This document shows, piece by piece, positions 1 to 64,000 of a DNA stretch of 64,000 nt; positions within the stretch are counted from its first letter, which is position 1, and every line of letters begins with the position of its first letter. The DNA is from the human T2T-CHM13v2.0 reference genome, Homo sapiens. The DNA lies in the NCBI RefSeq assembly GCF_009914755.1, contig NC_060933.1, one strand, 5' to 3'. The notes beneath the pieces were generated by a model. The model did no database searches. It was not told the origin of the DNA and worked only from the letters and a program-made list of their open reading frames with translations. A program made the position numbers and the translations under genes.

Positions 1-320
1 CAGACATCCTGGGTTTGAATTCTCACCCCACAATTCACTAGCCATGTTATCTTAAGTAAATTATTCACCTCTCTGAAGTCTCAGGTTTTTGTTTTTTAAT
101 TTGTAAAGTAAGCATAATAGTGAATACTTCAAATGTGTTGTAGGGGGACAGAGTAAGAGAACATATATAAATACACATGAAGCACTTTTTTAAATGCCAG
201 GCACATAGTTGGCACTCGATAATTGTTAGGTTTTATTCTTCTATTCTTCTATTCTACATGCTCAGCACATAGTATTGACACATTTTTCTGTCTCCTGCTT
301 TTCCAATATTGCTTAGTCTA

Positions 321-552
321 GACCGGGGTTTGGCAAACCTTTCCTGTAAAGGACTAGAAAGTAAACACTTTGAGCTTTGCACCCCATACTGTTTTCTGTA
401 GCTACTACTTAATTCTGCTGTTGCAGCAGGAAAGCAGTTATAGATGATACGTAAATCAAGATATGTGGCTATGTTTCATAGACTTGATTTATAAAAATAG
501 GAAGCAGGCTGGATGTGGCCCATGGGCCATAGTTTTCCAACTTTGGTCTAGA
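321..552 (+). mobile_element. MER58A-like hAT-Charlie MITE
   Basis: Starts (c)cggggtttggcaaacctttcctgtaaagg and ends ...gggccatagttttccaactttg; TCTAGAC-type flanks on both sides. Confidence 0.65.
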
Positions 553-3500
553 CTAGCTTTGAAATCTTACAGACCTGGGTTCAAGCTTCTCTGGGGTTCC
601 ATCTCCTTATCTGTTAGATAAGGATAATAATAGTACTTCCCTCATAAGTTGTTGGATGATTAAATTAGATAAAGCATGTAAAGTCCTTAGCACAGTTTTT
701 GGCACATAGTACATATATATGTATCTGATGGATATTATTGTCTTCATCATCAAAAAACTTGCTTTGCAGTTCTACTATGTGCCCATATCCACCTTCCCTT
801 CTTTAAGAATTGTTTCCAGATTCTCCCTCTCAGAGTTTCTTTCTCTCTTCTAACACTATTGGAATGTCTATTGCACTATTCAAAAATAAATCATGCATTT
901 GTGTAGCATATGTAAGTAATTATAGTAGCATATGTGTCCTTGTTACTAGACTGTGTGCTCCTTGAAGGCACAGTCTGTGTCTTGTTCCTCTCTATAGCAC
1001 ATTTTCTAACACAGTATCTGGCACACAGTAGGCAACCAATGCAAGATAATCACAGTGATGGGGCTATAGCGAGGGTGATGCTGGTAGTGATAGTAGTGGT
1101 GTAGCATAGTGGTGGCGGTAGTGGTCATGGTTGTAGTGATGGTAGGTACTGGTAATAACTGGGGGAGGGGGTGAGACTTGGCTGTTAATTTCTCTTCAAA
1201 GAGTAGTTATTTGGAATTCTCTTCTCAGTTGGAGCCAAAAAGTGGAAATGAAACAAACAAGCTTTTCTGGCAGAGAGAAAGAATCTGCTGGAAGGTCAGA
1301 CAACCACAAGACTAGAATTACACATGACTCTTCCTAGAGCAGCATGAACAGAAAATGCTCACAGGATTGGAAGTCTGAAAACCCGAGGGCTGGAAAGGAC
1401 CATTCAGATCTACAGAGTATTTTACAGCCTTCAAAACACTGAAAGTCTCTTAATTTTTCTACAGACAGCTGTGGGGAAAGTTACCACCACCCATTTCCCA
1501 GATGAGAAAACTGAGCCTTGGAAAAATAAAAGATATTTCCAAGGGTTGAAGGCATGTCTTACTTCAAATTCAGCCTTGGCTATGTGACCTGAAAAAACTC
1601 AGTCCTCAGCTCTGTTCTTAGTTTTACTATCTGTAAAATAAAGAGGTTGATTTGTAAAATAAACAGGATAAGATTTTAATAGCCCTATCTGCTCATAAAT
1701 GCTATGTCATTGTGTGCCACTGGTATGGAGTGCAAGATATGTATATCTTTCTCCTCCCAGTATTAAATTTAAGGAGTAAAATTGGCATTGTCTCTGAATG
1801 GGAAACAAATTTCAGGTCACAGGATGCCTCTTCCAACCTCAAAAGATTTGCTTTATATTCTGGGTAGAAGTTAGAGCTGACCTTATCACAGTGCCAAAGG
1901 GGACCTTGGATGAAGTTAGCCTGCTTTTCTCATCATACAGATAAAGAAATGGAGACCTAGACAGTAGAAGCATGTCCAATGTCATATAATAATCAAGGAC
2001 AGAGCCTAGTTCAGATTCCTAGTGTCTCCGTTTTCTAGTTTTCCCAAAGAAAACTCCCAACCCTGAGATGAAAAGGGATAAATACTAGATTGCCTACTTT
2101 ACAAATAAGTAAAAGTCAGATCACATAGACAGTAAATGGCAGAGAAGGGATTCAAATCCAACTCTGTCTGGCTCTTTAGTATGCCACTCCTCTGCCTCCT
2201 CCACTTGGAAGACTCTCTTTCACCCAGGAGCTAAGTTAACAACCGCACAAAGTCTTGTACATTTAAGCACCAGTTGTGCTGAACCAAGCTCTGTGGCTTT
2301 GGGCTGTGTAAGAGCCATTTAACAGGTGGAGGGAGGAGATTTATGCATTAATCAAATTATTCTTCATAAAGAGTTTTTCCCTGCTTCTCTTGTTCAAAAC
2401 AACAGCACAAGGTATAATCAAGGGCTCGTTTCCAGCTTAGGCAGAAGGCATCATCTTTTCCCATGCATTCACTGGAATGTACCTAAGGAGACCCCAACTA
2501 CCCAAGGAGCTAGGGTCCAATGGTCCCCAAGGCCATCGAGAATACCTTGGTCCAGAATCAGAGGACAAAAATACCCCACAAACCTCAGGCATGTCATATC
2601 CTCTCTCTGTTAGTCCCTAACTGTGCCATAAAATGGGGTTCAGGATTTTACTCAGAGCCTCTACTCCAGGGGTAGGGAGTTCTCATACAGAGGAACTTCC
2701 ACTCTGCATTAGAATGAGCTATGATATTCATTGCCAACAGAATACAAGTTCCAGCAATGTTTATAAAGTGAGAAAATGCCCCTGAGATCCCTCCATTTGT
2801 AAAGTGCCCTTTTGGGTTAGCCAATGGCCTCTCCCATACAAAATATGAATCCTATTCTAAAATGTCATGTCCCTAGCACTTTAGGTACCAGCAAAGTTTT
2901 CAAGTACTATCTAGAAGAGGAGTTACCAAAGGAAACATAGAAAAAGAAAAGAGCCATTTTAAATAAACATATTCTTATCACTATCATAGATAACATTCGT
3001 CTGTTAAGTGATTTCTTCTTGGACATTATGCATTCATTATCTCTTTTGATTCCCATGAAGTAGGGATTGTGAGACCACATTTTACAAGTGTGGAAACTGA
3101 GGTATGAAGACACCATTCAGCATCACACAGTGAATGGGGATTGAGGAAACATCCAAACCCAAGCCGGTAGAGCAAAGAACCTGTACTATCTGCTTCCATG
3201 TAAATAAAGTGTCTTGTAGGAAACTCAGAAAGAAACTGACTCCACTTATCTGTTTTTTAATTTTTGTTTTGTTCTGTTTTGTTCTTTGTTTTTTGAAGTA
3301 GGAAAAGAAAGTCCCAGAAAGAGAAAAGAACTTGCTATGACCTGCTATGTCTCAGTGTGAAAGCCCAGGCCCCTCAACTATAGGTCAGGGCTCTGAAGTG
3401 TTTTCTTGTATCCATGTGGCCTGTAGAGATGATAGAAAGATGGAAAAGTCATGGGAGGAAGGGTGATGGGAGTTAGTGGCAGAGTTGGAGAAAAAATGAT

Positions 3501-4823
3501 AAACAAAACGAGAGTAGCTGCTTTTTCTTCCCACCAGCGTTGTTTTGTGGCCATATTCCCTTCCTCCAGGATCATTTCCAGACCTGCAGTGGGTCTATCC
3601 CACTCATTCCCACTGCAACCTGGCTCCTTTGGAAATGTCTAAGGCACTCCATCCCTTAGGCTGTCATGACACTTTAAACAGGCCTTTCATTTGTGTTTGG
3701 GGAGGGAAAGAAGAAACTGGAGACTTGGAGGAAGCCGCCTACAGTCTTTCAGCTCTAACATTTCTTTGCAAGGATCACTAAGAGGAAAAGAGAGTAGAAG
3801 TGAGAAGATAGTGCCCATGCCTGTCTGTTTGCTCTAACTTCTCCTGGCTTCCCCATTGCCCTGGGGCTAAACTCCTCACCACATGTTGTACAGTTCTGCC
3901 TGACTTCTCTTCAGCATTGTCCATGGAGTTTTCTCCCAGTCTCAGCTCCAGCCACACTGGTTTTCATTCTCTTCCTGAAATGGGTCACATTTGCTCATTC
4001 TTCAGGTGTTTGCAGAAGTTGGGCATTCTACCAGCAATGTTCTCATTCTCCTCTTCCTTTCTGAAACCCCAGTCTTCCATATTCATTTTATGCACTTGGC
4101 CCCCAAAAGCTCACTTTACATGTCACTTTCTCAGGAAAGCCTTCTCTGACTGCGTAAGGCCCCTTAATACACGCTTGCAATCCACCAGCCTAGTACTCTA
4201 TACAGTCTTGACTCTACTTATTAGTGTGATTGTTTCATTAATATCTGTCTTCTCCATAAGTCTGTGAACTCCATAAAGATAAAGACCATATCCACTTGTC
4301 ATACTGTTCACTCTTCAGGGTATAACGCAGTCTTAGCATACAGTGGGGGCTCAAAGATACTTAATGAATGAATGACTAGCACTTCCAGCTCTACAGGTCT
4401 CCTGCAAGGAGAACAGTGACATCTAGTGACCACTTTCACACTCTTGGGATTCTCTGATCACACACCACTAATTAGCCTCAGAAAGACCTCACTGGATTTC
4501 CAATAAGTTGAATATTTCAATGATGCTGAGGGAACCTGGCATGGAATCCAGACATAGGGGAATCTGGCTCCTGCACAAACAGGAAAGGCACCACCAGCCT
4601 ATCTATTGCTATGCATGTGCCAAGAACACATTGCAAAAGTCCCGTGGCTTGGCTTGTAGTGTGCCACATTGCAGATGAGGACAGTGTGGCCCAGAAAGGC
4701 CGTCACTGGAGCGAGTTCACAGAGCAGTAAACAGGGATATTCACAGGCTCATTCACCAAGTCCCAGAAGGCCAGTTAAACAAAACTACATCCTCACTGAT
4801 ACAACACTAGTCGAACCACTAGG

Positions 4824-5448
<625 letters not shown>

Positions 5449-5746
5449 TGTTCTTGTTATTTATTGGAATCTGCAACAGCCTCCTCATGGATTTCCTTGA
5501 TTCTACTCTTACATTCTCACAGTCTATCCTGACCCTGCAGCTGGAGGTGTGGAGACATACACATATGTATTTTATTGTTGGTGTTAGTTTGGGGACCTCT
5601 GATGCACAGAGTTAGATTATTTGCAGTGTTCAGTTTAGGACTGAAGCTCATTGTTGAGCCATGCATGGGTAGGCTTTATTTATTTGTTCAGTTAGCTAGT
5701 TAGTTTTAATAAACTTTTTAAACTTTAATGAACTCTCACTAATCTA

Positions 5747-6124
<378 letters not shown>

Positions 6125-6260
6125 TTAGTTTTCCTGACTCAAGATCACCATCATCCTGTCTCCTATGTTCATCACTTCCTTGCTTCCCTTTTTAAATCAT
6201 ATTTATTGCATCTGTATTTATTCCTAAAAGATAGTATATTTGAGGTGTAGGTATGCTTTA

Positions 6261-6629
<369 letters not shown>

Positions 6630-7517
6630 TTAATAATACATTCATTCATTTCATATTGACAGGTATCACTACAGCTCATTCATTTTGGTTACTGTAGTAT
6701 ATTCTATTGAATATATATCCTGTGCTTTATTTCAATGCTGTCCCATGGATGGGAATTTGGGTTTTTTACAGAGGCCTCCTGCCACACAATCTAATCCCAT
6801 CAGCCTCCTGCCAATAACCATGCATCATCATCACCTCATGGCCCACAGGATAGGGTCAAAATTCCACAATTTGGCTTACAATATTGTGGAAATGATCAGG
6901 ATTCATTTTGTTTCTCCCTCCGTCCTTGGTCTTAGTCATGAGGCATTTCTTTTGGTCTTTGTACAAACAATGTTCTTTTCTTCCTTAGGTCATCTACCTG
7001 ACACTTTCCCTACCTCCTTTCTCCCATGCGTTCTCTTTCCTCTATGAAGCTCTGTATGAGCACTCAACACCCTCCAGCACTTAGCCAAGAAGTATGCTGT
7101 GGGAGGGGCACGGGATTCATAGAGTTCTACTAGACTTAGTCAGTGGTCTACCAGTGGAGGCCCAGGGCTGTCTGGGAGGTGTTGTAGAAGGAGGAGTGGG
7201 GATCAAATGGGAGATGCTTTATCTCCCTTCCTCTGCCTCATTGAAATAGTGGCATCACTATTCCTGATTTTATGGATTGAGGTTCAAGAAAGATTGCATT
7301 TGGAAAAAGTGTTCCATAAAGATAAGTTTGCAAACCAGTGAATCAATAATTCATATGGTCCCCTCAAGCCCTGCCATTCTATAATTAAAAGTGAGAGAAC
7401 CGAAGAGAAAAAAAGAAGCAATAATTTCATGGCTAAGCATATAAACTCTGGAGCAGACCAACTTTGAGTAAATCACTTAATATCTTTGAGGTTTCCTCAG
7501 CTGTAAAAGGGGTACGA

Positions 7518-7600
7518 TATTAAAATGAACCATATGAAATTGCCATTTTATAAGTAAAAAATGGCCAAATGTCAGCAATTTCATATGAATCGAACCAATA
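7518..7600. mobile_element. MADE2-like mariner MITE
   Basis: Inverted termini GAACCATATGAAATTGC ... GCAATTTCATATGAATC around a short spacer. Confidence 0.65.
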
Positions 7601-7840
7601 TATGTAAGTAAATCACAGATCTGGAGGGCAGAGTAAATGAGATAATGCAAGTATTGTACTGAGGTAGATACTGCTAGGTTTTCACCAAACCCATGTCTTC
7701 TCCTAGGCACACAGCTAAAATCCATTTCCCTGTCTTCATTTCAGACAGGTATGGACAATGGCTGAGTTCTAATCAATAGAATGCATGAGAGGTAAAAATG
7801 ACATTTGCCACTTTCAGGCTTGGTCTATTTAAACCTATGA

Positions 7841-8312
<472 letters not shown>

Positions 8313-8541
8313 TGATTGTATTAAGCCACTGAGATTTAAGGGTTTATTGTTTATAACAGCTAGTATTGTCAAACTATGTAAGTATTTAGAACATGGTAAG
8401 GAATCAATAAATGCTAGTAATCACCATGATGATGATATGATGATGATCATGATGACAATACCCCTGGACAAAGGGTCCACAAGGGTAGGAGGTAGGAGGG
8501 CTGGTCAAGTTTGACTGAGTGGCTGGGCCAGGGGAGCTCAC

Positions 8542-8807
8542 CTCCTTTGTGCCATTGTCTTGGATGAGGGTATAAAGTGGCACCACACGGTTGATTTCCA
8601 GCAGCACTGGTGTGGGGCTCAGCTGCTCCTTGCCTGGCCGGCGGCAAAGGTGACAGGTAGATGGACAGCGCCCCTTCTCCTCACAGCGAATCTCCACACC
8701 TGAAATGAGCTGGTCATCTGACAGCATCTGGGCTGTCAGCAAACCTGAGAGGTAGGTGATGAAGGGCATGGACTTGAGCTCCTTCTTGCTGCCCAGCTCT
8801 GTGGTCT
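8542..8807 (-). CDS. ASTN2: Astrotactin-2 internal coding exon (266 nt, phase 1 in, phase 0 out), C-terminal part of the MACPF region
   Basis: Polypyrimidine tract + CAG acceptor (8808-8810) and GTGAG donor (8541-8537). Encodes (E)TTELGSKKELKSMPFITYLSGLLTAQMLSDDQLISGVEIRCEEKGRCPSTCHLCRRPGKEQLSPTPVLLEINRVVPLYTLIQDNGTKE, recognised as ASTN2. Confidence 0.95.
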
Positions 8808-9068
8808 CTGGAGAGGCACAAGACAGGAAGAGCGAAAGGTAAACTCAGGATTATTCAAAAGGCCAGACTCTTGAATTCACAAAATACAGATGCTAAGAAG
8901 CTGGTATCCATTGAGGAAGTAAAAAGATGATAGAGTGATTTATTCATGATGCCTTGGAAAGACTGCCAGACTGAGGGTTCAAAGGCCAGAATGGTGTATT
9001 GTCCTACCACTTACATTAAATATCCACTTGCTTTGTCTGGCCCTCATTTTTCCCGTATGTAAAGTTGG

Positions 9069-9379
<311 letters not shown>

Positions 9380-11170
9380 TAAAGTTGGTAGGTTGGGCTA
9401 GATTATTATTCAATAATTTTGCAAGATATAAATATTCAAAGATATTTTTTACCCAACCAAAAATTCCTTTCAGTCTTCTGTCAACCTACAAAAAGGATAT
9501 CCTTCCTTTAAAATTTATATCTAGTCCTATATTTTCCATGCAGCCCAATATTACAAGGAAAACACAAGCTTTGGGTCAAGCCAACTTCATCTGAAATCTC
9601 AGTTCTGCTTGAAAATACCTCTGCAACCTTAGGAAAATGTCAGTATCCAAGTGACTCCAATGATAAATTCTGAGAAATGGGGTTAATAATACCAATGAAA
9701 TCAGTTATGAATAGCAAATGAGAAAAGAGGAGGTAGGACTGTCTGGAAAAGACATCATTTCTCCTTTTTTTGTGTGTGCTTACCTGTTTCCTTGTTCACA
9801 CTTTTCCTGCCTCTTTCTTCATGTGCACACTGAGATCTGACTTATGCATGCTTCATTATGTGCCATCTCTCTTGATCTATAAACCAGTATTTTCCACCTC
9901 TGTGCCTTTGCTCACTCTGTGCTGCTTTTCCCCTCTGCCTCTCCACATCTCTTCTATCAATGCTCCATTCCAATGTTACTGTCTTTAGGGAGTCATTCTT
10001 CATTGCCCCAGCCCTTCTTTTCTGAATAAGTGTTTCTATTTATGAGATCTTATTTAAGTTCATTTTCCCTTCCCATTTTCTGCTGACCTCTAAAACAATA
10101 TTATCAACTCTTGGAGATCAGGGGCCATGGCTCCCATTCCTACCCACTTTCAGTGCCAAACATGGTGCGACGGATGTATTTGATACTCAGCCAGAGAGAT
10201 TATAGAATTCTGAATGGCTAGAACTATATTCATGATCTAGTCTAGAGACTTCAAAACTCTTCTGAGGAATCCTAGGGATCCTAGGAAGCACCACAGCAAT
10301 TGATTGCATAGAAAAAGAGGGAAACTGAGCAGGCAGGGCTCTAAACTCTCATCTCTGTTTCAAACAGAGCAGTTTCACTTTTATTTCTTTTATAGGCTGG
10401 CCTTCTATACAAGATTTCGTGAAAATAAAGAGTTCTATGGCTATATCAAAAACCTTGAAGAAGCAAAGTGATTTGTACAACCGACAGGGTTCCTTTTACA
10501 TCACAGACTATGAGAATGGTATCCTCACAGATGTGCAGTGCATAATCTGAGTGGTAAAACATGGTAATTTTATACTAAGAGACAGAGCTTAATCCATCTG
10601 GCAGCTTCAACGAAGCCTAGTAATGTCAAGGCAAGCTCCTGCCTCAGTGGAAATAGGGGCCCTGCGCCCTGATGTCGGGGAGAAAAAGGAGAGTTGTCTC
10701 TTGCTCTTGGTTCTAGGCTTGTAGTGACATGCAGCTGATCTGGAAATGGACTTGCCAATTAGAAATACAAATAAACACAGCCTTCATTCATTACTCTCTG
10801 GGCCCTCAGGCCTGGAATCTGGCCTCCACCTTTTCTGTCTGGCTGTCAGCAAATGCTTATGAGCATCAGATCAAAGGCTCTGGGGGAGGAAGACAAGGAA
10901 AATTCCAGTTAACCAATCCTTCACAGGGATTAAAGAAGGGTAGTTACTAAGACAAACAAAACAAGGGTGTAAAGAAGGCATCCCAGCAGCTAGAGACAGT
11001 CTTATATCCAGACCTTTCAAAAGAAGATGATGACGACTTTTTGTAGACCAGACGGATAGTTTTGAGGAAAGATGACTTCAAACTTGGGAGAGAATAGCCG
11101 TTCGGGGAGAAGGTCAAGAGAGAGTCAGAGCAATGAGGACACTAGGGACTCATTAGCCCACGCTCTGGCC

Positions 11171-11381
11171 TAGGTCAACAAACTATGGCCCATGGGCCAA
11201 ATCCAGTCCCCTTCCAGCTTGTGTAAATAAAGTTTTATTGGAACACAGCCACCCCCATTCATTTATTTATTGTGAATAGCTGCAAGGACAGAATTGAGTA
11301 GTTACAACAAAGACTCTATAATCACAAAGCCTAAAAATATTAACTAACTTACCCTTTACAGAAAAAGTTTGGCAACCCCTG
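11171..11381 (-). mobile_element. MER58A-like MITE
   Basis: aaactatggcccatgggccaaatcc ... tttacagaaaaagtttggcaacccctg; reverse orientation of the 321-552 element. Confidence 0.65.
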
Positions 11382-12710
11382 CTCTTGACCTAGTTTACAG
11401 GTGGGGAAACTGAGTTTCAGAGAAATGATCCAACCACACAGGAATATGGAAGTATGATGGATTAAATAATGTAAAAATTGTGGAATCAAATGCACCATCA
11501 ATATACTTAGATTGTGAATCTCCGGGGAGAAAAAATAGAGTAGGGCATCTTTTCTTCATAAAATGGATTTCAAAAACTATTGAAAGAACACACTGGTATG
11601 CTGATCTAGTACAAATCTTCACATTTTAAAGAAGAGAAAAGTGTGTCCCAAAGAAGGAAAATGACTTTCCAAGGTCACACAGTGAGTCCTTTCAGCACAC
11701 AATCCCAGTCTTCTAATCACCAATTTATCATTTAAACGACTATCTTATGTTATCTCATATTTTAAAGCACAGATGGCATGATCCCCATAGCACCTTGCTA
11801 TATGCACATAATTTCACTGAGAAGAAATATAACTTGGTGCTAAGAGTAAAAATTCCCTTGATCAAACAAACATTCATAGTCATTGGGTTAAATATATAAC
11901 TATCCATTTAACAACACAATAATCTATAGATCTTTGCTAGTCTGCTTCTGTTCAATAAATCTTCAGCTTTTTAAATCTATCACCCCTTTTGGTGCAGTTA
12001 AAAGCCCACAATCTTGGCTGAAAATTGCACCACAGTAGCAGTATAGAATTTACAGCTGAATTTAAGGGTTAGTTTTGCCAAAGGAGGGCTATAATCTGGT
12101 GCAACCCCATTGAAACCTATTACCAAAATAAGGAAAGGGACTTATTTCTAAGTCTCACACACTTGTATTAACAGTGATCCATTTCTTAGAGACTGTGTCA
12201 TGCCTAAGTTATGATCTAGATGAGAGTTAAGATGAAACACCATTAGCCATTCCATTAATTATTCCTCTGTAGACATTACAATTGCAAAAGCTAATTGCTT
12301 CTGATTCAACCTTACCCTGTGGCTAAAGTCATCTATTCGAAAGGCAAACCTTTTATTCTTCTCCTGCTTAAAACACTTCCATTTCACTTCACTCCTCTTA
12401 GGTTAAAGACCAAAACCATTAAGAGAGCATGTAGAAAATGTGGGATCTAGACAACATGCTGCCTCTCTAGTTGGATCTCTTATTCTGTTCCTCTTAGTTC
12501 AGCTACAATGGCTAAATCCCTTGCATATACCCTCTGCCTCTCTCAATCGTGGCACAGGCTCTTCTCTCTGCACAGAATTCTTTCTTCCACCCCATCTCCA
12601 GCCCTGCCTTTTCCAGGCTAACTTCCACTCATCCCTCAGGTCTTAGTTCAAGTGCCCATTCCTCAGAAAAGCCTTCCCTGAATTCCTCATGCCACTAACG
12701 TACACCAAGA

Positions 12711-13041
<331 letters not shown>

Positions 13042-14570
13042 TATTAAGTTTTCCTATTACAGATCCTGATAGCATCCTATTCTCTGTATCATCTATTAAT
13101 GTCTCGAGATTGTAAACTACATGAAGGAAAAGACAGCATCAGTTTTGCTGATCCCATATCCATCTTACACAGTACCTGGAACACAGCAGGCTTTCAAAAA
13201 TATTTTTAATATTTGTTAAATATATAGTAAACATACATAACCTGTGCTGCCTTATCCAAGCATCGATGAACCTAAGAGCCAGAATTGGTAAATTACAAGG
13301 ACGATAACTAATAAATGATTGTAGTCAACATACAACTTCTTCCCAAAGTAAAATTAGTGCTCTAATCAAAAGGTCAACAGATGAATAGCTGAGCACTTTT
13401 CCAGTTGCTCTGACCCTCTCTAGGTTTTCATGTAGGCCCTTGCCATTAAGTGAATGGGAGAGTTAGGTTAAAATACAGTGTCTTTAACAGGCCAAGGAAA
13501 AAGAACATTTTTGAAGAGACTTATCCTCTGTTCACATTTCCCATCCCTCTGAACAATGCTTCCAAAATAGGATCATGTCTGGTTTCAAGCCCAATTCAGT
13601 TCCAATGACACTACAACCCATTCATTTGAGAACCTGCCAACTGAACTCTCTTTTTTCTCCTCCCAAATTCCTGCTGGGTATTATTTTGTTGCCACCAAAA
13701 AAAAAAAAAAAAAAAGCCTCAGTTGAAGTGACAACTCCTTGTTGGGAGGGCAGCCAGGGCTTTTCGGCAGGAGATGATGGCACCGCTTGCCCTCATCCAG
13801 AAAACAAAACAAAGCATCAGACTAAGGGCTTCTGGGAGAGCCAAAGCTGCACGGATGTTTGTTCAATATTCGGCAACGGTGCAGGGTGCTGCCTCCCTAG
13901 TCAGACAGGCTTGCTTTGGCAATAGGTTTGCACTTGAAGCATTTAAAAGCTCCATAGGGACCAGAGGGGCTCAAATTAGAAACATTAAGGGAGAGGGGAA
14001 AGGGGTGAGACTTTTATATCATAAAGAACGGCCTTTATTACAGCAATGGCCTCCCAGAAATTACTGAAATTGGATCATTTCTTAGGCGGAGTTACTGTCT
14101 CCTGTTGGAAGAAAGCAATTGCTCTGAGGGCTGACTCAAGGACCCACACAAATATCTTTAAGAAGGGGAAAATAGCCAGCTGAAATGCCATTAGCAAGGC
14201 CTGCACTTCTGTGTTGTGCAATATGAACTTCTCAGCCTAACAATCAAAGTCCTGCATCATTAGTGTGCCCTTTATAAATAATAGTACCAACCTAAAAGAG
14301 TTATTGTGAGGATTAAGTAAGGGGCCTGGAACAAGTTAAGCACTCAATAAATATTATTTGTTATTGTTGTTGTTGCTGTAGTTGTCATAATTACATTGCT
14401 GTTGTTGTTACATGACATTAAAATTGAAATTTCTGTTCAGACACCAAGGCCTAATAGAAGTAAAATTCCCAAGTCATGCCCCTAGATGCAGAATTTACAA
14501 AGGAGAGGAAATCTAACCAATTTCACAACTCTAGAAACCTCAGCCAGAACAAAGACATAAAAAGAGGTTA

Positions 14571-15355
<785 letters not shown>

Positions 15356-15741
15356 TAGCCCAAACCCCCAGAGGTTGCCCAGTGAAAAATGCTTGCTTCC
15401 TCTGAACTGTATATGGGTCACATAGAAGAAAGAACTGGCCTGGAACTGTTTTAAGCCCTACCCAAGAGGAATCTAACAGAGTGATGGGTCCCCCACAGTG
15501 AATCTCCATGAGGTAGGAAGCCAGAGAAACAGTAGGTAGGAAGGGATCACTGAAGCCAGACAAAGAGAAATGGCACTGTTCCAGGTCTTACGAGAAGTCC
15601 CAAGCATTGGGGACCGCTGAAAAGCCCCTGAACAAGCCCCCCAAGACAAATGGCCAGCTTTATAAAGATGCCAGGACCAGAGACCGCAAAGCCAGGTAAA
15701 ATAATTCTGGAGCAAGTATGACCTTCCTAATCCTGACCACC

Positions 15742-15776
<35 letters not shown>

Positions 15777-17180
15777 TGTACTGTGAAAGAAGGGGAAGAA
15801 GAGGTGCAAAGTAAAGAAAGAGCATGAAGGCCAACCATTCCCACCTCTTAATGCTCCTATTGGGAAAGATACGGAGATTTTATTTGTCAAAAGATTTGAT
15901 TAAAATATTGGACTGGAAATCCTAATTCCTGATTTGAAAGTATGTTAGCAATGTAAAATATCGATGGTGCTGCTGCCTATTCCATAAGTGATAATAGATT
16001 AGATGTGGTCTGCTAAGATTTTCATCTAGAGGTAGAGGAAAATTATCCCAGTAAACATATCACAAAGAGTGGCAGAATCAACACATATGTATATATTTTT
16101 GAGCATACTTGTTTTCACAGACTATATTTTGACTATTCTCAATTTGCAGTATGAACTGAATCGTTTATATCCTCATTATAGTACATGTCACGTTTTTATT
16201 ATTTGATTTAATATAATAATTAAATGAATATATTTCTCTCCAAATATACCATAAGTTTCATGAGAACAAGGACCATGGCCATTTTTAATGAACATTTGCA
16301 TTCCAAGCACAGAGTTCACTGTTTGATATCATGTAGACAGTCTGCAGGTAAATATATGAACAAATGAATAAATGAATGCATAAATCTGACTCCTGTCCCA
16401 CTAGTGTAATGCTTATCAGACTTCAGACCAACTATCCCAATTTATCACCACAGCCCCAAAGACAGTTGGTCTTTGTTTTATTTTATTAATGTACACTTGA
16501 TAGATCAGAGAAGTAAAGTAACGTGACCAAAGTCACACAGCTAGCAACTAGTCTAGCTGTTTCTACCCAGTTTTTCTGCTCTTTCCACTGTCCATATTTC
16601 CTCTCTGAAAAACTTTCAGCACCAGTTTTCACTCCTACAGGATGAGTCATATCCGTTCCAAATATTTGTATCTTCCCATTACCTCCCACCCCCAGGTAAT
16701 GCCCCCAATCTCCTCCACCCATTTCCATGGGCTAATAGGGTCTCCTGGGTGGAAAGCATTCTAAAGGTCACCTGGTCAGAAATCCCATCTAATTTTTCAT
16801 TTACCACCAAATAATCCTCCAATTTATTCTTGGACATTTCTAAAGATGTGGAAATCAGTACCTTTCTAGGCCTCAAGTTCCATTGTGGAAAGGCTCTATT
16901 AAACTTAGACTAACTTCTCATCCAGGAACCACACTTCTCATCCTAAGCATCAGACCCAAGCCCAGAGTTATGTACTTTATGCTATTAGATGTCTTATCTA
17001 CAGTACTCACGCCTGGACTCTAGTTGGGGTGTGGGGTCATACTACAATTAAACAATTAACTAACTAGGTAGATGAAATTCCTATCCCAGGAACCATAGGG
17101 CATTGTTGGGTGGCTTCTGAGAAGGTATATATGTATGAGTATGTGTATGTTGTGGTGTATGTGTTGTGTTCATATTGCAA

Positions 17181-17183
<3 letters not shown>

Positions 17184-17221
<38 letters not shown>
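17184..17221. repeat. (CA)~19 microsatellite
   Basis: Perfect CA run. Confidence 0.97.
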
Positions 17222-17222
<1 letters not shown>

Positions 17223-18804
17223 TTGGGGAATGGAAAGAAAAGCAACAGTGGAGATTCCAAAAATAAGAAGACAGAATTATAAAACTGCCAAACCCTAGGA
17301 CAACTGATTTCCTAACCTAAGTGAATTTGCAAGCTCTTCCCCTAAATGTATAAGTAATAAGCACAATTACAGAGGGGCAGCTATAGCACAGTGTTTTGCT
17401 TGAGTTTAAATTCCATCTTTTTTGTTTTCTAGCTGGGTGACCTTGGAACAAGACCTTAACCTCTCTAAGCCTCCATTTCCTCATCTGTAAAATGCTAATA
17501 ATTTTAGTACCTAAATATTGGATTATTTGGAGGATAAATGAGAAACAGAACTTAATGAAAAATATCCAATGCTAGCGTGTCAAGAGCATCATCAGAGGTC
17601 ATTTGTTCCAGCCCCTGGCATTCATCCTAGCATTATTCAATTCTTGTACATGTCTGAATCTGTAAATCTTCCCTTGAAACCTGCCTGATGCTTTAACTGT
17701 CAAAAATTTCCCCTTAAATTACCTGTCTTCTACCTACAAGAAGACAGTAGACCAGGGTAGAATTGAATGCGTAAGTCCAAAACTGTTGAGTCAGACTACC
17801 TGATTTCAAATCTTAATCAAGTCACTTCACCTCTCCAACCTTAGTTTGTTCATTTGTAAAATGGGGATACTAACTCCTCATCCAACTCCTCTAGGAATAA
17901 AACAAAAGATGTTGTGCTAGCACATTTTCACCTATGATCTCTCACAGTTCTCCACCATCCTACAAAGTAGGGATTGTTGCCCCCTTTTACAAATGAGAGA
18001 ACTGAGGCACAGAGTGATAAAGTATAACTTGCAAGAGGACACCTGTCTTCAAGTGAAAGCAGTTAAATTTCTGAGGCAGGTCATACTCTCTGTGGGAAAG
18101 GGACCCCTGGACACTGCCCAGTAGCCTAGTACTGGCCAGTGTCTTGGCCAGAATCAGGAATCAGTCGGCATTGAAGGGTAACATTTACTTCTTCCTCCTG
18201 GGACAAGGCAGGTTGTGGCCAGTAACAGGAGGCTGAAAAAAAAAGGTCATATGTGATCTCCTGCTGCCCTCTAGTGCCTACTTAAGATGATTGCTCTGGG
18301 GAAATCTCTGTTCTGATCCTTTCTTGGCAAAGAAGGATCATTGTGTGCAAAGCAACTTCCACTGAGGGAAGCCAGGGAAACAGTAAAAGCTAGCTATGAT
18401 ACAAGGAAGCTTAGTGCGATGAGTAAAAGAATTCTGAAAGAGCATTTGCCGAGAAGGCCTATTCAGTGCCAGGTTTACAGCTAGGCACAAGGGGGGAAAA
18501 TATGAATAACAATTTGTTTCAATCCTTGTGGTACTCAAGTGTAGAGACCTGATGGGACGTATTGGCTGGGAAGGAAAAAACAGAGATGGAGAAGGAGACG
18601 CTTAAGATATGGCAGAGAGAAAAGATAATTGATGGAGCAGGATCTTAAAGAAGACAGTAAGAGAAAAAATTCCAAGGTGGTAATGGAATGGATGCGGTCT
18701 GAACTTCATATACATCTGGATGTGAAATTCAGTTGGTCAAAACTAGGCATGCAACCAGGCCCTCTTTGTATAGTTACACAAGTTGAGCTCTGTAAAAAGG
18801 TGAC

Positions 18805-19054
18805 TCACTCATAGGTGGGAATTGAACAATGAGAACACTTGGACACAGGAAGGGGAACATCACACACCGGGGCCTGTTGTGGGGTGCGGGGAGGGGAGAG
18901 GGATAAAATTAGGAGATATACCTAATGTAAATGATGAGTTAATGGGTGCAGCACACCAACATGGCACATGTATACATATGTAACAAACCTGCACATTGTG
19001 TACATGTACCCTAGAACTTAAATTAAAAAAAAAAAGAAAAAAAAATATATATAT
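18805..19054 (+). mobile_element. Short 5'-truncated L1PA (PA4/5-like) 3' end
   Basis: L1 3'UTR (ctcataggtgggaattgaacaatgag...), A/(TA)n tail, TSD AAAAGGTGAC at 18795-18804 and 19055-19064. Confidence 0.9.
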
Positions 19055-19231
19055 AAAAGGTGACAAGGCAAAAGGGTGGATGGGGACTAAATCCACCCTC
19101 AGCTTCACGTGCCATGCCTGTGCTCCTGCAATTGAGTACAAGTAGAGGAGCTCCTCTTCCTAATTCATATAAGAGGTAACTTACAGGCTAGCCACAGCCC
19201 TGCATGTGACCATAGACAAGCTTCTTCCTCA

Positions 19232-19605
<374 letters not shown>

Positions 19606-21258
19606 TAATGTAGGGTCATGCCAGACACTTAATAGCCACCCAAAACATGCCAGTTCTTGTTATTATTACTATTATTAGTATTATTCTAACAACATAGTCT
19701 TATTTTTAATGCAGTTTTGCTTTTAAGATGGTGATAGGAAAAGTGCTTGGTAAAGGGAGAAGACAGAAAAGAAAATCATATTTCCCAATCTTCTATTCTT
19801 TGCCAAACACAAGACATTGTGGATCTCATGGAATCCTCACAACAGTGCCTTGGACAAGTAATGTCGTAATTTTTTACAACTGTAATATACAGCTGAAAAA
19901 ACAGAGTTTCCGAGAAGTGACAGACTGCAGTCGAAGGTCATTAGGCATTCAAAGACTGACTCCAAAGCCCCTTTTCTGTCCAAAGGAGCTGAGATGGATC
20001 ATTAATAGGAGAACGCCTTCTCTTTCTTGGGATCAAGTTCTTTTACTTTCTTGAAAACTGTGTTTAAAACTTACTCCTCAAGAACGGATTCCAAGATTAG
20101 TTCCTTCCCAATTCCTTCCTCCTCCTTCCAATCACTTCTCAGGCTAGGGGTCAAAGAGGAAATGCTCAGAAAAGATTATTCTTGGACAAGGCTTACGGAA
20201 TTGGAGGCCTCTGAGATGCTAATGACCTGCTTTAGATAAAGACTCCCAGATTGTCCCACTTGAACATATTTGAAGCAGGAGAGCAGACCAACAAGGTATA
20301 CCAGCCCACCTTGGGGCCAGTAGGAGGCCACTTTGGGGCCAGGGGGAGGTTGCCAGTTTCAAACATCCAGGAGGGTATGAACATCAGCTGGAGTCATCTA
20401 GGAACCATTAGTCAGTTAAGGGAACCATTAGAAAACACTCTCTTACTGTTTTCCTGGGGGTTCACAGTCTTGCTTTCACATTTCTAACTATTTTTAACAA
20501 AATGTTAAAAATACTCATGTTAAAAGACAACCTTTAAACATGTTACCAGGCATTACTTTTGGAAAACATGTTCAAGATTGAGTTACTTCTCCGTTAGCTC
20601 CCCTCTGCGGTGTAACTCTGCTGCTAGGGGCAGGGAGAAGGATCAATGAGCCCACTCAACAAAATATAAAAGGGCTGAAACTCATAGAGATTTCCTGTCT
20701 TATATTGAGGCAATCAGTAAAATTAATATTAACTGTAGCTGCAGTTTTACAGGCACATATTCCAGGACAGATGTTCTGCTACTTGATTTGCATACATTAT
20801 GCCCTTTGGTCTCTATAAATCCTAACAATGAGAGGTAGGTTTCACTATTGCTTTTTAAAGATGAGTAAATGGAAGCTCATGGAGGGAAAATCAGGGATCC
20901 AAGAACATCTGGATTGCCATTGTGACCTTCCTTATTTCTAAGCACTCTTCCACAATATTAGGCTGCCTCCCACTCTGCTACATTGCTAGAGATTCAAGTT
21001 CAGGCAGTTATAAATTCTGGAAATTGAATATTCAATTTCTGTTGCTTCTGCCCATTACATCACAGTAATCAGCAATAAATCTCTTACCATAGCGGTCTAT
21101 GGACAATCAATAGGTAATTGGTTGAAAAACTATGAAGCATCCAAACAGTGGGGTACTATATACCTAAAAATGAATTAGAATAATATTGTATGTGATTGGA
21201 GTAATCACAAATATATTTTACTAAATGGAAAAAAGGAAAGTGCAGAACAGTGTTTAAG

Positions 21259-21397
21259 GTTTTTTGTTTTTTTTTAATATAGGCACAGGGCCTCACTATG
21301 TTGCCTAGGTTGGTCTTGAACTTGTAAGCTCAAGCAATCCACCCTCCTTGGCCTCCCAAAGTGTTGGGATTACAGTGTGAGCCACCATGTCCAGCCC
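21259..21397 (-). mobile_element. FLAM / Alu left monomer
   Basis: Single monomer with T tail; degenerate TSD CAGAACAGTGTTTA / CAGAGCACTGTTTA. Confidence 0.75.
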
Positions 21398-21869
21398 AGA
21401 GCACTGTTTAGAGTGCTCTCTTTTGTATAGAAATATATATAATATATATATATGTATATGTATATATGTATATAAATTTTTTATTAGGAAACACTGACAG
21501 GTTACCCAAACCTAACACAATAGTTATCTACAGGGGAAACAAGAAAACAAGGTCCAGGGATAAGAATAGAAGCCAGAGTTCTGCAGTATATCTTCATTTA
21601 TAAGTTTTAGCTTTGCACCACACAAAAGTTTTACATACTTTTTTTTAAAGCACAAAAGAAAAAAAAAAACAATCTCTACAAATTATATACCCACTGAAAA
21701 AATATCTCTAACTCTACATCAGTGTTGACATAATTGTTTAGAGAAAATAACAATTTAGAGTGGCTTTTAAATGCAGTATTTTGATTTTACAGTTTAGTGA
21801 GGAATATTCCAAACACAAAATGATCTGCGAATCTAGACTTAATGGTCTTATCACCAGCTGTAATATTGG

Positions 21870-22275
21870 TGATATAGCTTGGATGTTTGTCCCCTCCAAA
21901 TTTCATGTTGAAATGTAATCCCCAGTGTTGGAGGTGAGACGGGGTAGGAGGTGTTTGGGTCATGGGCATGGATCCCTCATCAATGGCTTGGTGCTCTCCC
22001 TGTGATAATGAGTTACTTCAAGAGCTGATTGTTAAAAAGTCTGGGACCTCCCTCCCTCTCTCTTTCTTGCTCCCTCTCTCTTGCCATGTGATACACCTAC
22101 TCTTCTACCACGTTCCACCATGACTAAGAGCTTCCTGAAGCCTTACCAGAAGCTAAGCAGATGCTGGTGCCATGTTTGTACAGCCTACAGAACTGTGAGC
22201 CAAATAAACCTTTTTTCCTTATAAATTACTCAGTCTCAGGTATTGCTTTATAGTGACACAAAATGGACTGACACA
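21870..22275 (+). mobile_element. MST-family MaLR solo LTR
   Basis: TGATATAGCTTGGATGTTTGTCCCC ... GACTGACACA; perfect 5-bp TSD ATTGG (21865-21869, 22276-22280). Confidence 0.88.
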
Positions 22276-23903
22276 ATTGGTATTGCTATTTTGAAATGAT
22301 TACCTGTCTGTTGTGGGCTATAGCAAGTAAGCCATTACGTTACTGTGATTGGGAACTAAGCTTTTTCAGCATTACGGACAACTAATTCAGGTATTAAGAA
22401 GGTTTATGAAAAATTATGTAAACTGAAATTTCAGTTGGAAATCATAAAAACTTACGACTTGTTTTTCTCTTTGAAAAAATAAAAACATTTCATAGCTCTG
22501 CCTACTGAAAAGGCCTAGAAATAATGATAATGTACTAGGCAATAAATACCCCTACTGCCCAGACTCTGGTTTCTAAATGCTATTTTTCATTAAAAGGAAC
22601 AAAGGATACTTGGAAAAATTCCTGAATCCAAGTCTGGAACAAGTATGGTACAAGCTGAGCCTGGGATGTTTTGTTGTAACAAAAAACAAGGTCAGGACTA
22701 ATGAAGTCATTTCAAAAGGACATACAAACCAACTTAAAGGGAATCACATTGGCCTAACATTAAACAATTTGAACAAGGAAAACAATAATAATTGCAATTG
22801 ATTTAAATTTATCAAACAAATACACTTCCATTAATTCATAATGTTCTGAAAACTGAAACCAAAGCCAAACCAAAACCAAGAAACAAATAAAAACCAAATT
22901 AACAAAGCTCATCAGTTACTACTGGAGACTGCTAGGAGACAAACATATTATTCTAAAAATTGATAAAAGAATGAAGTATCAGCCATGCTTTGAACTGGAT
23001 TTCAGGGTAACCATATTTTTTATGGAAATACTGCAGGTAATAAGAGCAGTAATAATGACAGAATCACAAAATTACCATTTCATAATTTCTAATAAAAGAA
23101 TAGATCTAGACAACTATCATCAATGAATCCTAAAACTGCTAGGAGAAAGGCTAATGAGAAAATTTCTAATGAATGGATTGGACTGATAGGTACTGAACTT
23201 ACTGATCAAACCTAATGTGACTACAAGTAGTACAACAGGCATTAAGTGCCACTGATATGATTCTCTAAGATGTACATGGCACTGCCTGAGTAATTCAGGT
23301 GGTACTCCTTGGATGATAGAATTTGGGGGTCTGCAGACTTGTATAGGGAAAAGAACATACCTTTATTTTTAGTATCTTATCATTGCAATGTACTATTTCC
23401 TTAAATTATGAATGCCATTAACAAAACATAGTAGTATGAACATTTCCTATGACTTTGACATAATGAAACTCACATATACTTCTATCACATTACCATTATT
23501 ACAAATCTAAAAATACTTGTGGTTGACCAAACTTAGAATTATGATAGACTGTCCGCTAGATCTTGTCATTAATAAAGATGCACATATATTACTGTATCAT
23601 ACTTTTAAAATATTTTGATAGTTATATATTGACATAATTTCTTTCTTTTATAGTCTTTTGTATTTTATTTTATGCATTTTAAAATGTTTTTCTGAGAAAA
23701 GGGGTTATAGTCTTCAACATTCTACAAAAGGAGCCTGTAAGACAAAAACAGGTGGTGAATCCCTAAAAAAGAGAAACAAATTAAACAACACCATGAGGAA
23801 ACACTTAGCTAAATCTGTAATTTGAACAGTTCTAAAGGACAAATGAGCCAACATCTTCAACAAATAACAGCATGGGCAAAATTAAAGTGTGGAACTATTA
23901 TAG

Positions 23904-24272
<369 letters not shown>

Positions 24273-25062
24273 TGATCCGTATTTAAATATACAGACTATG
24301 AAAGATATTTTTGAAGCAGTTAAGGTAATTTGAATATGAAATGCTAGATGTGATAATGATGTTGAGCTTATGTTAAAAAAAACTATCTGTTTGCAATATA
24401 CACTGGGATATTTACAGAAGGAATAATATAATGCTGTATCTGGGATTTGCTTTGAAAGACTCTAGCAACAAAAAAACAAATTGCAGATAAGCAACAGCTG
24501 AAGCAAAGTTGGCAAAATATTGACAACAATTATTGCTAGGTGATGAATACATAGAGATTTATTATACCATTTTCTCTCCTTGTGTGTACTTAAAATCTTC
24601 CTTAATAAAACATTGAGAAAAGACGGCTGCCAGATTACACAAAATTGAAAAGGAAAATTATTGCTGGGAAATAGAATGAGGGGAGATTTTTCATATTCTA
24701 CATTATGTACTGTTTTGATTCTTTCTTGTAAATGTGTGCTCACTTGTATTGTTTTTTAAAGACTATTTTTAGAACACCTTTAGGTTCACAGAAAAACTGA
24801 AATGAAGGCACAGAAAATTTCTCTATTTTCATGCCCCCCCACCCACCCACCTGCCACATAGCTTCCCCTGTCATCAACATCCCCAACAGAGTGGTACATT
24901 TGTTACAACTGATGAACGTACACTGACATATCATAAACACTTGAAGTCCAAAATTTATCATAGTAATCAGTGCTGGTGTTGAACATTCTATGGGTTTGTA
25001 CAAATGTATAATGACATGTATCTACCACTGTAGTACCATGCAGAGTATTTTCACTGCCCTAA

Positions 25063-25522
<460 letters not shown>

Positions 25523-25893
25523 TAATATGCATTTAAGCTTCCTCCATGTATTTTCATGGTTTAGAAGCTCATTTCTTTTTATTGCTCAATATAGTACATT
25601 GTCTGGATGTACCACAAGCTATTTATCCATTCACCTATGAAGGACATATTGATTGCTCTCAAGTTTGGACAATTATGAATAAAGCTGATATAAATATCCA
25701 TGTGCAGGTTTTTGTGTGGATATATGTTTTCAACTCCTTTGGACAAATACCAAGGAGCACAATTGCAAAGATCACATGGTAAGACTATGATTTAAGGGAC
25801 ATGAGAGGAATGCAGTATTTTGCTAGGACAGATGTAAGGATGGCTGGGCTTAGTGGGCTAGAAATGACTTAGTGTGTCGGTCAGTGAAGACAG

Positions 25894-26394
25894 GGAGGTA
25901 GGAGGTGAGACTCAACCCCAGAGGCAGAGACTCAGGCACCAGACCAGATTGAGGACTACCTAAAACAGGGCTAGGGCAGAAGCAGCTTTCCATAATATGT
26001 ACCCAACAAAGTGTCATTGAGGTAGGAGGTGAGACTCAGCTCTGGAGGTGGGGATTCAGACACTGGACCAGATTGAGGACTAGCTAAAACAGGGTCAGGC
26101 GGAAGCTATTTTCCATAAGACATGCCCACCAGTGTGCCATGTCAGTTCACCATTGCCATGGCAACACCTAAAGGTTACTATCTTTTTCCACAGCAACTAT
26201 CCCATGAACCAGAAGTTACCACCCTTATCCTAGGAATTTCTGCATAAATCACCCCTTAATTTGCATGTAATTAAAAGTGGGTATAAATACGTCTGCAGAG
26301 CTGCTACTTTGGACACACTGCCTATGGAGTAGCCCTGCTCTACAGAGCGCAGGACCTATGCTGCTGCTCTACACTTCAATAAAAGTTGCTATCT
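25894..26394 (+). mobile_element. MER66-like ERV1 LTR (U3-R only) with a duplicated 5' ~124 bp
   Basis: GAGGTAGGAGGTGAGACTC...CCAGATTGAGGACTA occurs twice (25895, 26019); TATAAA at 26282; AATAAA at 26378; A-rich tail follows. Confidence 0.6.
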
Positions 26395-26829
26395 AAAAAA
26401 CAAACAAACAAACAAACAAAACAGTACATTTAGGTTTGTAAGAAACTGCCAAACCACCTTCCAAAGTGGCTGCGCATTTTGCATTCCTACCAGCAATGAA
26501 CAAGAATTCCTGTGGCTCTGAATCATTGTCAGCACTTGATTTGCAGCATCTTTTCATATGCTTATTTGCCATATGTCTATCTTCCTTGGTGACATGTATA
26601 TTAAAGTCTTCAGCCCATTTTTTTATTTGGGCTATTTTCTTATTGTTGAGTTTTAAGAGCTCTTTATATATTTTGGATAACAGTCCTTTATTGGATGTGT
26701 CTTTTGCAAATACTTTCTCCCAGTCTTTGGCTTGTATTCTCATTATCTTGACATTGTCTTTCATAGAGCAGAAGTTTTTCATTTTAATGAAATCCAGCTT
26801 ATCAATGATTCCTTATGTATTGTATTTTT

Positions 26830-27469
26830 TTTTTTTTGAGACAGAGTCTTGCTCTGTCACCCAGTCTGGAATGCAGTGGTGTGATCTTGGCTCACTGCAA
26901 CCTCAACCTCTTGGGTTCAAGCAATTCTCTGCCTCAGCCTCCCACGTAGCTGGGATTACAGGCACGTGCCACCACGCCCAGCTAATTTTTGTATTTTTAG
27001 TAGAAATGGGGTTTCACCATGTTGGCCAGGCTGCTCTCAAACTCCTGACCTCAGGTGATCCACCCGCCTTGGCCTCCCAAAGTGTTGGGATTACAGGCAT
27101 GAGCCACCATGCCCAGCCTGCACTACTTCTCATAAAGCCACCCATCAATCAAAAACATCTATTTGGGATGCTGAACAAATAAACAAAAAAACCTTGATTG
27201 TATTAAGCCACTGAGATTTAAGGGTTTATTGTTTATAACAGCTAGTATTGTCAAACTATGTAAGTACTTAGAACATGGTAAGGAATCAATAAACGCTAGT
27301 AATCACCATGATGATGATATGATGATGATCATGATGACAATCCCCCCGGACAAAGTGTCCACAAGGGCAGGAGGTAGAAGGGCTGGTCAAGTATGACTGA
27401 GTGGCTGGGCCAGGGGATCACAGCCTCCCCAAGTGCTGGGATTACAGGCATAAGCCACCGCACCTGGCC
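26830..27469 (-). mobile_element. AluS containing a templated insertion
   Basis: 17-bp TSD TTATGTATTGTATTTTT (26813-26829, 27470-27486) brackets Alu + 300 bp non-Alu + a second Alu 5' end. Confidence 0.9.
27005..27421 (+). repeat. Direct copy of ~8115-8541 (about 95-96% identity by manual alignment)
   Basis: 27119-27417 aligns to 8231-8535 with ~12 substitutions plus a (CAAA)n length change; the adjacent Alu arm shares private variants (CTGCTCTCAAAC, AGTGTTG). Confidence 0.95.
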
Positions 27470-28539
27470 TTATGTATTGTATTTTTAAAAAGCAATAACA
27501 TTTTCCTATTCTTCAAAATAAAACAGAAGAATAGATAAGCAGTGACATGAAAATAATATGTTGGGTAGAGGTGAGGGGTTGGGTAAAGGAGACTGTCTCT
27601 TTGTCTGTGGCCAGGCAGTCTTACAGATGTCAGTTGATGGAGTGGTTAATGGCAGCCACCATAAAGAGGAAAGCTGGCTGAAATACTGGAGCAAAGAGGA
27701 GCAGGAGATCTGGGACTGGGGCTGAGATGCAGGGCTTGGCAGAAATTAGGCCTATGAGAAATTTTCCCAGCAGCCTTCATTTAGCATTAAGTTGAGCTGA
27801 GGTTGTTAGCACTGCATAGGGAATCTTCTCTTGGCAATAACATTATTATTATTATTTCTGACCTTTGACTATCCATACTAGTTCAAACCATTACAAATTG
27901 GATCTGGTCAATGAACATAAATGTATATGATATTAAAATAAAGCTTCAAAATTCTGAACCAGTTGTTTCCATATCAACTCAAGGAAATAAACTAGAAAGG
28001 AAAAAAAATGTATCTGCACAAGGACATTTTTGCAATCTTATTTGAGCTAGTTCAATGTTCAAAGTTGGGTCTGTCAACTCTTAGGTAGGCAGTTTGACAA
28101 TTATAAAGGCCAGTAAAAAATTATTTCAAACATTTTTCATATTAAGTAAATAAAATCCCAAAATTTATATTAGAAAAGAAAGTTTTTGAATACCTAGAAT
28201 TATTATAGATACGTATTAACAGAGTAAGAGGAACTTAGTAAATGTTTACAATTAGATAAATATAACCATCATAATGATTATATTAAGGTGGTTGATAAAA
28301 CTGACTCTTTTAAAATGCTCTTTTATAATTTAAATTTAAATTGAATTCAAACATCTATTGAGCACTTACCAAGTATCAGGTATAGGCTAGACTGAAAAAT
28401 TTGGGGGCTGGGTACATCATATGGAGATTAGAGTCAGAATTTCAGCAAAAAGTAGAACTAAGTAGGCCAACAGATAATAAGAAAAGGAGGGAGGAAAGAA
28501 AAAGGGATGAAGAGAGAGCAAGTTGGGGTGGGGGGAACA

Positions 28540-29065
28540 ACTCTAAAATGGCCTTCAACAATCCCCCCTCCTCATATTTACTACCTCCTCCACTTGAGTT
28601 ACTTGCTCCCAAGCAACAGAATATGACAATATTGAGAGGATGCCACTTCTGTGATTAGGTTACAAAAGAGGTAACTTCCATTGTATTAGACTCCCTCTTG
28701 CTGGCTTTAAAAAAACCAAATGAGTCATGAAGAGGCTCATGTGGCAAAGGATGGAGGGCAGTCTCCAGCCAAAAGCCAGCAAGGAACTGAGGACTTTGGT
28801 CCAACCACCCTTAAGGAACTGAATCTCATCAAAATATATATGTCATCTTGAAAATGGCTACTTCCCCATTTCAGCCTTCAGATGAGACCACAGCTTCTGC
28901 CATTAACTTGATTGCAGTTTTGTAAGACACTGTGAAGCAGAGAAACGAGATAACCTGTGCTTGGATTCCTGACTCACAAAAACTGTGAGAGGGGAAAAAA
29001 AGTGTGTTGTTTCGAGTGGCAAAGTTTTGGAGGTAATTTGCTATATAATGACAGATAAGTAACAT
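28540..29065 (+). mobile_element. MLT1-family MaLR LTR (E/F-like)
   Basis: ctctaaaatggcc start motif; gccagcaaggaactgagg; agttttggaggtaatttgcta...gataagtaaca end motif. Confidence 0.65.
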
Positions 29066-29105
29066 AAATACATAAAATTTTATATTATTTCATAAAAATT
29101 CTAGT

Positions 29106-29410
<305 letters not shown>

Positions 29411-29978
29411 CTAGACTCAGACATATTTGTTAGGTTGTATAAGAGTTTTAAACCCTTACATTTTCTCTCCTATATTCTCTTCCTCCTCAGAATTCAGTTG
29501 CCAATGAGAGAAGAAAATGAGACTATTGTGTTGAGAATAGTAATAACAATAATAACAGTAATAATAACTACATTAACAGCTAACATCCACAGAGCACATA
29601 TTCTTTACCAGGTGGTGCCTTTTGGATTTATTAAGTCATCAAACACTCACATTTCTGTGTGGTAGATGACTACTATTATCCCCCATTTTGCAGAGGAGGG
29701 AAGGGAAGTACAGAAGGCTAAGTTAGTTGTCCAAAGTTATAGAACTTGTCAGTTGCAAAAAGATACCAAGAATTGTTTCAAAATATCTTTTCATCTCTTC
29801 CTTAAAATACCCTTCCAACTGGGTGGTGTTGGGGTTCTGTCTGATTACAAAGCCCTCACTTTTTCTAGATAATGGTGTCCTTAATAAGCAAACTTAGTTT
29901 ATATTATTAATAATAACAAATGCAATATAATGAACATTACTCCATATTAGGCAAAGTGCTAAATGTTTTACAACCAAT

Positions 29979-30327
29979 TGAGACAAGAAAACAGGGTCTG
30001 AAGGCAGGGAACATAAGGCTGATTCCCACTTAAGCTATGACAGGAAATATCCTCTCCATAGGTAGGGCATAGGCCAAGTAAATAACTTCATAACTTTACT
30101 TCATCCTCTTCATTTACATAGAGCATACACCCAAGTAACCAATGGAATCATCTAGAGGGTATTTAAACTCCCCAAAATTCTGGCCCCTATGCTTGGGGCT
30201 GCTCCCACACTGTGGAGTGTTCTTTCATTTTCAATAATTCCATTCATTCCTTCCTTGCTTTGTTTGTGGGTTTTGTCCAATTCTTTGTTCAAGTCACCAA
30301 GAACCTGGACACAATTCACCGGTTACA
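29979..30327 (+). mobile_element. ERV1 solo LTR (MER61-like)
   Basis: TGAGACAAGAAAACAGGGTCTG ... CCGGTTACA; CCAAT and TATTTAAA boxes. Confidence 0.6.
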
Positions 30328-30448
30328 TATCTCATCTTGCTCCCAACAATCCTGTGTTAACTATTGTTATCCCTATTTTAAAGACAATGAAAGAAAACTA
30401 GAGATCTTCTTTATAAATGAAGAAAACAATATTAAGCTCAAAGGGTGG

Positions 30449-30879
30449 TGTTATCAGTGGAATTGTGTCCTCCCCCAAAATATGTTGAAAGCCTAATCTC
30501 CAGTACATTGGAATGTGACCTTATTTGCAAATGGGGTGATTTTAGTTGTAACTGGTTAAGACAATGTAATACTGGAGTGGGGCAGGTCCTTAATCCAATA
30601 TGACAGATGGCTTTACAAGAATGCATAGACATATACACAGAGGAAATGCCATGAGGAGGTAGAGATTGAAGTTATGCTCACACAAGGCAAAAAAATGCCT
30701 GGGGCCACCAGAAGTTGGAAGAGGCAAGGAATAATCTCTCTCTAGAAGTTTTGGAGAGAATATGGCCCTGGTGACACCTTAATTTGAGTTTTCTATGCTC
30801 CAAAACTGTGAGAGAATAAATTTTTCATTTTAAGCCACCTAGCTTGTGGTACTTTGTTACTGCAACCTTAGCAAACTGA
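30449..30879 (+). mobile_element. MLT1 (B/C-like) LTR; its last 4 nt are displaced to 42520-42523 by the provirus
   Basis: TGTTATCAGTGGAATTGTGTCC start; ...ggtactttgttactgcaaccttagcaaactga|TATA; TSD GGTGG/GGTGA. Confidence 0.75.
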
Positions 30880-31260
30880 TGAAGCCACCTTTGCAAAACT
30901 ATGACTGAGATAGTGAAAGAGATCTAACTTAACTGACTCCATCTTGCTTCTAACCTCCATGCTGTCCTTGTTCATTCCTGGGCATAGGCTGAACTAACTT
31001 TGGGAGAAACTTAGTTTGTAGTTTATAGTTTAAAGAAAAATGGTAACAGCTCTTTCCAAAGCAGACCTCCTTCTTGCCTGGGGACTAGATTGCCTTTGTA
31101 GGACTAACATTAGCCACAGATTAGAAATTATGGTTTAGGAGTCATGCAGCTGGAGGTTACAAGATGCTGACCCTCCCTAAACTGCTCCTGAGATCAGTGC
31201 TTGAGATATTTTGCAGACCCTGCACTTGATGGATCAGCTGGCACTACCCAAATCAATACT

Positions 31261-31743
31261 TGCCAGGTTCTGACCCACAGACCCCAGCTGCATGACAGAT
31301 GAATAACGTACTCAGACACTGATATTCAGTGAAAGAGAGGCTACAGGGCCAGGCCACACACAGAGTTGTGGCAATCACACACTTTGATTAGCTGGCCCTG
31401 CCGGCATTTATTCAGCACAGATTTAATGACAAAGGCTTTGAGTCAACACACCTGTGGGCAATTAATCTGGTCGCCCTCCCCCGGAGAGAGCCATCCTGCC
31501 CACAAATGATCAAAGGTTGGTTTTAGGACAATGGGAGTAAACAAGCTATTTAGATAAACTTCCCCACATTCCCTTGTTATTTGCTTTTTTGCTATCAACT
31601 AAAGGTAAAGAGGACTAGGCTGCCTTCAGCCAAATCTTTTACTGAAGCTATGCAACCCCCCTGGCCTTCCAAGAAGGTTTGTGTCTATCTCCTATAACTA
31701 TATCTTTATAATTTTCTCCAACCACCCTGACCAATCCCCTACA
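31261..31743 (-). mobile_element. LTR22 (HERV-K HML-5) solo LTR inserted in the 5' LTR8
   Basis: 483 bp absent from the 3' LTR; minus strand reads TGTAGGGGATTGGTCAGGGTGG...CCTGGCA; TAAACT target site (left copy eroded). Confidence 0.75.
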
Positions 31744-34700
31744 TAAACTGGCTCATCTGATCTTGTGGCCCTGGACTCAGGAACTGACTCAGTGCAAGGA
31801 GACAGCTTCAACTCCCTATGATTTCATCCCTGACCAATCAGCACTCCTGGCTCACTGGCTTCCCCCAGCCACCAAGTTATCCTTAAAAACTCTGCTCCCC
31901 AAATGCTCAGGGAGACTGATTTGAGTAATAATAAAACTCCAGTCTTCCACACAGCGAGCTCTGCTTGAATTACTCTTTCTCCATTGCAATTCCCGTCTTG
32001 ATGAATTGGCTCTGTCTACGCAGTGGGCAAGGTGAACCCCCTGGGCAGTTACAAATTCAGGGGCTTGTCCAGGATTGCCCTTGTGGCTACCTGCTCATGG
32101 TTCAGTGCCCCCCCACGCTCCAGCAATGGATCCAGAGGCCAGCCCAAGTGGCTGCTTAGTTCTTTTGGACTGGGGCTGACTCTGGTACTCTATTGGTGGG
32201 GTACTGCTGATCCAATGTGCAAGGATTTAATTGCAATGGAGAAATAATCCTGGGGAGATATCCCTTAACTGTAGCCCTATCACAGGGTGTCAGTCTGTAG
32301 CTCCATTGTAGGGTGTTTGGATTGGTGACTATCCTAGGTGCTTCCAATGCCTCCTTCCTTCTCCCAGCTGGTCTGTAGCCCTATGGTGGGGTGTCTGTAG
32401 CCCCAATGCAGGGAGTCTGTTTATAGCTCCACCATGGTGTGTCTGCATCTGTAGCCCCATTGCGGGGTGTCTGTTTGGCTCCTTCCAGGGGTTCTTGGTT
32501 AGCTCTTTCCAACTAGTAGGAAGAGTCTTGGTTTGGGAGACTTCTCATTCAGGAGGATTTCGAGGAGGATTCTCAGATGGAGAATAGGAGGATAGTTTGG
32601 AAGGGATACTCTTGGAGTTCTTGATCAGGGATCTGATTTGGAAGGCCTTCTGTCTGTCATGTCTTTCTGTGTGTTTGTATATGTGAAGGGGATCTCAGAA
32701 GGAATTGCTGCTGGAAGTCCAGCAGGCTTAACTCAGAGAACCCTCCTTATTTGTCTAGTTACATTTGGTGAGCCCTAAAGAAAGCTCAACAGGCCTGTCT
32801 CAGGGTGACCATCTGCTCTTGGCCTTGCCCAGAGACCCCATTGTGAATTGCCATTTAGAGGTCATGCCTTCCCACCTGGAGTGGATCAAAGACAACAGGG
32901 ACCAACAGGGAAAAAGTTTGAGCTTTGCCAGGTTGACATTGCGTGCTGAACAAGGTGACTAATGTCTGTTTTGTTATGTGTATTTTGCTGGGATGAAAAA
33001 TTTTAATTCAGTTCCCTAAGCAGCATATTGGGCAGCATTTGCAAATTAAGAATCTTGTCTATGGTTCCATAAAACAGTAAAGGGTGATTTTCTCTTGTAA
33101 AGTGGCTTGACCCCCACAGCTATAGCACAAGAGAACAGGGTCACGAGAAGCCGCTCCGTTCTTCTGGAAGCTGCAGAGAAAAGGAAACTGGAAATCTGAT
33201 ATGCCAGCAAAAAGGGTAAGAAATTCTTACCAGCCAAATTTCTCTCTCTCTCTTTCTCTGTCTGGGTAAACAGTAAACTATTTGTCTCCCCTGCAAGGGT
33301 TTGATTAATAGCAAAAAGGATTTGCGAGACTAGTCTTAGGCCATAGCAAATCTGGTGTACTTTGTGCTAAGAATTTGTCTTTCTGTGTTCTGTAATGGAG
33401 AGAGGGGTATCACAGGATAGAATGTGGATTTAGGATCCCTACAAGCCTGCTTTTCAAGGCAGTTTGGCAGGCTGGTCAGTTACAAACTTTGCTACAGGTC
33501 CCTGAAACCAATACAGTACAAAATTCCTCTGTCTTGTTTTGTGTCCTTAAGAGCTCAACCTTGTGACCATATGGGGATACTTTCTTTTGGTTTGCACTAT
33601 CCAGAAGACAGACATTTGTGGGCTCATGTCATAGTTAGCCATAACAATTTTTTTTGAGCAGTTAAAAGCCTTGCAAGCTTGAAATTGGCTTCTCTAGGCT
33701 CCTTCTAGGAAAAGCAATAGAAACTGCTCAATGCTGTACAGCTCAGTAGCCAAGGCTTTATCTTTTGAAAGTGGTGGCCTGGGTTCAATTGTTGGCTTCT
33801 GGAATGATTCCTTTCTGGTTTGTTATTAGTGTAGCATTGCCATTTACTGAGGTTTTTCCCCCCATGGTAGTTTCTGATTTCCTCTCTTGAATTTTCCTTT
33901 TTCTGAACTACCTTGTGGAAATTCTAAATCTTGTAAAAAAGAAACTACTTACCATGTCTTTGAAGCACCTAGGAAGTTACCTTTGGTAAAGTTTAGAAGC
34001 TACAAATATTGGCCGCTTGGCATGGCTAAAGCCAGGTAATAAGAGATTTGAAATGATTTTTTTTAAAGAGCACTATGGTTAAAAGTCAGCTTAATTAAAA
34101 GTGGATAAACAAACTATAGATATATTTTAAAAGCCTTTATGTTTTTCTCTTCTTGGAACTTGTTTTTCTGGAAAAAGGTTTTTTTCCCTTCTCAGTCTAC
34201 TGAATTATTTTTCTCCATTTTTTTGTCTTGCCACTCTTAATGCATACATGAGAGGCACTAAGATAACTTCTCATAGCTTGGGACTCCTTGGGAAAGACAG
34301 AGGAGGCACCATAGACCCTGTTTTGGAAAAAAAAACCTCTGTTTTCTTCATTAAAATCTAGTAATTAAAAGTGGATGGATCCCTCTCAAAATCAAACACT
34401 CTGTTCTGTTTTGCATTGTGTTATCTGACAGTTTTGAGTTTGGGGGTATCAGAAATTACTTGGCATTATGAGAGAGCTTTGGTTTGTAATAACTAGGTAG
34501 GAAATATACTTTAAGGAATGGCTAATAGCACTTATGGAGGGATACTTGACTTTTTGCACACTTGGATCAGAGAAGCATGCTATTGGCCACCTGGAAGATA
34601 AGGAAACATCCCCACCCCCCACTGGAAGATGAGACTCCCAAGAGAGATGGGCTGATTACAAAATGGGCTGATTGGCTTTGGGTTGCCTTGCAATGAAATA

Positions 34701-36597
34701 CAGGGTAGAAGCACTGCACTGTCTTCTCCCATAGTATTTCCCTCCTTTTGGGGACCCAGGATCCAGTATAAAATGGGACCCTTAATTTTGGGTATCTGTC
34801 TTTGCGTTCAGCTGCTTATTTGCTGCTTATTTGGCCCTAGAAAGGCATGCTTTCCTGGCCCTCTTCCTCCAAGGGCTTCACCCTGAAGCCAGTAATCCAA
34901 TTAAGAAACTGGGAAATGAAAAATATTACAAGTGCTGAAGCATCTGTCCATCTGCTGTCTATTTATATGTGTTGTATGTTTATATCTAAAAGAGCTCTGA
35001 TTAATTGGCTTAGAAAAATAAGCATTTAAATCAAATATTTCATCAGAAAAATAGAAACTTTAATGCCTTTTTGTTCATATGACTTCAGTAATCTTTTGGA
35101 AATAAAGACAGTTTTAAAGATTATTGGTAAAATGTCTTAAAAATATAGACACTTGTTCTAAATTAAGGTCAGATATCAGATTTGTTAAATGCTTAAGGTC
35201 CAACTGTTTCCTTGACTTTTGAAAATTGTTCAACTTACCTACTTTGGGGCATTAGATTATAGATAAGGCCTGGGGACAAATGGAGAGCCATGACCAACAT
35301 CTACAATAAAAAGAGTCAGACCTTATCGTCACTTCTGTCTGATGTCCTAGGCTCCACCCCTAGTACATAATTAAAATCACTTACTTATCAGGTTTTTCAC
35401 TAAAAATAAAAGTTGCTAAGAGTTAACATTGTAACATGTTATTGAGACCACTGGAGAAACAGTTTTACATATAAGGTGTGTAGGGAATGTGTTTTTGGTA
35501 AAAGATTATAAGAAGGCATGGAGATACGGCTTTTGTTAAAAGGAATGTAATTTTGTCTAGTTCAGAGGGTTTTAAAGATTGTCTTAACCTACAAGTGTAA
35601 TGGAACAAAACTAAAGGTTAAGCAAAGTGAAAAGGGCTTATAAAGGGTTGATCTTGTAAAAAACATTCTGTAGGTATAAACAAGATGGCTAAGATTTGAT
35701 TGAAATTATTTAGCTTTTTTTCCATAGATTAAAACATTAAAATCATACTCATGTGGGGCCAGAATCTGGGACCATGTGTCTGAATAACCAGGTTTTCTTA
35801 GAAAATTGATCTGTTTGATAGAAAATTGTAAAGAGTTCTAAACAGTTTATGAAAATCTTACCTTATGACCAAACTAATTAAAAACGGATATAAAATTTTA
35901 TTTTAAAAAGTAGTTTTAACATTAAAGATGCACTAATGCAAACATGAAATTTGGTTTTCTCTTTTGAAGATGATTTTCATGTAATGTTAAAAGATAATGA
36001 AAGGGTTTCGTTTTTCCCTCTGGGTAAATGGCAGGCAAGACAGAAAAGAGACAAATTCAGTTAGCCTCATGCTATCTTTATTGGGTCTTATTTGGAAAGC
36101 TAAGTCTCCTCTATCAGAGTAAAGGTTTTTCTTTTTAAAAATTTTTGAAGTTATCATTTTGGCCAAATGAATTAGTTATGGTTATCATTTTAGCCAAATT
36201 GATGACTTATGGTAACCTGGGATTCTATTTTATAATATCCAGTGTTTTAAACCTTTGTTATTTGACAAACTTTCCAAAATCAAATTATAAATTATGTCTC
36301 TTTCTAGCCTAATCTTTTAGATATTAAATCCTGTAAAGTCCAAAAATGACATTTGGCTTATTTCATATGAAACTCATACAAGAAGCACTGTCAAATAGGA
36401 AATGATGTTTGGCTTTCTTTGGAACATTTGTGTAAATGTGTTACTGGCGTATGTTCCGAAATTATGTAAAACTCCTATAATTCTAATATGACTTAGTATA
36501 TGTTATCAGTAATAATTATAATTATTATGTTAAATGACTGTGTGCCACAGAGGTAACAAATTCCCTTGTCAATTGTGTCTTCAAGTGTGGCTGCCCT

Positions 36598-40087
<3,490 letters not shown>

Positions 40088-43000
40088 AAGTGTGGCTGCC
40101 CTAAAATGTTTTTGTCATCCATATACAATTGTTGTCTCGCTTTGGTCCTCTTTAACGGATGGTTTTATAATCAGCTATAAAATTTAACAGGCCCTCTTAA
40201 ATGCAGGTTTCTGATTAAAAACTCTGGAGACTGTGATATTAGAATCGAGGAAAAACTTTCAAATTGAAGAGTGAATAGTGTTTGGTTTTCTTTGGACTAT
40301 ATTTGTATAAATATGTTATTAGTATGTGTTCCAGAAATTATGGGAAACTTCTATAATTCTGATATGATTTAGAGTACATTATTAATAATTATAATTGTTA
40401 TATAAAAGTGTTGTATGCCACAGAAGTAACCAAGATTCCTAGTCAATTGTAGCTTTAATAGTAGCTATAGACTTTTGTCATCCATAGACATTTTGTCTTG
40501 CTTTTGTCCTTTTCAAAAGGCAGTTTATAATCAGATATCACACTCTGAGTGCAGGTCTCAGATAACTTTAAAAATTGTTTTATTGGAATAGAGGAAAAAA
40601 TGAAACTTCTAGGCTTCTCACAGATAGCTGATGTGTTAAGCATTGCTAATCCTCTCATTTTCAGAGTCAAGATAGCATATTTCTTTAGAGTTATTTGCAA
40701 CTTTTAACAAATGAGTAAAAAATACTTCCATGAAAAAAATTTAGAGCATATTTGTTTCTCTCTACCTGATTTCTCCTGAATATGGAAACTATTTGTAAGT
40801 ATTCTCAATTTATGCCAGTATACTTAATTGCATAAGTGCAGTAAGAATCTGTTTTGTCTTGTAACAGGACACAACTGGAGAAATTGATTATTTTACCAAG
40901 GCTTTTACTGGAATGGCATGCTTCCTTCAAAGAATCAAAATTAATGTATAGAGCCAATTAAAGCCCCCTGGGGAATCTAACCTCAGACCTTGTCTATAGT
41001 CCCTGTACAAGGTTCTGTCATACAGTCCCTGTACAAGGTTCCTGACCTGTGGTAAGTAAAGAATGTCACTTTCTAACAGGCCCAGGAACCCCAAGTTATT
41101 TTGGGACCTTGAGAAGAGAGGAATTTACCCAACTCATAGGTATTTGAGGATACAAACCCATGGCTGAGCTTGGCTTTTAAAAACTCTTATCTGAGATTCC
41201 TCATGGAACAGAGTTCCATCAAAGCTAATTTAAACAAAAAAGACCCTAAGTGAAAAATAATTATTCTTGCTGCACTTTATGCAAATAATCAGGCCAAGTA
41301 TAGTAAGACTAAAGTACATTTCTGTAAACAAATCAGTTCTATCATGATTTGTTTTTAATAAAAATGGGGTCTGGAGAGAGAGAAATTATGCTTCAAGAGG
41401 AAACCTATTGTTAGCTGTTGTTAGCTGTCCTTGAGTTTTTTCTACAATTTTGACTAAATCCTAAATTATTTGTGGGTTGGAAGTCGCCAGACTAATGCTT
41501 TCAAATCTTTGCTTTTAAAATTGAGTATTGTACTCCTCATCCTAGGACTCATTATTTACCTTATAGTAGGCTGTTCACCTAAATACTGTACTAAAACTAT
41601 AGATGAGAGTACTAATGTTTTTGCCATGCAAGCCTTAGAAGCCCAGCCAGACCTGCATGAGTCGCTCAGACACTTGAAAGTGGTCCCACTCTTCTCACCT
41701 TGGGGTTGACTCCCATTCCCACTACGTCCCCTGTCAGCAAGAAGAACCCAGAGCAATCGACAGCCTTTTCCCATCTTCATACCCTACACTTTAAGATTAA
41801 GGTGTTACAAAACCCAAAGTGATGGACTGAAACTGCCTTTGCAAAATTATGATTGAGACAGTAAAAGAGATCTAACTTAACTGACTCCATCTTGCTTCTA
41901 ACTTCCAAGCTGTCCTTGTTCATTCCTGGGCATAGGCTGAACTAACTTTGGGAGAAATTTAGTCTGTAGTTCATAGTTTAAACAAAGACAGTAACAACCC
42001 TATCCCAAAGCAGACCTCCTTGCCTGGGTACTAGATTGCCTTTGTAGGACTAACATTAGCCACAAGATTAGAAATTGCGGTTTAGGAGTCATGCAGTTGG
42101 AGGTTACAAGATGCTGAGCCTCCCTAAAATGCTTCTGAGATCAGTGCTTGAGATATTTTGCAGACCCTGCACTTGATGGATCAGCTGGCACCACCCAGAT
42201 CAATAAACTCACTCATCTGATCTTGTGGCCCCCCCACTCAGGAACTGACTCACTGCAAGGAGACAGCTTCGACTCCCTATGATTTCATCCCTGACCAACA
42301 GCGCTCCTGGCTCACTGGCTTCCCCCAACCCACCAAGTTATCCTTAAAATCTCTGTTCCCCAAATGCTCAGGGAGATGACTTGAGTAATCATAAAACTCC
42401 AGTCTCCCGCACAGCTGACTCTGCGTGAATTACTCTTTAACTATTGCAATTCCCCTGTCTTGATGAATCAGCTCTGTCTAGGCAGTGAGCAAGGTAAACT
42501 CCTCAGGTGGTTCCACTGATATAGGTGATTTAAGTGTTAAATAAAAATCTGTTACATTAAAATGCTGAATAAAGAGTGTTTAAAGCACTCCACAAAGATT
42601 ATTTTTTAAATGCCTCTGTGTAAGAGGAATTCTAATATTGTGCCAGGATATGTCAAGCTATAAGATAAAAATTGAGTGCATTTCCTAGAATGCTTATTCT
42701 ACTCTAAGATTTTGTGAGAGGTATAATAATTCATTTAACTGGTAATAAACATTAAAGAAGAGTCAAACACTGATTTTTGTTTTAAGGGAGAAGAGAGATT
42801 TTTTTTTTTCAAGACACTTGCTTGAGCTAGATCCCCAGGAGTATTTTTAACACTCCTCTGTAATTAGGGAAACATCAGTATGTCTGTATTGATACATATA
42901 CACACATATATAATATGTATATATGTAAGACTATGAACAGTCCTAAATTTATACTTTGGGCTGATAACTGTGGTTTTCAGGAAAAAAAAAAATTTAAAAC

Positions 43001-43713
43001 GGGTGCAAAGTCTCCCCAACTGGTCTAAGTGAGAAATCATTTGGCATTACCTCTCCCTTATCCCCTACCTGCTAATTACAATTTTTCAAATATAGTTATC
43101 ATTAAGTGCAAACTACCATAATCTTGGCTTATCTTCATGGCAAACTTCAATTAGAAATTTAGAAAATGGGGAGAAAGAGTAAACAAGGTTAAGAGAGTGG
43201 GTTCTCAGATAGAATTGGGTACAAATTTGGGCTCCAACACTTAGGTATATGTGGCCTTGTGTAACCACCTAGGTTACACAACAGGTGTAGGTTAACCATC
43301 AGCTGCCTTATCTCATTAGGTCCTTATGAGGATTTAGTGAGCTATGCACCTGAAGTCCTCAGCTGTAGCCAGACAGCAAGTGTTCAAAGATGTTAGTCAT
43401 TGTTTTTGTTTATTGTTTTATCATTGTGCAGGGTCACATAGCTAAGGGGAATTTCAAATCCAAGTCCATCCTACTTCAAACTCCTTTGTGCTCCTAAGCT
43501 GTACAGTATAGTCACCTTGGAGAGTAGGTGATTGGCCCCAAACTACTTCAGGGACTGCAGGTCGTGGCCAGCCAGTCCTGTATCAGACCTCGTCCTTGCC
43601 AGATGCCTAGTGCCCCAGATTCCCTCAAATCTCAGGCCAGATCACCTCCCACCTGGTAAGATTCCTCCACCTTCACCCGAGCAAAACTACACTTGGTTTG
43701 GGTTCCCGGGTAC

Positions 43714-43822
43714 CTTCAGTCTGCAGGGACAGGGGCTGCAGAGTGTACTCCCCAAGTCTGCCTCTGCTGTCGGCCTCCCAGCTGAGTAGGCAAAACATTC
43801 CTTTACAGAGCAATGTGTTCAT
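43714..43822 (-). CDS. ASTN2: Coding part of an alternative ASTN2 5' exon (MNTLLCKGMFCLLSWEADSRGRLGEYTLQPLSLQTE-)
   Basis: ATG at 43822, 36 codons + G, then AAG|GTACCC donor. Phase 1 joins in frame to 8807 (G+AG = Glu). Matches my recollection of a short ASTN2 isoform N-terminus. Confidence 0.8.
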
Positions 43823-44200
43823 GGATAAACTTGTCTCTAGTGCAGCTCTCTGTCAGAGCACAGAACATGAGGCCAAAGCACTGCCCTTCCTAGGGAGTCC
43901 CGGTTCTCGACTTCCCCAGAATGGAAGTTTGATTTTTCCGTTGGCCCATTTCTCAGATGGAAAAACAGATTCAGTAAGGTGCCAACGCTTTGCTGAGGAC
44001 TACCCTGGAGGCTACCGTTTTGTGAAGGGGTAGACATTGAGACTGGAGTCAGATACGCATTCTGGCTTATCTCCTGACTTACTGAGTGAACTTGAGCAGG
44101 TCCCTTTCGCCCATGGGCGTCGGTTTCTTCATCTGCACCAAGGAGACGGAAAACTGGATTACGTGTCGCTAAGGCCCCGGGTTCTCAGAGGAAAGCTCAC

Positions 44201-44270
44201 CCCTGCAGGGCCGCCTTGCCCCGCGCGCTTGGGGCCAGCTGCACGACAAGCCCCAGCATGCTGGGGAGGC
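44201..44270 (-). other. ASTN2: Probable non-coding first exon of short ASTN2 isoforms (5' end approximate)
   Basis: Strong donor GGG|GTGAGC at 44201/44200 inside the CpG island, pointing away from TRIM32. Confidence 0.55.
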
Positions 44271-44324
44271 GGGGCTCAGTGACGGACAGGGAGCTCTGCG
44301 AATTGGCGCCCGGCAAGGGGTGCT

Positions 44325-44398
44325 CAACGGCGCGTGCGCAGAGGGAGGCAGGCGGGTGGGCTGCCGGCGGTGGACTCGTCGGAGCCGCGGGCGGTCAG
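44325..44398 (+). other. TRIM32: TRIM32 non-coding exon 1 (TSS approximate)
   Basis: CAG|GTAGGG donor at 44398/44399 in the CpG island, followed by intronic G-runs. Confidence 0.8.
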
Positions 44399-45952
44399 GT
44401 AGGGGGCGGGAAGGAGGGTTGGGGACTGGGGACCGCGGCCGGAGTCGTGGGCCGTGGCTCAGCGGCCAGGCGGGGGAACGTGCCGGCGTGCAGCGGCCGC
44501 GCCCGAATGGCAGGGTGTGGGGACCGGATCTGGGGGGGGCAGGACTAGGGTGGGGGTGGGGCTGCGAGGGGCAGGCTCGGGAGGGATTCGTGGGGCTGAG
44601 GAGATCCGAGGAGATGCAGCTGGGGGAGGGGAGCGAGGGGCTCTGAAGAGATTTGCGGTTGCAGCATCTCGGGAGGTATGAGGTAATGTCGGGGCCCTGA
44701 GGAGGAACGGGGTGTAGCATGTGGGAGATGGGAGGGAATCAGGGCCCTGGAGGGACCTGGGTGCAGAATTTCAGAAATATGAAGGAACTGGGGGGCCCCG
44801 ATGAGATTTGAGGAAATCTGGGGGCGCTAGGCATCTGGCAAGGACAGGGTCTGAGATGATAGGAGCAAGGTCTAGGGCGATCCTAAGTGCTATTGAGAAA
44901 GGGTTTTCGGAGTGGGCTGAGGGTGAGATTGAGGGGGTGGGGTGAGTTCTTGAGGGACTCTATCTTGTTAGCAGAAAGAAGGGAGCTGGCTGAGGTGTGA
45001 AGGCAGCACATGACATTCAGTGCATAAGAGGAAGGAGCAGGGTATGAGGGCAGCACAGTGCCCGATGGAATGCAGGAGATGGGGGCTCAGATTGAGGGAG
45101 AGCAGAAATCTGGGGTGAGGAATTGGGGCGTTGAACTGAGGTGCGGGGCTGAGTGTGGCAGAGATTTGGAAATAGGGATTAAACGATCTGAGTCCGAGGG
45201 ATTTGGGGCATATGAGTGAGGAATTGACGAGGGTTGCAATATACAGCCCCAAAGATTGGAATTTGGAATTGTAAGAGGGTTGGGGACAGGGTTTGGAGAG
45301 GATTGAATCGTGGGGTGGAGATGTCCTAACTGGGCTATAAAATCAAAGGACCCTGAGTAGATTTGTGGATTGGTGTCTTGGGCTGCTAAAGAGATTTTCC
45401 TTAAATCGCTGCATGGGAGACAGAGGGAGTTCAGGGGACCCAAGGACCTAAAAGTAATGTATGAAACTGGATGAGTATATGAAGATGAGCAGAGTTCAGG
45501 TGCTGAGGAACAAAGTGATAAATCTTCAGTTCAGATAATCCTGAAGGAGTGTGGTAATCCCTGTGAAGGGCAGAATCTTCTTCATTTATTAAACAAAGAT
45601 CCGTTATCATGAGGCAGGTATGGTATTGCCACTAACTCCATTCTGACCACCGGTCCCCCGGCCCACTGAAAGTGGTAGGCTTTGGGGAAGAAGAAGTGGA
45701 ACTATTCAAGGTCATCTGCCTAAGCCCTTTTTCCCTGTACCCCCAAGCTACGATAGCAGATAGAAAGTGAGACCTCCAGGGGAATGAGTGGAATAATTTA
45801 TCCTATATAAGATCCATTACAGCTTGAAGGGGCAGTGGCTCTGTGAGTGAGGTGTTTGGGCTCGGAGACAGACAAAACAACAACAACAACCACCAGAAAA
45901 AAAAAAGGGAACCCTTAGGTATTGAGCATTTAGTCCTGTGCTAGACTGTAAA

Positions 45953-46192
45953 GCAGTGGTTCTTAACCAAGTCTGACTTTGTCTCCTAGGAGACATTAGG
46001 CAATGTCTGGAGATGTTTTTTGGTTGTCACAGGGTGGGGGATACTACTGGCCTCAAGTGGGTAGATTAAACATTAAACATAATGTTTTATGTTAAACATT
46101 TGACAATGTGTGGGATACGCCCTTCCCCCCCGCAGTAAGGAATTATCCTGCCTAAAATGTCAGTAATGCCAAAGTTGAGGCACTCTGACCTA
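45953..46192. mobile_element. MER20 DNA transposon
   Basis: CAGTGGTTCTTAACC ... gacattaggcaatgtctggaga ... aatgtcagtaatgccaaagttgag. Confidence 0.75.
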
Positions 46193-46212
46193 GAGTCAGA
46201 TACCCTGGGTTC

Positions 46213-46270
46213 AAGTCCTAGCTCTATCTCTTCCTGACTTTAAGTCCTAGCTCTATCTCTTCCTGACTTT
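46213..46270. repeat. Perfect 29-bp tandem duplication within a MIR
   Basis: AAGTCCTAGCTCTATCTCTTCCTGACTTT x2. Confidence 0.95.
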
Positions 46271-47900
46271 GTGGCCTTGAATGAGTTACTTAACCACCCA
46301 GTGCCTTGGCTCTTCATCTGTAAAATGGGGTTATGATAACAAGACCAATGTCACAGAATTGTTGTGAGGATTTAGTGAAGTAAACTAGCATGCCTAGGAT
46401 CTGGCACATAGTAAGTTCTCAAAATCTAGTAATTTTTAGTCTTGTATCTACTTCTTTACTCAGTTTTCATGACAGTCCTTCTAAGTAGGCTCTACTGTAT
46501 TCAGTTTTACACATGAGGAAACTAAGGCTTAGGAAGTGACTTGCCTAAGTTTCCATAGCTAGGAATGACACAGTTAAGCTCATACCCAGATCTCTGTAAC
46601 TCCGTATATTCCCGCTTTCCTTGCTTCTTCCTTGCTAGGGCCTGCTTAGTCTTATTTTCTCAGCCCATTCCCCTCTAATGAAAAAGAGGATTGCCAGTGA
46701 GTATCACTGACTATCAGATTGAACTCTAAAGTTGGGGGGTAAATCTCTCTGATTAGGTAGGGAGGAGCCCTGGACTTTGTTCTTGGTTTGCCCTTAGACC
46801 AAGACCAGGGGCTAGATAAGGAGAGGAGCCTGAGGTTATCAGGCAGGATGAGGTGCAACGGACTATAGGGTGAGGTATGGAGGCCATTGGCTTGAAAAAA
46901 CACCTCATAGCAGGGACTGAGGCTGAAGGCAGTCATACTCTGAAGGAGAGTAACTACTGTTCTGTATGGTCTCTTTTGGTCTGCTTTTCCCTGGAACAGA
47001 ATTTGGCTCTATCATTTCCAGGACTAGCTACAGGGTTGCTGAGGCCAGTTCAGAAACAAAGCTAGACTGTGTCTGACAGCAAGACTTAGCTGGAATATCT
47101 GTGCACATCCCTAAAAGAAAATATGTCATGGGAATTAAATCAGCCCTGTCTAAACTCCTTACTCTAATTTCCTATGTTACCTTGTCAGTAGCTACGGCAC
47201 TTGTCCTGTCAGCCTCAATCTATTAAAAATGCAAATGATTATAATTTGTTGAGTGCTTATTATGTGCATTATCTTAGTGAATTCAATCCTGCTAACAGTC
47301 TAGGTTTTATTCCTTGTTTACAGATAAGAAAAATAACAGGTTAAATGACTTACCCAGGGCTACAGAGCAAGTAGCTAGGTTGGGATACAAACCCAGTTCT
47401 GTCTTACACCTATGTTACATTATAGTAGTTTTATTAGAAGCCTTTTCCAACCCTTCAGAGCCCCTATGTTTATGTCTGGAGAATAGTTGGAAGCCAGAAG
47501 TTTATAAGGCCCTTAAAGTAGATCATTGTCTATGCACACTGATGTGTAACCTTTGTGACATTCCCTCCATCTTGTCTTTCTGGTAAAACAATCAAATTTA
47601 AAAATCATTTCTAGGTGCCCTTACCAACCTCTCAGCCAGACTTTGTCTAAAGCTAGGGAACTATGAAACATCCTTTAAGTTAGTAATTTTATGGCTGGGA
47701 GTTGATACTGGGATTTGAATCCTTGCTCTATTACTTATTGGTTTTGAGACCTTGGACAGGCTACTTTCTCTGAGCATTGGTTTCCTTATTTTTGAAGAGG
47801 AATCACACTTACTTTACATGGTTATTATGAGACTATGAGAACATATAAAAAAATGCCTGACAATAAATAGTAGTTGTTTTAAGAGTGTTAGCAATTATGA

Positions 47901-48150
<250 letters not shown>

Positions 48151-51100
48151 CTTTGCCAGATTTTGATAACCCTAAGTAGTCTCTGCTAGTCTTCCCAAAA
48201 TTCTCATCCCATTTTGTATATTTCCTAGGATCTCCTTGATCCTTTAATCATAATCTCATGATTAAATGAACAGATGTTATATGCAGAGAAAGGAATTGAA
48301 AGAGAGAGAGGGTTGAGGTTAGTTGGAGGTCCCTGAGAAGGGGCTATTGATTTTTCCTTTGTCTTATATTCCTTGAGTCATACTGGCAGCGTAGGTACTA
48401 CTCAAATGTTTGTGAAAGATGCAAGGGAGTCTTTCTAGGTCCTGCAGTTTTAGAGGAAGACAGAGACAACAGGCAAGCATGTTTTCCAGGAAACCCTATT
48501 ATTCATTTAGCCTGCCCTTGACATAGTTTAGCTATGTTTAACTTAGTAATTTAGCTAAAGTTTTCTTTCTCTACAAACATACTTCCTTCTGGATCGTTTT
48601 GTTTGCCCCAGACTGGTACAACTTCAGGAGCATGCCTGTGTTTCCCTATAAGCCCCTACTTGTTGAGTTTATCTTAGTTGTCTGCAGGTGCCTTAAATGC
48701 CCTGAGTAATCTAAACTTCATCAGAATCCTCTCCCACACACAGGAGTGGATGTCAGGTGATGACCTCACTGAATTCGTTAAAGTCAGTCCTGCTAACGAG
48801 TGGCCTATGGTGGCACAGTGATAGTTTTGCACTTGATTAGCATTCTGTTAGAATGCATGAGGAATAAAGTTTAGAAAGCTGACATAAAAGGAAATGAGAT
48901 AAACCTTGCAAAAAACCCAGTCAAACCAGGGGAGCGTGTCAATAGTAGGATGGACCTTTATGTCTTGTGAAAGGAAATGCAATATTTTACATGTTGTCTA
49001 GTTTTTAGGGGAAAGCACTGTTTATGTCTGGTTTTTGCTCAAAATTGTATCACCAGTACCGTTCACAGGGCCAGACACATAGTAGGTGCTTAGTAAAGAT
49101 TTGTTTTGTTAATTGCTTAAAGTTCTCCAGTTTTGCTCATGGCCTAAGCCACCAAAGGCTGATATAGGTAAAGGAAATGGAGATATCTAGAGAACCACCC
49201 CATGGTGGCAATTCAAGCATTAGGTGAAGATTTGAAACCTTAGATCATCTCTAATCTTTAGATTCTGGGATCAGGTAAAACAATTTCTAGGAGGGCTTAG
49301 AATTTTTATTATTTAGGTTTATGTATCTGGGGCCTTGGGTACAGTCTGCTGAAAAGTGCCTATTCATTTCTTCTAATAGGTTGGGTGGTGGCAGCAGCAG
49401 TTGCTGCTACTGCTAATAATAATAAAAACTATTATTTATGTATAGTTAATTGCATGCCTGGCTTGGTACTGTACTTAGTGCTTTACACACATAATCTCAT
49501 TTAATCTTTGCAATAACTTTGTGAGGAAGATACTATTTTAAAGTCCCTTTTCATAGATAAACTGAGAACTACAGAAGTATTAATAACTTGCTCACGTCTC
49601 CACAATAAGTAGTAGAGCTTGAATTCAAATCCAGGAAAGCCTGATCCCTCAGGCCTGCTTCCTTAATCTATATAATACTGTCCACTCCTAGTTCGTGTCT
49701 TTTAGTCCTAGTTCTGTTGTGTGATTTGTGGTCTTAATTTCCCTCTCCTGGTCTTAGTTTTCTCATCTATTTTACAACTTGAGATTACTACCTTTTCTTC
49801 CCCTTTTGCCCAGGCTGAAGTACAGTAGCATCATCACAGCTCACTGCAACCTCCACTTCCTGGTCTCAAGTAAGGAGATTGCTACGAATTCTAGCATTTC
49901 ATACTTAGTCTCTGCTTGAAGGAGCTACAGCAGCTCATTTTCTGGGCAAGACAAGTTGTAAATTCATTTACCCATCAGTTTTTAGCCTGTATGTCTGGCA
50001 TTCTCAATCAAAACTCTTCAAAACTGACCAGCCCTTTTATTAATCTTTATATGCCTTTATATGCCATGAAAGGAAAGGTTGTTCATGCTTTCAAAATGTA
50101 GTTTGTAAACTGAATGCGTTATTAATACTAGTACTAGTTATTGTTAATGCTGTTTCTGGTTATTATTTATTTAGCATCCTTTTATTGTACACCTAAGGGT
50201 ATCAGGCTAAGTACTTTATATGCATTTTCCATAGTCATTACAGTACTCTTTTTATAAACTAAGAAAACAGGTTTAGACAGGTTAAATAAATTGCCTGCTT
50301 CCCCACAACTTGTGACAGTGCTAAGATATGATCTCAGTCCTATATAACTTTAAGGTTCATTCTTTTGTTTTGTTTGCTTTTTCTACTACCTTGGTTACTC
50401 ATTTCATGGAATGGGGAAAACCCAGTGGTGCTAGAAGAGGCGAGATTAATATGGAATATAATTATGTAATTTTTCTGAGTCTTAGGGCAGCCAGAGTAGA
50501 CACAGCTTAAGGGACAGATTCTCATCGGGAGCTGAAGAGATGTGCTAGTACAGTATGGTATGGGATGTACAGTATTAATCATTAGGTCAAGGGATGTGGG
50601 AAGATGGTAGGCTGATGTTAGATGAGGTGGGAGGTCAAGAATTAATGGCACAAAGTGCACAACAGGAAACAGACATTCAAGGGATCATGAAGGGAGCCAA
50701 GATGATACATAGCATGTTGGATACTCATTCTGATTGGTTGTACAGTTGATAGCTGGCAGAAAATGGGCAGCTTACTTAAAGATTTGGAATGATAAGACAA
50801 TTCCTTTTATTTGTGTAGTCTTTTGGGGAAACTGAAGTCAAATTGACCTTCTATCTGAGTCATTCTCAGTATTACAGTAATGACCAGATGTGCCCTTCTG
50901 GAGGAGACGGGCTCTATCTGCCTGTCTCTTAGCTCCATTTCAGGCTAAGATCCTTCACAAAGCAGTGTTTTCAAGTCATGGAAGTGGGAAAAGTGGTTCT
51001 GGCTTTTTCCAGGTTTGAGACTATTTCCGTGCCTCATGCTTTAGTGAGGGGAACACAGGTTTTCCTGGCAAAGCATGGCAGCTTTGGGGCAGGAATTCTT

Positions 51101-51475
51101 GACATCCTCAGAGAGCTTGGTGAAGCTGTAGTCAGCTGAGATAATTTGGGGATGTGGGCATAGTAAATTCATTTTTTTAAACCTGATGTCTTAGACAGAG
51201 AGGTAGGAAGCTTTTCAATTGAAGGAGGGATATGATATTCCAGAAAGCTTGGGAAATAATTTGCTGCTATTTTTACAAGTTGGCAGCCTTGTTTAATAAA
51301 CTGATCTGCACTGCCAGCTCTGGGAAGAACACAGATGTCCCTGTGCATTGTAAGGTAACGTTCTAGATTCAAACTCCAAATGTCCTCAGTCTGTTGTCCC
51401 AGACGATAGAAGAGAGAACTGTAGCTATTGATTTAGAATTGAGAAGGGTTGCATGGATCCTGAGTTGTAATTTCT

Positions 51476-51791
51476 CTTTTTTTTTTTTTTTTTTTTTTTT
51501 GAGATGGAGTCTCGCTCTGTCACCCAGTCTGGAGTGCAGTGGCGCGTCTCGGCTCACTGCAAGCTCCGCCTCCCAGGTTCATGCCATTGTCCTGCCTCAG
51601 CCTCCCGAGTAGCTGGGACTACAGGCGCCTGCCACCACGCCCAGCTAATTTTTTTTTTTTTTTTTGTATTTTTAGTAGAGACGGAGTTTCACCGTGTTAG
51701 CCAGGATGGTCTCGATCTCCTGACCTCATGATTCGCCCACCTCAGCCTCCCAAAGTGCTGGGATTACAGGCATGAGCCACCACGCCTGGCC
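51476..51791 (-). mobile_element. AluY in the TRIM32 intron
   Basis: Y diagnostics (gcaagctccgcc, accgtgttagccaggatggtctcgatctc); 16-bp TSD CTGAGTTGTAATTTCT (51460-51475, 51792-51807). Confidence 0.92.
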
Positions 51792-54682
51792 CTGAGTTGT
51801 AATTTCTATCAGTATGTCTATGCTATTGCCCCTAGACACTTGGCATTTAAGAATTTACCATTCATAGTTTCAGATATCCACATCAGACCTCATACGCTCA
51901 TGATATATGGTAAATATTATTTTGCTGAGGTATGGATTTGAGTCATAATGGGTTGCAAGCTTGCTGTGTGAGAGTAGGTCACTCAGCTAATAAATCAATC
52001 TATCCCACTCTATAGCAGCAGAATCTCATAACTATATTAGTGTTCCTTCTGTGTTATGGAGAAAATGCGTATGCTATAAGGCAGCATTCCCCAGAGCGTG
52101 GTCAAGGGAACATTAGTTAATCATTGTTATGTGACAGTAAAAAATAGCTTGAAATAATGTTGGGTTAAATAAAGTAAAAATATCTGTACTTCAAGGTTCC
52201 ACTATGTTTGAGCTGTGTGACCTTGAGCAAGTTTTTCTGAGCATTCGTTTCCTCATCTGTAAAATAGGATAATAAAAATATTACCACTTCATAGTGTCAT
52301 CATGAAGATTAAAAGAGATTAAGCATATAAAGTATCTGTCATAGTAACTAGCATATAATAGGCACTAGATGCATAGTTTCCCTTGCAGTACAAAGGAAGT
52401 GGGATATCAGGGAGGAAGGATTGACTTTAGATAATTGTGCATGTCTGCTGCTATGTATTTGTCAGATTGCATTCCAAAGCTAATATGGTAGAAATTTGTT
52501 GTAATGTATATCTCTACATTAACTCCCCTTCTTCTCTATGCCTGGAGAAAGAGTTGATGTCATGTGCAAAGTGTTCTTGAGCTAAATGCATTGTCCTTAA
52601 AATCAAACGAACTTGCCCTCCACTTCCTCCTTCTCCTGGGTGGTTGACCATCTGCAGATCACAAGACTGCACAGATACAGCTGTAGGATTTGCGTTTATG
52701 AAATGCTGACTTTATCATATGCCTCAACTTGCTAGACCTATTCATTCTGATTTGGGGTATATGTTGACAGTGACCTAAGGCTACAGAGCACTGAGATCTC
52801 TCTGGGTCAACTTCATAAGTATATGTATATCAAGAGGGTTGGAGTGTTCATGGTTTGTATTGGGTGACGCAGAGGGTACTCTAAGCCAGAAATAAACTGT
52901 CTTGATAAGGCACTGCTATTTTTTAAATCATCTAGGCTTGAGTCTTTGGCTATCTCTGCTCTTCACCACTCCCCCACCATAATCCACTCACCTTTCAAAT
53001 CTTACTGACTATACTTCTGGATATTGCTCAAATGAATCTTTCCATTTCCACCACCTGCTCCCTAGTTCAGACTCCCCATTATCCCCGTCTTCTCTGATGT
53101 TTCCCCACTCCATTCCTGCTTTGATCATATCATCTTCCTGCTTCAAAACATTCATCACCTCACCATGCCCTTGAAAATGACGCTCAAAAATCTCATTTTG
53201 GCTCTGAAGACCTTTTATAATTATTCCCCCAATTTACCTTTCCAAGTCTGTTACTCTATTCCCCATATATACTCCCACAGTTTTAATCTAAGGATAATAA
53301 AAAAGAGAACTAAAATTCATTAAAGGCTTTTTTGGTGCAGAGCCAAATCTTAGCATTCTATACACTCTATATATTATTTCATTCTTACATTAACTCTGTA
53401 AAGACAGTATTTTTCCATTTTAAAGATGGAGAAAATAAAATGCATAGAGTTTAAGTATTCTCTGTTTTCTTTCTAATACATGAAACTTCTTGTCCTTTCC
53501 TTTGCCTTTTATACTTTGTTAAGGTTGTGCCTTTTGCCCACTTCTTTCTTCCCTCTCCATGTATTTATGCATCTTTCCAGGCCAATATAAAATGTCATCT
53601 TCCCTTTGAAAATTCTGTATCCCTTCAGATTGGAATGACTCCTCAACCCCCATCAAACTTAGTTTTTATTTCATTTATAGTACCACTTTCTGCCTTCATT
53701 ATTATTTACCTACATGTCTTGTCTTTTATAAAGTTTGAATATCTGAAGAGCAGGATCTGTATCCTAAAGACCTCTTGTATCTAGTACAGAACAAGATACC
53801 TAAACTTAGATGGGTGGATAGGTGAGTAAGTAGGAGGATAGATGCGTGGAAAATGTGTATTTTCTGATCTGATGTTTTGCAGATCACCTAAAACTAATCA
53901 TCACAATTTTCTGCTTCTGTGGATGATTCCTAGGCCCCCAAACATGACACAATAAACTCTGTGACATGATTAAAAAAAAAAAAAAAAGCCTCCACACTTT
54001 TGCTTACATGGTTTTCTTTGCTTAAAGTACCTTTATCCTCATTCCTTCATTTCTTTCAAGACATATCTTAGGAGTGAAACTGCTTTTGGGAAGCCTTCCC
54101 CAAGTCTGTTAGGTAGAATCCATCATTCCATCCACTGTACTCCAGCAGAACATTATGTGGACTTGCATGTTATACTTATTCCTTTTACTGTGCATAATTC
54201 TCCTGTGCTTTTCTCTTAGTGTAAATCAGAAGTTGTAAAATTCACCAAATATGAAAATAATCATTAGCTCATTAGCATTTATTACAAGTATACTACTTCC
54301 CTGGTGCTATACTAAGCACATCATATTTATCTTGTTACTTAGCCCTTATAATAACCATATAAGGCAGACACCATTATTACTTCTATTTTACAGATGAGTG
54401 ATGGGGAAAGAGCTTTTGGAAGTTTGAGTTAATTCCTTATGGTCATGCAGCTAAGTAAGTGTCTGAGACTACAGAATCTGAATTATTTCCCACTATGCAG
54501 TGTTTTGTCTGGTTTGTTTCCCTATCTGTCACCCTCACGTGACATATAATAGACCTCAATAAAATAGTTGTTAAGTAAGGGAATGACTGAATGACTGGTC
54601 ATAGCTATTCTCTAAATGTTTCTTGAGTGAATTTATTTATATAGTCAGAGGAAAATGAATAATGGTTTCTTTTTCTCTTTAG

Positions 54683-58320
<3,638 letters not shown>

Positions 58321-60016
58321 GTTTGTCTTGTTCTTTTCATCTGGAGAAAGCCCCATATTCTAATTATGAAATTGCATCCGATTTTCAAAGATTGGGTAAT
58401 TGAGAGGAAATTGATCCAATTGAAAGTGCATCACAAATGACTCCACTAGTTATTAGAGCCACTTTATCTGTGGGGGCACCCAGCAGCAGGAGATCTGTCT
58501 TTGCTGTCAGTGGGGGACTTGCTGAGGCAATAACAGTGGCTCAGGCCTTTGGCACACAGTTTGCAGTGGAGAGAGAAATATAATATTGTGGGCAGGCTGA
58601 AGGTAAATGAGGCCAGGAATCCTCCAGCTGTCTGTGCTTTTGAAAGAGGTGCCATCACTGAGTGACATTCAGCATTTAGATCTCTACCCATCTAAACCAG
58701 TCATGCCTTTTCCCTCAAGTAAAGCAGTTATCTGTTGGCTCAAAATGGAAGTGTGATCTGAGTCTTTTTCCTTTTTCCCCTTTGATGTGAATATTTTAGG
58801 CTGTGCTTAGTACAGTCGATGTTTAATTATCTGCTGTGTTGACTAAATTGCAGACTAGGGCCCCAAGAAACTAATTTGTTCAATTACAGCAGTTTTTTGG
58901 GTTTTTTTTTTTTTTTTGCTTTGTTTTTTAAAGCAGCAGTACCCTTGTCCAAATAAAGTCTTATATGGAAGTCTATCATGTAAAATAGATCAAAGAGCAG
59001 CTGCTCTGGTTGAAGCAGGTCTGTGCCGCTGAAGAATATGCTGTTTCCTCCCTTTACCTTACCTCCTGTGCTACCATTGCAAAACTTGTGAATCTACAGA
59101 ATACTTTTCTGAAAACCACTGAACTACAGCATTGCTTACCTTATAGTTCTGTCTTATTAGTCATGTGGCCTTGGGCAAGTCATTTAACTCTTCCTCTTCT
59201 GGAAAATAACAAAAATGATCCCTGCCTCCTAGAAGGGTATGAGATAACATGTGAAAATAACCTGGTTTCATTCCTGGAATATTCCATAAATGATGGCTGT
59301 TACTCTTTTATCTAGTTGCTCAAAAGAGCACCTGATGGTGGGAAGTGGTCCAACCATGCTAAACAGTTCCTTTCTTCTTGCTTAACAGGTTTCTATTTGG
59401 TGATTAAAACCTTTCTCAGGCATTTCTTTCCCCTCACAAGTCTCCAAATATATCAAGTTCATCTCTTCCTTTCTACTGTCTATTTCACATTCCTATTATA
59501 TAAATCACTGTGTTGCAATTATCTGTCCATATATTTGAGCTTTATTGAGGGCTAACTAATCTAGCTACCAGCATGTAACATGGTGCCTAGTATAGAATAT
59601 GTTATCAGTTATTTAATTGGTTCAGGTATTTACCTGACTTAATGGGACTCCAGTAACCCGAGTCTTCCTAGTGTAGCCCCCTTAGATTAGATAAAAAAGG
59701 ATACTCAGACAAGCCCTTTTATAAGGTGTTTAAAAGCTAGTGGCAAACAATTGACTTAGAGGTTGGTTAAGCCCCTCCTCCCTTTATCATTCTGAGTGGT
59801 TACATAGAATTTAAGATTTTGGAGCAATGATTCATTCAATATTTATTAACTACCTACTGTGGGCCAGTGTACACTCCGGACTTGAGTCTGTAGAGGGGCA
59901 CTCTTATTCCAATCAGTAGAATAAACGTGGCGTGAGCTTTACAGTGTTCCTCTGGGTAAGGCAAGTAATGCTTAAGTAGTTGTACTTTTAATCTAGTGCT
60001 AATTAATGGCCTCTTA

Positions 60017-60760
<744 letters not shown>

Positions 60761-63700
60761 AAAAGTGCAGTGTTACTCTACTCTGTAGGAGGGAAGTGGA
60801 AGGGAGAACCTAGTATGAGACTCAGGTCTCCACCCTGCACTTGACTAGGATGCTGATTTGCACTCAGGACATGCAGCCCTTCAAGGCATCTCAAATTACA
60901 GACATGAAACAACAGATGCCTGGATGAATTTTACAAGCAGGGCAACAGTGAGGAAGAAGGCTGTGTAGCAAAATATACACTTAGACTCCAGACCTATGGC
61001 TTTATCTTGTCAATATCATTAATATTCACGGGACCCAAGCTAAGGCTGAAGTTAGTGAGCCAGCTCTGGGTCTGGCAATGTACTCTAGTGAGAAGATCAC
61101 CGGCCTTGAAGTCAGGCTTGTGTCTGAATCACAGCTCTGCATTTTAACTAGCTGTGTGACCTCAGGTGATCACCATACTTCTGAGCCTCAATTTCCCTAT
61201 CTGTTAATTTAAATAAGGGTGTTGGTATGTCACCAAAATCCCTTCTAGCTCTAAGATTTTAATTAATTTGTTAACCAATGGAATTGTTGAGTTCCCCCCA
61301 ATGTTTTTGCATAATCTTTGTTATAACTGTGTTTTGTTTACATTAGAATAGTAGAACAACAACATCAACAAAAAACCCAAATCATCCCCAACTTGATATA
61401 ATTGCTTCTCTACCCCAGCTGTTGTGACTTTGTGTCACTTAGCTGTTGTCACCCTGCTGAGCTAGAGTTTTCCTTGGTAAAAGAAAATGAATGACAGTTT
61501 ATGTTTTAAAGGGCTGTTGTGAGAATTAAAATATATAAATGGGATAGTATATGTAAAAGTACCTAATTCAGAAAATGTGTGACTTCCATTATAGGGGGCA
61601 AAAGCATCCTTCCCTTCATGGTGAGTTGTTGATACACATTCAAGTGAAAGCCAGTGGAGATTTTCAGACCTGTATTGGTGATGCAATAGCATGTTCAGCA
61701 CTTCTTGGCCTCTTAATTGAAAAGCCTATTGGAGGAAGAGTGGGATTGCTGGAGGGGCAGAAGCAATACTCATTCACAGCAATGTATCCCATTAGGAAAG
61801 CTGTAAATAAATCCTAAAGTCTAATCATTTGATTAAAGTAATTAAGATGGCATCTTGACTCTTTTGAGGGGTAAATAGAGCCAAGATTTTTTTAAAGATT
61901 TTATATATATATGCACTAATATGTAGTACATACATCTAAGTATATACACACACGCACAGGTAGAGATGAAATTTTTTTTAAAACCTTAGAAACATGCATG
62001 TTTAGCTATTTCTTTAGATGGCTAGCTTCAAAGAATTTTTTCTCTAGGTCAAAATTTATTAACTCAAATAATTATAAAAATAAAAGTAAGCCACAAATAT
62101 CCCTGTTAAGTGGTTAAAGCTTGAGCTTTGTAAGCAGGGAGTCCTGAGTTTAGTCCTGTTTCCCTCAATTATTAGCTCTATGACCATTAAGTCACTTAAC
62201 CTCTCAGTCTGTTTTCTCACTAGTAATGACTGTTTCACATTTTATTGCAGTATTGTGAAGAGATGATGGATACATAAATGCCATTTAGCAGAATAAAAAG
62301 CATTTTTGAAATTACAGTAAACCAAATATATCTGAAATTACCTCATTTTTGTGATATAAAGATGATATGAAACTGGTAAGGGAAAGTCTAACCCCTGCAA
62401 CCACAAAGGAAAATTATTTACTAACTCACTGAAATCTTGATTGAAACCATGAAGAGTTTGTGTGAATGTATATAAGTCAAATGCATGTTTTCCCTATACA
62501 GATAAAACCAGGATTTTCTTGTGGTGATTTACCCAGTTTACCTGGTTATAACTATAATGGCATTGCATATTGTGAAAGAATATCAAAACCTGAGATTCCA
62601 TTTATTCACTCACTTATTAAACATATATAAGACATCTACCCTTTATTATTATTAGCAATACTTAATATGAGTAATGAATGCAAAGAAAATCAGTCATGAA
62701 TTTTGTAGTCAAGTAGCTTGTGGTCTGGCTGCAGAGATGATAAGGTATGTAAACAAATAATAAAAAATACAAGAGAGTAAGATAAATGGTAACAGGATAG
62801 AAATGGAGTGCCAAGTGTTTGAGTAAAGACTGCTGAGAAGATCTGGTTGCTGAAGGGCCTTAAAAGTAAAGGGAATATCGTGAACAAAGGTACAAGATTA
62901 GGATGAAGAGTGAGAAGTTGGTGCCAGAAGTTAAAACCACCCCAGAATGAGGGGACATTAAAGAAATTCAAAGGTCTAAAGTGGTTAAGTAATAATTCAA
63001 ATGGTTCTTTTTTTTTCTGCCCTAGTTTATATGACTTACTGCCAACAGTACCCATGGCTCAGTGAGGCTTCATACTTATAGAGGTGGTAGGGTATGAATC
63101 AGAATCTCCTTAGAGTCCTGAGGGTGGAGGGCAAAGGCATAGTTTGAAAATGCATACCCTCTTCGGTATTCTAATATCTCTCCTGATGGGGAATCACTGA
63201 TTGACATTGTCTCAGAAATACATTTTCTGTCCTTTAAAAATTCTGAAATAATATCAAATTTTTCTCCCCTCAGAAGCCTACGCCAAATAAGTGCTGTAAT
63301 CTTAGTACAACTTTGTAGTACAGTCAGACTCATTTGTTGATGTCTGACTGGCTGAGTTTTTAAAACCTATTATTCCCCCTTCCGCCCCATATCTGGACAT
63401 GCCAGTAAGAAAGCTCAAATGCTTCCACCTTTGTGCCTGGTGGAAGTTCAAACCACCTAAGAATCCTCACTGCAGCCCTACCTCCAAGCCACTAGGAAAA
63501 GCCAGGCTCCTCTACTTTCCCTGCTCAAGCCATTTCTGGACCTGCTTGAGAACTCGCTGCTCTCTGTAAAAGCCTCGTGTGAGTGATAAACCTTTTCATA
63601 TCTATTTGGTCCTAATGTAACATCAGTCCTAACACCTAAACCAAGTTTTGGGTAAGGGGTTCAACCTCTCCTCTGTGGGATGACTAAACACTTTATGCAA

Positions 63701-63918
63701 CAAGCAGAGGGTCTAGGAGATGACCACTACCACTGCAGGGCTCTCCTCTTGCTTTAGTTTGCTAACTGACTCTTGCTGGCTAGAATTTTTTTTTTTTTTT
63801 TTTTTTTGTCACTGCTGGCAAGCTCATGCTTTGTGCTGTGCTGCTTTGTACTGCGTTCACTGAGCCTTACCAAGCTTCTGTTATAGATGTGCTCAGCTAA
63901 GTTGGAATTTTTGATAAT

Positions 63919-63970
63919 TGGCATTTAAGAACAAGAATAAAGTGGCATTTAAGAACAAGATTAAAGTGGC
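63919..63970. repeat. 24-bp tandem duplication
   Basis: TGGCATTTAAGAACAAGA(A/T)TAAAG x2 plus TGGC. Confidence 0.9.
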
Positions 63971-64000
63971 CCTGGGTCATGTGTCTTGGTCGAGACTTAC

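What the first reader, a model, noticed from the sequence alone, without database searches (positions are those of the whole stretch)
27005..27421. Templated insertion inside an Alu that ends at the ASTN2 5' splice site: candidate fossil of intron-RNA-templated repair
Seen: one pair of 17-bp TSDs encloses an Alu, ~300 bp of non-Alu sequence, and a second copy of the Alu's first ~48 nt. The insert is a direct copy of ~8115-8541, 18.9 kb away. It enters through Alu-Alu homology (the switch lies at ~27000-27033, judged by shared private variants). It stops at CCAGGGGA-TCAC, versus source CCAGGGGAGCTCAC|exon, so it ends 0-6 nt from the first base (GT) of the ASTN2 intron and contains no exon sequence. 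Inference: a plus-strand 3' end in the broken Alu annealed to the Alu in minus-strand intron RNA, was extended until it ran off the 5' end of the excised intron or lariat, and was then end-joined. The polarity fits. Copy/source divergence (~4-5%) and shared CpG-decay variants suggest the event post-dates both Alu insertions. Caveat: GATC/CAGCC also resembles Alu sequence, so DNA-templated one-sided invasion with a microhomology exit remains possible.
Basis: partly seen in the sequence, partly recalled or inferred. Interest (0 to 1): 0.82.

Follow-up and report, generated by a model that had tools for sequence, protein, structure and literature searches.

The report
Copied intron patch inside an Alu
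An old Alu repeat in an ASTN2 intron was broken and mended with a roughly 400-base copy of a neighbouring ASTN2 intron that stops at that intron's first bases; this may be a rare scar of repair copied from spliced-out RNA, but the sequence cannot separate that from ordinary DNA-copying repair.

Summary
One 17-19 bp target-site duplication (26811-26829 / 27468-27486) encloses three parts. They are a poly-T plus AluS body, 303 bp of non-Alu sequence (27119-27421), and a second 47-48 nt Alu head (27422-27469).

From a switch at 26994-27033 to 27421 the sequence copies 8106/8145-8541. There are 15 mismatches in 424 aligned positions, against 30 in 163 to the left (Fisher p = 8e-9). The copy carries the source Alu's own flanking duplication. 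T2T-CHM13 holds only these two copies.

The copy ends 0-2 nt from the first base of the ASTN2 intron (6 nt on the least favourable reading) and contains no exon. The host Alu is probably older than the patch.

So a break in a resident Alu was repaired by homology-primed copying and then end-joined. The sequence does not say whether the template was duplex DNA or intron RNA. A random stop this close to the splice site has a chance of about 0.1-0.9%. But unspliced pre-mRNA should far outnumber lariats, and Alu-primed DNA template switching is well documented.

My odds: DNA template about 0.5, intron-RNA repair about 0.27, L1 template jumping during Alu insertion about 0.1. Primate orthologues and a genome-wide endpoint test would decide; neither could be run here.

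The parts
26811..26829 (+). Left target-site duplication of the host Alu (17-19 bp)
   Evidence: Exact 19-bp match to 27468-27486.
26830..26993 (-). Poly-T tail and right arm of the host AluS (Alu sense is on the minus strand, the ASTN2 strand). This is original host sequence.
   Evidence: 30/163 mismatches to the source Alu. Against a 43-Alu consensus: 5/132 non-CpG changes and 11/12 CpG sites decayed.
26994..27033 (.). Interval holding the entry switch from host Alu to source Alu
   Evidence: Bounded by the source-private base at 26993 and the shared private variant at 27034. 1/40 mismatches.
27034..27118 (-). Alu left arm and head copied from the source Alu (8146-8230)
   Evidence: 3/85 mismatches. 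It shares 10 departures from the window consensus with the source, one of them seen in 0 of 11 other Alus.
27119..27421 (-). Copy of ASTN2 intron bases 8231-8541. It includes the right flanking duplication of the source Alu and ends at the intron's first bases.
   Evidence: 11/299 mismatches and 2 gaps up to 27417. Exit motif. Only two copies in the genome.
27422..27469 (-). Retained head (first 47-48 nt) of the host Alu
   Evidence: 8/47 mismatches to the source-derived head at 27072-27118. Abuts the right target-site duplication.
27468..27486 (+). Right target-site duplication of the host Alu
   Evidence: Followed by AAAAAGC.
7935..8230 (-). Source Alu, flanked by its own 12-bp duplication (7923-7934 / 8229-8240)
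8231..8541 (-). Source: the first 311 nt of the ASTN2 intron downstream of exon 8542-8807, read on the gene strand from 8541 downward
   Evidence: Hub annotation. GT read at 8541-8540 on the minus strand.

Best explanation
A double-strand break, or a collapsed replication fork, inside an already resident AluS was repaired by a templated patch copied from DNA.

1. The + strand 3' end on the left of the break paired with the diverged but similar Alu 18.9 kb away in the same gene, in the same orientation.
2. It was extended by a DNA polymerase on the minus strand of that locus. Synthesis ran through the rest of the source Alu and 303-311 nt of flanking intron.
3. The new strand then came off and was joined to what remained of the host Alu head, with 0-3 nt of microhomology.

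This is one-ended homologous invasion, or a microhomology-mediated template switch, followed by end-joining. On this reading the stop at the exon boundary is a coincidence. Selection may have helped, by removing copies that carried a usable piece of the exon plus its donor site into the upstream intron.

Shown: the anatomy, the direction of copying, the two junctions, and the relative ages. Inferred: the break, the enzymes, and that the template was DNA.
For: - Entry lies in 40 nt of Alu-Alu identity. There is an abrupt change from 18.4% to 2.5-3.7% divergence (Fisher p 8e-9).
- The source Alu's flanking duplication is carried along.
- The exit has at most 1-3 nt of microhomology and a 2-bp gap, or 2 mismatches, next to the junction. 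This looks like end-joining.
- The host Alu is probably older than the patch. It has 11/12 CpG sites decayed, against 4/8 lineage-sites since the event (P = 0.06), 1/4 in the copy lineage (P = 0.03), and 6/24 in the two youngest Alus of the region (P = 2e-4). It has 5 non-CpG changes where 2.0 are expected (P = 0.05).
- Every step has precedent. D-loop synthesis of several hundred nucleotides followed by dissociation is described in PMC7407515 (passages). Alu-Alu gene conversion among neighbours is described in PMC8230782 (passages). Chimeric Alus from Alu/Alu-mediated template switching appear in PMC6071635 (search listing only). Coupled homologous and non-homologous repair is recalled from Richardson and Jasin 2000, not read here.
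- For a long intron, unspliced nascent RNA with the exon still attached should far outnumber lariats (established knowledge). An RNA template would therefore usually not end at the splice site either.
Against: - The end falls 0-2 nt from the intron's first base. For exponential tracts with a mean of 300-1000 nt, the chance of stopping in the last 1, 3 or 7 nt before the boundary is 0.07-0.12%, 0.22-0.36% and 0.5-0.9%.
- The polarity is the only one an RNA template allows, which is a 1-in-2 coincidence for DNA.
- The source Alu is neither the nearest nor the most similar same-orientation Alu. Those at 23977 and 25214 are 1.3-2.6 kb away and 85-86% identical, against about 82% for the host/source left parts.
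- PMC8230782 (passages) puts Alu gene conversion mostly within about 10 kb and at 89-100% identity.
Confidence: 0.5

Rival explanations
1. Intron-RNA-templated break repair. After a break in the resident Alu, the + strand 3' end annealed to the sense Alu in excised ASTN2 intron RNA, either a lariat or a freshly debranched intron. A reverse-transcribing polymerase extended it until it ran off the RNA's 5' end at the first intron base. The end was then joined to the remaining Alu head.
For: - The copy ends 0-2 nt from intron base 1 and holds no exon base. Under random stopping this has a chance of 0.1-0.9%.
- The polarity is the required one (hub annotation for the gene strand).
- Target and source lie in the same transcription unit.
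- RNA-derived patches at breaks are reported in human cells and as germline polymorphisms, some from intronic sequence (PMC5110952, parts 1-2 of 4 read). RNA-templated break repair in human cells is reported in PMC12065846 (abstract and outline only).
- 5 of 11 substitutions in the non-Alu part are source T to copy C on the + strand, the direction of A-to-I editing, against 1 the other way.
Against: - It rests on a single case and on position alone.
- Two of the five T-to-C differences are ordinary CpG decay in the source. None of the 3 differences in the Alu part, where editing would be expected, has that direction.
- Intron bases 5-6 are missing from the copy.
- About 390-430 nt is long for the cellular polymerases reported to copy RNA (recalled).
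- Lariats of long introns are short-lived compared with unspliced nascent RNA (established knowledge).
- ASTN2 is mainly a neural gene, and germline expression was not checked (recalled).
- No published report of splice-donor-terminated patches was found. PMC13174262 holds 0 occurrences of 'lariat'.
Confidence: 0.27
2. Template jumping by L1 reverse transcriptase during the Alu insertion itself. The + strand is the first cDNA strand of this Alu: it was primed at TTTTT/AAAAA and the poly-T comes first. The enzyme copied the Alu RNA tail and right arm, then switched within Alu homology onto ASTN2 intron RNA. It ran to that RNA's 5' end, then jumped back to the remaining 47-48 nt head of the Alu RNA and finished. 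One insertion event, one pair of duplications.
For: - The whole composite sits in one perfect 17-19 bp duplication at a canonical L1 endonuclease site.
- The direction of cDNA synthesis equals the direction of the copy.
- No separate break or unusual polymerase is needed.
- ORF2p template switching to other RNAs is an accepted route to chimeric insertions (PMC13174262, passages). Double jumps are reported for a fungal LINE (PMC2104539, search listing only).
- The duplications show 0 mismatches in 19 bp. This fits a young insertion slightly better than an old one.
- From recall only: the retained head is about the size of the SRP9/14-bound 5' domain of Alu RNA.
Against: - The host Alu parts look older than the patch. 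They have 11/12 CpG sites decayed and 5/132 non-CpG changes. The copy and source differ by 3.0% pairwise at non-CpG sites, which is 1.5% per lineage and predicts 2.0 changes (P = 0.05). CpG tests give P = 0.03-0.06.
- The host Alu lacks the features of the two young Alus of the region.
- Known jumps go to the 3' end of an acceptor RNA, not to an internal homologous site (recalled).
- This model also needs an RNA whose 5' end is the intron start.
Confidence: 0.1
3. Two DNA steps. Unequal Alu-Alu recombination duplicated the 18.9-kb interval and created the hybrid Alu. A later deletion of about 18.6 kb then removed everything from the exon boundary to position 47-48 of the downstream Alu. Because the exon is 266 nt long, a duplicated copy would shift the reading frame, so alleles that lost it would be favoured.
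For: - The hybrid Alu followed by source flank is exactly the junction that unequal recombination would make.
- The exon is 266 nt, not a multiple of three (hub annotation).
Against: - It needs two rare events and leaves the precise boundary unexplained.
- No remnant of a larger duplication exists in the window or in 200 kb beside it.
- The two Alus are about 18% diverged.
Confidence: 0.05

Closest known systems
Class 2 templated sequence insertions / insertion polymorphisms (Onozawa and Aplan; PMC5110952, parts 1-2 read)
   Same: A patch copied from elsewhere with the donor left intact. It has no poly(A) or duplication of its own. The exit junction shows end-joining features. Intronic donors are reported and an RNA origin has been argued.
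   Different: Here one junction is homology-mediated, through tens of bases of Alu. The donor lies 18.9 kb away in the same gene rather than at a distant locus. One end coincides with an intron's first base. That paper, as far as I read it, does not describe a splice-site end.
Non-allelic Alu-Alu gene conversion (PMC8230782, passages)
   Same: Part of one Alu is replaced one-way by the sequence of a nearby Alu in the same orientation, and the donor is unchanged.
   Different: The tract does not end in homology. It runs 303 bp beyond the Alu into unique DNA and is closed by end-joining. The distance (18.9 kb) and identity (about 82%) lie outside the ranges quoted there (about 10 kb; 89-100%).
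Alu/Alu-mediated rearrangement by replicative template switching (PMC6071635, listing only) and coupled homologous/non-homologous break repair (Richardson and Jasin 2000, recalled)
   Same: A chimeric Alu forms between diverged Alus. Synthesis runs past the homology and is closed without homology.
   Different: Those events are usually seen as deletions or duplications of the whole interval. Here the only net change is a patch of about 400 bp plus the loss of about 85-125 nt of Alu.
Chimeric retrocopies made by L1 ORF2p template switching (PMC13174262, passages)
   Same: Several RNA-derived segments in one orientation sit within one duplication at an endonuclease site. That paper treats junctions at exact splice sites as marks of an RNA stage.
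   Different: Known chimeras join a small RNA or spliced exons to an L1 or Alu 3' part. None described there carries the start of an intron or an internal homology-driven switch. The host Alu here also looks older than the patch.

Membership tests
Templated sequence insertion, class 2 (break repair patch) | The inserted sequence is a copy of another genomic locus, which stays intact | tested here: met
   Source 8106/8145-8541 is intact, with its exon and both Alu flanking duplications. There are two copies in the genome.
Templated sequence insertion, class 2 (break repair patch) | No target-site duplication, poly(A) or poly(A) signal belonging to the insert itself | tested here: met
   The only duplication and poly-T belong to the host Alu. 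The insert's two ends lie inside the Alu.
Templated sequence insertion, class 2 (break repair patch) | End-joining features at both junctions | tested here: not met
   The exit has them: 0-3 nt of microhomology and a 2-bp gap. The entry lies in at least 40 nt of Alu homology.
Templated sequence insertion, class 2 (break repair patch) | Derived from reverse-transcribed RNA | not testable with these tools
   This needs primate orthologues or a genome-wide endpoint test. The endpoint at the intron start is the only indication.
L1-mediated retrocopy (class 1 insertion) | Insert ends in poly(A) and is flanked by its own duplication at TT/AAAA | tested here: not met
   The intron-derived segment has no poly(A). 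The duplication encloses the host Alu. This remains compatible with a chimeric single-event insertion (rival 2).
Non-allelic Alu gene conversion | Converted tract begins and ends within the homologous repeat | tested here: not met
   The tract leaves the Alu at 27118 and continues for 303 bp.
Alu/Alu-mediated rearrangement | Chimeric Alu at the junction | tested here: met
   Host-type left part and source-type right part, with the switch at 26994-27033.
Alu/Alu-mediated rearrangement | Deletion or duplication of the whole interval between the two Alus | tested here: not met
   No second copy of the interval exists in the window or in the 200 kb beside it.
Lariat read-through product | Sequence next to the intron start comes from upstream of a branch point of the same intron | tested here: not met
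   Within 200 kb downstream plus the window, no Alu head matches 27422-27469 better than 3-5 mismatches in 47-49 nt. The fragment ends exactly at the host duplication.

The most novel reading that the evidence does not exclude
The patch was reverse-transcribed from excised ASTN2 intron RNA, and its end marks the 5' end of a lariat or a freshly debranched intron. It would then be a natural, germline-fixed scar of RNA-templated break repair primed through an Alu. If so, 'templated copy that ends at a splice donor in the right polarity' becomes a searchable genome-wide signature of this pathway.
Probability: 0.3. Interest if true: 0.8.

Novelty: new variant of a known kind. Interest (0 to 1): 0.5.

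Why it matters
RNA-templated repair of chromosome breaks has been shown with reporters in yeast and human cells. Natural, inherited scars that can be told apart from DNA-templated repair are scarce. The accepted scar so far is loss of whole introns (PMC12065846, abstract).

A patch that starts in a repeat and stops at the first base of an intron would be the complementary scar, left by the excised intron rather than the spliced message. One case proves nothing. It does define a sharp test with built-in controls that uses only public data. The test asks whether the ends of short intragenic templated copies pile up at 5' splice sites in the polarity an RNA template demands, compared with the opposite polarity and with 3' splice sites.

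If they do not, this locus is an ordinary example of Alu-primed DNA repair. It also serves as a reminder that Alu age estimates can be distorted by later patches.

Tried and rejected
1. Alu-derived end. I tested whether the last four bases of the insert come from the host Alu rather than the source, with exit by annealing at the similar motif in the Alu (8 of 10 bases alike, by eye). This needs two separate deletions, of 1 and 7 nt. The source-derived reading needs one 2-bp gap. Matches of that quality are expected by chance among the possible position pairs. Kept only as a minor possibility.

2. Ungapped reading. The source is copied to 8539 and joined through a 3-nt overlap, with 2 mismatches in 4 nt. 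This is possible but less parsimonious. It moves the end by only 2 nt.

3. Lariat read-through into a second Alu, which would have made both junctions homologous. Rejected: there is no matching Alu head in 264 kb.

4. The non-Alu segment as a dispersed repeat. Rejected: two full copies only. A stretch of 46-65 bp does match nine other loci at 79-89% and is probably a fragment of an ancient repeat.

5. Reverse direction of copying (27 kb as source). Rejected by the two sets of flanking duplications.

6. Baseline frequency of such local duplicates from 264 kb. Besides the finding, one search returned three pairs that are repeats or probable repeats and one 143-bp pair that was not followed up. 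This is too little to set a prior.

8. Literature. Searches found no report of templated insertions ending at splice donors. Subscription-only papers and supplements were not searched.

9. No primate genomes, repeat-family library or human gene annotation beyond the hub table were available. Cross-species dating and the genome-wide test could therefore not be attempted.

Full report
**What is there**

The region was read on the + strand and aligned to its proposed source.

- An exact 19-bp repeat, CCTTATGTATTGTATTTTT, lies at 26811-26829 and 27468-27486. The first two bases may belong to the Alu end, so the target-site duplication is 17-19 bp.
- The reconstructed empty site reads TTTTT/AAAAA. 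This is the usual L1 endonuclease site (motif recalled).
- Between the two copies lie three parts. They are a poly-T tail and Alu body (26830-27118), 303 bp of non-Alu sequence (27119-27421), and a second Alu head of 47-48 nt (27422-27469) that abuts the right duplication.
- The Alu is in sense orientation on the minus strand, which is the ASTN2 strand according to the hub's annotation.

**The insert copies a segment 18.9 kb away**

Against 7941-8541 the divergence changes abruptly:

| Copy interval | Mismatches | Gaps |
|---|---|---|
| 26831-26993 | 30/163 (18.4%) | 2 |
| 26994-27033 | 1/40 | 0 |
| 27034-27118 | 3/85 | 0 |
| 27119-27417 | 11/299 | 2 |

- Fisher's test of left against right gives p = 7.6e-9. 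It was entered with the earlier count of 31/163.
- The switch interval is bounded on the left by a base private to the source (26993). It is bounded on the right by a variant at 27034 that copy and source share and 0 of 11 other window Alus carry.
- The source Alu has its own 12-bp flanking duplication (7923-7934 / 8229-8240). Only the right copy travelled with the insert. So the 8-kb locus is the source and the 27-kb locus is the copy.
- The second Alu head differs from the source-derived head at 8 of 47 positions. This is as diverged as the left part, so it is the original head of the host Alu.
- A search of the whole 3.1-Gb assembly found only these two full copies of the non-Alu part. Nine other matches of 46-65 bp at 79-89% point to a fragment of an old dispersed repeat inside it.
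- Within 264 kb of this gene, the finding is the only clear non-repeat local duplicate.

**The exit**

- The copy reads CCAGGGGATCAC and then AGCC, which is the Alu head. The source reads CCAGGGGAGCTCAC and then the exon, starting at 8542.
- Bases 8540-8541 are AC, which is GT on the gene strand. Bases 8808-8809 are CT, which is AG. The annotated exon boundaries are therefore real splice sites.
- With one 2-bp gap, the copy matches the source up to the last intron base. The final C could equally be the first base of the Alu part.
- Without a gap, the copy matches up to 8539 with 2 mismatches in 4 nt and a 3-nt overlap with the Alu.
- If the last four bases are not source-derived at all, the copy ends 6 nt short.
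- Deriving those four bases from the host Alu needs two separate deletions, so I rank it lowest.
- In every reading, no exon base is present and the end lies 0-6 nt, most likely 0-2 nt, from the intron's first base.

**Relative ages**

A consensus was built from 43 full-length Alus in the window and in 200 kb beside it.

- The host Alu's left part shows 5/132 non-CpG changes and 11/12 CpG sites decayed.
- The two youngest Alus of the region show 4/12 and 2/12 CpG sites decayed.
- Copy and source differ at 11 non-CpG positions in about 366. That is 3.0% pairwise, or 1.5% per lineage. It predicts 2.0 changes in the host's left part if host Alu and patch were the same age. Five are seen (P = 0.05).
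- CpG sites that were still intact when the copy was made have decayed in 4 of 8 lineage-sites, and in 1 of 4 in the copy lineage. This count is my own reading. Against 11/12, these give P = 0.06 and 0.03.
- Most CpG decays and several private variants in the copied Alu part are shared by copy and source. The source Alu was therefore already old when it was copied.
- The patch clearly post-dates the source Alu and probably post-dates the host Alu. The second inference is suggestive, not firm.

**What happened**

The anatomy fits a templated patch.

1. The host Alu was broken somewhere between its head and about position 27033.
2. The + strand 3' end on the left paired with the source Alu sequence.
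3. It was extended rightwards for about 390-430 nt.
4. The new end was joined, essentially without homology, to the remaining 47-48 nt of the Alu head.

About 85-125 nt of the original Alu was lost. This much follows from the sequence. What cannot be read from it is whether the template was the DNA duplex at 8 kb or RNA transcribed from it.

**For an RNA template**

- The copy stops where an excised intron begins. For exponential synthesis tracts with means of 300-1000 nt, the chance of stopping in the last 1, 3 or 7 nt before the boundary is 0.07-0.12%, 0.22-0.36% and 0.5-0.9%.
- The polarity is the only one RNA allows. Source and target lie in one transcription unit.
- RNA-derived patches at breaks, some from intronic sequence, are described in cultured cells and as inherited polymorphisms (PMC5110952, parts 1-2 of 4 read).
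- RNA-templated break repair in human cells has recent experimental support (PMC12065846, abstract and outline only).
- The source Alu is neither the nearest nor the most similar Alu available to a DNA homology search. Distance and identity lie outside the ranges quoted for Alu gene conversion (PMC8230782, passages).

**Against an RNA template**

- It is one case, judged by position alone.
- For a long intron, the 5' part exists mainly as nascent RNA with the exon still attached, and lariats are brief (established knowledge). An RNA template would therefore usually not end at the splice site.
- The tract is long for the cellular polymerases known to copy RNA (recalled).
- There is no editing signature in the Alu part. 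The T-to-C excess in the non-Alu part (5 against 1; two of the five are CpG decay in the source) cannot be polarised without an outgroup.
- Every step of the DNA route is well documented. D-loop synthesis of hundreds of bases followed by dissociation is in PMC7407515 (passages). Chimeric Alus from template switching are in PMC6071635 (listing only). Coupled homologous and end-joining repair is recalled.
- Selection would also have removed copies that carried part of the exon with its donor site into the upstream intron. This narrows the range of endpoints that could survive.

The + strand is also the first cDNA strand of this Alu's own insertion. L1 reverse transcriptase could have switched from Alu RNA to intron RNA within Alu homology, run to the intron RNA's 5' end, and jumped back to the Alu head. 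That would give the same structure, polarity and end in a single event. The perfect duplications fit this slightly better. The age comparison argues against it, and an intact host Alu in any primate would refute it. Template switching by this enzyme is accepted for other chimeras (PMC13174262, passages).

**Also tested and rejected**

I tested whether the second Alu head came from read-through of a lariat branch into another Alu of the intron. No Alu head in 264 kb matches it better than 3-5 mismatches in 47-49 nt.

**Verdict**

The RNA-template claim is neither supported nor excluded. My odds are:

| Reading | Odds |
|---|---|
| DNA-templated one-ended repair | about 0.5 |
| Intron-RNA-templated repair | about 0.27 |
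| L1 template jumping at insertion | about 0.1 |
| Duplication followed by deletion | about 0.05 |
| Unassigned | remainder |

- These odds rest largely on priors that I could not measure.
- No report of templated insertions ending at splice donors was found in ten full-text searches. Subscription journals and supplements were not covered.
- The event is a new variant of known templated-insertion and Alu-mediated repair.
- Its value is that it defines a cheap and decisive genome-wide test.

Noticed in passing
window 30880-31258 and 31743-32040 versus 41828-42502: Two copies of a dispersed repeat family at 88-92% identity. The genome search gave 3278 first-look candidates, and 40 of 40 scored were 90-93% identical. 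The first copy is split by about 480 bp of other sequence. This is an ordinary repeat, not a local duplication.
   Followed up: partly
window 39103-39522 versus 60029-60448 (inverted, 96.7%) and 39734-40059 versus 60442-60764 (93.6%): Two pieces of the long masked repeat at 36596-40098 recur in the masked stretch 60024-60773, one of them inverted. These are probably parts of one repeat family. The family was not identified.
   Followed up: no
window 27119-27421, about 27181-27249: A 46-65 bp piece of the copied intron segment matches nine other loci on other chromosomes at 79-89%. The source intron therefore contains a fragment of an ancient dispersed repeat. From recall it resembles a MIR element.
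   Followed up: no
window 27171, 27267, 27294, 27347, 27368 versus 27180: Five of the 11 substitutions between the copy and the source non-Alu segment are source T / copy C on the + strand, against one the other way. Two of the five are CpG sites kept in the copy. An outgroup is needed to tell source decay from changes made at copying.
   Followed up: partly
window 27416-27421, minus strand: The insert places a copy of the ASTN2 splice-donor intron side (the first four intron bases, then a 2-bp gap) in sense orientation in the upstream intron, with no exon in front of it. No sign of use is known from the hub's annotation.
   Followed up: no
200 kb left of the window: window coordinates -133983..-128151 versus -111618..-105788; also -176316..-176177 versus -173808..-173667: A 5.9-kb pair at 93.8% identity, probably two copies of a long interspersed repeat. 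Also a 143-bp pair at 87% that is low-copy within the 264 kb examined. Neither was checked against the genome.
   Followed up: no
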